Below the pieces are notes generated by a model. The model did no database searches and had not been told where the DNA came from. It saw only the letters and a program-made list of their open reading frames with translations. Below, in pieces: positions 1 through 55,186 of a DNA stretch of 55,186 bases (position 1 is the stretch's first letter; each line of letters opens with the position of its first letter). Source of the stretch: a virus (taxonomy: Duplodnaviria > Caudoviricetes); IMG/VR virus record IMGVR_UViG_3300037587_000342, positions 1 to 55,186 of that record. The stretch is one strand, 5' to 3'. The position numbers were made by a program, and so were the translations under genes.

Positions 1-7
1 GGCCACG

Positions 8-835
8 ATGGTTGAGGTGTTCCGGGGGGTCCACCGAGTACTCCGAGCGGACGGGACGCTCTGGCTGAATCTGGGCGATTCGTACTGCGGGCAGCCGTCG
101 GCGTGCCAGAACCCCAGGAGTTTCCGGCGGGATCGGCTTGAGAGCCAAGTCATGGACAAGCGGGCGCCGGGGTTGAAGCCGAAGGACCTGTGCATGATTC
201 CGGCGCACGTGGCAATGGCGCTGCGAGACGATGGCTGGTGGCTACGCGACTGCATCATCTGGCACAAGCCGAACCCCATGCCCGAGAGCGTGACCGACAG
301 AACCACGAGGGCGCACGAGTTCATCTTCCTTCTGAGTAAATCGGCTCGCTACTTCTACGATCAGGAGGCGATCCGGGAGCGCCAAGTCGCGCCCGAGGCG
401 AGTACCCCGGAGGACCTGCGGCGCGCCCACAACTCGCGGCGTGAGCAAACTCCGAATCCCCGCCAGGACCGCATCCCGAGCGGCTGGGAGACAGAAGGCG
501 GCAACCACCGGGACAAGAAGGGGCGGTACGCGAAGGCCCGCGACCCGAAGAAGCGGCGCACCGGCAAGCACTCTGTTCGGCCTGGGGTGGACACGAAGGG
601 CGGGAAGCAGGGCCGCGGCGAGGACATGCAACCCGAGAACGGTCTGCGCAACAAGCGCAGCGTGTGGACGATCCCGACCCAACCGTATCCCGTCGCCGGC
701 AGTGGCACTACGCTGCTGGTGGCGATCGACCACCAGCGGAGCGCCATCGGAATCGAGCTCAGTTCCGAGTACGCGGAGATGGCTCGGCAACGGCTGCGCG
801 AGCGGAACCCGCTATTCGCCAAGGAGATCCCGTAG
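8..835 (+). CDS. N4-C/N6-A DNA methyltransferase (beta class), 5'-truncated, with an apparent internal deletion before motif I
   Basis: WLNLGDSY, IIWHKPNPMPES, HEFIFLLSK, RNKRSVWTI and GSGTT..IGIEL are present; the usual HFATFP...VLDPF block is absent. Confidence 0.85.
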   Translation: MVEVFRGVHRVLRADGTLWLNLGDSYCGQPSACQNPRSFRRDRLESQVMDKRAPGLKPKDLCMIPAHVAMALRDDGWWLRDCIIWHKPNPMPESVTDRTTRAHEFIFLLSKSARYFYDQEAIRERQVAPEASTPEDLRRAHNSRREQTPNPRQDRIPSGWETEGGNHRDKKGRYAKARDPKKRRTGKHSVRPGVDTKGGKQGRGEDMQPENGLRNKRSVWTIPTQPYPVAGSGTTLLVAIDHQRSAIGIELSSEYAEMARQRLRERNPLFAKEIP

Positions 836-2178
836 TGCGCTACCTCTCGGTGTGCAGTGGGATCGAGGCAGCCAGCTGTGCGTGGCGCCCACTCGGGTGG
901 GAGCCGATCGCATTCAGCGAGATCGAGAAGTATCCCTCAGCGATGCTGGCGCACCACTACCTAGGCGTGCCGAATCACGGGGATCTGAGGCGCTACAAGG
1001 AGTGGCCTGATGTCGGAGCAGTTGACGTTCTTGTCGGGGGAACCCCCTGTCAATCCTTCAGCGTTGCCGGACTCCGAAAGGGCATGGACGATCCTCGTGG
1101 AAAGTTGGTCCTCACGTTTCTTGGACTTGTTGATCGCACACGGCCCCGGTGGGTGGTCTGGGAGAACGTCCCCGGCGTCCTGTCATCCAACGGCGGACGG
1201 GACTTTGGTTCCCTCCTCGGGGCATTGGGCGAACTCGGGTATGGGTGGGCCTACCGAGTGCTGGACGCTCAGTATTGGGGACTGGCCCAGCGACGGAAGC
1301 GTGTGTTCGTTGCCGGCTATCTTGGAAGTTGGACCCGTGCCGCGGCGGTACTATTTGAGCGCGCGGGCCTGCGCGGGGATCCTCCGCCGAGCCGCGAAGC
1401 GGGGGAAGAAGCTGCCGGAACCCTTACGGCTCGCACTGGAGGCGGTAGTGGCCCAGAGGGACCAGATTCGGCCGCCGTCGGGCACCTCATCGCCGGACAG
1501 TGCCAAGGCAGCAACGTAGGCGAGCCTGGAACCCTGAAGGGCGACGGTGTCACCTCGGGCATTCCCTTCGTGGCGATGTCGCTGACTGCAAAAGGCGACA
1601 GTGGCCGGATGGACGCGGAGAGCGAGACGCTGATCACGCATCCGCTCAAAGGTGAGGGGTTCGATGCCAGTGAGGACGGGACTGGGCGCGGGACGCCGCT
1701 CGTGGCTGGCGCGCTTCAGGCCGGCGGGAAGACGGCGGGCAGCGCCACGACGCAGGATGCGATGTCAGGCTTACTGGTGCCCTACCGGAAGGTCCACCGA
1801 GCTCACGACGCCGATGACGGAGAGACGTGGGACCGAGCAGATGTTGCGAACACCCTGAATCCCCACGATGTTGGGGAACGGGACACTCACGCGATCGCCT
1901 TCCACAACCGCCAGGACCCGAATGTGTCAGGCGATGTGACGCCCCCGCTCGGCGCCGCAGACAAGGGGCTCGGCGTGCTGTACGACGGGGTGCGCCGGCT
2001 CACGCCGCTCGAGTGCGAGCGCCTGCAGGGGTTTCCGGACGGCTACACGCTGATCGAATACCGGGGGAAGCCGGCGAAGGATGGTCCCCGCTACCGCGCG
2101 CTCGGCAACTCCATGGGGGTACCGGTGATGCGGTGGCTCGGGAAGCGGATTGGGTTGGTGGAGACGCTGTGCGCATAG
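835..2178 (+). CDS. DNA cytosine-5 methyltransferase
   Basis: GTG start overlaps upstream stop; SVCSGIEA (I), GGTPCQSFS (IV), WENVPG (VI), QRRKRVF (VIII), RRLTPLECERLQGFP (IX), GNS (X). Confidence 0.95.
   Translation: MRYLSVCSGIEAASCAWRPLGWEPIAFSEIEKYPSAMLAHHYLGVPNHGDLRRYKEWPDVGAVDVLVGGTPCQSFSVAGLRKGMDDPRGKLVLTFLGLVDRTRPRWVVWENVPGVLSSNGGRDFGSLLGALGELGYGWAYRVLDAQYWGLAQRRKRVFVAGYLGSWTRAAAVLFERAGLRGDPPPSREAGEEAAGTLTARTGGGSGPEGPDSAAVGHLIAGQCQGSNVGEPGTLKGDGVTSGIPFVAMSLTAKGDSGRMDAESETLITHPLKGEGFDASEDGTGRGTPLVAGALQAGGKTAGSATTQDAMSGLLVPYRKVHRAHDADDGETWDRADVANTLNPHDVGERDTHAIAFHNRQDPNVSGDVTPPLGAADKGLGVLYDGVRRLTPLECERLQGFPDGYTLIEYRGKPAKDGPRYRALGNSMGVPVMRWLGKRIGLVETLCA
1010..1519 (+). CDS. Nested alternative-frame ORF, putative C5-methyltransferase partner (beta-like) peptide
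   Basis: AAGGAG 7 nt before ATG; SLPAILEVGPVPRRYYLSARACAGILRRA resembles a C5-MTase variable-region segment. Confidence 0.65.
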   Translation: MSEQLTFLSGEPPVNPSALPDSERAWTILVESWSSRFLDLLIAHGPGGWSGRTSPASCHPTADGTLVPSSGHWANSGMGGPTECWTLSIGDWPSDGSVCSLPAILEVGPVPRRYYLSARACAGILRRAAKRGKKLPEPLRLALEAVVAQRDQIRPPSGTSSPDSAKAAT

Positions 2179-2411
2179 CCAAGGGCTTCTGCACGATCTG
2201 CGGCCGGGACCGGCACCCGATCAAGATCGCGACGCAGCACAACATCTCGAACACGATCCTGGTGCCGCACTGCATCGACAACACGCTCTGCACGGAGACG
2301 GCGAGGCGCGCGGCGGCTGGGGAAAACGTGGTGCTGAAGACGCCGGACTCCTCTGAGGATCAGTACGATGGGGATGTGGAAAACTCGGGGGAAGGGTTCG
2401 AGGACTTCTGA
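2169..2411 (+). CDS. Hypothetical Cys-containing protein
   Basis: GTG start overlapping MTase end; CTIC; stop overlaps next ATG. Confidence 0.6.
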   Translation: MRIAKGFCTICGRDRHPIKIATQHNISNTILVPHCIDNTLCTETARRAAAGENVVLKTPDSSEDQYDGDVENSGEGFEDF

Positions 2412-2944
2412 TGCCGCGTCCCACGAAGCTGACGATGGAGCGCCAGATCGCCATTGTGGAGTGGATCCGCAAGGGCGCCTTCAACCACATCGCGGCGGAG
2501 GCGAACAGCATCACGAGCCGTACTTTCGACAACTGGATGCGGCGCGGACGTAACGCCATGCTGGAACTGGAGAAAGAGAACGGGAGCATCAGGGCTCGCG
2601 AGTACCGGTACCTCGCGTTCTTTCTGTCCGTTCGCAAGGCGCACGCAGAGTGTCGCGCAGAAGCTGAGCACCAAGTCCTGATGACAGATCCCCGCACGTG
2701 GTTACGCGCAGGGCCGGGTCGCCCGAAGCCCGATCTGGAAGGCTGGATGGAGCCGCGCCGAGTTGAGATCACGGGGAAGGACGGAGAGCCCGTCAAGGTG
2801 GAGCACGTGTTGGCCGACGCGCTGCAGGAGTTGGAGCACGAGGAGTTGGCTGAGGCCGAGTTCGCGGTGGTGGAGGAGCCCCCGAAGTTGCCGGCGCCGA
2901 AGAAGAACGGCGTCATTGAGCCGGCGGAGGAGTTCGACGGATGA
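2411..2944 (+). CDS. terS: Terminase small subunit (putative)
   Basis: N-terminal PRPTKLT plus HTH (AAEANSITSRTFDNW) and C-terminal VEITGKDGEPV, typical of TerS. Confidence 0.75.
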   Translation: MPRPTKLTMERQIAIVEWIRKGAFNHIAAEANSITSRTFDNWMRRGRNAMLELEKENGSIRAREYRYLAFFLSVRKAHAECRAEAEHQVLMTDPRTWLRAGPGRPKPDLEGWMEPRRVEITGKDGEPVKVEHVLADALQELEHEELAEAEFAVVEEPPKLPAPKKNGVIEPAEEFDG

Positions 2945-3249
2945 AGCCTGCACTGATCGAGCGCGAGCAGATGGATTTCGGCATGGTGACGACGAAGTCG
3001 CCATCGCTCCCGAAACAGCACCTCGGGCAGAAGCCCAAGGGCATGTGGGACGACGGAGGGATGTTCACGGTGCGGAAGGGGTTCGCGTACGCGCACCACG
3101 GAGAGGGCAAGGTCATTCTGGGCAGTGCTCGGTGCCAACTCACGCTGTACCAGGCCTACGCGAATCGCCACAAGCTCGTGGAGGCTGCCGAGATCAAGTG
3201 GCGCTACGAAGTGCAGCGGCAGACGATGATGGCGGCGGCCCGTGGCTGA
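2941..3249 (+). CDS. Hypothetical protein
   Basis: ATGA overlap with upstream gene. Confidence 0.65.
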   Translation: MKPALIEREQMDFGMVTTKSPSLPKQHLGQKPKGMWDDGGMFTVRKGFAYAHHGEGKVILGSARCQLTLYQAYANRHKLVEAAEIKWRYEVQRQTMMAAARG

Positions 3250-3439
3250 TCTGACCGTCTCGCTGCGTGGCTACGTGATCGTGCCGGCGCCGACGAATCC
3301 AGTCCTGCATCTCCGCAGTCGTAAGTTCCGGGACGAGACGCTGTGCGGACTAGGGATCTCCGTGAAGCGGCCGACGGACGAGCAGTTGGACTGGCGGATC
3401 TGCGAACGCTGCGAGAAACGGTGGCGCGATGGCCGCTGA
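3242..3439 (+). CDS. Small Zn-finger-like protein
   Basis: H..TLCG..CERC pattern; coupled overlap. Confidence 0.6.
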   Translation: MADLTVSLRGYVIVPAPTNPVLHLRSRKFRDETLCGLGISVKRPTDEQLDWRICERCEKRWRDGR

Positions 3440-3644
3440 GGAACCGAAGAGGATCATGTCCGTACTGAAGGGCTTGGAGACCTACGTGGACTGCCCCAAG
3501 TGCGGGGAGCCGATGGCGGTCAACGGGGTGGTGGATCTGGGGCATGCGTATTTGACGGTGCGCTGCAGCCCGTGCGGGTATGCTGCGCGCTACATGCGAG
3601 AACCAACTTCTACCGGGAGGGAAGGAAGCGATGCTGATAGATGA
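3429..3644 (+). CDS. Small Zn-ribbon protein
   Basis: CPKC and CSPC. Confidence 0.65.
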   Translation: MAAEEPKRIMSVLKGLETYVDCPKCGEPMAVNGVVDLGHAYLTVRCSPCGYAARYMREPTSTGREGSDADR

Positions 3645-4128
3645 GTACCTGAGAGCCAGGATCGAGGCCGTAAAGGCCCAGCTGGAGCGCGAGGGCTACC
3701 AGCCCGAATCTGAAGAGGTGAAGCCCGTTGGCCCAGATGTGCCGGTGGACTTCCGGGAGTCGCGCCCCGTGTTCGTGCCCGTGATGGGCAGCCAGCTTGA
3801 GGCGCTGTGCGATGTCGCGAAGGCGGCGCGCGAGCACTGGAACTACTCGGGCGAGTGCTCCAGCGGCGATATCACCGGCTGCGACCTGTGTGAGGCGATG
3901 GCGAAGCTCGAGGATCCGAACCTGCCGGAGCCTGAGGTTCGGAAGCCTGCCGAAGTGAAGCCCGGCAAGCCAGAACGCCGCACCTACTCAAAATCTCTAC
4001 TTGAGGCCGACATGAGGGTGACGATCGGCGAGCCAGAGGATGACGGTCGTATCCGCATGACCATCGACTCGATCGATCCCGGCGTTCATGCGGTGCTGGT
4101 CGCGAACGGCTGGGCGCTGGAGCAGTGA
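3631..4128 (+). CDS. Hypothetical protein
   Basis: Purine-rich RBS before ATG 3631; coupled to the next gene. Confidence 0.7.
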   Translation: MLIDEYLRARIEAVKAQLEREGYQPESEEVKPVGPDVPVDFRESRPVFVPVMGSQLEALCDVAKAAREHWNYSGECSSGDITGCDLCEAMAKLEDPNLPEPEVRKPAEVKPGKPERRTYSKSLLEADMRVTIGEPEDDGRIRMTIDSIDPGVHAVLVANGWALEQ

Positions 4129-4307
4129 CCGATCTCGCAGACAGGTTCGAGCGGGACGAGAATCCCGATCTGAGCGAGAAGGAACTGCGCGAGGCCGTCG
4201 CCCAGACGCGCCGCAGCCAAGCTGCCCTCGGTAATTGGCGGGAGCGGATAGCGACGATGCGCGCGAAGTGGGCGGCCGAGGACGCGCGGAAGGCTGCCGA
4301 TGCCTGA
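4125..4307 (+). CDS. Hypothetical helical protein
   Basis: GTGA overlap; GGAG RBS. Confidence 0.6.
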   Translation: MTDLADRFERDENPDLSEKELREAVAQTRRSQAALGNWRERIATMRAKWAAEDARKAADA

Positions 4308-4725
4308 CCCTCGTCGCATCCACGTCAAGGTAGGTGGCCGCATTCAGGAGGTCGACCTGCCGGCTAGGCCGTTCATCTGGGGCATGGCCGACTACTACGA
4401 CAGGCAGCGGCCGTGGTGGAAGCGGCGGCGCTGGCACTGGCTCCGCAAGCTACTCCGAACGGTGTGGCACCACGGATGGGGTGCGGTGTGGTTCCCGGTC
4501 AGGTGGACCGTGCGGCTGCAGCACTCAGACGATGGCGTGACGTGGGGGACGTTGGACCACAAGCGGCGCGTGCGGGCCGTGCCCTACCGTGCGTCCATGT
4601 TCGTCGAGCCCGGCGCGCTGGAGCGGTCCATGATCGTCAAGCGGACCAGCGACGGCATCGCCATAGGCACGGCCACCAAGTACGCGAGGCTGCACGCGAA
4701 GACGGGAGGAGAGCAGGATGCCTGA
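4300..4725 (+). CDS. Trp/Arg-rich protein with a C-terminal decoration-protein-like segment
   Basis: VRLQHSDDGVTW...KYARLHAKTGG resembles the 18948..19361 product. Confidence 0.6.
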   Translation: MPDPRRIHVKVGGRIQEVDLPARPFIWGMADYYDRQRPWWKRRRWHWLRKLLRTVWHHGWGAVWFPVRWTVRLQHSDDGVTWGTLDHKRRVRAVPYRASMFVEPGALERSMIVKRTSDGIAIGTATKYARLHAKTGGEQDA

Positions 4726-4957
4726 GCCGGCCCCCCACGAATGCACGTGCGGCTGCGTCCTGGTCCTCACAGACGGCCAGCACAACGAGGGCTGCTGCTG
4801 CCGCGTGAAGGCCGAGCCCGTCTGCCACGACACGCCGATGACGTGGTGGGAGTTGGTGAACGATTGGGTGTGCGACCCGTGCGGCCGGGTCGGAGTCGCG
4901 TCCGACTGTACGTGCGGCTGTCCGAAACCTGAGCCGACGGGAGGTTCCGATGCCTGA
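4718..4957 (+). CDS. Cys-rich small protein
   Basis: Many Cys in 79 aa; 8-nt overlaps on both sides. Confidence 0.6.
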   Translation: MPEPAPHECTCGCVLVLTDGQHNEGCCCRVKAEPVCHDTPMTWWELVNDWVCDPCGRVGVASDCTCGCPKPEPTGGSDA

Positions 4958-5360
4958 GCCCGTCCCAGCGGACCAGAAGCAGGCGTACACGTGTAGCTTC
5001 TGCGGCCGAGAGTACGAGAAGACCCGCAGCGACGTTGAGGCGATGGCCGAGGCTATCGAGCGATTCGGCGTTGCCGAGATGGCGGACGACCCGGCAATTG
5101 TGTGCGACGACTGCTACCGCGCCACGAAGGCCATGAGCGATGCAGGCGTATGGAGCAAGCAGGCGGCGCTGAACGCCAGCGAGCAGATTCGCGAAGCGGT
5201 TGAAGCTGCCCACACAGACCAGCGGGAGCGGGACGCGAAGATCGTCACCGCTCCTCACGCACTGACCAAAAGCGGTGGCTCGGTCACAGCGAAAGGCGTG
5301 GCCGTGATCCTCGCGGACAAGGCCCGCGCCATCCGGAGGGGCGATGGCAACCCGCGCTAG
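4950..5360 (+). CDS. Zn-binding hypothetical protein
   Basis: CSFC..CDDC; GGAGG RBS. Confidence 0.7.
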   Translation: MPEPVPADQKQAYTCSFCGREYEKTRSDVEAMAEAIERFGVAEMADDPAIVCDDCYRATKAMSDAGVWSKQAALNASEQIREAVEAAHTDQRERDAKIVTAPHALTKSGGSVTAKGVAVILADKARAIRRGDGNPR

Positions 5361-5604
5361 CATCACAGTCCGGCGCGGTGAGGAATCGTGGACGGTCAAG
5401 CTCGACCTGATGAAAAGGGAAAACAGATCACTCGCCCTGGCTGTCTGTGAGTGGGTGGGCACGTTCACCAAGGACTGGCCCACCGAGGAAATCAAGCTGC
5501 TGTGGTTGTACCTGAGCGAGCAACTACAGTGGCGAGACGAGCAGGACCGCGGAATCGCGAACATTGTCGTTGAGTTGCCGGCGAGAGGTGGTGCCAGTGC
5601 CTGA
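5344..5604 (+). CDS. Hypothetical protein
   Basis: GGAGG RBS; coupled. Confidence 0.65.
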   Translation: MATRASITVRRGEESWTVKLDLMKRENRSLALAVCEWVGTFTKDWPTEEIKLLWLYLSEQLQWRDEQDRGIANIVVELPARGGASA

Positions 5605-5995
5605 CCCCAACTACCAGACGACCCCTGAGCAGCTGCACGACGCGCTCGAGGAAGAGAGCGGCGTGACCGAGGAGCAGCGCGCGGAGAAGACGGCCGAGTT
5701 GCAGGGCCAGGTCAGTGCGCTGGAGCGGGAGGCGTGTGCAGTGTTGGCGAAGGTGGCACTGAAGGAGCGGGACGAGGCGAACGGCCGAGCGTTGCGCTAC
5801 AAATCCGAGCGGGACCAACTGCGGGAGCAGATGAGAGAGTATCTGGACGAGGCAATCACCAGTTGGCGCGCGATCCGCAATGACGAGAACCACGAGCACA
5901 AGGATCTCGCGCCCTACTACGTTGACGCCTTCCAGTCGGTGCGCGTTTCCATGCTCGGTACAATGCTGCCGAAAGAGGGAACGCCCGATGGCTGA
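5597..5995 (+). CDS. Coiled-coil hypothetical protein
   Basis: GAGGTG RBS; heptad-rich. Confidence 0.65.
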   Translation: MPDPNYQTTPEQLHDALEEESGVTEEQRAEKTAELQGQVSALEREACAVLAKVALKERDEANGRALRYKSERDQLREQMREYLDEAITSWRAIRNDENHEHKDLAPYYVDAFQSVRVSMLGTMLPKEGTPDG

Positions 5996-6209
5996 GAAGC
6001 GCCTGGTCGTGATCATCAGGGGCGACCACCGCTTCGCCTTCCGCTACACCCGCGGCAGCGAGGGCACGCTGCTCGCCGCGCTGCTCACGGCCACGCGCGA
6101 TCGCGACAACCCCCTCGAGTGGCGCGACATGCTGCCGGTGCTGGTGCGGCTGCGGGACTACATCCTCTCGAACAGCACCAAGCCCGTCGTGATCCGGCGC
6201 GAGACGTGA
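5988..6209 (+). CDS. Hypothetical protein
   Basis: GAGGG RBS; coupled. Confidence 0.6.
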   Translation: MAEKRLVVIIRGDHRFAFRYTRGSEGTLLAALLTATRDRDNPLEWRDMLPVLVRLRDYILSNSTKPVVIRRET

Positions 6210-6430
6210 CGGCGACCTACAAGCCCGGCGAGAAGGACCCGACCGCCATGCTCTGTGTGACGTGCCCCAGCTGCGGGGCCAAGCCGAGCGAGCCCTGTAC
6301 GAACTTCCGAACCGGAGAGCCCCTTGGAGCGATCCACTCACATGGACCCCGTGGTCGCGCCCTCTTCCGCCGAATGCATCCAGATCGCCATGAGGCCGCA
6401 CTGGCACCAGGAGCGTCCAATGACCTGTAG
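6206..6430 (+). CDS. Phage Zn-finger protein (CPxCGA..C..H)
   Basis: CPSCGAKPSEPC..H; similar pattern in 53359..53562. Confidence 0.65.
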   Translation: MTATYKPGEKDPTAMLCVTCPSCGAKPSEPCTNFRTGEPLGAIHSHGPRGRALFRRMHPDRHEAALAPGASNDL

Positions 6431-6677
6431 CTACCCAGGTTGCCAGGAGCCCGGATTCTACGCGGAGGCCGGCAGCGATCGCCGCTGGTGCATCAAGCAC
6501 CGCCCCAAGAACCCTCCGGCACCCTGCGACTTCATCGTGAAGAGCGACCCGGTCGAGCGGTGCGGCACCATGGAGGACACGATCTGGTTCCGGACCCCTG
6601 GGGGCGTGGAGTTGATCCGATGCCAAGAGCACCGGAAGGCGCAAGCACTGCTCGAGAAGCCAGAATACGGGTATTGA
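6420..6677 (+). CDS. Cys/His-rich small protein
   Basis: AGGAG RBS; two C..C..CxxH units. Confidence 0.65.
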   Translation: MTCSYPGCQEPGFYAEAGSDRRWCIKHRPKNPPAPCDFIVKSDPVERCGTMEDTIWFRTPGGVELIRCQEHRKAQALLEKPEYGY

Positions 6678-6700
6678 CTCGCTGGATCCCGCGCTAGAAT
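6674..6700 (+). promoter_or_regulatory. Sigma70-like promoter
   Basis: TTGACT-N15-TAGAAT in an intergenic gap; spacer is short. Confidence 0.45.
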
Positions 6701-6719
6701 CGGCGCACCGGGAGGAACG

Positions 6720-6911
6720 ATGGAAGAACTGCCAATCCACAAGGTCGAGTCGTGCGGCTGGAGCAAGCTGCCTGAGAAGCTGAACGACCTCAAGACCCTG
6801 GAGTTCTACCGACTCCACACGGTCACCGAGGTCGCAGACGGCAGCAGCACGCTCTACACGCTGATCTGGGAACTCCGCGAGGTGCGGGACCCGGACGCGC
6901 CGACCGACTGA
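6720..6911 (+). CDS. Hypothetical protein
   Basis: GGGAGG RBS. Confidence 0.7.
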   Translation: MEELPIHKVESCGWSKLPEKLNDLKTLEFYRLHTVTEVADGSSTLYTLIWELREVRDPDAPTD

Positions 6912-7144
6912 TGCCCGACTATCAGGTCGAGATCTGCACCCCCGACGGGGTGCTCGAGAAGATGCTGATCGTCACGGCCAACTCGGTGGACTTCCCGCCG
7001 AGCGGCGGCATCTGCTTCACGCACAAGGACGTGTCCAAGATCACTGGGCAGAAGGACGTGAAGCTCGTGCTGGCGGTGGCGCCTGGTCGGTGGACGAAGG
7101 TGACGCCGCAGTCGGAGAACATGACGCTGGGGTCTACGTCGTGA
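6911..7144 (+). CDS. Hypothetical beta-rich protein
   Basis: TGATG coupling. Confidence 0.7.
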   Translation: MPDYQVEICTPDGVLEKMLIVTANSVDFPPSGGICFTHKDVSKITGQKDVKLVLAVAPGRWTKVTPQSENMTLGSTS

Positions 7145-7344
7145 CCCGCACTGTTCAAGAGCAGATACGCTGGCTCAACGAGGTCCACGACAAGATCGAC
7201 CGGGCCATCGGCGCCGAGTACTTCTGGATGCTGGCGTGCATCTGGACGGCCATCCTGCTCGTGCCGCTGCTGATCACCGTGCCGATGCTGTGGCGGAGCA
7301 ATCGCAGGATCGCTCGCCTGCAGGAGGAGGCTGATCGTGGCTGA
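7141..7344 (+). CDS. Small membrane protein
   Basis: One hydrophobic stretch FWMLACIWTAILLVPLLITVPML. Confidence 0.65.
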   Translation: MTRTVQEQIRWLNEVHDKIDRAIGAEYFWMLACIWTAILLVPLLITVPMLWRSNRRIARLQEEADRG

Positions 7345-7633
7345 CCCTCTCCGAAAGCTGGCGCGGGCGATCGCGATAGCGATTCACGGTCCAGACGTGA
7401 CCGACGATGAGTTGCGGACAGCGAGCAGCGATCTACGGCCGCTGATTGCGGCGCGTGCGGAGAGGCGACGACTCACCGAAGACCGGGTGGACGCCGCTCT
7501 CCGCGCCACCGTGCGGGACTGCGCGAAGGCTTGCGTGGACACATACGAGGGCGTGGAGGCAATCGGTGACCATCCGACGCCGGAGATGTGCGCCCGCAAA
7601 ATCCTCAAGCGGTACGACCTGGAGGCCGAGTGA
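7337..7633 (+). CDS. Hypothetical protein
   Basis: AGGAGG RBS. Confidence 0.7.
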   Translation: MADPLRKLARAIAIAIHGPDVTDDELRTASSDLRPLIAARAERRRLTEDRVDAALRATVRDCAKACVDTYEGVEAIGDHPTPEMCARKILKRYDLEAE

Positions 7634-7755
7634 CCCATCGCTGCCCTACCTGCCGCAACGTCATCTCCAAGGGGTCCGGCAAGAAGGCCCGCATCAGGGG
7701 GATCGACCGCCTGCACGCCCATGTCCAGCGCAAGCACCCCAAGGGCAAGCAGTGA
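7630..7755 (+). CDS. 41-aa C2H2-type Zn-finger microprotein (below ORF-track cutoff)
   Basis: MTHRCPTCRNVISKGSGKKARIRGIDRLHAHVQRKHPKGKQ; GGAGG RBS; GTGA overlaps at both ends. Confidence 0.65.
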   Translation: MTHRCPTCRNVISKGSGKKARIRGIDRLHAHVQRKHPKGKQ

Positions 7756-8024
7756 GCGAGCCCCGTGGTACCGTCGGCACGCTGGAGGAACGCGCTCGCG
7801 ATCTGTGCCCGTACATGGATGGGAGTCACGACCTAGACGACGGCGGGACGCGCAACCCGAAGTGCTGGTGCAAGGCGAACCTCAGAGCCCTCCGCGCCGT
7901 CGCGCTGGAGTGCGTGGAGGCGATCGAGAAGACCCGGCGTCATTGGGGTTGCGACGGTAATGCCGTCAGGGCGTGTCGAGAGGCAATCTCCGCCATCGTC
8001 AAGCGGTTCGGGCTGAGGGACTGA
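7752..8024 (+). CDS. Hypothetical protein
   Basis: Coupled; C-terminus resembles that of 7337..7633 (A.xC....I.KR.xL). Confidence 0.65.
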   Translation: MSEPRGTVGTLEERARDLCPYMDGSHDLDDGGTRNPKCWCKANLRALRAVALECVEAIEKTRRHWGCDGNAVRACREAISAIVKRFGLRD

Positions 8025-8212
8025 TGGCGTCGCGAGTAACCAACTGCGCGCGCTGCGGCGAGACGCACGACGCGATCGAGTGGCACGAGTTCCAGTGCCC
8101 CTGCATGGGCCGCACACACTGGTCGGCGTGCCCGACAACCGGCGAGCCGATCCTGATGATGATTGTTCGGGTGGACGCTGTAGACGCACCGTCACCTGAG
8201 GAGGCCACATGA
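8024..8212 (+). CDS. Small Cys-rich protein
   Basis: CARC, CPC, CPTTGEPI. Confidence 0.65.
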   Translation: MASRVTNCARCGETHDAIEWHEFQCPCMGRTHWSACPTTGEPILMMIVRVDAVDAPSPEEAT

Positions 8213-8613
8213 CCGAGAAGCAGGAAACCCCCCAGGCCAAGTTCGAGCGCGAGATGCCCGAGATGGCGGCCCGTGCCTCCAGGCTCGAGATGCAGGGCGT
8301 CCTGATCCTCGTGGCCCAGCTGCCGGCGGACACCATCACATCCGGTGGGATCGTGATCCCCGACAGCGCCAAGGAGCGGCCGAAGGAAGGGCTGGTGCTG
8401 GCGATCGGTGACGGAGCGCGCGAGGACGGGAAGATCATCGCGCTCCGGATGAAGGTGGGGGACCGGGTGTTCTTCCCGGCGAACAGCGGCAAGGCTGTGT
8501 GGCGGGAACTGGACGAACTCGTGGTGATGAACGCTGGGGCCGTGCTTGCTATCGTGAAGCCCGAGAAGGGCTACACAGAGGACTTCTTCAAGGGCAAGGA
8601 GGCAGGCGAATGA
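8209..8613 (+). CDS. groES: Co-chaperonin GroES (Cpn10)
   Basis: TSGGIVIPDSAKERP mobile loop, G.VLAIGDG, KVGDRV.F. Confidence 0.92.
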   Translation: MTEKQETPQAKFEREMPEMAARASRLEMQGVLILVAQLPADTITSGGIVIPDSAKERPKEGLVLAIGDGAREDGKIIALRMKVGDRVFFPANSGKAVWRELDELVVMNAGAVLAIVKPEKGYTEDFFKGKEAGE

Positions 8614-8756
8614 CCGAGGAGAAGAACCCCGAGCCAGGTCCGTCCAAGAAGCGGCTGAAGGACTTCGCGGGAGACCGTGAGGTGCGGCGCGACTCGCATC
8701 CGGTGACGGAGAAGGAAGCGCCGCGCGAGGAGCCGAAGGAGCGCGAGGGCGAGTGA
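8610..8756 (+). CDS. Small charged protein
   Basis: ATGA/GTGA coupling; GGAGG RBS. Confidence 0.55.
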   Translation: MTEEKNPEPGPSKKRLKDFAGDREVRRDSHPVTEKEAPREEPKEREGE

Positions 8757-9280
8757 TGGCTGACCTACACGGATGCAAGGATTCTGAGGCCCATCAGACT
8801 TGGGCCTACCAGCCGGATCCGGTACCCGACACGACCGAGAACCCGCCGGAACGCTGCGCCATGTGCGACCTCATCGAAGCTCGCAACTACGGGCGGAGAT
8901 CCGCGAAGGCGCTGGAAAAGGTTCGCGCAGAATTCGACCGCGTGCACAAGAACCAATACATCTGTGATCTGCCTCTTGGCGATACGCCAGATGCGCAGGG
9001 CGATGTCATCGCTCCCGGTGCGTTCCGCGACTCGATCGAGCGGTTCATGGTCAACCCAGTCGTGCTCTCATCTGAACGGAAGATCATGGGTCGCGTTCTG
9101 GAGGTTCAAGAAGTGGAGCCCAGTGAGGCCCGGATCACGGTGCGCATTGAGTTCGCGCCAGAGTGTCCAGCCGAGATCCTTGACGCGATGGTCAAGGGCA
9201 AGTTGCACGTGGAGCCCGAGTTCGTCGATAAGGGCAACGGCGAGTACGAACTGCTCAGCGTGAGCGTGGTGCCGGTGTGA
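8756..9280 (+). CDS. Degenerate HK97-type prohead protease paralogue with N-terminal Cys/coil region
   Basis: DAQGDVIAPGAF..NPVVL and terminal ELLSVSVVPV; catalytic His and Ser motifs not seen. Confidence 0.65.
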   Translation: MADLHGCKDSEAHQTWAYQPDPVPDTTENPPERCAMCDLIEARNYGRRSAKALEKVRAEFDRVHKNQYICDLPLGDTPDAQGDVIAPGAFRDSIERFMVNPVVLSSERKIMGRVLEVQEVEPSEARITVRIEFAPECPAEILDAMVKGKLHVEPEFVDKGNGEYELLSVSVVPV

Positions 9281-9522
9281 GCGATCGCATCGGCCCCGCC
9301 CCCCTCGGGTTCCTGGACAGCTGGCGTGCCAAGCTGGAGCGGACGCCGATGCCAGATCGCGACCCGCGCAGCGGCAAGAAGTGCAGGCCTAAGAAGACCG
9401 TCTACGGGCTCTCCACCAAGGCGCCTGTGCAGAGGCTCGCTGAGGGCGACTGGCTCTCACATGGAGAGTTGCGTCGCATGCAGCGCCAGAGCGCCAAGGC
9501 CGCGAAGGCACGAGGTCTCTGA
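9277..9522 (+). CDS. Basic hypothetical protein
   Basis: Coupled on both sides. Confidence 0.55.
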   Translation: MSDRIGPAPLGFLDSWRAKLERTPMPDRDPRSGKKCRPKKTVYGLSTKAPVQRLAEGDWLSHGELRRMQRQSAKAAKARGL

Positions 9523-9770
9523 TGGCCCGCAAGAAGGGCCGCAAGAAGGGCCGCAAGATGACCACCGAGGAGCGCGCGGCAGTCTCCGCGATGCTCCAGG
9601 GGCACACGTCCTCCGGCAAGGCGCTGCTCGAGGAGTTGGCGGTCGCGGCCCAAGCCGTGGTCGATAACGGGAAATGGGACGGCAAGAGCAATCGGGTCAC
9701 GGTGCCGCTGGCGTACTTCGAGCGGCTGCGCGAGGCGGCAGCGGCGGTGCTGCGCGAGCACCCCGAGTGA
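9522..9770 (+). CDS. Hypothetical protein with N-terminal RKKG repeats
   Basis: 12-bp tandem unit CGCAAGAAGGGC encodes RKKG-RKKG-RK. Confidence 0.65.
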   Translation: MARKKGRKKGRKMTTEERAAVSAMLQGHTSSGKALLEELAVAAQAVVDNGKWDGKSNRVTVPLAYFERLREAAAAVLREHPE

Positions 9771-10159
9771 GTGCCGAACCTCGTCCCAAGAAGGGCGCCT
9801 ACGCTCGGCGCCGCAAGCGGGCCAAGGCACGCGAGCGCAGCGCCCGGTTCTACGGCTCCCCCGAGTACGCGGCGGCCGTGCGCTCCGAGGGCTGTGCAGT
9901 CCCGCGCCTCTCCCCGGCCCCCACGGAATGCTGGGGGCGTCCGACAGTGGCGCACCTGGAGAAGCGCAACCGCGCCGAAGCGGACTGGAGGCGGGTCTAC
10001 TGCCTCTGTCTCCACCACCACATTGACGAGCAGGAAGGGAACGCAGAGGCGTTCGCTATGCAGTACGAGTTCGACGATGAAGCCGAAGCAGCGCGCATGG
10101 TCAAGAACCACGGGCATCTCGTGGAGGCTGCGGTAGAATCCACCTCCAACGGGGAATAG
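9767..10159 (+). CDS. His-Me finger (DUF968/Ref-like) putative nuclease
   Basis: C..C, TVAHL, CLCLHHH and acidic tail. Confidence 0.6.
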   Translation: MSAEPRPKKGAYARRRKRAKARERSARFYGSPEYAAAVRSEGCAVPRLSPAPTECWGRPTVAHLEKRNRAEADWRRVYCLCLHHHIDEQEGNAEAFAMQYEFDDEAEAARMVKNHGHLVEAAVESTSNGE

Positions 10160-10177
10160 GCCCCGTGGAGGAGTCGT

Positions 10178-10225
10178 ATGGGCATGCGTCGTCAAGCTGC
10201 GAAGAAGAAGGCCACCAAGAAGTAG
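10178..10225 (+). CDS. 15-aa Lys-rich peptide
   Basis: GGAGGAG RBS; MGMRRQAAKKKATKK. Confidence 0.4.
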   Translation: MGMRRQAAKKKATKK

Positions 10226-10252
10226 GCAAGGCCAAGAGAACATCCAAGGTGC

Positions 10253-10288
10253 AACAGGGCTCCTGCTCCGGTAGGGGCCTTGTTCTTT
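10253..10288 (+). terminator. Intrinsic terminator-like hairpin
   Basis: AACAGGGCTCCTGC-tccg-GTAGGGGCCTTGTT, 14 bp with G-U pairs, then CTTT. Confidence 0.55.
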
Positions 10289-10627
10289 ATGGCTGAATAC
10301 CTCACGAAGACATGTGGCGGTCCATGCGGGCGCGAACTGCCTATCGCGGCGTTCGCCAGGCGCGCGGCAGCTGGCGATGGACTCCAGGGCTACTGCCGCG
10401 AGTGCATGAACGAGTACGGCCGCGATCGCACGCGGCAACTCCCGAAGCGTCGGCGCCGGCAGTCCAAGGCCGACATGAACCGCCCCAAGAAGCGGTGCCC
10501 ACTGTGCGTCGGTCACAAGACCGCCCAACTGCTCCACCACGACGGCAGCCGTGACTTCGTGCGGTGCCCCAAGTGCCGCGGCAAAGGATGGGTGTGGGCC
10601 GAAACCTTGACGAGCTCACCAAGCTAG
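10289..10627 (+). CDS. Zn-finger protein (endonuclease VII N-terminal-like plus CxxCxGxG)
   Basis: KTC..C...F...DGLQGYCREC; CPKCRGKG. Confidence 0.65.
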   Translation: MAEYLTKTCGGPCGRELPIAAFARRAAAGDGLQGYCRECMNEYGRDRTRQLPKRRRRQSKADMNRPKKRCPLCVGHKTAQLLHHDGSRDFVRCPKCRGKGWVWAETLTSSPS

Positions 10628-12168
10628 ACCCTCGCTGGCCCTCGGTCCTGCAGGACGCACGGACCTTCGACGGCTTCTGCAAGTGGATCAAGATCCGGCC
10701 CGAGGAGGGCGGGAGGCTGATCCGGTTCAAGCAGAATCCCGCCCAGCGGCGGATCCTGAAGGAGTGCGAGGGCAAGCCGCGCGTGCTGATCCTGAAGGGT
10801 CGGCGCCTCGGGGTCACGACCCTCTTCCTCGCCCGGCAGCTTCACATGATCTGGAAGCGCCAGCACATGCAGGCGGTGATGTTGGCGCAGCGCGACCCGG
10901 ACGCCACCGACATCTTCAACACCGCCCAGATCATGCACGACAACCTGCCGGACGCTCTCCGGCATCACCGGCCGACCAGCAGCCGGCGAGAGATCTACTA
11001 CGACAAGATGGGCAGCCGGATCGGCATCGGGACTGCCGGCGGAACGGGCGTGAAGCGCGGCAGTGGCCTCCAGATGGTCCACCTGACAGAGGCCGCGTTC
11101 TATCCGCCGAATGCTGAGGTGCTGATCAACGGGCTACTCGAGGCGACCCGCGCCGGCCAAGTCGTAGCCGAGACGACGGCCAACGGCGCCAAGGGCTGGT
11201 TCTACGACACTTGGATGGCGAACCGGGACGGGCAGGGCGAGTGGCACTGCATCTTCGCTCCGTGGTGGTGGGACGATCGCAACGTCGCGCCACTGACGGA
11301 GGAGGAGCGCCGCACCTTCAAGCTCACGTCCGAGGAGAAGGTCTGGGCCGAGCCCAACAAGCTGTCGGTCGAGCAGGTCCAGTGGTACCGGCGCAAGAAG
11401 CGGCTGCTGGGGAAGCTCGTCAAACAGGAATATCCATGTACGGATCTGGAGGCCTTCACCGTTTCGGGTCGCCACTACTTCGACCAGGAGGTCATCCTGG
11501 GGATGGCGACGGACCTCCCCAAGCCAGTCAAGATGTGGGACGGACCTTCCGGGAAGATCTGGGAGTACCCCGAGGAGGGGGTGAAGTACGTGATCGGGGC
11601 CGACCCGTCGGAGGGCACGCTGGCTGGCGACTACAGCTATGCGAGCGTCCACCGGGCCGACGACGGAGCCCAGGTCGCTAGGTACCACCGCAGGATGACG
11701 CCCCCCGTGTTCGCAGCCGTCCTGGCCCGACTAGGCCGGCGGTACAACAATGCCCTGGTCGCCGTGGAGCGGGCTGGAGGTGGCCACGAGTGCCTGCGGG
11801 TGCTCCGGAAGGGGCAGATGCACGTCGGCCGGAAGGTGAAGGCCTACCGGAAGCTGTACTACCGTCGGAGCCCGAAGACGAAGGACCGGGATCCGCTGCC
11901 AGGCTGGATCACCAATACCCAGACCCGGCCGCTGATGCTGGCCCACTTCAAGGATGCGCTCGAGGGCGATGCCGATTCCCGGAAAGAGGGCTGGTTGGTG
12001 TTGCGGGATCCGTTGGTGTTTGCTGAGATAACCACGTTCGAGGAGCAGACCTCAGGGCAGTACGCGGCGCCCTCGGGCAAACATGACGACTCGATCATCG
12101 CTGTAGCGATCGCTTTGCAAGCACGGCAACAGCCCGTGCAGCGACCGCCACGCTACCTGAACATGTAG
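10588..12168 (+). CDS. terL: Terminase large subunit
   Basis: Walker A ILKGRRLGVTT, Walker B HLTEAAF, ETTANG, nuclease YVIGADPSEG and HDD. Confidence 0.96.
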   Translation: MGVGRNLDELTKLDPRWPSVLQDARTFDGFCKWIKIRPEEGGRLIRFKQNPAQRRILKECEGKPRVLILKGRRLGVTTLFLARQLHMIWKRQHMQAVMLAQRDPDATDIFNTAQIMHDNLPDALRHHRPTSSRREIYYDKMGSRIGIGTAGGTGVKRGSGLQMVHLTEAAFYPPNAEVLINGLLEATRAGQVVAETTANGAKGWFYDTWMANRDGQGEWHCIFAPWWWDDRNVAPLTEEERRTFKLTSEEKVWAEPNKLSVEQVQWYRRKKRLLGKLVKQEYPCTDLEAFTVSGRHYFDQEVILGMATDLPKPVKMWDGPSGKIWEYPEEGVKYVIGADPSEGTLAGDYSYASVHRADDGAQVARYHRRMTPPVFAAVLARLGRRYNNALVAVERAGGGHECLRVLRKGQMHVGRKVKAYRKLYYRRSPKTKDRDPLPGWITNTQTRPLMLAHFKDALEGDADSRKEGWLVLRDPLVFAEITTFEEQTSGQYAAPSGKHDDSIIAVAIALQARQQPVQRPPRYLNM

Positions 12169-12177
12169 GAGGGGACG

Positions 12178-12696
12178 ATGGCGAAGAAGGACGCAGCGGT
12201 CAGCTACTTGGCGGTTCGCAAGGAAGTCACGAAGGACTACGGCGAGACGCGCGAGCAGTCGAAGGACGGCAAGGCGCGGCCGAAGGTCCGGCGGCGCATG
12301 GTGTGGCCGACGGTCGCGACATGCAAGAACGCGGGCCAGCTGACGCGGCTGACCCCCACGGGCACAGAGGCCAACCTGTTCCAGGGTCTGCTGAAGCAGA
12401 TCCACCACGAGAGGGACGGGCAGGATGTCCTGGTGCCGACCCACGTGCTGATGGCGCGTGACGACACGGCCTGGGCGACCGAGCCGTGCGACGGCTGCTG
12501 CGGCTGGCCGAAGGACGATCCGAACCGGATGGACGGCCCGACGCGCGATGCGGCGTACGCGGATGCGGACGCGGCGATCGGCAAGAAGGCGGCGAAGAAG
12601 CCGAAGCGGAAGGCGGCGAAGAAGCCGGCGAAGCGCAAGCCGGCCAAGAAGGCCGCGAAGAAGCCCACCAAGAAGAAGGCCAAGCGCGGGCGATAG
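12178..12696 (+). CDS. Hypothetical protein with histone H1-like Lys/Ala/Pro tail
   Basis: AGGAGG RBS; KKAAKKPKRKAAKKPAKRKPAKKAAKKPTKKK. Confidence 0.8.
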   Translation: MAKKDAAVSYLAVRKEVTKDYGETREQSKDGKARPKVRRRMVWPTVATCKNAGQLTRLTPTGTEANLFQGLLKQIHHERDGQDVLVPTHVLMARDDTAWATEPCDGCCGWPKDDPNRMDGPTRDAAYADADAAIGKKAAKKPKRKAAKKPAKRKPAKKAAKKPTKKKAKRGR

Positions 12697-12796
12697 CAGG
12701 AACCCAATTCAGGCGCGATAGGCGCCCCGGTGGAACGGCATCGGATTGACGATGTGAGCGGGGGCCGCTTCCTCCCGCTGTTCGATCGGAGCAGCC

Positions 12797-13060
12797 ATGC
12801 AGAACGTCGAGTGGAAGGTGATCGGTGAGTGGCGCAGCGTCGGCACGCTGGTCAACGGCGCGATCAGGCTGCACAAGCGCGGCCAGTTCCTCACCAGCCG
12901 CTTCCATCACAAGCTGCCCAAGGGCTGGAAGACGGAGTCGCGCGAGGACGGCCAGTACCTGACGCTGCCGACCGGCTGGAAGAAGCGGGCCGACTGGCGC
13001 AGCCCCGAGAGCAAGGTCGCCAAGAAGGCTGCGAAAAAGAAGGCGAGGAAACATGCGTAA
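12797..13060 (+). CDS. Basic protein with Lys/Ala tail
   Basis: GGAG RBS; LPxGWK twice; KKAAKKKARK. Confidence 0.7.
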   Translation: MQNVEWKVIGEWRSVGTLVNGAIRLHKRGQFLTSRFHHKLPKGWKTESREDGQYLTLPTGWKKRADWRSPESKVAKKAAKKKARKHA

Positions 13061-13373
13061 ACTGGACGAGATCGCGAGCGAGATCAGCGAGAAGGTCAGC
13101 GGGCTCAAGGTGGTCACGTGTGACAGCTGCGGGCGCAAGCCAGAAGTCGTCGGCGACATCCATTGGGGACGTAGTGCATTCGATGGCGGCGAAGTGTTGA
13201 GTAACAACCCGATTTCGATAGAACTTTGTATCTCAGCAGATCTGACGGGCTGGGTCGGCTTCCGTTGGAACTCCATGATGGACAACGAGAAGTATGAGTC
13301 CAAAGGCAAGTGGTTGGTCTGCCCCGACTGCGCACCGGCTTTGGAGAAGATGCTGGAGAGCAAGAAGCGGTGA
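13053..13373 (+). CDS. Zn-binding hypothetical protein
   Basis: CDSC...CPDC. Confidence 0.7.
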   Translation: MRKLDEIASEISEKVSGLKVVTCDSCGRKPEVVGDIHWGRSAFDGGEVLSNNPISIELCISADLTGWVGFRWNSMMDNEKYESKGKWLVCPDCAPALEKMLESKKR

Positions 13374-13711
13374 GCCGGCGCGTCTTCTACGCGCTCAACG
13401 TGCGGCTCGCGAAGCCGCTCGAGAAGTGTCCCGAGGCGGCACGGCTGGCCGTCGAGCAGAAGGCCCGCAAGGATGCGATCGCGGCCGGCTACGAACCCGA
13501 GGGCAAGTGCATCTGGGAATGCATCGACATCGAGAAGTACGACTACCTCTGCAAGCAGCCGGCGATCGCGCCTTCCGAACCGAGCAACGAACTAAGAGCA
13601 GATGCCTCCGCGACGCGCGCCGACAAACACTCCGCGCAAACAAACGCGCCGACGTCGTCGTCGCGCGGGGAAGCTGTCTCCACGTCCGGGCTCGGTTCCG
13701 AGGGCGCGTGA
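13370..13711 (+). CDS. Hypothetical protein
   Basis: Coupled on both sides. Confidence 0.55.
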   Translation: MSRRVFYALNVRLAKPLEKCPEAARLAVEQKARKDAIAAGYEPEGKCIWECIDIEKYDYLCKQPAIAPSEPSNELRADASATRADKHSAQTNAPTSSSRGEAVSTSGLGSEGA

Positions 13712-13920
13712 TGCCGCGGGCGCGGCCTCTCAACTGGGAGCGCGTCCCGGTCAGTGAGGCTGCCCATTTCCTCGGCGTCAGCACCCGCACCATCAGCCGG
13801 ATGGTGAAGGACGAGATCCTGAAGGACGTGACCTACACGCCTGGTGGTCACCGGCGGTTCGGTACGAGTGAACTGCGGCGCCTTCGTCGGAAGCAGAAAC
13901 GGCGCAAACAGGCCTCCTGA
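13711..13920 (+). CDS. MerR/excisionase-type (BldC-like) HTH regulator
   Basis: VSEAAHFLGVSTRTISRM..TPGGHRRF. Confidence 0.88.
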   Translation: MPRARPLNWERVPVSEAAHFLGVSTRTISRMVKDEILKDVTYTPGGHRRFGTSELRRLRRKQKRRKQAS

Positions 13921-13950
13921 ATCCGGGCCAAACCGGGCCAAACCGGGACA
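13921..13950 (+). repeat. 3 x 10-bp tandem direct repeat, candidate operator
   Basis: ATCCGGGCCA AACCGGGCCA AACCGGGACA. Confidence 0.85.
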
Positions 13951-14004
13951 CGCTCACCGACACGTTCTCCCCGGCTTCCTGTGTAGCACTCAGACTACGC
14001 AGGA

Positions 14005-16410
14005 ATGCTCGGGTGGCTGCGTAACTTCTCGCGCCGGATGACGGATGCGCTCGCCGGCAAGGCCGGCTTCGTCTCGGTCAGGCAGCTGCGCCAAGACAAG
14101 GCGGGGCTGCAGTTCCTCCAGAAGCAGTTCAATCTCGACCCCACGTTCTTCCAGCGGTTCGGGGTCGAAACGCTCAGCGCCCCGGGCGGGATGCGCAGCC
14201 CGTTCAACGAGCACCCGTGGGTGTTCGCGGTACTCGCGAGCCGTGCGCGCCAGATGGCGCAGGTCCCGTTCGTGATCGCGAATCGCGGCCAGAACGGCAC
14301 CACCAAGGAACTCCCGCCCACCGATCCGCTCGTCCAGCTGTTCGAGCGGCCCAACCGGGTCATGACGGGCGAGCAGATGTGGTCGCTCACCAACACGTGG
14401 ATCGACCTGCTGGGAGAGGCCTTCTGGATCCTCGAGCGCAAGACCATCGCCCAGGACCCGACCAGGATCTGGCCGTGGGCCGGCGGCCGGCGCTGGGAGC
14501 CTGGGCGCCTCGGGGATGACAAGTTTCCGATCGAGTGGATCCTGACGAAGCCCGATGGGCAGCGCGTGCGGATCCCGGTCGAGCAGATCATCCACTTCCA
14601 TCTGCCGAACCCCGACAACCCGCTGCGGGGCACGCCCCCGCTGGCATCAGCGCACATCACCCTGGTCGCTGACAAGCTCTCGGAGGTCTACACCGAGAAG
14701 TTCTTCGAGAACGGCGCGCAGCCCAGCGGCTGGATCAAATACAAGGAATCGCTGGACGAGGACGAGTTCGAGGCCGTCCGGATCCGCCACGAGGACAGCC
14801 ACAAGGGCGCTGGCAAGTCGCACCGGATCGGCGTGCTCGACGATGGCGCGGAGTTCATCGAGAGCAAGCTGACGAACCGCGACATGGAGTTCCTGAAGCT
14901 CCGCGAGTGGGCTCGGGAAGTGGTGTGCGCGATCTACGGGTGGCCCAAATGGGCACTGGGGATCACGGACACCATGAACTTTGCCACGGCAGTCGCTGCC
15001 AAGCAGACGCTGTGGGAGGAGAACCTGATCCCGATGTTCCGCTCCAAGGAGCGGACGCTGGACGCGCAGCTGTTCCGGTGGATCCGCGGCGGCCGGATCA
15101 CGGGGTTCTTCGATGAGACGAACGTGCCGGCCATGCAGCAGGTCCGTGAGGCCAAGATCGAGAGCCTGAACAACCTGATCAAGGCCGGGATGACGCTGAA
15201 GGACGCGGGTGAGTGGCTGGACATGGACATCCCGCGCCAGCCGGCCGACACCGTCGTCTTCAAGCCGATCAACTTGGTACCGGTCGGGGATCTGCTGGGC
15301 GAGATCGAGCCGCCGGCCCCGGAGCCTCCTACCGACGAACCCGAGGATGAGCCCGAAGACGAGCCGGAAGAGGAGACGGTGCCGGCACCGGTCTTCCGGT
15401 ACGACAACATCATCGAGGCCGAGTTCGCAGAAGAAGACGCGAAGGACCGCGTGTTCGAGCGGGCGATGGCCAAGAAGATCGCGGCGCTGCCGACCAAGGC
15501 TGAGCGCCAGAGCGCCCGGGTCAAGCGGCAGCAATGGCGGGCGTGGATCCAGGCCGTCATCCGCCCGAGCGAGCGCCAGATGATGCGGCGCCTCATGCCG
15601 TACTTCGCGGCGCTGACGGCCGAGCAGCAGCGGCTGTTCAACAAGGCGGCGCGCGAAAGCAAGGAGATCTCCGGCAGCACCCGGCAGATCACCAGTCCGG
15701 ACGACATCCTGTTCGACCGCGCCGAGTGGACGCCGAAGCTCAAGCGCGTGATGCGGCCGATCATGCAGGCCTCGCTCGGGCTGTCCGAGACCTTCACCGA
15801 GGGCCAACTGGGGCCGCAGAGCAGCGTGGATCTGCTCGAGCCCGCGGTGCAGCGGTTCCTGGAGGCTCGAGTCTCGCTGCTCGACGACATCAACAAGCGG
15901 CTGCAGACCAGCTTGGCGCGGTCGCTCCAGGCCGGCATCAACGCTGGCGAGACGATCGCTGAGCTCCGGTCGCGCGTCGATACGATGCTGGGCACCTGGA
16001 CCTCGCCGGCACGCAGCCTCCGGATCGCACGCACCGAGGCCGGCACGCTCGCCAACACGATGCGGTTCCAGATGGGCCAGGCGGATGGCGATCGCTGGGA
16101 GTGGGTGACGGCGCTGGACGAGCAGGTCCGCGACTCCCACATCAACGCTGAGTTCCAGAGCGAGATCGAGCCGGTGAAGATCGGCCAAGCGTTCGAGACC
16201 TTCACGCCCATCATGTTCCCGCTGGATCCCGGTGGGCCGTCTGGCGAGACCGTCAACTGCCGGTGCGGCACCGTGTTCACGCCGCGCAGCGAGAACCCCG
16301 AGAACAGCGCCCGCGCGATGACGCGCGAGGAGTTCCTGGCAGCGTTCCGCGCCGGGATGGACCAGCAGACGAACCGAATCACTGCCTACCTGGCGGAGAT
16401 CGAGGAGTAG
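14005..16410 (+). CDS. HK97-family portal fused to an SPP1 gp7/Mu gpF-like minor head domain
   Basis: Portal motifs (IIHF..P.P.NPLRG.PP, FFENGAQP, DMEFL.LR); acidic Pro linker; IARTE...VRDSH...NCRC. Confidence 0.92.
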   Translation: MLGWLRNFSRRMTDALAGKAGFVSVRQLRQDKAGLQFLQKQFNLDPTFFQRFGVETLSAPGGMRSPFNEHPWVFAVLASRARQMAQVPFVIANRGQNGTTKELPPTDPLVQLFERPNRVMTGEQMWSLTNTWIDLLGEAFWILERKTIAQDPTRIWPWAGGRRWEPGRLGDDKFPIEWILTKPDGQRVRIPVEQIIHFHLPNPDNPLRGTPPLASAHITLVADKLSEVYTEKFFENGAQPSGWIKYKESLDEDEFEAVRIRHEDSHKGAGKSHRIGVLDDGAEFIESKLTNRDMEFLKLREWAREVVCAIYGWPKWALGITDTMNFATAVAAKQTLWEENLIPMFRSKERTLDAQLFRWIRGGRITGFFDETNVPAMQQVREAKIESLNNLIKAGMTLKDAGEWLDMDIPRQPADTVVFKPINLVPVGDLLGEIEPPAPEPPTDEPEDEPEDEPEEETVPAPVFRYDNIIEAEFAEEDAKDRVFERAMAKKIAALPTKAERQSARVKRQQWRAWIQAVIRPSERQMMRRLMPYFAALTAEQQRLFNKAARESKEISGSTRQITSPDDILFDRAEWTPKLKRVMRPIMQASLGLSETFTEGQLGPQSSVDLLEPAVQRFLEARVSLLDDINKRLQTSLARSLQAGINAGETIAELRSRVDTMLGTWTSPARSLRIARTEAGTLANTMRFQMGQADGDRWEWVTALDEQVRDSHINAEFQSEIEPVKIGQAFETFTPIMFPLDPGGPSGETVNCRCGTVFTPRSENPENSARAMTREEFLAAFRAGMDQQTNRITAYLAEIEE

Positions 16411-16412
16411 GT

Positions 16413-17573
16413 ATGCCCACACAGATCGAGCCGTGCAAGAAGGAACGCCGCAGCTGGTTCTCGGTGGCGCGTGGCTTCAACGAGGACGGGACGCTCAACA
16501 TCATGGCGAGCACCGAGAACGTCGATCGTCACGGCGAGATCGTGCGGGCCGAGGCCTTCAAGCCCAACATGAAGGTCTATCGCACCAACCCGGTGATCTT
16601 GGCGGCGCACGAGCACTGGCTGCTGTCCGGTGAGTCGCCCGTCATCGCGCGCTCCGAGAAGGAAACGATCATCCCCAAGGTGGGGCTGGAGCAGTTGATC
16701 CGGTTCATCCCGGCCGAGCTCTATCCCGCCGGCACGCTGCAGCTGGGTCCGCTCTACGAGGCCCTGTACCGCCAGAAGTTCATGAACACCTTCTCGATCG
16801 GCTTCATCCCGGTCGAGTGGCGGCGCGAGGATCCCGAGAGTCGGCTGGAGTACATCGAGATCGACCACCTGGAGACGAGTGCGGTGGTCGTGCCCTCCAA
16901 CCGCGAGAGCTTGGCGAAGGCGGCGGACGAGAACGGTGCCGGCTCCAAGCTCGCCAAGTGGTGCCTGAAGCACCTCAGCGGCGACCTGTCCGAGCGCGAC
17001 TGGGATCCCCAGGTCGTGCGGAACAACCTGCGCGCACTGCAGGGTGCGGTGCGCAGCCTGAGGATCGAGATCGGTGAGGCGATCGAGGAGTCGCGGGCCG
17101 CCATCATCGCCAACGCCGACACCGGCAACGTGAACATCCAGCTAGATCCCGAGGTCGACACACTGGAAGTGATCGACGATGCCGCGAAGGCCGCGAAGGC
17201 TGCGAGCGCCGCGCAGGACCCGATCTACGACGACCTCCCGGAGCGTGGTGCCGAGGTCGAGAAGCCGGCCGAAGAGCCGACCGGGGAGCCCTGCACACAC
17301 TGCGGCATCACGTCGGAAGACGTGGACCGGGTCGAGCAGTCGTCCCGCCTGATGCAGGACGCGACCGAGCGCAACGAGTTCGTACTGGCCCAGATGGAGG
17401 GCTTGGTCGTGAGGGCCGAGTCCGCCGCCAAGGGCCATCCCACAAGCACAGAGCCGAGTCAACGTGACAGCGACGCGACGGGCGCCGCGGCGGATGACAA
17501 GGCAGACGAGATCCGACGCGGTCTCGACAGGATCAATGCTGCCGCCAAGGCGGCGCACAACGGGCGCAGCTAG
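16413..17573 (+). CDS. Prohead maturation protease with C-terminal extension
   Basis: ASTENVDRHGEIV, NPVILAAH, FSIGF, ETSAVVVPSN. Confidence 0.9.
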   Translation: MPTQIEPCKKERRSWFSVARGFNEDGTLNIMASTENVDRHGEIVRAEAFKPNMKVYRTNPVILAAHEHWLLSGESPVIARSEKETIIPKVGLEQLIRFIPAELYPAGTLQLGPLYEALYRQKFMNTFSIGFIPVEWRREDPESRLEYIEIDHLETSAVVVPSNRESLAKAADENGAGSKLAKWCLKHLSGDLSERDWDPQVVRNNLRALQGAVRSLRIEIGEAIEESRAAIIANADTGNVNIQLDPEVDTLEVIDDAAKAAKAASAAQDPIYDDLPERGAEVEKPAEEPTGEPCTHCGITSEDVDRVEQSSRLMQDATERNEFVLAQMEGLVVRAESAAKGHPTSTEPSQRDSDATGAAADDKADEIRRGLDRINAAAKAAHNGRS

Positions 17574-17594
17574 CGCGGAAGCAAGGAGGAAGCC

Positions 17595-18848
17595 ATGCCG
17601 GACACGGCAACCCTGGAGACGATCCAGGAGGGTGTGGACAACGTCGAGAAGTCCGTGGGGGATCTCGGCGGAGAGGTGACGGCGATCAAGACCTCGGTGG
17701 AGGAACTGAAGACAGCCAACGAGGCACACGAAGCTCAGATCGCAGCGATCAACGAGCAGCGTGCGTCGCAGGGTGCCCCGGGCATCCACGGCGGAGAGGG
17801 CAGCAAGCACAAGTACGCCTTCTCCCTGCACGACATGCTGAAGCATGCGGCGAAGATCACGAACGGCAAGGAGAACACGCTCGATTGCCCGGCAGACGCA
17901 CGTGAGAAGATCATGTCCACCGAGATCGGCCCCGACGGCGCCTATACGGTGCCGCCGGAGTTCGCTCCGGAACTGATCGAGCGTCTGAAGGCCGAGCAGG
18001 TCCTGGTCAAGGCCGGCATGCGCACCTTCACGGTGGACGCCGGCTTCGGCGCCGTGCATCTGCCGCGGCTCGAGAGCGGAATGACCATCGGCGAGATCGG
18101 TGAGGCCGGAGTGCCCGCCGTCTCGACGCCGCAGGTCGAACTGCTCGTGGCCAACGTGAAGCGGATCGCAGGCGTGGTGGAGGTGCCCAACGACCTCCTG
18201 CGCATGAACGGTGTGGGGCTCGAGGACGCGCTGCGCCAGGACTTCATCGAGGACGGCGCGTTGCGTGCCGACATCCTCGGTCTGCGCGGCACTGGTGCGA
18301 GCAATCAGCCCCGCGGCATCGTGAACACACCGGGCATCGGCTCGGTGGTGATCGGTGCGACGGGTGGCCCGATCACGATCGACCTCCTGCTGGACCTCCA
18401 GAAGGATGTCGCCGGGGCCAACAGCATGATGCGGCGACCGGCCTACATCATGCACTCCAACGTCTGGTACAACACCCTGCAGATCACCGAGGACAGCAAG
18501 CACGTCTTCCCGTCCGTCTTCTTCGCTCCTGGCATCCAGGAGATCCCGAAGATGGAGGCCGGTCTGCTCGGGCACATGGCCCTCAAGAGCAACCAGATCC
18601 CGACCAACCTCGAGAAGAGCACGTCGGGCCAGATCCTCTCCGAGATCTACTTCGGTGACTGGAGCGACTTCATCCAGGTCCGCTGGGGCAACCTGGAGCT
18701 CCGCACGTCGCGCGAGGCGACCCACCCGACCACGGGCCGGAGCGCCTTCCACCAGGACCTGACCGTGTTCCTGCTCATCCAGCGGCTGGACTACGTGGTC
18801 CGGCACCCGGGCAGCTTCTCGGTCATCACCGACGTCGAGGCCAACTAG
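17595..18848 (+). CDS. Major capsid protein (HK97 fold)
   Basis: N-terminal coiled coil, GAYTVPPEF, GTG.SNQPRGI, GDWSDF; AAGGAGG RBS. Confidence 0.95.
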   Translation: MPDTATLETIQEGVDNVEKSVGDLGGEVTAIKTSVEELKTANEAHEAQIAAINEQRASQGAPGIHGGEGSKHKYAFSLHDMLKHAAKITNGKENTLDCPADAREKIMSTEIGPDGAYTVPPEFAPELIERLKAEQVLVKAGMRTFTVDAGFGAVHLPRLESGMTIGEIGEAGVPAVSTPQVELLVANVKRIAGVVEVPNDLLRMNGVGLEDALRQDFIEDGALRADILGLRGTGASNQPRGIVNTPGIGSVVIGATGGPITIDLLLDLQKDVAGANSMMRRPAYIMHSNVWYNTLQITEDSKHVFPSVFFAPGIQEIPKMEAGLLGHMALKSNQIPTNLEKSTSGQILSEIYFGDWSDFIQVRWGNLELRTSREATHPTTGRSAFHQDLTVFLLIQRLDYVVRHPGSFSVITDVEAN

Positions 18849-18858
18849 CGACTGATCC

Positions 18859-18891
18859 AGGGCGGGGGCGTGCCCGGCGCCCCCGCCCTTC
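18859..18891 (+). terminator. GC-rich hairpin after the capsid gene
   Basis: Perfect 12-bp stem AGGGCGGGGGCG/CGCCCCCGCCCT with 7-nt loop; weak U tract. Confidence 0.6.
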
Positions 18892-18947
18892 ACCCACCGG
18901 GCACAGTGGCGAAACCAGTCAACGAGTAACGAAAGAAGGAGTGAAGC

Positions 18948-19361
18948 ATGTTCACCGGAAGCAAGCCGCAGGTCGCGGGCGGCACCCGGCGAGTCGTGTT
19001 GGATCAGGACACCGTCACCGCGGATGCCCAGGGCTCGGGTGTGGATGTCACGGATCTGATCGGGCTCGGCCTGGTGCTAGTCACGATCGGCGTGCCCGCG
19101 AACGCGGACAACACGATCGAGGCGCAGTTGCAGGAGTCCACGGACGACGCAGCGGCAGACGCCTACGAGGACATCGCTGGCGCGACCACGGGGATCATCA
19201 CCTCGGATGTCGCGACGGTGGAGGAGATCGTGGACGTGGATCTGGACGCGGCCGAGGACTTCATCCGGGTCAGCTACGAGAACGTGGCCGGCACGAGTCC
19301 GTCCTACGAGGTCGCGGTCGTCCTGATCGCTGGTGCGCAGGTTCTGCCGAACGATCCCTAG
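18948..19361 (+). CDS. Capsid decoration/cement-like protein
   Basis: Follows MCP; acidic beta-rich; QLQESTDD and FIRV motifs. Confidence 0.65.
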   Translation: MFTGSKPQVAGGTRRVVLDQDTVTADAQGSGVDVTDLIGLGLVLVTIGVPANADNTIEAQLQESTDDAAADAYEDIAGATTGIITSDVATVEEIVDVDLDAAEDFIRVSYENVAGTSPSYEVAVVLIAGAQVLPNDP

Positions 19362-19464
19362 GCCATAGGGCTAGAGCGAAGTAAAGTCCCTCCCGGGACA
19401 TAGGGAGTGGTGGGGGTCGGACGTACCGGCCCCTGCCCTCCCGACCTTTCCGGGAGGAACAACC

Positions 19465-19776
19465 ATGACACGCGAGAAGCTCGAGAAGAAGCCGGCCCGC
19501 AACCAGTACCAACTGCGGGAGGGCTACAGCATCAAGGAGGGCGACGTTCTCGTCTCGGGACCGGACTTCATCACCCGGTCACTGGAAGAGGCGTTCAAGA
19601 TCAAGCACATGCTCGAAGAGGCGCACACGGTCGAAGCCCAGTGGAAAGCGCGCCAGAGTGAGCGCAACGCCACGCGACGCGACTCGAAGTTGCGCGCCGC
19701 AGCGATCGCACGTGGTCTGGATCCAGACGAGGTGATGCGGAACCGTCCAGGCAATGACGGTGGAGGCGGCGACTAA
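19465..19776 (+). CDS. Hypothetical head-module protein
   Basis: GGGAGG RBS; position. Confidence 0.7.
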   Translation: MTREKLEKKPARNQYQLREGYSIKEGDVLVSGPDFITRSLEEAFKIKHMLEEAHTVEAQWKARQSERNATRRDSKLRAAAIARGLDPDEVMRNRPGNDGGGGD

Positions 19777-20421
19777 TTGGCAACCTTCCTCCTCAGTGAC
19801 CTGAATGCGGTGAAGACCGCTCTGAAAGCCGAGGGGGAGAGCGACGATGGCGTTCTCACGCTCTGGTTGAGGACCGTTAGCGCCGAGGCCGCGAAGATCA
19901 TGAAGCGGCCGACTGGTATCCGGCAGGAAGCCCGGGTAGAGACCGTGAACGTGCGGCGCGGTCAACGGGTGTTCCCCGTCCGTGGCTGGCCGATCGTCAG
20001 CATCGCGTCGATCGAGTGGGATCCGCTCAGCAGCTTCATCACGCCCACGACGCTCGATACCAACCTCTACACATTCGATCCCCGCAAGGGGCTCGTGTAT
20101 CTGCGGCTCGACCTCAATACCCACTTCGGGCACATCCACGGGGGCCACGGCTCGCACACGGATCTCGCACCGCAGTCGCTGCGCGTCACCTACATGGGTG
20201 GGATCGCAACCGACATCGAGGCGCTGCGCGCGGATGACGAGTACGACGACATCGAGCAGGCCGTGCTGCTCCAGATCCATGCAATGTGGAAGCGGCGCGA
20301 TTCGACGCCGGGCGACTTTGCGATAAGCGGGCAGGGCGGATCCACGCGCCAGCCGGCGCTGGATTGGGTGCCGCAGGCATTCAAGATTCTGAAGCGCCAC
20401 GCGAGGCGGAACGTTGCCTGA
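19777..20421 (+). CDS. Head-tail adaptor (gp6/gp15-like)
   Basis: L..VK..L, LRGWPI.SI.SI-like segment, VTY.GG, DIEQAVL, ILKRH. Confidence 0.8.
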   Translation: MATFLLSDLNAVKTALKAEGESDDGVLTLWLRTVSAEAAKIMKRPTGIRQEARVETVNVRRGQRVFPVRGWPIVSIASIEWDPLSSFITPTTLDTNLYTFDPRKGLVYLRLDLNTHFGHIHGGHGSHTDLAPQSLRVTYMGGIATDIEALRADDEYDDIEQAVLLQIHAMWKRRDSTPGDFAISGQGGSTRQPALDWVPQAFKILKRHARRNVA

Positions 20422-21046
20422 CCTCCTGACGTTCGACATCCCCATCGCGCGCCTGGTGCGCAAGCTCTTCGACGAAGGCCCCAAGAAGGTCGAGAAGGAA
20501 CTGGATCGAGTCCTGGTGGACATCGGCCGCAAGTTCGAGCGGCACATCGTCAAGAACCGGCTGCGCGGCGGACCGAGTGCCAGGGCCGTAGGCAAGCGCA
20601 CGGGCCAGCTGCGGAACAGCTTCGGCACCCGGGCACTGGCGCGGGGGCTCGACGGCATCGTTGTCGTGGGGTTCGGTCCGCCGGCCACAGCATGGACCGG
20701 AGGCGCTGAGCGGTACGCGGCCGTCCACGAAGGACTCGTGGACATGCCCATCGAGCCGAAGAGAGGCACGTACTTGGCGATCCCGATCGCAGAGAACCTG
20801 ACCGGCTCCGGGGTCGCGCGTATCCAGAGTCCACGAGATCTCGCGGATCCGGAGTTCGTGCCGTGGCTGTTCACGACCGGACCTGGCTTCCTGGTGTTCG
20901 ATGCGGATCAGCTGATGTTCGCGCTCGTGCTCCAGGTCAGGATCCCTGCGCGGCTTCACTTCCGCGAAGACTGGGCGCGGCTGAAGCCCGAGTACCAAGC
21001 AGACATCTTCAAGGCCGTCGATCGAGGCCTGAATGCGACTCGCTGA
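20414..21046 (+). CDS. Neck/tail completion protein (HK97 gp10-like)
   Basis: RTGQLRNS, YAAVHEG, YLAIP, V.IPAR. Confidence 0.75.
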   Translation: MPDLLTFDIPIARLVRKLFDEGPKKVEKELDRVLVDIGRKFERHIVKNRLRGGPSARAVGKRTGQLRNSFGTRALARGLDGIVVVGFGPPATAWTGGAERYAAVHEGLVDMPIEPKRGTYLAIPIAENLTGSGVARIQSPRDLADPEFVPWLFTTGPGFLVFDADQLMFALVLQVRIPARLHFREDWARLKPEYQADIFKAVDRGLNATR

Positions 21047-21540
21047 TGCCGAGCGTCCGCCAGAACATCATGACGGCCATCGTGGCGGCTTTCGAAAAGC
21101 TGGACCTAGGCGGCGTGCCGCGACAGCGTGTGCAGCGAGTCACGGAAGAGTGGAAGGGCGCGGAACTCGAGAGCAACCTGCCGCTGATCGTGGTGCTGGA
21201 TCCCAGCGAGGACGACTTCACGGGCAGCAACAACGCTCCGATGATGCACTACCTGAACGAGCTCGATGTCCTCGTCTTCGTGATCCTGGATGCTGGCAAC
21301 CGCGACGAATCACGGGCGAAGACCATGCGGCGCGCACTGGCCGCCGCCAAGAACGTGGTGATGACCCAGGGGGTGCCCGACACGGGCACGGTCAAGCAGG
21401 TCAACGGTGTCAACTGGTGGCACCTCAAGAACAACCAACTGGTGGAGTTCGGATCCGGAGGCAACGTGGTTGCGGTGAAGTTGGGGACGAGTGTTCTCTA
21501 CTTGCACAGTGACACAGACGCAAACGTCGGGAGGCAGTAA
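21046..21540 (+). CDS. Tail terminator (putative)
   Basis: SVRQNIM.AI..A start; position before the tube gene. Confidence 0.65.
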   Translation: MPSVRQNIMTAIVAAFEKLDLGGVPRQRVQRVTEEWKGAELESNLPLIVVLDPSEDDFTGSNNAPMMHYLNELDVLVFVILDAGNRDESRAKTMRRALAAAKNVVMTQGVPDTGTVKQVNGVNWWHLKNNQLVEFGSGGNVVAVKLGTSVLYLHSDTDANVGRQ

Positions 21541-22484
21541 TGGCCGTCATCCTCAAGGAACGTGGAATGATTGCGGTGGAACTCGAGGCCGTGAAAGGTA
21601 CGGCTGAAACCCCCGACGCTGCTGACGCCGGGATCGAGGTCTTCGATCCCGAGGTGGACGAGGACATCCCCATCGCACGTCGGAACTCGGTGGAGGCCAG
21701 CTTCGACAAGCGGCCCGGGATCTCAGGGAACCAGATGCGCACGGTCACGTTCCGGGTGCCCATGAAGGGCTCCGGAGTTGCCGGCACGGTCACCGAGATC
21801 ACCAAGTTGCTGCAGGCATGCGGGCTCACCGAGACGGTCAACATTGGCGTTGATGTCCTGTACGACCCGGAATCGGACGACGCGGTCAATCAGAGCGCCA
21901 CGATCGATGTCTACCAGGACAAGCTGCGCAAGCGCACGCACGGCTGCATGGGCAACGTGAAGTTCGTGATCGCGCAGAACGAGGTCCCGGTGATGGAGTT
22001 CACCTACATCGGCCTCTATAACGCAGCCTCCGACGTGCCGCTCCTGACCGGCATCAGCTACGGCACCGTGAGCCCGCCGAACCCGGTCGGTATGACCTGC
22101 ACGTGGGCCGGCTTCACGTTCCGCCTCACCAACTTCTCTCTGGACCTCGGCAACGATGTCCAGCTGCGCGAGGACATCTGCGCAGCCACCGGCTTCCTCC
22201 ACGCCTACATCGCGGATCGGCTGCCGGTGATCGAGGTGGACCCCGAGGAGGAACTGGTCGCCACCGTGGACTGGGTCGAGCAGATGCGCACCGCAACGCT
22301 GGGGGCGCTCCTGATCACCATCGGCGGGACCGCCGGCAATGTCTGGACGTTCAACGCGCCCAACGCGCAGATCGTGGACAGCACTCCGGGCGACCGGAAC
22401 CTGATGCAGATCAAGCAGCTGGTGCTGGAAGCACTGGCGAACACGGACGATGGAGACGACAGCGTCAATCTGACGCTGACCTAA
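21540..22484 (+). CDS. Major tail tube protein
   Basis: GSG.AGT, LLQACG, G..GNV, FTY.G, DLGNDV, G.TAGN; position. Confidence 0.85.
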   Translation: MAVILKERGMIAVELEAVKGTAETPDAADAGIEVFDPEVDEDIPIARRNSVEASFDKRPGISGNQMRTVTFRVPMKGSGVAGTVTEITKLLQACGLTETVNIGVDVLYDPESDDAVNQSATIDVYQDKLRKRTHGCMGNVKFVIAQNEVPVMEFTYIGLYNAASDVPLLTGISYGTVSPPNPVGMTCTWAGFTFRLTNFSLDLGNDVQLREDICAATGFLHAYIADRLPVIEVDPEEELVATVDWVEQMRTATLGALLITIGGTAGNVWTFNAPNAQIVDSTPGDRNLMQIKQLVLEALANTDDGDDSVNLTLT

Positions 22485-22519
22485 CCGACACGCTCGCGTG
22501 TCACCGGGAGGGACACACA

Positions 22520-22954
22520 ATGGGACGACCGAAGGCACTAGCGGAACTGCACGTGACACCCTACGTGCTCCGCAACAACCGAGAGGATCCGGAATCGGAG
22601 CAGGTCAAGTGGATGATCCGCGGGCTCGAGACAGAGGAGCGCAACGTGCTGTTCCAACGCATGCGGCGCGAATGCGTGTTCAAGCCCGACGGATCGTTCG
22701 ACCTGAAGAAGAGCGAGCACTTGGCGGTAACGCAGTGCATGCGGGAGGCCTGTCGCTACGGCCTGAAGGGCTGGCACAACCTCAAGCAGCCCGTGGTCGA
22801 TCCGGCTACTCGCAAGATGGTGGGTGAGGAGGATCTGCCGTTCCCCGGTTCTGGCGATGCGTCAGTGCGGAAGATCGACAATGACATCGCGATCGAACTC
22901 GGCCTAGAGATCCTCGTGCGCAGCAGGCTCACGGAGGAGGAATCGGGAAACTGA
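22520..22954 (+). CDS. Tail assembly chaperone (gpG-like)
   Basis: Between tube and tape measure; ends LTEEESGN on a slippery site. Confidence 0.8.
   Translation: MGRPKALAELHVTPYVLRNNREDPESEQVKWMIRGLETEERNVLFQRMRRECVFKPDGSFDLKKSEHLAVTQCMREACRYGLKGWHNLKQPVVDPATRKMVGEEDLPFPGSGDASVRKIDNDIAIELGLEILVRSRLTEEESGN
22945..22951 (+). other. -1 programmed frameshift site G GGA AAC
   Basis: X XXY YYZ heptamer directly before TGA; the -1 frame runs into 22957..23415. Confidence 0.85.
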
Positions 22955-23415
22955 GATTGGCCACGGCTGTCGCGTCGGGGCGATGGCCGTGCGCCTGTGA
23001 CCGACAACGGCGGCTTGAAGCCGCGCACCCGACACTGAAGCAGGAGCGCCCGTGGCACTGGGAAGAGATGAACGGCTGTCAGCGCCCCGCCGCAGCAGCG
23101 GTGGCGTACTGGGACACCAAGCCGATGTACCGGTGCCCCGCCCTGCTGGTCGATCCGGAGTGGTGGCCGTATCTGAGCCTGTACCGGCTGTGGCGGGAGG
23201 GGCGTCCCCTGGTAGCAGCAACGGTGGCGAAGGAACCGGCGGTCCTCGTGGACATCATGCAGACGATCAGCGAGGAGATCGCGAAGCTCCAAGCCGAGGA
23301 GATGGAGCGGCAGCAGGCGTCGAGCCAGAAGCCCGGGGAAAAGCGTCGAGCGATCTCGCCCGTGAGGCCCAGCACGGGACCGAAGGCCCCGAAGCGCCGG
23401 AGCCGCCGGAGGTGA
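22945..23415 (+). CDS. Tail chaperone frameshift extension (gpT-like)
   Basis: -1 frame open from the slippery site to 23415; no good RBS of its own. Confidence 0.75.
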   Translation, partial: GKLRLATAVASGRWPCACDRQRRLEAAHPTLKQERPWHWEEMNGCQRPAAAAVAYWDTKPMYRCPALLVDPEWWPYLSLYRLWREGRPLVAATVAKEPAVLVDIMQTISEEIAKLQAEEMERQQASSQKPGEKRRAISPVRPSTGPKAPKRRSRRR

Positions 23416-23418
23416 TCG

Positions 23419-25677
23419 GTGGCTGACCAACGCGACCTCAGCATCTTCATTCGCCTGAAGGACGGGATCACCAAGCAGTTCTCCCGGGTGGGGAAGTTCC
23501 TGGTCGGGGAGTCGGGCCGCATCGGGAAGGCCATCAAGGGCATCTCCAAGCGGTTCGTGAATCTGCGCAATATCATCGTCGGCCTGGTCGCCGGCAAGGT
23601 GGTTGGTGGTCTCACCAGCGCCTTCTTCGCGCAGGAGAAGGCCGTCGCGTCGCTCGACCAGTCGATCAAGTCGATGGGCCGGACCACCGAGGGCCTGAGT
23701 GGTCAGCTGCAGGAACTCGCCACCCAGATCCAGCGCGAGGGGATCATCGGGGACGAGGCGATCATCGCGGGCCAGTCGTTCCTCACGACCTACGGGGCCA
23801 TCACAGATGAACTGTTGCCGCGCACCTCCATCATCATGGCCGACATCTCGGCCAAGATGGGCGGCGACATCGTGCGGGCCGCCAACCTGCTCGGCAAGGC
23901 GTCGCTGGGCATGGTGGGCGAGCTCAGCCGGGTCGGCATCACGCTCTCGGATACGGCGAAGGAGACGAAAGACTTCCAGCTGATCCTGACCGAGATCGAG
24001 GATCAGGTTGGCGGCATGAACAAGGCGCTGGCGAAGACCGCGTTCGGTGGCGCCAAGCAGATGGCCAACGCCTTCGGGGACCTCAAGGAATCGGCCGGAT
24101 CCTTCTTCGCGGCGATCCTCGAGTCCGGGTTGAGCGAGTTCCTGAAGACCACGTTCGAGGTCCTGACCGAGGATCTGGACGAGGCGGTGAAGTCGTTCAA
24201 GGACAGTGAAGGTGCCGCCAAGACGTTCTCAGACATCGCAGTCGGCGCCCTGAAGGCTGTGGCGTTCGCGATCGCGGCGGCAGTGGACGGCTTTCGCGTA
24301 CTGATCAAGACGCTGAACATCCTCGAGCGCGCCGCAGTCGCCGTCAAACTCGCAAAGCTCCGCGGAGACCTGCTGAATCTGAAAGGCTCACTCAGGAGCA
24401 CGAATAGAGAAGCAGCACGTCTCAACATCGTTTTCGAGGAAGGAGTTGGATCCACCGACAAACTCGCGTTGTCGTTGCTCAATCAGAAAATCGCACAAGA
24501 AAAACTCATCGATGAGACCAGAAGAACTATCACGGCACTTCGCAAAGAGCAGGGCGAGCTCGAAGGTACGGGTCTCAAGGTCGGAGACCTCGATAAGGCC
24601 TTCAAGTTCATCGAGAAGACGCTGAAGGACGTCGAGGAACGGATGAAGAAGAATGCCGCTGCCGAGGCGGCGGCGGCGGTGGCAGCCGCGAAGCAAGCCG
24701 CAGCACTCAAGGTGGTGGCGACAGAGGCCCAGAAGGCCGCAGCCGGCGTGAGTCTGCTCCGGAAGGCCGACGTCGCATTCGCTGAGACCCTTCTGGAAGA
24801 CATCGATGCACTGAAGGCCGTGGCCGATGCAATGGGCACAGGCAGTGCAGCAGCCGAGCAGTTCCAAGCAGTGCAGGATCTGCTGCGGGGTTCGAGTGAA
24901 GACCTAGGCGCCGTGCTCGCAAAGGCCTTCGAGGACATTGGTGCCGGTGTCTCGGACCTGTCGGACACCGACCTCGTGAACCTGATCGAGACGTTCAACG
25001 CGGTCCAGGCCAAGATCAAGGAGTTCGACAAAGCCAACGACGATCGCAACAAGAAGATGGTGGCCGCAGAGAAGGCGACCGTCGCCAGCATCATCGGCTT
25101 CTGGCAGGACGGGCAGACCACCCTGCTCGCCATCACCAAGAATTTCACGAGCTCAGTGCTCGACTTCACCAGCCAGGTGATCGACAAGGCGTTCGAAGGG
25201 CAGATCCAGAGCATCAAGGATGTGGGTGAGATCGCCCAGGACGTGCTGAAGCAACTCGTGAAGAGCGTGATTCAGCAGCTGCTCCAGTTGGCGATCACTG
25301 CCGCCACGACCCGGGCAGTGGCCGGCGCTGCGGGCGGTGGCGTGTTCGAGGGTGGGCTTGGGGACCTGACGCCAGTGGCAGCGTTCGCGGGCGGTGGCGT
25401 GGTGACTCAGCCCACCGTGGCCCTGATCGGTGAGGGACAGGGCGATGAGGCCATAATCCCGATGAAGAACGGCGCCGTCCCAGTGATGTTCATGGGTGGA
25501 GATGGCCAGGGCGGACGTGGCACGACCGAAGTCTCGCTCACGATCAACGCGATCGACTCCGGGGACGTGAGCCGTGTGTTCACGAGTCCCCAGGGCCAAG
25601 AGAGCATTCGCAGGGTGCTCTCCGATTCGATGGATCGCTCACAGGAGTTCCGCGCCAAGATCCGAGGGAGCCTCTAG
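23419..25677 (+). CDS. Tape measure protein
   Basis: Ala-rich helical 752 aa; C-terminal FAGGGVV..PT.ALIGE..EAIIP. Confidence 0.92.
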   Translation: MADQRDLSIFIRLKDGITKQFSRVGKFLVGESGRIGKAIKGISKRFVNLRNIIVGLVAGKVVGGLTSAFFAQEKAVASLDQSIKSMGRTTEGLSGQLQELATQIQREGIIGDEAIIAGQSFLTTYGAITDELLPRTSIIMADISAKMGGDIVRAANLLGKASLGMVGELSRVGITLSDTAKETKDFQLILTEIEDQVGGMNKALAKTAFGGAKQMANAFGDLKESAGSFFAAILESGLSEFLKTTFEVLTEDLDEAVKSFKDSEGAAKTFSDIAVGALKAVAFAIAAAVDGFRVLIKTLNILERAAVAVKLAKLRGDLLNLKGSLRSTNREAARLNIVFEEGVGSTDKLALSLLNQKIAQEKLIDETRRTITALRKEQGELEGTGLKVGDLDKAFKFIEKTLKDVEERMKKNAAAEAAAAVAAAKQAAALKVVATEAQKAAAGVSLLRKADVAFAETLLEDIDALKAVADAMGTGSAAAEQFQAVQDLLRGSSEDLGAVLAKAFEDIGAGVSDLSDTDLVNLIETFNAVQAKIKEFDKANDDRNKKMVAAEKATVASIIGFWQDGQTTLLAITKNFTSSVLDFTSQVIDKAFEGQIQSIKDVGEIAQDVLKQLVKSVIQQLLQLAITAATTRAVAGAAGGGVFEGGLGDLTPVAAFAGGGVVTQPTVALIGEGQGDEAIIPMKNGAVPVMFMGGDGQGGRGTTEVSLTINAIDSGDVSRVFTSPQGQESIRRVLSDSMDRSQEFRAKIRGSL

Positions 25678-26375
25678 TGGCGGTTGAGCTCTTCGATCCG
25701 CCGATCAACCCCTCGTTCGCATGGGACGTGACAGACCGCTTCTCAACGATCGAGAACCAGCCCGAGCGTGGGCACAGAATCACGCGGCCGCGGCGCGATC
25801 GGAAGTTGCGGGCCTGGAATCTGCGATGGGAGAACGCGGACCAGGCGACAGCCGACTATCTGCGCGCGTTTGCCGAGTACCACCTGGGCGCTGCGGTCGG
25901 ATTCAACTACGACCTGCCATGCGTCGATCTCTACACACCGGGGCCAGCGTTCTTCCCCACGGGTCTGCTCGCTCAAGGCACCGGGGGCTCGCTCGCGGAC
26001 GGCACCTACAACGTCCGGTACACATTCGAGAATGGCAACGGCGAGACGGTGGCAGCGCCGCGCGAGCAACTTGTGATCGCAGCGGGTGGCGGAACGGCAG
26101 CGATCGACTTCACGATGCCGCCCCGGTTGCCGGCTGACGCGACACTCTTCGGCATCTACGCGAGCCTCGATCCTGCTGTTGAGACGAAGCAGACGACGAA
26201 CAGCAACCCAGGCTCAGTCGAGTCGATCACGTCCCTCATCGCGGGCGCGGCGCTCCCGACCGCGAACGGGATGCAGGGCCGCGTACTCGCAAACTTCACT
26301 GACACACCACGGCCTCGGCTCGTAGCAGCGGGCATCTGGGTCGTCGAAATCATCATTCTTGAGTTGCTGGCGTAG
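25677..26375 (+). CDS. Distal tail/minor tail protein (gpM-like with insertion)
   Basis: Follows TMP; R.W.L.W...F...H.G....F pattern. Confidence 0.7.
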   Translation: MAVELFDPPINPSFAWDVTDRFSTIENQPERGHRITRPRRDRKLRAWNLRWENADQATADYLRAFAEYHLGAAVGFNYDLPCVDLYTPGPAFFPTGLLAQGTGGSLADGTYNVRYTFENGNGETVAAPREQLVIAAGGGTAAIDFTMPPRLPADATLFGIYASLDPAVETKQTTNSNPGSVESITSLIAGAALPTANGMQGRVLANFTDTPRPRLVAAGIWVVEIIILELLA

Positions 26376-26378
26376 CCC

Positions 26379-27044
26379 ATGGCGAAGGCGTTCTCGGCTG
26401 CGCTGCTCGCCGCGAAGAACGAGCACCACTCAGGGAATCCGATGGTGCGGCTCTATAGGATCCGACGTGACACGACGCCAGCGAACGACCTCTTCCTGGC
26501 CGACTATCACGAGGACCTGAGCTACGACCCCAACGACGGTGGTGGCGTGCGTACCTGGCTCAAGTTCTGGTTCCAGATGCAGCCGCAGACCGAGCAGCGC
26601 GGCGACATGACCGAGCAGAAGATCACGGTCAGCAACGTCGATCGGCAGATCGCTGACTTCGTGACGGCCGGCGAGATCAAGGGGCAGCGCACGGACATCC
26701 TGCTCGTGAGTCTGCGCGACCTAGCCATAGCTGGGCACCACGACAAGATCAGCGGCGTCGTGCGCGATGTGACGCTGGACGAGCAGGGAGCGACGTTCAC
26801 GCTCGGCAGCTTCCCGTTCCTGAGTTGGATGTTTCCCGGCGATCGCTACTACCGGGACCGCTGCCACTTCCCCTATGAGGGCGGCACCAACCCGACGACG
26901 GACGGGCGCTGCGGGGCGATCGATGTGAGCGAGACGTGCGACAAGAGCCTTGAGGGCGCAGGCGGCTGCGCGGGCAGGAACAACGAACAGAACTTCGGTG
27001 GGAAGCCGAACCTGCTGGTCGGGCCTCACCCGTTGCTCCCATGA
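26379..27044 (+). CDS. Minor tail protein L-like
   Basis: ITVSNV, C...Y...CG...CDKSL..C..RNN..NFGG. Confidence 0.85.
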   Translation: MAKAFSAALLAAKNEHHSGNPMVRLYRIRRDTTPANDLFLADYHEDLSYDPNDGGGVRTWLKFWFQMQPQTEQRGDMTEQKITVSNVDRQIADFVTAGEIKGQRTDILLVSLRDLAIAGHHDKISGVVRDVTLDEQGATFTLGSFPFLSWMFPGDRYYRDRCHFPYEGGTNPTTDGRCGAIDVSETCDKSLEGAGGCAGRNNEQNFGGKPNLLVGPHPLLP

Positions 27045-27283
27045 CGACAATCGACATCCCTCAAGCCCGACCAGATGACGTGTGGCTCACGGACCCAGGT
27101 CCGCTGTGGCGCGGTGCCATGCTCGACGGCAAGCGGAGCGCGATAGTGAGTTGCGACAAGGGCCACGCGGCCTACCTGGCTCACGAGATCGCCGCTGACG
27201 GCAAGCTGACCCCGAGCCTGATCTGTCCCGAGAAGGGCTGCGGGTGGCACGTCTGGGCCAAGCTGGTGGGGTGGACCCCATGA
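27041..27283 (+). CDS. Small Cys/His protein, DUF6527-like (tentative)
   Basis: C..GH...HEI..DG.LTPSLIC...GCGWHVW. Confidence 0.55.
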   Translation: MTTIDIPQARPDDVWLTDPGPLWRGAMLDGKRSAIVSCDKGHAAYLAHEIAADGKLTPSLICPEKGCGWHVWAKLVGWTP

Positions 27284-27717
27284 CTGTCGCTACCAGCCAC
27301 AGGGCCGATGTCGCTGAACTGCTGCGCCTTCCCTACGTCGAGGGCGGCCGGATGGTGGATGGTCAACTCCCCTCGGGCGGTCTGGACTGCTGGGGCTTCG
27401 TGGTGGAGTTCAGACGCCGTCAGGGGCTCTGGACGCCTGATCCCTGGGCGGACGGTCTCTTCGGTTGCGATGCGGACCCTGACGGGCTTCCTGGCGACCT
27501 GACCGTTGCACTGGTGCGGCTCGAGGCTCCGCAACCCTTCTGCTGTGTCCAGCTTCGCTCCGACTGGGTTGGGGGGCACGCCGGGATCTGGCTGCCGAAC
27601 AGCACGCTTGCCCACCTCGGCCGCAAGGGGGCGTGGGAGGAACGCTGGCACAAGGTCGTGGGCCGGCATGGCCGGGTGCTGGGGATCTTCGACTTCGACC
27701 AGGAGCTTGCACCGTGA
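27280..27717 (+). CDS. NlpC/P60 tail assembly peptidase (gpK-like, no JAB domain)
   Basis: LPY..GGR..GLDCWGFV, HAGIW, AH. Confidence 0.85.
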   Translation: MTVATSHRADVAELLRLPYVEGGRMVDGQLPSGGLDCWGFVVEFRRRQGLWTPDPWADGLFGCDADPDGLPGDLTVALVRLEAPQPFCCVQLRSDWVGGHAGIWLPNSTLAHLGRKGAWEERWHKVVGRHGRVLGIFDFDQELAP

Positions 27718-30503
27718 GTTGCGCAGTGATCCGTCGGACCCTGGTGCACGATCCGCTCCGCGGCGAGCAGGGCCGCGAGATCGACACGATCCCGTTCGGT
27801 GCTGGGATGACGCTGGCCGACGCACTGCCCGTAGCCTGCTTCGAGCCCGGTATCCCGCTTGATCGACTCGCCATCTCCCACAACGGCGGGATCGTGCTGC
27901 GGCCCGACTGGGCCACGGTCCAACTCGGACCTGGCGACCACGTCGGTGGTCAGATTCTTCCAGGCGACCCGGGCACGCTGATCATCACGGCCATCACCGT
28001 CGTCATCAGCGCGTGGCAGATCTACGACGCGACACGACGCGCGAAGATCCAGGGCCACCATGCAGCGCGGCGCGCGGCGTCTCGAGCCAAGCAGATGCAG
28101 GACTCACCGACCTACGGGTTCGGTGGCATCGTCAACGTCGTCAACCCTGGTGGCCCGATCCAGGTGCTTGTTGGCCGTCACAAGGTCGGCGGTCAGGTCA
28201 TCATGGGCGAGCCGCAGGGCGGCACGATCGGCATGAAGATCGGGATCTCCGAGGGCCGTTGCCACGGCTACGAGTCGGGCAGCGCCGAAATCAACGGCAA
28301 GCCGATCAGCAAGTACCCGAACGTCAACATCTTGAGCGCACCCGGCATCGACGCCGGCACCAGCTTCGGCAACCTCTTCTCGATCGGTGGCTCGTTGGTG
28401 ATGCAGGCGGGCCTGACCTCGGGCATCCCGCCGCTGGGCACAGGGGTCAACAGCCTGGTTACGGGTGGGCAGAACGCCGGCGCGTACTGGTGGGGGAACG
28501 GAACGTTCTGGTCCGGCACCGGGGCCATCATCGGCAACGGCGTCACGAACCCGCTCTCGCAGACGAAGCCGACCGGCAACACGAGCGGGGCGGTCACTGG
28601 CGATATCGACGCATTCGCCACAAGCATCGCCATCAACAGCGGGGCCAGCGTGTTCAACCGGGCTGTCAACGGGACGGCGCTGCTGAGCTTCGATGTCGAG
28701 CACCGGACCCCGCAGGGTGGCGGGGCCTTCACCAGCACCGGCACGATGACCCTCGGGCCGTTCCGGGTGATCGGTGGCGCCTCACCCGGCGTCATCATCA
28801 GCAACATCTTCAAGAGCGGGCTGCTGGCGCTCGCTCCGTACGACGTGCGGGTCACGCTGAACGTCGGCAACAGTACGCTCGTGGCCGACGACGGCGCGGC
28901 CGTGACGCCGCACAACAACCTCGCCCTGTCGCTCCAGCCGCTTCTCGAGTTCCGGCAGTTCGACCGGACCAACCCAGGCCTCGCCGTGCTCGGTGTCCAG
29001 GGGATCCCCAGCGCAGCGGTCGGTGGCGTGCTGCCGAACGTGACCTCGATCTGGGAGGGCGTGCAGGTCGCGAATATCACAGCGGTCGGGCCACCGGGAA
29101 CGTTCGGCACGCCCACCTACACGTCGGCCACCATCGCCGGCTACACCCAGGGCCAGAACCCGGCGCTCGTCATCCTGCACATCCTGCGGAATCTGCGGTT
29201 CGGCGTGGGCGGTCAGCTGGACGAGAACGACGACATCGACCTACAGACATTCGTGGACTCTCGCGACTTCTGCGACGAGCTCGTGCCGCGAGGCCTGGGC
29301 ATCCAGACGACAGATGCACCTTTCGGAGCCGTGATCGAGAGCGGCAGCGGTGATGGCGATGTGTCGGCCGCCGACCAGTTCGACACCACCCAGGTCGGGG
29401 TGGACTTCACGGAGACGGTCAAGATCGATGACGTGATCCGGCTGACGAGCGGCTTGAACCAAGCCACGTATCGGGTCGGCTCCGTGATCGATGCCAACAG
29501 CCTCCGGCTCACCACCGCAACGGCACCGTTCCAGACGGTGACGCTCACCATCGAAAGCGGCATTGACTGGGAGATACAGGCGACAGAGCGGCGCAGCATC
29601 ATCGACTACTACTTCGACGGGGTCACGAACGTCTGGGATGCGGTCAGCGCGATCGCCAGGACGGCGCGGCTCGCCGTGGTGTGGACCTCAGGGAAGATCC
29701 AACTCGTGGCCGACGACGATCGTGGTGGCGTCATCGCGCAGCGGTTCCACATGGGCAACCTCGAGAAGTTCACCATGCAGATCACGGGGGAGCAGACGAG
29801 CAACCGGGTTGAGATCCAGTTCCTAGATGCCGCGAAGAACTGGGAGCAGGCTCTTGCCGAGTTCGAGGATCCGGACCAGCTGGCGAGCCGACTCCAGATC
29901 GTGCGAACCGGGCTTGAGGCCTACGGCATCACGCGCCGCTCGCAGGCGCTACGGCTCGCCAAGTACCACTGGATCAGCAACCGGCTCGAGCGCGTGGTGA
30001 TCGAGTTCGAGTGCGATGCGACCGCGCTGACCCTAGTGTGGGGCGACGTGCTTGAAGTGCTTCACGACGCAGTAGACACGGGTGCAGGTCGCACGCTGCC
30101 AAGCGGTCGCATCCGGGATGTCCAGGGCACAACACTCATCTTCGACGACTGGCACACGTTCCCGAGTTCGGAGGGTCAGAGGCTCATCATCCAGCGCAGC
30201 GACACCGACGCTTCGCACGTCATTCCGATCCCTGGCGGGCAGCAGGACCTCAAGACTGATCGGTTCACCGGGCTCACGTTCGGTGCCTATACGCCGGTTC
30301 CGGGCGACCTCTTCCACCAGCAGCTAGCGGTTATCGACTCGCCGTTGCCGAACCTCTACAAAGTAGTGAGCATCACGCTCACCGAAGACCACCGGCGAAA
30401 GATCCGGGCCGTCAAGCACAACCCGACCATGTTCAACTTCGATTCGCTCTCCGCTGGCGATTGGATTGAGAACGCGCCGCTCGCAGAGAGTGAGCCCGGA
30501 TGA
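27714..30503 (+). CDS. Tail tip/host specificity protein J-like with a gpI-like N-terminus
   Basis: SPTYGFGG, PI.V..G..KVGG, NPA.V, NRVEIQF.D, GIT..SQA.R, GDV.EV.H. Confidence 0.88.
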   Translation: MSCAVIRRTLVHDPLRGEQGREIDTIPFGAGMTLADALPVACFEPGIPLDRLAISHNGGIVLRPDWATVQLGPGDHVGGQILPGDPGTLIITAITVVISAWQIYDATRRAKIQGHHAARRAASRAKQMQDSPTYGFGGIVNVVNPGGPIQVLVGRHKVGGQVIMGEPQGGTIGMKIGISEGRCHGYESGSAEINGKPISKYPNVNILSAPGIDAGTSFGNLFSIGGSLVMQAGLTSGIPPLGTGVNSLVTGGQNAGAYWWGNGTFWSGTGAIIGNGVTNPLSQTKPTGNTSGAVTGDIDAFATSIAINSGASVFNRAVNGTALLSFDVEHRTPQGGGAFTSTGTMTLGPFRVIGGASPGVIISNIFKSGLLALAPYDVRVTLNVGNSTLVADDGAAVTPHNNLALSLQPLLEFRQFDRTNPGLAVLGVQGIPSAAVGGVLPNVTSIWEGVQVANITAVGPPGTFGTPTYTSATIAGYTQGQNPALVILHILRNLRFGVGGQLDENDDIDLQTFVDSRDFCDELVPRGLGIQTTDAPFGAVIESGSGDGDVSAADQFDTTQVGVDFTETVKIDDVIRLTSGLNQATYRVGSVIDANSLRLTTATAPFQTVTLTIESGIDWEIQATERRSIIDYYFDGVTNVWDAVSAIARTARLAVVWTSGKIQLVADDDRGGVIAQRFHMGNLEKFTMQITGEQTSNRVEIQFLDAAKNWEQALAEFEDPDQLASRLQIVRTGLEAYGITRRSQALRLAKYHWISNRLERVVIEFECDATALTLVWGDVLEVLHDAVDTGAGRTLPSGRIRDVQGTTLIFDDWHTFPSSEGQRLIIQRSDTDASHVIPIPGGQQDLKTDRFTGLTFGAYTPVPGDLFHQQLAVIDSPLPNLYKVVSITLTEDHRRKIRAVKHNPTMFNFDSLSAGDWIENAPLAESEPG

Positions 30504-31633
30504 GCCTCGGCGTACCGTTCGAGACGGGCGAGCTCAAGCAGCGGGACGGCGGCCCCGACAACGTCACCATTCCGGGGGCGGCGGTCAGCCAGCGCACCCA
30601 GTACGCGCCGGACAATCGCAAGGTGCCGCCCGAGCCGCGGCGCGCGATCGATGACGTAACGGGCGTGGCTGTGCCCAGCGCGAGCGACCTGTTCGCCGAT
30701 GCGCTCGGCGCGGTCCAGAACACCGTGCTCAGCCCAGATGGCTCGATCATGCACGGGGTACTTGTCTCGTTCACGCCCTCGAACTGGTGGGGCACCGCCT
30801 CGAGGTTCGATGTCTATGCGGCTGACGAGAGCGACTTCCCTGCCGACTGCTTCATCCGGATCGGCTCGATCCAGACGGAGCCAGGCAAGAGCTTCGATCA
30901 GTTCGTGCCGGCGCCGCAGCTGATCCGCGGCCGCACCTACACGATCGCTGTAGTGCCGGTGAACGCGGACGGCGCCGGCATCGAAGCCGAGGCCGCGCCT
31001 CAGGTCACGGGCGTCTCGTTCGGGGCGTCGGGCCAGGTACCGCCGGACGTGGCGGACTTCGATACGTTCGTGGACTGCTGCGACATCCTCTTCTCGTGGA
31101 CCCCGGTGACCTCGGTACGGAATGACGTGGCGTACTACGAGGTGCGCCAGGGCGCGAACTTCGCGGGCGGTGTCTTCATCGGCCGGGCCTGGGGCTGGAA
31201 CCAGGGCGCACTGCGAGTGCCGATCGGTCAGGTGCCGAACGCGCTGTCAGCACCGGACAACGAGTTCCACATGAAGGCGTTCACCCAACTCGGAGCAGAG
31301 AGCGCGGCCGAAGACAGCGACACGCTCACCACGATCCAGATCAACAACCTCCAGGCCTACTGCTGCACCAAGGTCCGTGAGATCACGCCGACGCCTGGGC
31401 TCGACACGGTCGCGATCACGAATCTTGCCCCGACGCCGGCAGGCCTCCAGCCGAACGTCAACATCGGTGCCGGCGCTGGCAACCCTGGCCCGAACGGCGT
31501 GCTGCGCGGCGCGATCGTCCCCACGAGCTTCACGCCCAACGGCAGCCGCTGGGACTACAGCGTGGTACTCAGCGACATCGCCATCTCGGGCGATCGGATC
31601 TACGTCACTGAGGGAGTGAGGTTGGCGGTCTAG
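30500..31633 (+). CDS. Tail protein with fibronectin type III-like domains
   Basis: YTIAVVPVN..G, PPDVADF, SWTPV, YYEVRQG. Confidence 0.7.
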   Translation: MSLGVPFETGELKQRDGGPDNVTIPGAAVSQRTQYAPDNRKVPPEPRRAIDDVTGVAVPSASDLFADALGAVQNTVLSPDGSIMHGVLVSFTPSNWWGTASRFDVYAADESDFPADCFIRIGSIQTEPGKSFDQFVPAPQLIRGRTYTIAVVPVNADGAGIEAEAAPQVTGVSFGASGQVPPDVADFDTFVDCCDILFSWTPVTSVRNDVAYYEVRQGANFAGGVFIGRAWGWNQGALRVPIGQVPNALSAPDNEFHMKAFTQLGAESAAEDSDTLTTIQINNLQAYCCTKVREITPTPGLDTVAITNLAPTPAGLQPNVNIGAGAGNPGPNGVLRGAIVPTSFTPNGSRWDYSVVLSDIAISGDRIYVTEGVRLAV

Positions 31634-34240
31634 ATGGCGGTACAGACTACCTGGGACCGGATCCGCAACGTCCAGACGGCGAACCCGACGTGGAGCGTGC
31701 TGCTCGACGCTGGCAACATCTCGGCCGCAAATCACGACTTCAACATCTACGCCGACGATCCCGCCATCGGCACGCACGCGCTCCGAGTCCGCGTCAACGC
31801 AGGGACGCCGAACGTCGATGTTGAATCGCTAGCCGCAGGCACGAAGAACCTCGGCGTCGCCACGAACCCGTGGACGAACGTGCAGACCCAGAACCTCGCG
31901 CTGGTCGGTACGAGTAGCGGGGTACTGACCCTCAAGGCACCGGCAGTTGTAACCAGCTATACGGCGACCTGGCCGACCGCGGTGGGTGCAGCAAACACAG
32001 TGCTGGCCGATACAGCCGGATCTGGCATGCTCTCGTGGGCCACGCTGGCCGGTCTCGGTGGAGTGACAGGGAGCGGAGCAGCAAACCGCGTCACCTACTG
32101 GACGGGTTCGAACACGATCAGCGGCGCGGCCAACTTCCAATTCGACGGGACGAATGTTCGTGCCGCAGTAGGGTTGCAGGTCGGAGGTACTGCAGAGTCG
32201 CTTGCCACAGGCACCCTGTTCGTTGGCGAGGCGCATGGAACCCCGGTAGCTGGAGCGCGAGTCATATTCGGCGAAACGGTCACGACCGCGGAGAGCGCCG
32301 AGCCCTATATCCAGCAGAGCAGCGACGGGCATTTTGTTGCCGCTGGTGTTGTTCAGGATCTCGGGCTCTACGCGCCCAGCACGGGCGGCAGCATCGTTTT
32401 CTATACGACGGGAATTGCGCGCTGGGCGGTACGCGGCAGCAGTCAGGGCCATCTGTTGCCGATCGCCACCAACACCTACGACATCGGCTCCACGACGTTG
32501 GCGGTACGGGCGGTCTATACGCGCGCCCTCCAACCCGATACTGGGCAGACCCTCAGCCTCAACCGCAGCGGCGGCTCGACTTGGGCTAGCCTGACAACGG
32601 GCGCGACGAACATAGGGATTTCGACGGTGTTCCTTGACAACGTGATCTTCCAACTGGGGACCGGTGGGGCCGACAGTGCGCTTGACTGGAGCACGGCTCA
32701 GACGAACGACGGCATCGTGTGGGCCACTACCGTCAACTCTTCCAGTGGGTCTGGGAACTTCGTCTTCACCGCATTCGCCAATCGGGACACCAACCACGCC
32801 TACGTGGTCAGCCCCGATCCTCGCCTCTACCTCGCGAGCGCCACGACGCCGGGAACGAACTGGTGGAGCATCCACCACGACGCGACCAACGCGCGGTACG
32901 GTCGAGGCGCAGGCGTCCACGTCTTCGACTCCACCATTCGGACCACGCCCGGCACGGTCTCCCTCCCCGCCTACTCGTTCGATGGTGACGAGGACACCGG
33001 CATGTACCGGGTCGGCACGAACCTGCTCGGCTTCGCGACGACTGGACTGGTGCGGTGGACGATCGACAGCCTCGGTGATCTCTCGCCCGGCATCACCGCC
33101 ACCTACGATATTGGCACCACAATTCTTGCCGTGGCCGACATTCACACGACGCGGCTTCTCTTCAAGGGCACCACCGCCGGCCTACTCACGATGGCGGTGC
33201 CGACAACGGTCACCTCCTACACCGTGACATGGCCCAGCGCCCAAGCGTCGGGCGCACAGTTCCTTCGGAACAACGGAGCCGGCGTCCTGTCCTGGGCAAC
33301 AGTGCTGGTGCCTTCCGACATCGGGAGCACGGTGCAGGCTTTCGATGTCGTCCTGGAGGATCTGGCCGCACTGTCGGTTGTGGCTGATAACGAGTTCATC
33401 GTAGGTACTGGCGCAGGCGTGTATGCCCACGAGAGCGGAGCAACGGCCCGGACAAGCCTCGGAGTAGCTATCGGTAGCGATGTGCAGGCATGGGGCGCTG
33501 CTCTCGACGACCTGAGTGCGTTGGGTGCGCCAGGCTCGGCAGACCTGTTCATCGTGTCCACGGGGATCGGCGTCTTCGCTTACGAGTCCGGTGCGACTGC
33601 GCGAACCTCTATGGGTGCCGCGGCAACAGTCCACTCCCACGCTGCAAGCGACATCACCAGCGGCACCATGGCCGTAGCTCGAGGCGGTACGAACATCGGC
33701 AGCTACACCATCGGGGACATCCTGTACGCCAGTGCTGCGGGCGTGCTCTCGAAGCTGGCGGCGGGAACCGCGACGTACGCCCTGACCAGCAACGGCGCGG
33801 GCGTTGCCCCCAGTTGGCAAGCCATCCCTTCGGGTGTCGGCACCAGCGGCACGCCCGTCAACAATCAGGTCGCGATCTTCACGGATGCCAACACGATCGA
33901 GGGCGTCTCTGCTCTGACCTGGGACGGCACCATACTCAACGCGGATGGTGGCCTTCTCGTCAACGCTGCCGGCGCTGACCGTGACTCTCGGATCGCGGGC
34001 GACACGCTCACCCACATGCTCTACCTGGAAGGCAACGCGGCGAGCGAGAACATCGCGCTACTCGCCGCGGGCCTCCCGAGCTGGAACAGCGGGGACCGCA
34101 TCATGTTCCTCGGGGGCATGACCACAGAACCCATCGGCAACCCTTCGGGCGGCTGCTACCTCTGGTTCAACACCTCTAGCAACAAGCTCAAGGCGCGACT
34201 GCCGAACGGTGACATCATCGAGATTGCGGGACCGGTCTAG
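31634..34240 (+). CDS. Tail fibre/receptor-binding protein
   Basis: G/T/S/A-rich with duplicated modules (SYT.TWP..G.LSW; YDIG.T; VQA...L.DL..ESGATARTS). Confidence 0.85.
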   Translation: MAVQTTWDRIRNVQTANPTWSVLLDAGNISAANHDFNIYADDPAIGTHALRVRVNAGTPNVDVESLAAGTKNLGVATNPWTNVQTQNLALVGTSSGVLTLKAPAVVTSYTATWPTAVGAANTVLADTAGSGMLSWATLAGLGGVTGSGAANRVTYWTGSNTISGAANFQFDGTNVRAAVGLQVGGTAESLATGTLFVGEAHGTPVAGARVIFGETVTTAESAEPYIQQSSDGHFVAAGVVQDLGLYAPSTGGSIVFYTTGIARWAVRGSSQGHLLPIATNTYDIGSTTLAVRAVYTRALQPDTGQTLSLNRSGGSTWASLTTGATNIGISTVFLDNVIFQLGTGGADSALDWSTAQTNDGIVWATTVNSSSGSGNFVFTAFANRDTNHAYVVSPDPRLYLASATTPGTNWWSIHHDATNARYGRGAGVHVFDSTIRTTPGTVSLPAYSFDGDEDTGMYRVGTNLLGFATTGLVRWTIDSLGDLSPGITATYDIGTTILAVADIHTTRLLFKGTTAGLLTMAVPTTVTSYTVTWPSAQASGAQFLRNNGAGVLSWATVLVPSDIGSTVQAFDVVLEDLAALSVVADNEFIVGTGAGVYAHESGATARTSLGVAIGSDVQAWGAALDDLSALGAPGSADLFIVSTGIGVFAYESGATARTSMGAAATVHSHAASDITSGTMAVARGGTNIGSYTIGDILYASAAGVLSKLAAGTATYALTSNGAGVAPSWQAIPSGVGTSGTPVNNQVAIFTDANTIEGVSALTWDGTILNADGGLLVNAAGADRDSRIAGDTLTHMLYLEGNAASENIALLAAGLPSWNSGDRIMFLGGMTTEPIGNPSGGCYLWFNTSSNKLKARLPNGDIIEIAGPV

Positions 34241-34572
34241 TGGCGACGGTTGACTACGCGCGGCTCATCCCGAAAGCCTGGGTCAACTTCACTGGCTCGG
34301 GCGTGGTGGCGATCAAGGATGACGAGAACGTTGCGAGCATCACCGACCATGGTGTGGGGCTCTACACGATCAACTTCATCGACAGCTTCGCGGCTGCGGA
34401 CTACTGCTACGTGAGCATGGCCCGCGACTCCGTGAATAACGTTTGTGTCTCTGGAGAGGTATCAGTAGCGGCTACGTCGTCGTCGCACCGGATCCGAGTG
34501 GTCGTCAACGAAAACGGTGTGTTGCTCGACCCCGAAGATGCTTGTCTAGCCTATCTTGGAGCCTTGGCCTGA
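34240..34572 (+). CDS. Tail fibre tip-like protein
   Basis: KAWVNF.G...NVASITD.G.G.YTINF. Confidence 0.75.
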   Translation: MATVDYARLIPKAWVNFTGSGVVAIKDDENVASITDHGVGLYTINFIDSFAAADYCYVSMARDSVNNVCVSGEVSVAATSSSHRIRVVVNENGVLLDPEDACLAYLGALA

Positions 34573-35090
34573 TGCCTAGCGGCCTCATCAGGATCGTGTT
34601 CGAGCGGCCCGACGGCGGCGTGAGCATTGACACGCCGATTGCTAGGATTGCGGGAAGCGCCGAGGCGCTCGCTGCTCACATCGCCCGAATAGAGACAACG
34701 AACGGTATCCCGGGCACGGGCGGGACGATCGACCTCAAGTGGAGGCATCGCGCCACGATCACGGTGGCCGAGTTGCCGAGTTCTCGGCCAGGCCAGAGCC
34801 GAAAGCTCCGTAACGCTTGGCGCTGGACCGGGACTGCGGTCGAAACGGATGTACCGGCAGGCCGCGCGGTGATCCTCGCGGCACTCCGAGCCGAACGAGC
34901 CCGCCGGCTCCTGAACAGCGACGGGAAGCTGGTCCGCGCCAATGAGGTAGAGCCCGCCATGGTGCCGGCCTGGAAAGCCTATCGACAAGAGTTGCGCGAC
35001 TTGCCTAGTGTGGTCGAGACAATCATTGCGGTCATCGCGGACGCTGTGGCGCTGGAAGCCTACGCGCCCGATTGGCCCCAGAGCCCCTGA
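34572..35090 (+). CDS. Tail fibre assembly chaperone
   Basis: RNAW, LR.ER...L..SD, WKAYRQELRDLP, WP..P. Confidence 0.8.
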   Translation: MPSGLIRIVFERPDGGVSIDTPIARIAGSAEALAAHIARIETTNGIPGTGGTIDLKWRHRATITVAELPSSRPGQSRKLRNAWRWTGTAVETDVPAGRAVILAALRAERARRLLNSDGKLVRANEVEPAMVPAWKAYRQELRDLPSVVETIIAVIADAVALEAYAPDWPQSP

Positions 35091-35101
35091 CAGGAGACAC
35101 G

Positions 35102-35449
35102 ATGCAGGTCACGCTAGAGATCCCCGACGCTTCGGCATCCGCACTCCGCGATGAGTACCGCCGACGGCTGGGTAACCAGTTCCCGCAGGTCAAGGTCGAA
35201 GACCCTGGTCCCAAGGGTACGGTCATCATTCGCCACGAAGACGATCCCGACGTGGATCCGCTCGTGCTGTGGCTGGAGGACTTCGCAGAGAACGAGGTGA
35301 TCGCAGCCGACATGACGGCAGCGCGGCAGGCAGCGGACGCGGCCGAAGACGACGACGCCCGCAAGGATGCGCTGCTGGCGGCAGACAACGCGGAGCGCGC
35401 GAAGGTGGCGGTCAACCGAAGTCGGCAACTGCGAGGCGCGCAGAAGTAG
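35102..35449 (+). CDS. Hypothetical protein
   Basis: AGGAG RBS. Confidence 0.7.
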   Translation: MQVTLEIPDASASALRDEYRRRLGNQFPQVKVEDPGPKGTVIIRHEDDPDVDPLVLWLEDFAENEVIAADMTAARQAADAAEDDDARKDALLAADNAERAKVAVNRSRQLRGAQK

Positions 35450-35757
35450 TGGCGACCACGCCCGAGAAGATCATTGCCGCGACGCGCTCGGCGCTGCCGG
35501 GCACGGCCATCGACATGTCGGGCGACTCGATCCGGTTCAAGACGCTGGCGGGTAACACGGTGTTCACGATCTCGAATCCGTTGCTCGATCGGGTTGTCGT
35601 CGTCGAGCTGGACGGCGTCTTCACGGTCGCGCTGCCGGGCACGGTGGACGTGGTGAACGGTGACTACCTCCCGAACCTGGGGAAGAACTACCTGTACCTC
35701 CATTGCGTCGATGCTGTAGCGCCCGCCTACGTCGGGACCTGGAGCACCGGGGTATGA
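35449..35757 (+). CDS. Hypothetical (probable virion) protein
   Basis: TAGTG coupling; beta-rich. Confidence 0.65.
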   Translation: MATTPEKIIAATRSALPGTAIDMSGDSIRFKTLAGNTVFTISNPLLDRVVVVELDGVFTVALPGTVDVVNGDYLPNLGKNYLYLHCVDAVAPAYVGTWSTGV

Positions 35758-36671
35758 CCGTCCAGCCGCCAGCGATCAAAGGCGCGATGGCCAACACCGT
35801 CTACGCCAGCCACAAGTCGCTCACGTTCGACGGGATCCAGGAGTGGATGGCCAACTTCAACCTGTTTGGGATCTCGACGTTCCCGATTCGGCGCTTCAAC
35901 CCTGTCACCGTCAGCATGTGGGTCAAGAGCACGAAGGCGCTCGCGCCCAACAACGCCCACCAGACCATCGTGGGTCGGTGGTTCCCGACGTTCGGCGGCG
36001 GCCTCGCGATCAACGAGGGCGGCTGGCGCTGGATGATCAACGATATCGCGACGGGGCCAGGCACTAGGCCGCTGCACTTCCACCTCTGCACTCACTTCCT
36101 GAACGGCCTGTGGATCTACTCGAACGTCGATTTCCCGCTGAACCAATGGGTCCACGTCTGCATGACCTACGCGGGCCTCGGGGTCGCCGCGGGGTTGCGC
36201 ATGTATTGGGATGGACAGCCGGTAGCAACCTCAACGATCGGCACTACCACGTGGACCACTTCCGCTCTCAACTCCAACGCCTTCTCGAGCCTCCTGTGGG
36301 GCACGCAATACACGGTTTGGCCCACCGGCCCGGCCGTCCCGGTTGTGCCCCCCATCCTCACGTGGTTCTTCGAGGGACTGATGGACGAGTCTGCGTTCTG
36401 GCGATTCGAGTTGAACGCAACCGAGGTGCTGGACCTCTACAACGGAGGCCATCCGGCCGATCCGTTGCACGTCGGCTTGGCCAACGGGAGGACCGTCGAT
36501 CGCTACTTCCGAATGGGGGAGCACACCGACGGGACGCCCTTCGTTCTGCCGGGCAGCAGCATTAGCTGGGACCGCATGCCCATCTCGCCACCAGCGACCC
36601 TCTCCAACGGCTTCTGGAACAACGACGGGGCGACGCCCCCGCTGCGGGTGAGTGAGGACGTGGCGCCATGA
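35754..36671 (+). CDS. LamG/concanavalin A-like domain protein
   Basis: TVSMWVK, QWVHVCMTY, MYWDG, FEGLMDE.AFW...L...EV..LY. Confidence 0.88.
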   Translation: MTVQPPAIKGAMANTVYASHKSLTFDGIQEWMANFNLFGISTFPIRRFNPVTVSMWVKSTKALAPNNAHQTIVGRWFPTFGGGLAINEGGWRWMINDIATGPGTRPLHFHLCTHFLNGLWIYSNVDFPLNQWVHVCMTYAGLGVAAGLRMYWDGQPVATSTIGTTTWTTSALNSNAFSSLLWGTQYTVWPTGPAVPVVPPILTWFFEGLMDESAFWRFELNATEVLDLYNGGHPADPLHVGLANGRTVDRYFRMGEHTDGTPFVLPGSSISWDRMPISPPATLSNGFWNNDGATPPLRVSEDVAP

Positions 36672-36877
36672 GGTACTTCCGGCAGAGCGAGGAGCCGACG
36701 CGGGAGCAATTGGCGCAGATCAGTAGCGAGGTGCGGACGCTGGCTATCCCCAACGACGCCGTCTACATCACGGTCGAGGACGATGATGAGGAGCTACCGA
36801 ACTGGCTGCAAGCGGCCGAGGTGCTGAATGTGCCGGGTGAGCCCGCGCGCTGCAGGAATTGTGGGGCATTGATCTAG
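36668..36877 (+). CDS. Hypothetical protein
   Basis: ATGA overlap; CRNC. Confidence 0.55.
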   Translation: MRYFRQSEEPTREQLAQISSEVRTLAIPNDAVYITVEDDDEELPNWLQAAEVLNVPGEPARCRNCGALI

Positions 36878-38542
36878 ATGCCGTCTCTGAACGTACCACT
36901 GGGCGATGCTCTCCCGCTGAGCCTCACTCTGCACGACGGAGCCACGGGACTCTTCCCGCGGGCCACGGTCTACGACAGCGCCGGGGCCGTGGTGTCTGGA
37001 CCAACCGACTTGACCGAGGTGGGCGCGACAGGCCGATACACGGACATGAGCTACGTGCCGACGATCCTGGACATCTATACAGTCCACTACATCACCTACA
37101 CGAATGCAGGGCACACGACAGAGAGCGCCCTGCACGGCCGCGTAGAGGACCAATTCGAGGTGAATGACCTTGAGGGCCAGATCAGCCGCATCGCCGTCAC
37201 GGGCGCGGCGATCAACCAAGTTGCGGCTTCGGTCGTGGTGACGACTGGTACGCCGTCGGGCACGCTCGAAAACACGTTCGCCCAGGACAACGCCTATCAC
37301 CAGGTAGCCGAGGCTGCCGGTGAGATCGATGTCTACTACGAGTTCGAGTTGCCGGCCGATGGCGTGCCGACGGGCACAACGTTCAACGGCCGGCTGGATC
37401 GCATTGGTGGTGCCTCTTCGGTCATCCTGGTCCAAGCCTGGAACTGGGTGACATTGCAGTGGGATGGGGTCGGCACGCTGTTCAGCGTGAACAACTCGAC
37501 CGTGCTCGACGATGAGACCACGGCCTTCGCGCTACTGACGGGACACGTCGGGACCGGGCTGAACCTGGGCCTGGTCAGGGTCCGGTTCACGCAGACGGGC
37601 TTCACGCGGTCAGAGGAGCTATTCACTGACCAGATCTTCGTGAGCTATGCGGTGGTCTTCCGTAGCGTCGGCTACGCGCAGGGCAAGATCTGGATTGACA
37701 CGATCAACGGCTCGCCTGGCACCACGCCCTTTTTCAACGGCGTCGCAGACAACCCGGTGGATAGCCTCGCGGATGCTACGGCGCTCGCGGTGGCTCTCGG
37801 GATTCGGCGGTTCGCCATCGCGCCGAGCAGCGTCATCGCGCTCGCCCAGGCTTACGATGAATACACCTTCGCTGGCGTCCACTGGTTCCTCGATCTGGGC
37901 GGCCAGTCGATCGATGAAGCGGCGTTTGCTGGAGCCGAAGTCAACGGGATCGGCGTGGCAGTCGGGCTACCGCACTTCTTCGACTGTGACGTACAGGTGG
38001 CGTCGCTGCCGTCCTGTCATCTCCATAAGTCGATCCTGGCGGGAACGCTGACGCTGGTGACTGCTGGCTTCTATCACCTCGACGCCTGCTCATCCGGAGT
38101 CGCCGGCGTCGCCACGCCAACGATCGACTTCGGCGTGGCTGTCGGCGCAACGGATCTCAACATGCGCCATTACAGCGGTGGCGTGACGCTCGAGAACATG
38201 AAGCCCGGCGACACCATGTCGCTGGAGGGCTGGGGCCAGATCATCCTCGCGGCCAGCTGCACGGGCGGCACGATCACGCTGCGCGGCCACTTCGACATCA
38301 CCGACAACTCCGGCGGTGCCGTGACGCTCGTGAAGACCACACTGATGCTCGACGAGACCGATACCGTGATGACCGGCTACAGCCAAGCTCGCGTCCTGCG
38401 ATCGATCCACGCAGCCACGTGCGGCGAGAGCGAAGGCGGGCTCGCGAACCAGAAGTTCAAGCGCGCCGACACAGACGCGGTGCAGCTGGACATGGACGCC
38501 GACGTGAACGGCGATCGCACGAGGAACAGTGAAGGCCCGTAG
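36878..38542 (+). CDS. Probable virion protein with a beta-helix-like region
   Basis: IWIDT.NG..GT...NG.ADNPV.SLADA; T/G/V-rich. Confidence 0.7.
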   Translation: MPSLNVPLGDALPLSLTLHDGATGLFPRATVYDSAGAVVSGPTDLTEVGATGRYTDMSYVPTILDIYTVHYITYTNAGHTTESALHGRVEDQFEVNDLEGQISRIAVTGAAINQVAASVVVTTGTPSGTLENTFAQDNAYHQVAEAAGEIDVYYEFELPADGVPTGTTFNGRLDRIGGASSVILVQAWNWVTLQWDGVGTLFSVNNSTVLDDETTAFALLTGHVGTGLNLGLVRVRFTQTGFTRSEELFTDQIFVSYAVVFRSVGYAQGKIWIDTINGSPGTTPFFNGVADNPVDSLADATALAVALGIRRFAIAPSSVIALAQAYDEYTFAGVHWFLDLGGQSIDEAAFAGAEVNGIGVAVGLPHFFDCDVQVASLPSCHLHKSILAGTLTLVTAGFYHLDACSSGVAGVATPTIDFGVAVGATDLNMRHYSGGVTLENMKPGDTMSLEGWGQIILAASCTGGTITLRGHFDITDNSGGAVTLVKTTLMLDETDTVMTGYSQARVLRSIHAATCGESEGGLANQKFKRADTDAVQLDMDADVNGDRTRNSEGP

Positions 38543-38983
38543 ATGGCGCTGCACTGGAAGGCCCAGTATTGGAAGGCGTTCCACTGGCGAGCCACCCACT
38601 GGCGCGGGGACATACAGGCTGCGCCCGGGGCGTTCCCGACCGACCTCTACGGAGCCCGAACAGCACAGGCCGAACTGGAGGGCGGTGCCGATGACCGGGT
38701 CGATCTGCTCGGTTCACGGACGGCGCGGACGCGGCTGGGGGGTGCAGATACCTTCAGGGCCGACCTCTACGGGAGCCGGACGGCTCGAGCCAGGTTGCTG
38801 GGCAGCGACACTGACCGGGCGGATCTGCTGGGGGCGCGCACGGCGCGGGCCGAGCTCAAGGGCTCAGACACGTTCCGGGCCGATCTGTACGGTGGCAGGA
38901 GCGAGCCGACTGACCTCGAGGGCGGGGGCGCCGACGCGGATCTGATCGGCTCCAAGGATGATGAGGAAATCGAGGGAACGTAG
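38543..38983 (+). CDS. Repeat protein (Trp pentapeptides plus 10/20-aa LxG repeats)
   Basis: HWKAQYWKAFHWRATHWRG, then DLYG/DLLG units at 60-bp period. Confidence 0.75.
   Translation: MALHWKAQYWKAFHWRATHWRGDIQAAPGAFPTDLYGARTAQAELEGGADDRVDLLGSRTARTRLGGADTFRADLYGSRTARARLLGSDTDRADLLGARTARAELKGSDTFRADLYGGRSEPTDLEGGGADADLIGSKDDEEIEGT
38638..38925 (+). repeat. Degenerate 60-bp coding tandem repeat (about 5 units)
   Basis: Units at 38641, 38701, 38761, 38821, 38881 begin cgacctctac/cgatctgctc/cgacctctac/ggatctgctg/cgatctgtac. Confidence 0.8.
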
Positions 38984-39011
38984 GCTACGGCTCGCATAGA
39001 CTGAGGGCGAC

Positions 39012-39389
39012 ATGGGCACCATCGTACGTACACGCAAGGCCGGGGCATTCGGGAAGCCGATTCCCTGGACGCTGCTCGACGGCGATGGCAACCCCGAGGA
39101 CTTCAGCACGCTCGACGGTGGGAGCCCGGTGCCGATCGGTCGCTTCACGGTGCGGCTGAAGACGCTGCCTGATGGCACGCCGGCCGATAGCGTCGGCACG
39201 ATCGTCTTCGACGACGCCGGCACTGGCCAGGACGGTAAGGTGAACTTCACGCCGGCCGATGCCGAGGTGGAAGAGGCAGATGTCGGGAAGATCCAGGCAT
39301 GGGTGGTGGTAGACATCGACGGTGCCGGCGGGCTCGAGATCTACCCGACCCGCGACGAATTTGTGATCAACTTGGAATCGGCGCTGTAG
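39012..39389 (+). CDS. BppU N-terminal-like virion protein
   Basis: TL.D.DGNP.D, G.V.F.P...E....G, E.YPT. Confidence 0.6.
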   Translation: MGTIVRTRKAGAFGKPIPWTLLDGDGNPEDFSTLDGGSPVPIGRFTVRLKTLPDGTPADSVGTIVFDDAGTGQDGKVNFTPADAEVEEADVGKIQAWVVVDIDGAGGLEIYPTRDEFVINLESAL

Positions 39390-39409
39390 CGCCAACCGGG
39401 AGGAACAGG

Positions 39410-39925
39410 ATGACCGACGAAGCTGACACCGTTGCCGAGGAGGGCCGCGCCGTACCAGTCAACGGGACGCAGATGGGGCTGCTGTGGCAGGCCCACGCGC
39501 TCAAGGGTTGCGACGACCACCAGTCGGACAAGGCGCGCATCTCGCGCAAGTTCAAGTGTCGGATGGTCACCGCCATGGTCTTCCAGCCCATACCGGGCGG
39601 GGGCTTTGCCGAGCAGGAGGATCCGCGGGGCAACAAGATCTTCGAGGAGAAGACGCACATGTTGCCGCTCACGCCAGCTGAGGCTGAGAACTTCGAGACC
39701 TTGCTGACGGAGTTGAAGAAGAAGAAGGACCCAAAGGACGGGACACCCGTGATCGACGCCACGGTGGCCGATGAAGTCGAGGACCTGGAGAAGCGCGCCT
39801 TCCTGATGTGGAAGGCCAAGGTTCCCGGTGGCAACGGGTCGGCGCCGGAACTCGAGGCCCACGAAACCCCGCTTATCGAATCCAAGGAACCGGCTGTGAC
39901 AGCCGAGGGAGGAACCGATGCGTAG
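39410..39925 (+). CDS. Hypothetical protein
   Basis: GGGAGG/AGGA RBS. Confidence 0.7.
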   Translation: MTDEADTVAEEGRAVPVNGTQMGLLWQAHALKGCDDHQSDKARISRKFKCRMVTAMVFQPIPGGGFAEQEDPRGNKIFEEKTHMLPLTPAEAENFETLLTELKKKKDPKDGTPVIDATVADEVEDLEKRAFLMWKAKVPGGNGSAPELEAHETPLIESKEPAVTAEGGTDA

Positions 39926-40214
39926 GCTCTGGCTCTTGCTGATCCTGGTCGCAGCCACGGGCTGCGGCATCACCTTCACCGAGAAGACCGTGGCGGTGGT
40001 CGAAGAGAACGTCACGGCCTGGCATCGCGTCAGTGAATTCGTGCGCGGCAACGGGCTCGCGGACGATGTCGTGCTGGCGGGCAAGACCCACGCGCAGTGG
40101 GTGAAGTACGTGCGAGGCGCACTGGCGAACGCGCTGGTGCTGCAGGCGAAGGCCCGCGGCGAGAAGATCACGTTCGTCGAGGCGCTGAACATCGCGAAGG
40201 AGGAGACGCCGTGA
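39918..40214 (+). CDS. Lipoprotein
   Basis: MRR, hydrophobic core, then lipobox ATGC. Confidence 0.75.
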   Translation: MRRLWLLLILVAATGCGITFTEKTVAVVEENVTAWHRVSEFVRGNGLADDVVLAGKTHAQWVKYVRGALANALVLQAKARGEKITFVEALNIAKEETP

Positions 40215-40528
40215 GCGACAAGCTGATCAACGCGATCGAGGCAGGGCTGGAAGGTCTGGGCAGGATCGACGTGATCCACAAGATCGTGGACCCGGCAGTC
40301 CGGACCATCGCGAAGGACATGGGCACGGCGTTCTCCAAGTCAGGCGAGGAGAAGCCCGAAGACTTCTTCTCCGAGAGCGACCCCGAGTACAACCGGATGA
40401 TCATGAAGGGCGTGGCGCTGGCGAACGAGATCAACTCCGAGATCGACTGGGCCAGCGTGCCCGGCGCGGTGCTGAAGGATGCGTTCGTGGCTCTGCGCAT
40501 GGCGGCGGCGATCTCCGCGCTGCTCTGA
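40211..40528 (+). CDS. Hypothetical protein with amphipathic C-terminus
   Basis: AGGAGGAG RBS; coupled. Confidence 0.7.
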   Translation: MSDKLINAIEAGLEGLGRIDVIHKIVDPAVRTIAKDMGTAFSKSGEEKPEDFFSESDPEYNRMIMKGVALANEINSEIDWASVPGAVLKDAFVALRMAAAISALL

Positions 40529-40540
40529 AAGGACAGACCA

Positions 40541-40819
40541 ATGGCAGAGGTTCCGACGGTGACGCTGGAAGTGACGAACCCCACCGGGCAGAAGCCCTGG
40601 TACAAGCGTGAGAAGTTCTGGCTGGGCGTGGTGATCGCCCTGGTGCCGGCCGTCAACGAAGCGACGGGGATGAACCTGAGCGGCGCGACCATCCTGCAGA
40701 TCGTTGCAGTGTTGGGCAGCGTGCTGGGTATGAAGATGCTGGCGAGCGCGGCCGCGCACGTGCAGGACAAGAAGGCCGAGGTGGAGCGAATCAAGGCCAA
40801 CGGGAGCGCACTCAAGTAG
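40541..40819 (+). CDS. Holin-like membrane protein
   Basis: KPWYK..KFW, two hydrophobic segments, charged tail. Confidence 0.7.
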   Translation: MAEVPTVTLEVTNPTGQKPWYKREKFWLGVVIALVPAVNEATGMNLSGATILQIVAVLGSVLGMKMLASAAAHVQDKKAEVERIKANGSALK

Positions 40820-40909
40820 CCAGGTGGCCGCCGGTGGAATGGTCAGATACGCAGCGACGACTACTCGCCAAGCTGGACAAGACCACCAGCAAGACCGAAT
40901 CGGCCATCC

Positions 40910-41221
40910 ATGACCGACCAGGAAATCGAGGGCCTGCTCAACCGGCTGGACGAGCGCACCGCGCGAATGGACCGCTACACGACGGAGCGGTTGGATCGGA
41001 TGGAGGCGGTGCTGCCTGTGCTGCACCTCAGGATCGACAAGAACCGGGACTCGATCGACTCGTTGAGAGGGTCCAGGCAGTTCCTGAAAGGCGCACGCGA
41101 GGGCGAGGCCTCTTCGCGGCGCTCCGGCGAATCCTCGCGGCGCTGGGCTTGGTCCACGGTGCTTGAGGTCATCGGGATCCTGGTGGCGATCGTGCTGGGC
41201 GCCCTCGCGCTGATCCTCTAG
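40910..41221 (+). CDS. Coiled-coil protein with C-terminal TM helix (XhlA-like)
   Basis: L.RLDERT coil; VIGILVAIVLGALALIL. Confidence 0.7.
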   Translation: MTDQEIEGLLNRLDERTARMDRYTTERLDRMEAVLPVLHLRIDKNRDSIDSLRGSRQFLKGAREGEASSRRSGESSRRWAWSTVLEVIGILVAIVLGALALIL

Positions 41222-41224
41222 CCG

Positions 41225-41365
41225 ATGATGCGGTCGGGGTTCCGGCCGTGGTCGCGCGGGCTGAAGGCCTCCGAGCGCCGGCTGCGACGGTGGCGGGTGG
41301 CGGCGCTGGTCGCGCTGGCCGTCGGGCTCACGGCGGCTGCGCTGCGGTTCACGGGCGTCTGGTAG
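41225..41365 (+). CDS. 46-aa basic membrane peptide
   Basis: MMRSGFRPWSRGLKASERRLRRWRVAALVALAVGLTAAALRFTGVW. Confidence 0.5.
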   Translation: MMRSGFRPWSRGLKASERRLRRWRVAALVALAVGLTAAALRFTGVW

Positions 41366-41394
41366 TTGACGGTCGCTGGGATGCCCCCTAAGAT
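41366..41394 (+). promoter_or_regulatory. Sigma70-like promoter, probably leaderless
   Basis: TTGACG-N17-TAAGAT; ATG at 41402 with no SD. Confidence 0.7.
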
Positions 41395-41401
41395 GCGTGT
41401 C

Positions 41402-41602
41402 ATGGATCCTGAGGCGTCCGACAGCCAAGTCGCGGTAGGTGACATGATCCGCTGCGAGTGGTGCGGCGAAGAGACCACAGCCGTCCGGACTACCCAGCGA
41501 TTCTGCCCCGGCGGGAAGTGCCGAGACGCCTTCCATAAGTCCGTACGCACTAAGGCGATGCGCGAGTACCGCGAGCGCCATAGCGCCGGCCGCTCCGCCT
41601 AG
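41402..41602 (+). CDS. Small Zn-finger protein
   Basis: CEWC..RFC...CR. Confidence 0.7.
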   Translation: MDPEASDSQVAVGDMIRCEWCGEETTAVRTTQRFCPGGKCRDAFHKSVRTKAMREYRERHSAGRSA

Positions 41603-41635
41603 TTCCCGAGGGGACTAGAACCGTGGGCACGGATC

Positions 41636-41644
41636 TGCTATGAT
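41636..41644 (+). promoter_or_regulatory. Extended -10 promoter
   Basis: TGcTATGAT with ATG at 41651. Confidence 0.5.
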
Positions 41645-41650
41645 CCGGGC

Positions 41651-41848
41651 ATGAGGAAGGGGGCCACAATGCCCGAGACGACGAAGGCGATCGAGTGCGA
41701 GGGCTGCCCCGGCAACGGCGAGGCGGCCACGCGGACCTACCGCGACCAGGACGGCGCGCTGGTGCGCTACTGCGACGACTGCGGCGAGTTGGCGGAGATG
41801 GGCTGGAACGGCCGCACGTACGAGCGGGTCGAGACGAAGGAGGCATAG
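41651..41848 (+). CDS. Small Zn-finger protein (start 41651 or 41669)
   Basis: CEGC..YCDDC. Confidence 0.65.
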   Translation: MRKGATMPETTKAIECEGCPGNGEAATRTYRDQDGALVRYCDDCGELAEMGWNGRTYERVETKEA

Positions 41849-41900
41849 CCATGAGCACAGCAAACACGATGGACGGGATGCGCAGGAGGAGCACGTCCAC

Positions 41901-42044
41901 GTGAAGGCCGAGCGCGTCAAGCTGCGGAAAGCTCTGGAGGCGCTGGTAGAGAGCCTAGAGTGCGACGACGGGCTCGACGAGGATCAAGAGGCAGCCTACA
42001 ACGCGGCGCTTCTGGTGCTTGCGTCCATCCCGGAGGGTCGGTAG
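41901..42044 (+). CDS. Small helical protein
   Basis: AGGAGG RBS; LRKALEALV..AYNAA. Confidence 0.5.
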   Translation: MKAERVKLRKALEALVESLECDDGLDEDQEAAYNAALLVLASIPEGR

Positions 42045-42047
42045 CCC

Positions 42048-42317
42048 GTGGCCACCGACCCCGAAGGACTCCCGTGGACCGCAGAGCGGATCGCCCACAT
42101 GCTGGAGATCCCGATCGAGGAGGCGCGCAAGATGGCCGCCGCCCCCGATCTACTGGCGGCGCTGCGTGAGTGCGAGTGGCGAGGCGGCGGCCCGGAGGAT
42201 ACGGAGCACTTCTACTGCCCGGTCTGCAAAGCGCACGATGAGGACTGCGAGAAGATCCTGCACGCCGACAACTGCAAGTTGGCCTTCGCCATCGCCAGGG
42301 CCGAGGGGAAGGCGTAA
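42048..42317 (+). CDS. Hypothetical phage protein
   Basis: AAAPDLLAAL..CPVC..H..C..AIARAEG. Confidence 0.75.
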   Translation: MATDPEGLPWTAERIAHMLEIPIEEARKMAAAPDLLAALRECEWRGGGPEDTEHFYCPVCKAHDEDCEKILHADNCKLAFAIARAEGKA

Positions 42318-42496
42318 TGCGGTGCGGCGTGTGTCGCAGTCCGCTGCGCCGCATCGGCTCTAAGCGGAAGGATTACCGCGACGCTGATGGACGGGTTTAC
42401 AAGTCGATCAACTGGCCGCGCTACGCGCCATGCCCGCGCCTCGATGATCCAGAGGCACACCCGGCGCGTGCTAAGGCCGAAGGGAGGACTCCGTGA
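42317..42496 (+). CDS. 59-aa hypothetical protein
   Basis: TAATG and GTGA coupling; CGVC. Confidence 0.55.
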   Translation: MRCGVCRSPLRRIGSKRKDYRDADGRVYKSINWPRYAPCPRLDDPEAHPARAKAEGRTP

Positions 42497-42933
42497 CCCC
42501 TAACCAGAAGAAGGCCAGAGAGATAGCGGCCGTAGCCTCACCCTGCTACTGGCCCTCTTTCGCGTCTATCTCGGTTGAGCCCGTACTTGACTGCGCCACC
42601 AAGGGCCGCGTGTTCGACAGCGAGCAGCCTCTCAACGAAGCGTGTGGTGGCTGCTACAGAGCAAGAAAGATCACCCCGACTATCCAGGCCGCCCTAGACG
42701 AGAAGGACCAGCACTACCAGCAACTCGTGAGGGAAGCCCAGAACGGCTCTGAGGGCTGTCTGCGGGCGGTCAAGAGCATGAAGATCGAAATTGATGCGAT
42801 CTGGGCCGCCCTCGGGGAGCCACCGGGCCCACCCATGAGCGGGACCGGCAAGATCAGCGCGAAGGTCGCCAAGATGCGAGAGCGGGCCGAACGAGCCGAA
42901 GCTGCTCTCGCAGCACTCAAGGAGACCACATGA
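42493..42933 (+). CDS. Hypothetical coiled-coil protein
   Basis: GGGAGG RBS; RAERAEA. Confidence 0.65.
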   Translation: MTPNQKKAREIAAVASPCYWPSFASISVEPVLDCATKGRVFDSEQPLNEACGGCYRARKITPTIQAALDEKDQHYQQLVREAQNGSEGCLRAVKSMKIEIDAIWAALGEPPGPPMSGTGKISAKVAKMRERAERAEAALAALKETT

Positions 42934-43172
42934 GCCGCCGACACAACGCCAAGCCGGGCTTCCACTCCAACCCCGAGCCGCTCGAGGAGTCCGACCCGAT
43001 GTGTCCGGGGGGCTGCGGCTGGGAGATCTCGCGCTGCGAGTGCGTCTTCGCCGCGTGTCTGTGGTGTGGGAAGGATGCCGTGCTGGATGCCGACTTCTAC
43101 TGCTCCGATTGCGAGCACCAGAAGCCGAGTCGGCCATCACCGACCGCGAAGATTCCGCAAAATAATATCTAG
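42930..43172 (+). CDS. Cys-rich small protein
   Basis: AAGGAG RBS; 8 Cys. Confidence 0.6.
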   Translation: MSRRHNAKPGFHSNPEPLEESDPMCPGGCGWEISRCECVFAACLWCGKDAVLDADFYCSDCEHQKPSRPSPTAKIPQNNI

Positions 43173-43202
43173 AGTTCCGCGAAACTTCCGCTAAGGTTTC
43201 GC
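43141..43202. repeat. 11-bp phased direct repeats around an AT-rich unit
   Basis: CGC ends at 43147, 43158, 43180, 43191, 43202; AAAATAATATC fills the missing slot. Confidence 0.75.
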
Positions 43203-43231
43203 ACATCGCCAACGTCTCACCGGGAGGGACC

Positions 43232-43483
43232 ATGGCACAGGACGGGGCGCTGCACTGGCGCCGCAAGACCGCCGATCAGCGCGAGCGCAGCGACTTGACG
43301 CTGCGGCTGCTGAAGCTGAACGGGATGTACCCGCGCCCGGTGGCCTCTGTGCGGTTCCACAAGTCCGGGATCACGATTCGGGTGGGACACGAGAGCGTGC
43401 TGGTTGACACGTTGCGGGAGGCGTCGCGGCTGATCGAGGGGGTACTGGCAGGCGCGCGATTGGAGCGCGCCGAGGAGGTGTGA
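43232..43483 (+). CDS. Hypothetical protein
   Basis: GGGAGG RBS. Confidence 0.7.
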   Translation: MAQDGALHWRRKTADQRERSDLTLRLLKLNGMYPRPVASVRFHKSGITIRVGHESVLVDTLREASRLIEGVLAGARLERAEEV

Positions 43484-44247
43484 TGGCAGATCTGAACCTA
43501 GTCCCGTTGGACGCTCCAGCGATGGAGCTCAGGCACTTCGCCGGAGACGAGGGCCAGCGTCGGATGATCGCGCTTGCCAACGAGTTCAAGGCGGTCTGCG
43601 AGAACCGCGTGAAGCGCGGCGAGAAACCCTGGATCGTGAAGATCGGCGACGGTCAGCACGCGCGCATCGAGGCGTGGCAGTACATCGGCCAGCGTGCCGG
43701 CGTCACAACGCGATGGGTCGCGAGCCACGACGTACGCCATCCCAAGACCGGGGAGTACGAGGGCTGCAGTTCGACGATGGAGGCGATCCTGATCGCCACG
43801 GGCCAGCCCATCACCAGCGCGCAGTGCGACTGCTACGCCGACGAGGTGCAGAAGAAGAAAAAGGGCGGCGGGCTGTTCAAGCGGTGGCTGGACCCCGAGG
43901 GCAAGCCCAATCGCCAGGCCATCAAGGGCATGTCACAGACTCGAGCGGCGTCGCGTGCGCTGGCAGCTGCGCTGCGGTTCCTCGTTGAAATGGCGGGCTA
44001 CGACGGCACTCCGGCCGAGGAGATGGACGGGGTCGATACCGGGCCTCCCAAGCCCGCTCCGGTCCAGGAGCCCCAGGCCACCAGCAACGGCGACGCCCCG
44101 AGTTGGAGGGAGATGAACGCGAGGTTCGACAGCCAGTGCCATCACTGCGGCGCAGAGATCAAGAAGGACGATCCGATCCTCTCCGGCAACGGCAAGTCCA
44201 TCCATCCGAAGTGCAAGGCCGATTTCGAAGCGGGCGAAGACTTTTGA
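43483..44247 (+). CDS. Putative ssDNA-annealing recombinase with a C-terminal Zn ribbon
   Basis: EAWQ..G, MSQTRA.SRA, TPAEEM; adjacent to exonuclease; CHHC..HPKC. Confidence 0.65.
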   Translation: MADLNLVPLDAPAMELRHFAGDEGQRRMIALANEFKAVCENRVKRGEKPWIVKIGDGQHARIEAWQYIGQRAGVTTRWVASHDVRHPKTGEYEGCSSTMEAILIATGQPITSAQCDCYADEVQKKKKGGGLFKRWLDPEGKPNRQAIKGMSQTRAASRALAAALRFLVEMAGYDGTPAEEMDGVDTGPPKPAPVQEPQATSNGDAPSWREMNARFDSQCHHCGAEIKKDDPILSGNGKSIHPKCKADFEAGEDF

Positions 44248-44852
44248 GCCTCACGTTCAACGAGGAGGAGCACGTCTACCGCTGGCAGGGCCGAGTCGTG
44301 CCCTCCGTCACGGCTGTCATCGCGGCGGCCGGCTGCATGGGCGACCTCTCGTTCATCGATCCTTGGTACATGCGCCGGGGCACCGCGCTCCACAAGGCGA
44401 CCAAGCTGTGGGACGAGGGACGGCTCGACGAAGCGACAGTGGACCCAGCGATTGCCCCGCATCTCAGAGCTTGGCGTGAATTCGTGACGATGAATCGGGC
44501 CGATCTTGAGATCCTGGAGAGCGAGCACCCGCGGTACAACGCGACGTACGGCTATGCAGGGACACCAGACAGAATCGCACTGTGGCGTGGGAAGCTGGCC
44601 GTGATCGACTTGAAGGCCGGCGGCAAGATGCCGTTCCACGCTCTGCAACTCAGCGGATATGCCGGCATGATCGATGACTGCGAGGTGCGCCTCGCGGTGC
44701 ATCTTGGTGGTGATGAGAGATGGAAGCTGGAGACCTACGCCGACCGAGGCGATTGGCAGGTCTTCACGAGCGCGCTCGCCCTGTACCAGTGGAAGGAACG
44801 CAACGGGCTCAAGCCCGGGAAGGCAGCGAACAATGGTGGTCGAGACAACTGA
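44244..44852 (+). CDS. PD-(D/E)XK exonuclease (Cas4/RecB-like)
   Basis: PSVT, GTALH, YAGTPD, IDLK, QLSGY. Confidence 0.88.
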   Translation: MSLTFNEEEHVYRWQGRVVPSVTAVIAAAGCMGDLSFIDPWYMRRGTALHKATKLWDEGRLDEATVDPAIAPHLRAWREFVTMNRADLEILESEHPRYNATYGYAGTPDRIALWRGKLAVIDLKAGGKMPFHALQLSGYAGMIDDCEVRLAVHLGGDERWKLETYADRGDWQVFTSALALYQWKERNGLKPGKAANNGGRDN

Positions 44853-45483
44853 GATCGAGAGCGATGCGACGGCGCTGGTCGAGCGCAGCGAGCAGATCGT
44901 GGTAGAGGACGCGCCCAGCTACGAGGTAGCTGGCGAGTTCCTTCTCGGGGTCAAGGCGTACCAGAAGAACGTCCGTGACCTCTTCCGGCCCCACAAGCAG
45001 GCCGCGAACAAGGTCCACAAAGGCCTCTGTGACGATGAGAGCAAGCACCTGAAGGCCCCAGACAAGGCCGAGAAAATCGTGAAGGGCCGGATGGGCACGT
45101 GGAAGGAGGCAGAGGAGCGCGCAGCCGCCGAGGAGCGTCGGATCGCAGAGGCCAAGGCCCGCGAGGAAGCCGAAAAGGCGCAACTCGCAGAAGCCGAGGC
45201 AGCAGAGGCGGCCGGCAGGAAGGCCGAGGCCGATGCAATCCTCGAGCGTCCGACCGAAGTGGCGCCGGTAGCGACCAGGCGTGCAGTGCCCCAGGTCGCC
45301 GGCATCAAGCACACGAAGCGGTGGACCTGCGAGGTCATCGAAGGCGAGGAGGACTTGATCCCGCGTGAGTTCATGCTGATCGACATGGTGAAGCTCCGGA
45401 GGTACGCCACGACCATGAGGGAGCAGGCGAAGGTGACTGGCGTGCGGTTCTTCCAGACCGGTGGCGTGGCGGCCGGGCGGTGA
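44833..45483 (+). CDS. Coiled-coil protein of the recombination module
   Basis: A/E-rich coil; IPREF..ID...GVRF C-terminus. Confidence 0.75.
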   Translation: MVVETTEIESDATALVERSEQIVVEDAPSYEVAGEFLLGVKAYQKNVRDLFRPHKQAANKVHKGLCDDESKHLKAPDKAEKIVKGRMGTWKEAEERAAAEERRIAEAKAREEAEKAQLAEAEAAEAAGRKAEADAILERPTEVAPVATRRAVPQVAGIKHTKRWTCEVIEGEEDLIPREFMLIDMVKLRRYATTMREQAKVTGVRFFQTGGVAAGR

Positions 45484-45935
45484 GCTTCGTTACCACTGAA
45501 ACGGCCACGGTCTACAAGGGCGGCGGCCGGCGGTTCTTCACTCGCTACCACGCCTACCGTCACGCGGCCAAGGCGCTCCTGCGGGATCGGATGGAGCGCG
45601 ACGACTACGACGCGCTGGTGTCGCCACCATGGATCCACACGCCTGAAGGGGGCGAGGAGTCAGCCGAACCAACGAACACCGATGGTCGCGGCGAGCGTTG
45701 GCTCCGATGCGTTGCCGGCATGATTCGCTACTGGCAGTGGAAGGACGGCGTGACGGCTCGGCCGCGCAAGGTGCCGTGGGTGAACGGACACGGGTTTGAT
45801 TGGTCGACGAAGCGGAAGCCCAAGGCCCTGCGCTGCGAGATCCTGGCCGCGTTGGGGTTGCCGCAGAACGCATCGCTCGACGATGTGAAGCAGCAGATCG
45901 CAAATGGAAGTAACGAAAGGAGACACGATGGCTGA
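45480..45935 (+). CDS. Hypothetical protein
   Basis: GTGA overlap; VY.GGGRRFFT. Confidence 0.65.
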   Translation: MSFVTTETATVYKGGGRRFFTRYHAYRHAAKALLRDRMERDDYDALVSPPWIHTPEGGEESAEPTNTDGRGERWLRCVAGMIRYWQWKDGVTARPRKVPWVNGHGFDWSTKRKPKALRCEILAALGLPQNASLDDVKQQIANGSNERRHDG

Positions 45936-46140
45936 CCGCAAACTCGTGGAAGGCAGAGAGCGTTACGAGATCGGCGACGGCGCCAAGACCCGAACCGGCG
46001 TGAAGGACCTCGGCGTCACGCTGGTCTGGGGCAAGGGCCGCAAAGTCGAATCCGTCTCGGTGGACCACCGGGTCCTGACCCGCAAGGGCATCGAGAGCCT
46101 GATGCTGCTCGTGAAGCACCGTGAGGAGAAGCGGGGATGA
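45928..46140 (+). CDS. Hypothetical protein
   Basis: AAAGGAG RBS. Confidence 0.7.
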   Translation: MADRKLVEGRERYEIGDGAKTRTGVKDLGVTLVWGKGRKVESVSVDHRVLTRKGIESLMLLVKHREEKRG

Positions 46141-46637
46141 GCCTCATGATCGGCGTCGATCCTGGCGCCAAGTGCGGAATCGCGGTGGTGCGGGAGGCGC
46201 CGAACAAGGTGCCTGAGTGCCTGTGGACCGCGACGGTGGGGATCGACAAGTTGAGTGTGGCGTTGCCGACGTTGCTGGACAGCTGGCGGCTCGACTTCAC
46301 GGTGCCGTTCTGCGTCGAGACCGCGAGCTTCCATGCGCACCGGGGTTCATCGCAACGCAGCGCGACGATCTGTGCTCGGAACGCAGGCTTCATCCACGGC
46401 TACCTGGTCGGTGCTGGTGTCGATCGAATCGAGATCGTGACGGTGGCGCAGACCCGGAAGGCGCTGGGGCTCTCCGGCAACTGCTCCAAGAAGGAGCTAC
46501 ACGCATTTCTGGAGAACCCGTCGGTTGTGTGTGGAGAACGTGGCAGCAACGAGCACACGCGGGATGCGATCGCGATCGCGCTCGCCGGCCACTCTCGGAT
46601 TCGACAGCGGGAAGTTCTTGATCGGGCCCGAGAGTGA
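46137..46637 (+). CDS. RuvC-like Holliday junction resolvase
   Basis: IGVDPG, CVE, GN.SK, H.RDAIAIA. Confidence 0.85.
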   Translation: MSLMIGVDPGAKCGIAVVREAPNKVPECLWTATVGIDKLSVALPTLLDSWRLDFTVPFCVETASFHAHRGSSQRSATICARNAGFIHGYLVGAGVDRIEIVTVAQTRKALGLSGNCSKKELHAFLENPSVVCGERGSNEHTRDAIAIALAGHSRIRQREVLDRARE

Positions 46638-46650
46638 GGCATGATGCGGG

Positions 46651-46780
46651 TGGCAGAGATATGGAACGGACCGCACCCTTCACGACTTCCAAGCAGTCCG
46701 ACCCCGCGCCAGCGGTTCGCCATATCTCTGCCAGAGTGTGGTGCGCGACGCAGCCGGGGTCGGACGCCTTGGGAGCCGTG
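46651..46780 (+). ncRNA. Candidate cis-regulatory structured RNA upstream of the initiator
   Basis: Interleaved perfect inverted repeats of 14 bp (46651-64/46720-33) and 11 bp (46696-706/46755-65). Confidence 0.6.
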
Positions 46781-46781
46781 C

Positions 46782-47462
46782 ATGGCGCGTAAGAAGCGGC
46801 GACCGTCGCCAGCGTTCCCGATGTACCCCAAGGACTTCCTGGGGGACGTGAACACGATCACGATGACCGCCGAGGAGTTCGGCGCGTACTCGTTACTGAT
46901 CCTGCACGCCTGGGAGCAGGGTGCCGAGTTGCGCTACGACCTCGATGAGCTCTCGGCGCTCGCCAGGGTCAAGCGCCCCAAGTTCGACAAGATGTGGGAG
47001 CAGAAGTTGTCCCGGTGCTTCACCGTAGCGCGCAGCAAACGAACCATTTCGAACCCCCGACAGAGACGGGAAGCTGTAAAACAGCGTAGGTATTCTGCAT
47101 CACAATCCACAAAGGCTAGGCAGCGTTGGGATAACGACGATGCTGCGGCAGTGCCGGGGGATAGCCGGGGCAGTGCCGCGGGTATGCCCCCAACTCCTAC
47201 TCCTACTCCTCCTTCATCTCTAGACGTACGTACGTCGGAGGATCTGAGCAGGGTTCGCTGCAACCGCTGTCCGACCGATGGGGAGCACTGGGGGCTGCTG
47301 TACGCCGGCACCAAGGATCAGACAACCTGCCGCTGCAAACGGGGCAAGGCTCGCAAGAAGTGGTACGCGCAGAAATGCGATCGCGAGGAGCAGGACGCAG
47401 GACGTTCACGCGGGAAGCGTGGTGATGGCCCGACGCGGATCGGGCCTGGAGACGTGGCGTGA
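46782..47462 (+). CDS. DUF1376 (YdaU-like) replication initiator
   Basis: PAFPMYPKDFL.D...MTAEE.GAY.LL...W; NPR; PTPTP linker. Confidence 0.85.
   Translation: MARKKRRPSPAFPMYPKDFLGDVNTITMTAEEFGAYSLLILHAWEQGAELRYDLDELSALARVKRPKFDKMWEQKLSRCFTVARSKRTISNPRQRREAVKQRRYSASQSTKARQRWDNDDAAAVPGDSRGSAAGMPPTPTPTPPSSLDVRTSEDLSRVRCNRCPTDGEHWGLLYAGTKDQTTCRCKRGKARKKWYAQKCDREEQDAGRSRGKRGDGPTRIGPGDVA
47145..47220. repeat. Putative origin: 4 x 11-bp iterons plus a pyrimidine-rich tract
   Basis: GCGGCAGTGCC GGGGGATAGCC GGGGCAGTGCC GCGGGTATGCC, then (ACTCCT)x3. Confidence 0.7.
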
Positions 47463-47644
47463 GCGCCAAGAAGATCACGCACTGCCGGAACCCGCGCTGC
47501 GGCAAGCGACTCACGCCCATCCAGATCAAGCGCAAGAACCACTTCTGCTCGCACCACTGCAGCATCTGGGATAAGCGGCATCGGAAGTGGAACACGGTGC
47601 CAGTGGAGTTCGAGACCGTGAAGAGCAGGAGGAACGATGCCTGA
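47459..47644 (+). CDS. Small Zn-finger protein
   Basis: C....C..FCS..C. Confidence 0.65.
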   Translation: MSAKKITHCRNPRCGKRLTPIQIKRKNHFCSHHCSIWDKRHRKWNTVPVEFETVKSRRNDA

Positions 47645-47963
47645 CACCCCCAGCTTGAGGGACGCGCTGGAGCGGGAGGAAGCCTGCGACCCCGACGGCT
47701 ACGCGATGGTCAGGCACGGCTGGTTGGCTGACGTTCTCCGCGCCGCTCTCGCCGCTCCACGGGTAGACCTGAAGGTGGTCGATGGCCTGCTGATAGCGCG
47801 CTGCCCGAAGTGCCGCGCGTGTTCCTGGAAGCATCGCGGGGAGGATGGGCTGCGGTGCTGCGAGTGCAACGAGCCGTACCCCGACCAGACCATCGCAGTC
47901 GCCGCGCTGGCCGCTACCCCCCTGGGTGGTGGAGAAGTACACAACCGAAAGGACAAACCATGA
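47637..47963 (+). CDS. Zn-ribbon protein
   Basis: CPKC..CCEC; AGGAGG RBS. Confidence 0.65.
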   Translation: MPDTPSLRDALEREEACDPDGYAMVRHGWLADVLRAALAAPRVDLKVVDGLLIARCPKCRACSWKHRGEDGLRCCECNEPYPDQTIAVAALAATPLGGGEVHNRKDKP

Positions 47964-48142
47964 AGCGCGTAATCGAAGTGAAGGCTGGCAACGTCAAGAT
48001 CAAGGCCGAGGTCAACATGGTGGGGTTGACTCGCTACGAGATTGAACGAATCGTCAGCGAGTTGGCCGATCGGCTCATGCTCGCAGCGAAGGACCTCCCC
48101 TACGATGTCGGCGGCAACCTCAGTCGGCAGAAGGTCCGATGA
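47960..48142 (+). CDS. Hypothetical protein
   Basis: AAAGGA RBS; coupled. Confidence 0.65.
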   Translation: MKRVIEVKAGNVKIKAEVNMVGLTRYEIERIVSELADRLMLAAKDLPYDVGGNLSRQKVR

Positions 48143-48357
48143 ACTGCTCCGGCTGCGGCGGGATGTGCGACCGATACGAGCGTGGGTGGGAGTGCCGCGA
48201 CTGCGGTGACCGCTACGACCCGTTCGGGCATCTCGCTGCACCGGACAAGAAGATCGGCGAACGCAGGGTGCCGCTACGACTGTTCGTCATCGAGCACAAG
48301 GGCCGCGATCCCGGCACTTCCGGCAGGACTTACGGAGGAGACACCAATGCCCCCTGA
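48139..48357 (+). CDS. Zn-ribbon protein
   Basis: CSGC..CRDC. Confidence 0.6.
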   Translation: MNCSGCGGMCDRYERGWECRDCGDRYDPFGHLAAPDKKIGERRVPLRLFVIEHKGRDPGTSGRTYGGDTNAP

Positions 48358-48874
48358 CCCCACCCCCCAGGACCAGACCGAGAGTGAGGTTGCCAGAGTG
48401 GAGCAAGCCGAGTGTCGCTTCCAGGAAGGCGTGCAGGCCAGCAAGGACCGCGCCGACGCCAAGAAGCCGCGCATTCACAGCGAGCCGGCGATCAAGCGCG
48501 ACCCCGATTGCCCATGGAAGGTCTTCCAGGGCGAGGTCGATTGGGTTGTTGCCAAGGACGCAGAGGATGCGCTTGCAGCCCTAGCCGAACACTACGGCGA
48601 CCCCTATCACAAGACCGTAGGAATTTCGGAAGCCGAGGCGCGAGAGGAATGGGAGGTGCCTTGCGATCCCGACAGCCCGCTCACCATCTGGATCGAACCC
48701 GATGAGTGGAGCTTCCGTGAGCCGAAGGCCGGCGAGGTCTACGCGCGGCAATGGCCTATCGTGACGCGCTATCACTCGACGGACCCAGAGTTCTGGCTCG
48801 TCAAGCAGACGGCCCCGAAGTGGTGGTGGGCGCAGACGAACGGGCGGGGATTCCTCTGCTCGACGGAGTACTAG
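48347..48874 (+). CDS. Hypothetical protein
   Basis: GGAGGAG RBS; DWVVA..GRGFLCSTEY. Confidence 0.75.
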   Translation: MPPDPTPQDQTESEVARVEQAECRFQEGVQASKDRADAKKPRIHSEPAIKRDPDCPWKVFQGEVDWVVAKDAEDALAALAEHYGDPYHKTVGISEAEAREEWEVPCDPDSPLTIWIEPDEWSFREPKAGEVYARQWPIVTRYHSTDPEFWLVKQTAPKWWWAQTNGRGFLCSTEY

Positions 48875-48875
48875 C

Positions 48876-49094
48876 GTGGCTGACGTGACCCCCCAGGACC
48901 AGGAATACCGCGCAGGGCAGGCCGTCGAGGTGCAGCGAGGGTTCGGCGACGAGTGGGTGCGCGGGCGCGTGGAGTCCGTCTTCCTCTCCTACTTCGCCAA
49001 CTCCGTCGTCGTGCGGTTTGACGAATGCCCGCTGCCGACCGACACCGTGCGCGGCGCGTTCACGCCGGGCGTTGGGATTCGCCATGCCCGCTGA
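48876..49094 (+). CDS. Small SH3/Tudor-like beta protein
   Basis: GQAVEV...W..GRV...V.FD. Confidence 0.6.
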   Translation: MADVTPQDQEYRAGQAVEVQRGFGDEWVRGRVESVFLSYFANSVVVRFDECPLPTDTVRGAFTPGVGIRHAR

Positions 49095-49584
49095 GCCGAC
49101 CAAGCAGGAGCAGTGGAAGCCGATTCCGCGATTCCCGCAATACGAGGCCAGCGATCAAGGTCGTATTCGCGGGCGGAAGGTGCTCAAACCGTGGACAGAC
49201 CACGGGGGTTATCGATGCGTGGCGGTTCGCGCCCACAACAAGAAGCGCACGACGAAGGTTCACGTGCTTGTGTTGGGGGCGTTTGTTGGCCCACGCCCAG
49301 AAGGCTACGAATGCTCCCACGAGAACGGTGACCAACTGGACAACCGGCTTTCGAATCTCCGATGGGCCACATCCAGTCACAACAAGCGCAAGCAGCAAGA
49401 ACACGGCACCGCTTCGCGGGGCGAGCGTCATGCGTTGGCGAAGCTGGACGAGAATGCGGTCAGGGCGATCCGTCGCCTAGCCGCTGATGGCGAGTCGCAT
49501 TCTGGCCTCGCTCGCCGCTACGCCGTCAGCCAGAGCCTGATCTGGGCGGTCATCCATCGGAGAAGTTGGGCGCATGTCTCCTAG
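49084..49584 (+). CDS. NUMOD4-HNH homing endonuclease
   Basis: WKPIP..YEASDQGRIR; VH.LV..AF.GP..H.NG...DN...NLRW. Confidence 0.92.
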   Translation: MPAEPTKQEQWKPIPRFPQYEASDQGRIRGRKVLKPWTDHGGYRCVAVRAHNKKRTTKVHVLVLGAFVGPRPEGYECSHENGDQLDNRLSNLRWATSSHNKRKQQEHGTASRGERHALAKLDENAVRAIRRLAADGESHSGLARRYAVSQSLIWAVIHRRSWAHVS

Positions 49585-49837
49585 CGAGCAGGACGCAGAG
49601 CGGGCGCGGGAGAGCGCAGGCCCGTGCCTTTACGCAGACCCCGACTGCATCACGTGGGGGGCTCAACTGCCCTGTGCGCCGTGCGAGGAAACCGAGCGAA
49701 CTGCCACCGCCCTCGCGGAGCAGCGGGAGCGGCATGAGGATGCCGTCAACGATCTGGTAGAGCAATCTCAGCGCGACCAGGCAGTCAAGTTCACTCGCGC
49801 CAACGTCATCGCCGCCATCAGGAAGGGCACCGCATGA
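49574..49837 (+). CDS. Hypothetical protein
   Basis: Coupled. Confidence 0.55.
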   Translation: MSPSEQDAERARESAGPCLYADPDCITWGAQLPCAPCEETERTATALAEQRERHEDAVNDLVEQSQRDQAVKFTRANVIAAIRKGTA

Positions 49838-49983
49838 CCGAGAAGTCCTACTGCCCGAAGTGCGAGACCGATCGAGAGCACATCTGCGGCGTCGGCAAGA
49901 TGGACGGTGTGGCCGTCTACTTCCCGATCTACCCAGGCGTGGACTACGGCGGGCCAGAGCCGATTGAGGAAGGAGATCAGTAG
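49834..49983 (+). CDS. 49-aa hypothetical protein
   Basis: ATGA overlap; CPKC. Confidence 0.5.
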   Translation: MTEKSYCPKCETDREHICGVGKMDGVAVYFPIYPGVDYGGPEPIEEGDQ

Positions 49984-49985
49984 GC

Positions 49986-50366
49986 ATGACTGACTCACCC
50001 AAGGAAGACGGGCAGAGGGGCATTGAGGGGCTTGGCGATGGTCTTGCAGAGGCGTGGGCCAAGTACGCGGAGTTCTTCGGAGAGCCGCCGCACGGCACAG
50101 TCGCGCAGATGCGCGCACTGTGCTGCTTACTGCCCACCACCGCCCTAGAGGCAGTCCGTACCAAGGCGCTGGGTGAGCCTGTGTGCTGGATAGCGATGTG
50201 CGCTGAGGGCTGCCCGCCGAGCGATGAGCCGGTAGCTTTTGTCAGGAAGAAGTGGGCGGAGCAGAACGCGAAAGCGGCTGATCGTTGGTCGTGCGGACCA
50301 CACGCGGTTGTCCCGCTCTACACCGCACCCCCTACAGCTACAGACGAGGGGCTGGAGCCGCAGTGA
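49986..50366 (+). CDS. Hypothetical protein
   Basis: AAGGAG RBS; EPV.W...VVPLYTAP. Confidence 0.65.
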   Translation: MTDSPKEDGQRGIEGLGDGLAEAWAKYAEFFGEPPHGTVAQMRALCCLLPTTALEAVRTKALGEPVCWIAMCAEGCPPSDEPVAFVRKKWAEQNAKAADRWSCGPHAVVPLYTAPPTATDEGLEPQ

Positions 50367-50692
50367 GCAAGCACGTGATCGACCTCCTCGGCCGCGCCCG
50401 CGCCTTCATCGAACGGGGCTGGGTGCAGGGCACGTTCGCGGTGAACGATGCGGACGAGCCCGTAGACCCGACTGATCCCGGCGCGATCGCCTGGTGCGTG
50501 TACGGGGCGATACTGGCGGCGCGGGAGGAACTTGGCCTGACCTGGGTGCGGGCAGCTTGGATCGCGGTCGCGACGACGGTGGAGTGTCGTGGCGCGCTGG
50601 GCGACTGGAACGACAGTCTCATCCGGACGAAGCCGGACGTGTTGCGGGCGATCGACTGGACGCAGGAGCGACTACGCAAGGAGGCACGATGA
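50363..50692 (+). CDS. DUF6197-like protein
   Basis: GW.QG..WC..GAI..WND..RT..DV. Confidence 0.7.
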   Translation: MSKHVIDLLGRARAFIERGWVQGTFAVNDADEPVDPTDPGAIAWCVYGAILAAREELGLTWVRAAWIAVATTVECRGALGDWNDSLIRTKPDVLRAIDWTQERLRKEAR

Positions 50693-51966
50693 AGGACGAT
50701 GCCATTCAGGCAACGGTGATGGCACTGGACAAGATCAGGGCCGAGAAGAAGTTCAAGCACCGCGCCAAGAAGGCGGGGTGGACGGAGAACGAACCCGACG
50801 AGTTGATGCCTCACTGCAAGGATTGTGATTCGCGGGCGGAATGGGCTGGGGGTGTCCGCAGCGATGACGTTCAGGTCGCGCGGAGTGGAGCGCCGCTCAT
50901 TGGCGTGTATCGCTGCACACCCTGCCTCCAGAAGCACCTAGAACAGCAGGAGACGCCGCAAATCGACAGCTGGATCTGCGACGCCAAGTGCGGCACGGTC
51001 ATCAAGATCGCGGTCGATCCACACGCCATTGAGGCCGGCGACTCCGAGAGGCGCTACTGCCAGCCGTGTGCCGAGGCGCGCGGGTTGTGGCCGAAGCCTG
51101 TGGAGCCATTTCCACAGGACACAGAGCCCCGTTCTGCGCCGAACGGAGGCTGCGGCAGGCGCCTCGCGCAACACGAGGATGATGAATACTGCCGCAAGGT
51201 CGCAGTCGCCACGATCAAGCCTGGGGAGAAGATCGGCAACCCGTGGCGAGCGTGCGAAGAGCACACACAGACAGCCGAGAAGGCGAATCTGCCAGTGACG
51301 GTGATCAAGCGCGACATGCCGAAGCCGGTTGCGCCAGGCGGGATCGTGAAGGGCCGGCGCCTCGGGATCACAAAGTCATCGCGTCTCGTTGGTTGCCCCG
51401 AGGGCAAGACGGAGGCGATCGTGCCGCTGCCTCCCGGAACGGAGCTCCCGGTAGTCCTCTATGAATCCTGCGGCTGCTACGACTGCGGGCTCGAGCGAAG
51501 CAACGAGAAGTTCCTGCAGCGCATCGTGCTGGAGTGGCCGAGCGGGCATCGGGAGCCGGCGCGTGCCGCGATCCTCGATCATCGGCTCCACGGGATGATG
51601 GTCGGGGCCAAGATCATCGACCCCAAGCAGGTCAGCGACCGAGATCCCTGGCAGGGAACGTGGTGCATCGCATCGCTGGAGCCGCGGCCAGATGGGAGCG
51701 TGGCTGTTCGGGCGATGAATCAGCGCGGGCGCAACTACACCTTCTGCGGCCCTGTGATTCGTTGGACCCACGACTTCTCACGCTGCTTCAAGATCCAGGA
51801 TGCCGAACGCACAGCGGCGCGCAAGGAAACCGCCGAGAACCCGAGCGAGGAGCGGGTCACGGCACTTCAGCAGCACGCGGACGATGATGTGCGCCGACAG
51901 CGGTACTGGCATCCCGCGCCGGGCCGGCCGGAGCCGCGCGGCTGGGACCGGAAGTTCACAATCTGA
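50689..51966 (+). CDS. Mosaic Cys-rich protein with terminase Walker A-like and TMP-like segments
   Basis: AAGGAGG RBS; several CxxC; PGGIVKGRRLGIT...EAIVPL. Confidence 0.8.
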   Translation: MKDDAIQATVMALDKIRAEKKFKHRAKKAGWTENEPDELMPHCKDCDSRAEWAGGVRSDDVQVARSGAPLIGVYRCTPCLQKHLEQQETPQIDSWICDAKCGTVIKIAVDPHAIEAGDSERRYCQPCAEARGLWPKPVEPFPQDTEPRSAPNGGCGRRLAQHEDDEYCRKVAVATIKPGEKIGNPWRACEEHTQTAEKANLPVTVIKRDMPKPVAPGGIVKGRRLGITKSSRLVGCPEGKTEAIVPLPPGTELPVVLYESCGCYDCGLERSNEKFLQRIVLEWPSGHREPARAAILDHRLHGMMVGAKIIDPKQVSDRDPWQGTWCIASLEPRPDGSVAVRAMNQRGRNYTFCGPVIRWTHDFSRCFKIQDAERTAARKETAENPSEERVTALQQHADDDVRRQRYWHPAPGRPEPRGWDRKFTI

Positions 51967-53006
51967 TGGGCGTAGAGACGGGGATTCAATGGACAGACAG
52001 CACATGGAACGTCGTGCGTGGCTGTTCCAAGGTCAGCGCCGGCTGCAAGAATTGTTACGCGGAGCGGGAGGCCAATCGGCACGGCGGTCCGGGTCGGCCC
52101 TACGAGGGCTTGGTCAAGGATGGCCGGTGGACGGGTGAGGTGCGACTGATCGAGAAGCACCTTCTCGATCCGCTGCGCTGGCAGAAGCCGCGCCGGGTGT
52201 TCGTGAACAGCATGTCGGACCTGTTCCACGAGGAGGTTGCTGACGAGACGATCGACCGCATCTTCGCGGTGATGGCGCTGGCGCCGCGCCACCAGTTCCA
52301 AGTGCTGACGAAGCGCGCAGAGCGGATGCAGGCCTACCTCTCCACGCCGAAGCGGCAGGCAACGGTTCTTGGATGTGCGTGGGAGATGCTGGGGAACACG
52401 AAGTACCGGCTGACGAAATACCGACACGAGAACGTTGTGAGCCGTCCCTGGCCGCTCCCGAATGCCTGGATGGGCGTAAGCGCGGCGGATCAGGAAACGC
52501 TGGAGTCGCGGCTCGACCACCTACACCGGACGCCGGCCGCAGTGCGGTTCCTGAGCCTGGAGCCGCTCGTGGGTGCGATCGACCTAGAGGGCGCTGGCGC
52601 AATCGAACGGGATAGCGTCGGCGGTAACACTCCCGGTGAAGGCGAGTCGTTCACGCGCGGTCTGCTGGACTGGGTGATCGTCGGCGGCGAGAGCGGGCCC
52701 GGCGCTCGGCCGTGCGATGTGGTGTGGGTCGAACGCATCGTGGCAGACTGTGGCACAGCTGGTGTCCCGTGCTTCGTGAAGCAGTTGGGGGGAAACGCCA
52801 CAGATGCCCGTCTGCGAGACGTTTGGGGCCCGACCGGGAAGCACCACTACACCCGGCCATTCGGTGACCCGCTGCTCGACGAGGCGATGGAATGTGATGG
52901 CTACACGGTCACGGACCACAAGCTCAGTCGATTGATCGCTGCCAAGAAGGGCGACAGCCCGGAGCAGTGGCCTGAGCACCTACGGGTGCAGGAGTGGCCG
53001 GCATGA
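51966..53006 (+). CDS. Phage Gp37/Gp68 (DUF5131) protein
   Basis: IQWTD.TWN...GC.KVSAGC.NCYA, FVNSMSDLFH, LTKR, WVIVGGESG, FVKQ.G. Confidence 0.93.
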   Translation: MGVETGIQWTDSTWNVVRGCSKVSAGCKNCYAEREANRHGGPGRPYEGLVKDGRWTGEVRLIEKHLLDPLRWQKPRRVFVNSMSDLFHEEVADETIDRIFAVMALAPRHQFQVLTKRAERMQAYLSTPKRQATVLGCAWEMLGNTKYRLTKYRHENVVSRPWPLPNAWMGVSAADQETLESRLDHLHRTPAAVRFLSLEPLVGAIDLEGAGAIERDSVGGNTPGEGESFTRGLLDWVIVGGESGPGARPCDVVWVERIVADCGTAGVPCFVKQLGGNATDARLRDVWGPTGKHHYTRPFGDPLLDEAMECDGYTVTDHKLSRLIAAKKGDSPEQWPEHLRVQEWPA

Positions 53007-53329
53007 ACCTCCCCCTCTTCGATGGCCAGCCGAGCGCCCGCGACTTCAACAAGCCGAACCTGCGCAGGGCGTGGAAGAAGTTCCGGGCCGAAAACCCCGA
53101 GGTATGGAAGAAACTGGTGCGCCGCTCGCTCCAGCTGCGGATCCGGGGCGTGAAGCGGATCGGGATCGCCACGCTGTTCGAGGCGATGCGGTACGACCAC
53201 ATCCTGAAGACCGCCAGTGACGACGACTGGAAGCTCAACCAGAATCACCGGGCGTACGCGGCGCGTGACCTGATGTTCGAGATCCCTGGGCTGGAGGGAC
53301 TGTTCGAAGTGCGCGGGGTGCGTTCGTAG
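53003..53329 (+). CDS. Conserved hypothetical phage protein
   Basis: F..ENPEV, FE.MR, KLN.NHRA..AR, F..R. Confidence 0.7.
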   Translation: MNLPLFDGQPSARDFNKPNLRRAWKKFRAENPEVWKKLVRRSLQLRIRGVKRIGIATLFEAMRYDHILKTASDDDWKLNQNHRAYAARDLMFEIPGLEGLFEVRGVRS

Positions 53330-53358
53330 TAGGATCTTCACGTCCACCGGGAGGGACG

Positions 53359-53562
53359 ATGGCGGAACGCGGACAATACACCGTCGCAGTTTTCAGTGTG
53401 TGGTGTCCCTTCTGTGGTGCGCCGCGCTTTCGTTACTGCGCGACCTGGGCACCCGACAGGAAGCCGCCGAAGTTCTGGAAGCGTGCCGGCCGACCGCACA
53501 TGGCGCGGGTCCGGCTTGCCGCTGAAATGCCGCAGCCACAGCGCCGGAGGACCGATGCCTGA
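53359..53562 (+). CDS. Phage Zn-finger protein
   Basis: CPFCGA..C..H.AR. Confidence 0.65.
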   Translation: MAERGQYTVAVFSVWCPFCGAPRFRYCATWAPDRKPPKFWKRAGRPHMARVRLAAEMPQPQRRRTDA

Positions 53563-54319
53563 GAAAATTGATCCGCAGATGCGGGACGCCTTCAGGATCC
53601 CGATGGAGTTGCCGGCGCCAGCGCCCCAACTTCGCGACCACATCACGCCGGAGGCGTTGGAGTCGCAGATCCGCGAGGACATCGCGCGAGACGTGGAGGA
53701 GAAGGTGGCTGAGCGCAACGGCTGGATGACCACGGCGAGCGGCATGCGCTTCCATCCGTTGGATCCCAGGCCGGAAGAGGTCGTGCCGTACGACTTGGCC
53801 CACGGGCTCTCGCACGTCTGCCGGTTCGCCGGCCAGTGCACGAGGTTCTACAGCGTGGCCCAGCACAGCGTTCTCGTCTCGCTCGAGGTCGGGCGCCGCG
53901 CCGGGGAGCCAGGCGACTGGGACGGCCAGGGGATCAGCTGGCGCGTGCTCGCGCTCTACGCGCTGCTCCACGACGGCTCCGAGGCCTACACCTCAGACAT
54001 CCCGAAGCCCGTGAAGAAGGGGATCCCTGGATTCAAGGCGATCGAGGACCGGCTGACAGCGGCGATCCACGAGCACTTCAATCTCCGGCCGAACAACCCG
54101 GAGGTCGAGGCCGAGATCAAGCGGGCGGACATACGGTTGCTTGCTACCGAGGCCCGCGATCTGACCGTGCTGGAGGTCTCCACCGACCCGTGGCTCGCGG
54201 AGGTCGAGCCGCTGCCGGAGACGATCATCCCGCTGGGACCGGACGAGGCGCGGGCCATGTTCACGGGCCGGCTGCACTTCCTCCTGCGCGCAGACGTGGC
54301 GTTGAAGTCCGATGGGTAA
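53555..54319 (+). CDS. HD-domain (YfbR-like) nucleotide phosphohydrolase
   Basis: AHGLS..CRF.G, YSVAQHS, LLHD.SEAY..DIP.P.K. Confidence 0.9.
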   Translation: MPEKIDPQMRDAFRIPMELPAPAPQLRDHITPEALESQIREDIARDVEEKVAERNGWMTTASGMRFHPLDPRPEEVVPYDLAHGLSHVCRFAGQCTRFYSVAQHSVLVSLEVGRRAGEPGDWDGQGISWRVLALYALLHDGSEAYTSDIPKPVKKGIPGFKAIEDRLTAAIHEHFNLRPNNPEVEAEIKRADIRLLATEARDLTVLEVSTDPWLAEVEPLPETIIPLGPDEARAMFTGRLHFLLRADVALKSDG

Positions 54320-55103
54320 GACCGCCAAGAAGCCCACGAAGAAGTGGACGGCCGATGAGGTCAAGGCGCTCCTGCACGACTACTACTCGGCCAGTGATTG
54401 GTGGCGGCAGGAGTGGTTGGCGGTGGCCGAGATGGAGTTGCCGGCGGTGAACGAGTTGGGTGGAAACCGCCGCATCGACTTCCTGGCTGTCAACCTGTGG
54501 TGGGGCACTCGCGGCTTCCAGGTCGTGGGGCACGAGATCAAGGTCTCGCGCGCCGACTGGCTCAACGAACTGAGCCTGTTCGGGAAGGCCGATGAGACGG
54601 CCCGCTACTGCACAGCTTGGTGCATCGTGTGTCCCCGCGGCATCGTCCAGGAGGGCGAGCTACCAGAGGGCTGGGGCCTGATGGAGGTGGTGGGGAAGGG
54701 CAAGGTGCGTCGGAACGTGACGCCTGAGCCGCGCGAGGCGATCTTCGACCGGGAGTTCGCGTGGCGCCTGATGCACAAGGCCACGAAGACGCACGTGCAG
54801 GCGCTACGGGATCTGGAGAGCAAGCAGCGTGAGAGCCAAACTGAGGATGTCGAGGAGCGCGTACGCGAGGTAGCGAAGGCCGAGGAGCAGCGCGCGGAGA
54901 AGGCGGAAGCCAAGCTCCAGGAGATCCGCACGGTCACGGGGCTGGACCTGGGCCGCTGGGGCGAGATCCAGGAGAGCGACGTGAAGGCGGCGCGCGAGAT
55001 GTCTCGGTTGCTTCGGATGTCCGGCGGTGTGCGCAAGAGGATTCTGGACCAACTGGAAGATCTCCGTGACGAGGTTGCCAAGTTCGAGAAGGCGCTGGCG
55101 TGA
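54312..55103 (+). CDS. MmcB-like PD-(D/E)XK nuclease with coiled-coil tail
   Basis: RRID, EIKVSRADW..EL, ELPEGWGL. Confidence 0.82.
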   Translation: MGKTAKKPTKKWTADEVKALLHDYYSASDWWRQEWLAVAEMELPAVNELGGNRRIDFLAVNLWWGTRGFQVVGHEIKVSRADWLNELSLFGKADETARYCTAWCIVCPRGIVQEGELPEGWGLMEVVGKGKVRRNVTPEPREAIFDREFAWRLMHKATKTHVQALRDLESKQRESQTEDVEERVREVAKAEEQRAEKAEAKLQEIRTVTGLDLGRWGEIQESDVKAAREMSRLLRMSGGVRKRILDQLEDLRDEVAKFEKALA

Positions 55104-55112
55104 GGAGGGCTC

Positions 55113-55186
55113 ATGGCACTTCAGCGGACGAGTAGGTGGTGTGGCCGATGCGGCGCTCAGGTCTTGGCGACTCGCCCCGGCACGAA
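55113..55186 (+). CDS. 3'-truncated Zn-ribbon protein
   Basis: GAGGAGG RBS; CGRC; runs off the window end. Confidence 0.5.
   Translation, partial: MALQRTSRWCGRCGAQVLATRPGT

Follow-up and report, generated by a model that had tools for sequence, protein, structure and literature searches.

The 144-nt spacer between a RuvC-like resolvase gene and a DUF1376 gene of an uncultivated phage is tentatively read here as a structured intercistronic stretch of mRNA, in which a long hairpin would bury the Shine–Dalgarno (SD) sequence of the DUF1376 gene and would be opened by coupled translation from upstream (we give this reading a probability of about 0.45). The two inverted repeats in the spacer, A and B, are real and non-random. 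Judging from the predicted folds, the spacer most likely serves to lock DUF1376 translation, or as a leader that couples it to translation of the preceding gene. We infer from the same models that the hairpin forms in the cell, that it limits translation, and that a short frame bridging the two genes is translated.

The window, i.e. the whole stretch of DNA that was analysed, is the 55,186-nt IMG/VR virus record IMGVR_UViG_3300037587_000342 (65% GC), with an estimated completeness of 65%. Sequencing-run matching returned one DNA run, a marine-sediment metagenome that is possibly the source of the record; no RNA runs were listed. All assigned genes of the record are on the + strand. They include a siphovirus-like structural block at ~2–35 kb (small and large terminase, portal, major head, tape measure and tail proteins) and a recombination/replication block at 43.4–50.4 kb, which encodes two exonuclease-family proteins, the RuvC-like resolvase, the DUF1376 protein and an HNH endonuclease. 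The scanned ORFs include no integrase or repressor, an absence that carries little weight because the record is only ~65% complete. Three features of the second block are central here:

46137..46637, + strand: RuvC-like Holliday-junction resolvase, 166 aa (PHROG 1770, E 5.6e-07; PHROG 159, E 6.3e-06)
46638..46781, + strand: 144-nt spacer between the resolvase and DUF1376 genes, the only gap among 16 junctions
46782..47462, + strand: DUF1376 gene, 226 aa, candidate winged-helix replication organiser (start ATG 46782; Pfam PF07120)

The resolvase gene (coding score +0.69) ends in TGA at 46635–46637. At each of the 16 successive junctions from 43480 to 50366 a start is available −37 to +3 nt from the preceding stop, and the overlap at most of them is 4, 8 or 11 nt; with the DUF1376 start taken as 46782, the spacer is the sole gap of the 43.4–50.4 kb module. 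Under a codon model trained on this phage's own genes, the three frames of the spacer have log-odds of −0.32, −0.01 and −0.27 (the means are +0.82 in frame and −1.03 off frame), i.e. coding statistics are absent from all three.

The evidence favours ATG 46782 as the start of the DUF1376 gene. This codon has GGGAG (46771–46775) 6 nt upstream and lies 144 nt downstream of the resolvase stop. The three close homologues (57–64% overall identity) align from M/V-(A/S)-R-(K/R)-KRRPSPAFP; one of them begins exactly at this N-terminal motif, with V, and the sequences that precede it in the other two are unrelated. An invariant Phe lies 5–13 residues from the N-terminus in 57 of 59 aligned DUF1376 homologues (59 of the first 64 matches were aligned; of the five left out, three have 28–38 extra N-terminal residues), and it is residue 12 with the start at 46782. 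The deposited gene call (P0001, 213 aa from ATG 46821) is without the conserved RKKRRPSPAFP, and by this comparison it begins 13 codons too late. No stop interrupts the DUF1376 frame after that of the resolvase, and in-frame ATGs at 46641 and 46644 are the starts that would fit the tight packing of the module. An N-terminally extended protein from either ATG was rejected: the 47-codon extension upstream of 46782 has a codon score of −0.32 (only 2.3% of true in-frame segments score that low), and it is not common to the homologues. We also rejected read-through of the TGA, the single stop between the two genes, which are in the same frame. Long N-terminal parts such as a resolvase–DUF1376 fusion would have are rare in library proteins: among the 149 best other library proteins, just 11 have more than 20 residues before the DUF1376 match (maximum 96, in P0002).

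The DUF1376 family is widespread but uncharacterised. It matches 3362 library proteins at E ≤0.001. Six papers with the term came up in a full-text literature search, and in none of them does the title or abstract name it. The Pfam model (PF07120) hits residues 12–83 of the 226-aa form with 34.7 bits, against a cut-off of 30.1, and the PHROGs label for the protein is 'primosomal protein'. Its AlphaFold model (mean pLDDT 79; block means of 89–98 over residues 11–110) has a winged-helix N-domain. Structural matches are weak and tied: the winged helix of ORC2 (Z 6.7–6.8), the staphylococcal RepA_N initiator 4pta (Z 6.5) and the DnaD N-terminal domain (Z 6.1). Foldseek with this model gave no match at E ≤0.001 (E-values 0.013–0.14), and searches with the DUF1376 alignment gave none in PDB sequences or in NCBIfam. 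Given these weak, tied winged-helix matches, the label 'replication organiser' is reasonable, not proven. One distant phage has its DUF1376 gene annotated as a replication protein, with DnaB directly after it. Inside the DUF1376 gene itself there is an origin candidate (47142–47237), which is better than the spacer as an origin.

The arms of the two inverted repeats follow one another in the order A-B-A′-B′, i.e. they are interleaved:

46651..46664, + strand: 5′ arm of helix A, TGGCAGAGATATGG, exact reverse complement of 46720–46733
46686..46706, + strand: 5′ strand of helix B, an anti-SD stretch (46686–46693) and the perfect core 46696–46706 (GTCCGACCCCG), extendable back to 46672 (pair probabilities 0.87–1.0)
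46720..46733, + strand: 3′ arm of helix A, CCATATCTCTGCCA, exact complement of 46651–46664
46755..46775, + strand: 3′ strand of helix B, the core 46755–46765 (CGGGGTCGGAC) and 46768–46775 with the SD

A sequence-only reading of this DNA had described both pairings as perfect and crossed, and the arms are indeed exact reverse complements at these coordinates: helix A is a perfect 14 bp and the core of helix B a perfect 11 bp, all Watson–Crick, with zero wobble pairs in both cores. Its observations that the resolvase TGA adjoins the 5′ arm of helix A, that ATG 46641 shares the reading frame of the DUF1376 gene and that helix B extends over GGGAG up to the ATG were likewise borne out. Going outward from the core, TCCAAG (46688–46693) pairs with CTTGGG (46768–46773, with one U·G) and CACG (46681–46684) with CGTG (46777–46780). 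The extended arms, 46672–46706 and 46755–46789, are 35 nt each and 80% complementary; they cover GGGAG and reach beyond ATG 46782. A mobile element with terminal repeats was considered and ruled out, the arms being interleaved rather than terminal.

How often such repeats arise by chance was judged from 200 dinucleotide shuffles of the whole window. Perfect inverted repeats of at least 14 bp with a loop of at most 150 nt arose in 13 of the 200 shuffles; those of at least 11 bp numbered 3.8 per shuffle on average (seven were observed), so that the core of helix B alone is ordinary. A crossed pair of repeats of at least 11 bp arose in one shuffle out of 200. Helices A and B are two of only four spaced (non-palindromic) inverted repeats in the 55 kb (10-nt seed, distance ≤150), and their arm sequences occur no more often elsewhere in the window than expected by chance. 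The rarity of the crossed pair argues against a spacer with no function, i.e. a remnant of a lost gene or of an N-terminal extension, in which the repeats would have arisen incidentally from high GC and local duplication. The location of the repeats in the module's only gap, the register of helix B with the SD and AUG, and the non-coding score of the in-frame extension argue in the same direction, and we consider such a remnant quite unlikely, even though it would fit the ordinary frequency of 11-bp repeats (3.8 expected per window), fold z-scores of only about −2 (below), a spacer sequence that is not detectably conserved in relatives, and a DUF1376 frame that is open from the resolvase stop onwards.

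The predicted minimum-energy fold of the + strand RNA (−76.2 kcal/mol; z −2.1; 2 out of 200 shuffles are equally good) consists of a weak 5′ hairpin (46634–46683) and one long irregular hairpin (46686–46775). The latter comprises an 8-bp segment containing the SD, a 2×2 loop, the 11-bp core of helix B and further pairs up to the tip, and it is extendable to 46672–46789. The SD bases have a probability of being unpaired of ≤0.02 in the ensemble (i.e. they are paired at ≥0.98). At the tip, the 3′ arm of helix A pairs with 46733–46743, a degenerate copy of the 5′ arm of A; this 3′ arm thus has two mutually exclusive partners, and the tip is the only part of the long hairpin with which helix A competes. 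The segment 46681–46851 is the 8th most structured of 2751 GC-corrected 171-nt segments; those that start at 46621 and 46641 come 104th and 69th.

With local folding, the DUF1376 start region costs 11.7 kcal/mol to open, which is the 86th percentile of all 20-mers and, for a genome of 65% GC, is not extreme by this model. It is the 4th highest cost among the 17 starts of the module. The three costlier starts are overlapped, and no SD-like run was noticed in the 20 nt upstream of them; the SD-led starts at 44833, 45928, 47637, 47960 and 48347 cost 3.5–6.6 kcal/mol and the remaining starts 7.2–8.9. The region 46634–46646, at the end of the resolvase gene, opens at 6.3 kcal/mol (18th percentile, local folding).

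The sequence-only reading had taken the crossed helices for a pseudoknot, or for two alternative states that switch translation of the initiator, possibly together with an antisense RNA like those of IncI/IncB plasmids or of phages P1 and P4. We find this decidedly unlikely. The crossed perfect helices (one in 200 shuffles) and the double partnership of the A 3′ arm are what such a device would need, and loops of 21, 13 and 21 nt would suffice, by their geometry, to span the stems. In folds of the growing transcript, helix A is the minimum as long as the 3′ end lies at 46735–46755, and B takes over from 46766; since A precedes B, a transient A + B during transcription is conceivable. The energies point the other way. 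The helix A duplex has −24.2 kcal/mol; helix A alone (−22.0) and the B core with its extension (−33.4) sum to about −55 kcal/mol before any knot penalty, a rough hand estimate from summed helix energies that is ~20 kcal/mol weaker than the nested fold. Enforcing helix A gives −70.6 kcal/mol, at a cost of 5.6 relative to the free nested fold, and predicts an alternative hairpin in the place of the long one:

46736..46788, + strand: alternative hairpin over the SD and AUG in the presence of helix A (predicted fold, A enforced)

This alternative fold still pairs SD bases 46771, 46772 and 46775, three of the five, with probabilities of being unpaired of 0.02, 0.06 and 0.01, and opening 46768–46787 (in a 241-nt context) still costs 15.3 kcal/mol, compared with 20.3 in the free fold. 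Because the nested fold is stronger and the SD and AUG are paired in both states, neither a stable pseudoknot nor an on/off switch is supported. Moreover, the pseudoknot of IncI1 plasmids activates translation (PMC8053102), whereas here one of the crossed helices is itself inhibitory.

Searches for a separate regulatory RNA likewise did not bear out the antisense proposal. Neither strand of the spacer has a promoter-like or terminator-like site by a sigma-70-like consensus, which may not be that of the host. The covariance models of Rfam 15 (including phage antisense and leader families) gave no match at gathering score in the whole window, and a local Rfam scan found chance-level hits only, the best being a plant miRNA model (E 0.22; 21.5 bits, where the gathering score is 196); the window thus yields no known RNA family. 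What stands of the sequence-only reading is control at the RNA level: an effect of the RNA on DUF1376 translation is the most economical reading, and the knot or switch form that had been proposed for it is unsupported.

Fold statistics say little about the molecule concerned. The − strand RNA has a predicted minimum of −74.6 kcal/mol (z −2.6), the DNA folds of the spacer have z-scores of −2.0 and −2.6 (the − strand being slightly better), and G·U pairs make up six out of 58 pairs in the + strand fold and three out of 48 in the − strand fold. By these modelled values strand and molecule (RNA or DNA) cannot be told apart. A DNA-level element is to be weighed as well, e.g. single-stranded DNA hairpins or protein sites next to a replication gene that serve as a signal for primosome assembly or single-strand initiation, or as part of an origin. 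Perfect Watson–Crick cores without wobble, DNA folds as non-random as the RNA folds, the 'primosomal protein' label of the neighbouring product and its winged helix, tied among RepA_N, DnaD-NTD and ORC2 (Z 6.1–6.8), would all suit such an element. We nevertheless regard it as unlikely: the end of the helix coincides exactly with the SD and AUG, which fits a role in RNA and not in DNA, the arm sequences do not recur in the window beyond chance, the spacer holds no iterons or direct repeats and no AT-rich dip (GC in 40-nt steps is 0.57–0.78), and the better origin candidate is the one within the gene.

RNase III sites are known in phage intergenic spacers, and the lower stem of 20-plus bp (8 + 11 bp around the 2×2 loop, then further pairs) could be such a site, or else a tail-less terminator or a 3′ stabiliser of the recombination-gene message. 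This, too, appears improbable to us. The hairpin includes the SD of the next gene, no U tract follows it (the sequence after 46775 is CCGTGCATGG), and no terminator was called in the spacer. The second clear hairpin of this phage (18859–18889, after the major head gene) is also without a U tract, a likeness that agrees with a tail-less terminator or a processing site, but it lies 60 nt before the next start.

The preferred reading, a hairpin that locks the DUF1376 start and is opened by translation, has a further candidate component:

46634..46792, + strand: candidate 52-codon bridging (leader) frame; its GTG overlaps the resolvase stop (GTGA) and its TAA is at 46790–46792

The TAA lies 8 nt beyond AUG 46782, so that the frame overlaps the DUF1376 gene by 11 nt, and the two overlaps (−4 and −11) equal those at other junctions of the module. 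We became aware of this geometry only after the fact. Of 2000 shuffles of the spacer, 34% leave the frame open and 9.2% leave both it and the DUF1376 frame open; in long genes, 5.2% of the codon positions have a stop within four codons in the same relative frame. The codon score of −0.01 is intermediate: 3.9% of in-frame segments score as low or lower, and 1.6% of off-frame segments as high or higher. GC at codon position 2 is 0.62, compared with 0.41–0.57 in GC-filtered + strand ORFs. The protein search found no protein with shared words, and the frame was not called as a gene in the record.

Put together, the proposed mechanism would run as follows. With the long hairpin (46686–46775) burying the SD and abutting the AUG, ribosomes would hardly load at the DUF1376 start alone, and expression of the gene would need the hairpin to be melted. 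The simplest agent would be ribosomes arriving from the resolvase gene: these may initiate again at the GTG (46634) that overlaps the stop, translate the 52-codon frame through both helices, stop at 46790–46792 and reinitiate at AUG 46782, which would amount to an obligatory coupling of the leader-peptide/stem-loop type. Helix A would then act as an upstream competitor for the hairpin tip, to be regarded as an intermediate in folding or as a modulator of ~5 kcal/mol, and not as a stable knot. In a more elaborate and very unlikely version, the spacer would be a co-transcriptional timer, in which the perfect 14-bp helix A forms first and keeps hold of the leader's tip, so that lock B would at first stay incomplete or arise only as a strained A + B knot, allowing a brief burst of initiator translation per new transcript before the hairpin is locked; with the coupled leader, this would be an independently evolved phage counterpart of the pseudoknot and leader-peptide controls of plasmids.

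Comparison with relatives lends no support to these arguments. There was no blastn match of 46000–47500 in phages; tblastn against phages found six records, at 29–37% identity. Profile and protein searches of viral contigs (with DUF1376, the resolvase and a four-sequence alignment) confirmed no related locus, nor did a search of metagenome contigs, and genome contigs gave two loci with only 30–32% identity. Degenerate patterns for the conserved N-terminal peptide had no matches in metagenome contigs or in viral contigs, and no variants were found at 80% likeness in contigs of the matched DNA run. The exact arms of helix A with a gap had no match in viral contigs. The exact arms of helix B were found on one viral contig, a match that we reject as chance: the hairpin there is amid unrelated ORFs, none of them resolvase-like or DUF1376-like by eye. 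The translated upstream parts of two relatives have no significant similarity to the spacer (E 0.30), and the C-terminal end of the resolvase has none to the N-terminal ends of P0004 and P0002. Back-translation of P0004, a comparison of low power on that non-significant alignment (E 0.30), leaves 10 of the 14 helix A pairs possible and keeps none of three fixed pairs (slid controls give 10–14 out of 14). In all four distant DUF1376 phages that were examined, the gene overlaps its upstream neighbour (by 4, 4, 4 and 28 nt) and there is no spacer; the spacer element is therefore not general to the DUF1376 family.

A translational lock is an already-known control type, here in a new setting, and a hairpin over a ribosome site in a 65% GC genome is by itself unremarkable. 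In the type known from gene e of phage T4, a hairpin at the ribosome site silences the read-through transcript, an arrangement that needs a promoter inside the hairpin. The spacer shares with it an SD buried by a hairpin that is formed with an upstream 5′ strand of the same transcript, but no promoter is detectable in the spacer hairpin by the sigma-70-like consensus, which may not be the host's. With the antisense immunity RNAs P1 c4 and P4 CI the likeness is that of a phage RNA masking ribosome sites near replication or antirepressor genes; unlike those, the present element has no Rfam match, no separate small-RNA gene and no repeated targets, and its arms are non-recurrent.

The plasmid controls come closer. 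The pseudoknots of the IncI1, IncB and IncL/M plasmids are short, whereas the helices here have 14 and ~19 bp, one of them is itself inhibitory, an unstable knot is predicted and no antisense gene can be seen. RepZ/repA control in these plasmids shares with the spacer a leader frame that runs over the rep start, structure at the ribosome site and a possible crossed pairing; for example, repY (36448–36537) of an IncI1 plasmid overlaps repZ, which begins at 36525 (PMC4288162). The nearest likeness is to the leader-peptide/stem-loop class (S004-repA of SGI1, tap-repA of R1 and repB-repA of IncB). In SGI1, repA is overlapped by the last codons of its leader ORF and needs translation in cis, and the repA start and leader stop both lie under a long inverted repeat (PMC7826253). 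The shared traits are a small frame ending a few codons past the rep start (here 46634–46792 and AUG 46782) and a long inverted repeat that lies over this start and reaches the leader stop, with the SD buried (here the repeat extends to 46789). The candidate leader of the phage differs in having 52 codons and no coding signature, with no antisense RNA seen, in being coupled (GTGA) to a resolvase gene within a phage operon, and in preceding a DUF1376 winged-helix protein instead of a plasmid Rep. The finding also corrects the DUF1376 gene model and points to a separate origin candidate within the gene. If lock and coupling are true, this phage doses its replication organiser in the way that many plasmids and genomic islands do, and the same control logic would extend to the DUF1376 family.

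The resolvase gene (46137..46637, + strand; RuvC-like) and the DUF1376 gene (46782..47462, + strand; 226 aa, a winged-helix replication-organiser candidate) share a reading frame across 46137-47462, separated by nothing but a single TGA (46635-37) and an open stretch of 48 codons. As a check on possible read-through of this TGA, only 11 of the best 149 other library proteins extend beyond the DUF1376 match by over 20 residues on the N-terminal side, the maximum being 96. The record's own protein for this gene (P0001, 213 aa, called from 46821) begins at Met14 of the 226-aa form that starts at 46782. It lacks the peptide RKKRRPSPAFP, which is kept in all close homologues; the deposited start at 46821 (versus 46782) is probably wrong.

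Within the recombination/replication operon, the most closed start regions are those at 45480, 47459 and 49084 (12.5-14.1 kcal/mol), all of which are overlapped gene starts, and no SD-like run was seen in the 20 nt upstream of any of them. These closed, overlapped starts are consistent with reliance on translational coupling across the whole operon.

Both 11-nt arms of the helix B core (46696-706 and 46755-65, upstream of the DUF1376 start) also occur in an unrelated 58-kb IMG/VR contig (L005:1501-1558), where they form a hairpin around a loop of 36 nt. That hairpin is flanked by ORFs on opposite strands, with a cold-shock-like ORF close by, and no DUF1376 context was found around it; we take this match as chance.

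Features elsewhere in the window include a second hairpin and three genes:

18859-18889, perfect 12-bp hairpin (AGGGCGGGGGCG n7 CGCCCCCGCCCT), 11 nt past the major head gene stop
2-832, DNA methyltransferase fragment, at the edge of the record
8200-8610, GroES-like co-chaperonin (PHROG 3188)
51888-53003, DUF5131 protein (266 bits)

No U tract follows the 18859-18889 hairpin, and the next SD-led start lies 60 nt further on; the hairpin is likely a terminator or a stabiliser of the head-gene message.

The linker-coding part of the DUF1376 gene contains repeats:

47142-47237, region including two copies of GGCAGTGCCG, 22 nt apart

TRF reports a tandem repeat here (period 11, 2.9 copies), and 3' of the GGCAGTGCCG copies are three ACTCCT units and the palindrome ACGTACGTACGT. 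The encoded peptide is of low complexity; most of it is kept in the close homologue P0003, and most of its initial portion in another, P0004. By analogy, 47142-47237 is a candidate origin located within the initiator gene; in phage lambda, the origin lies inside the initiator gene O.
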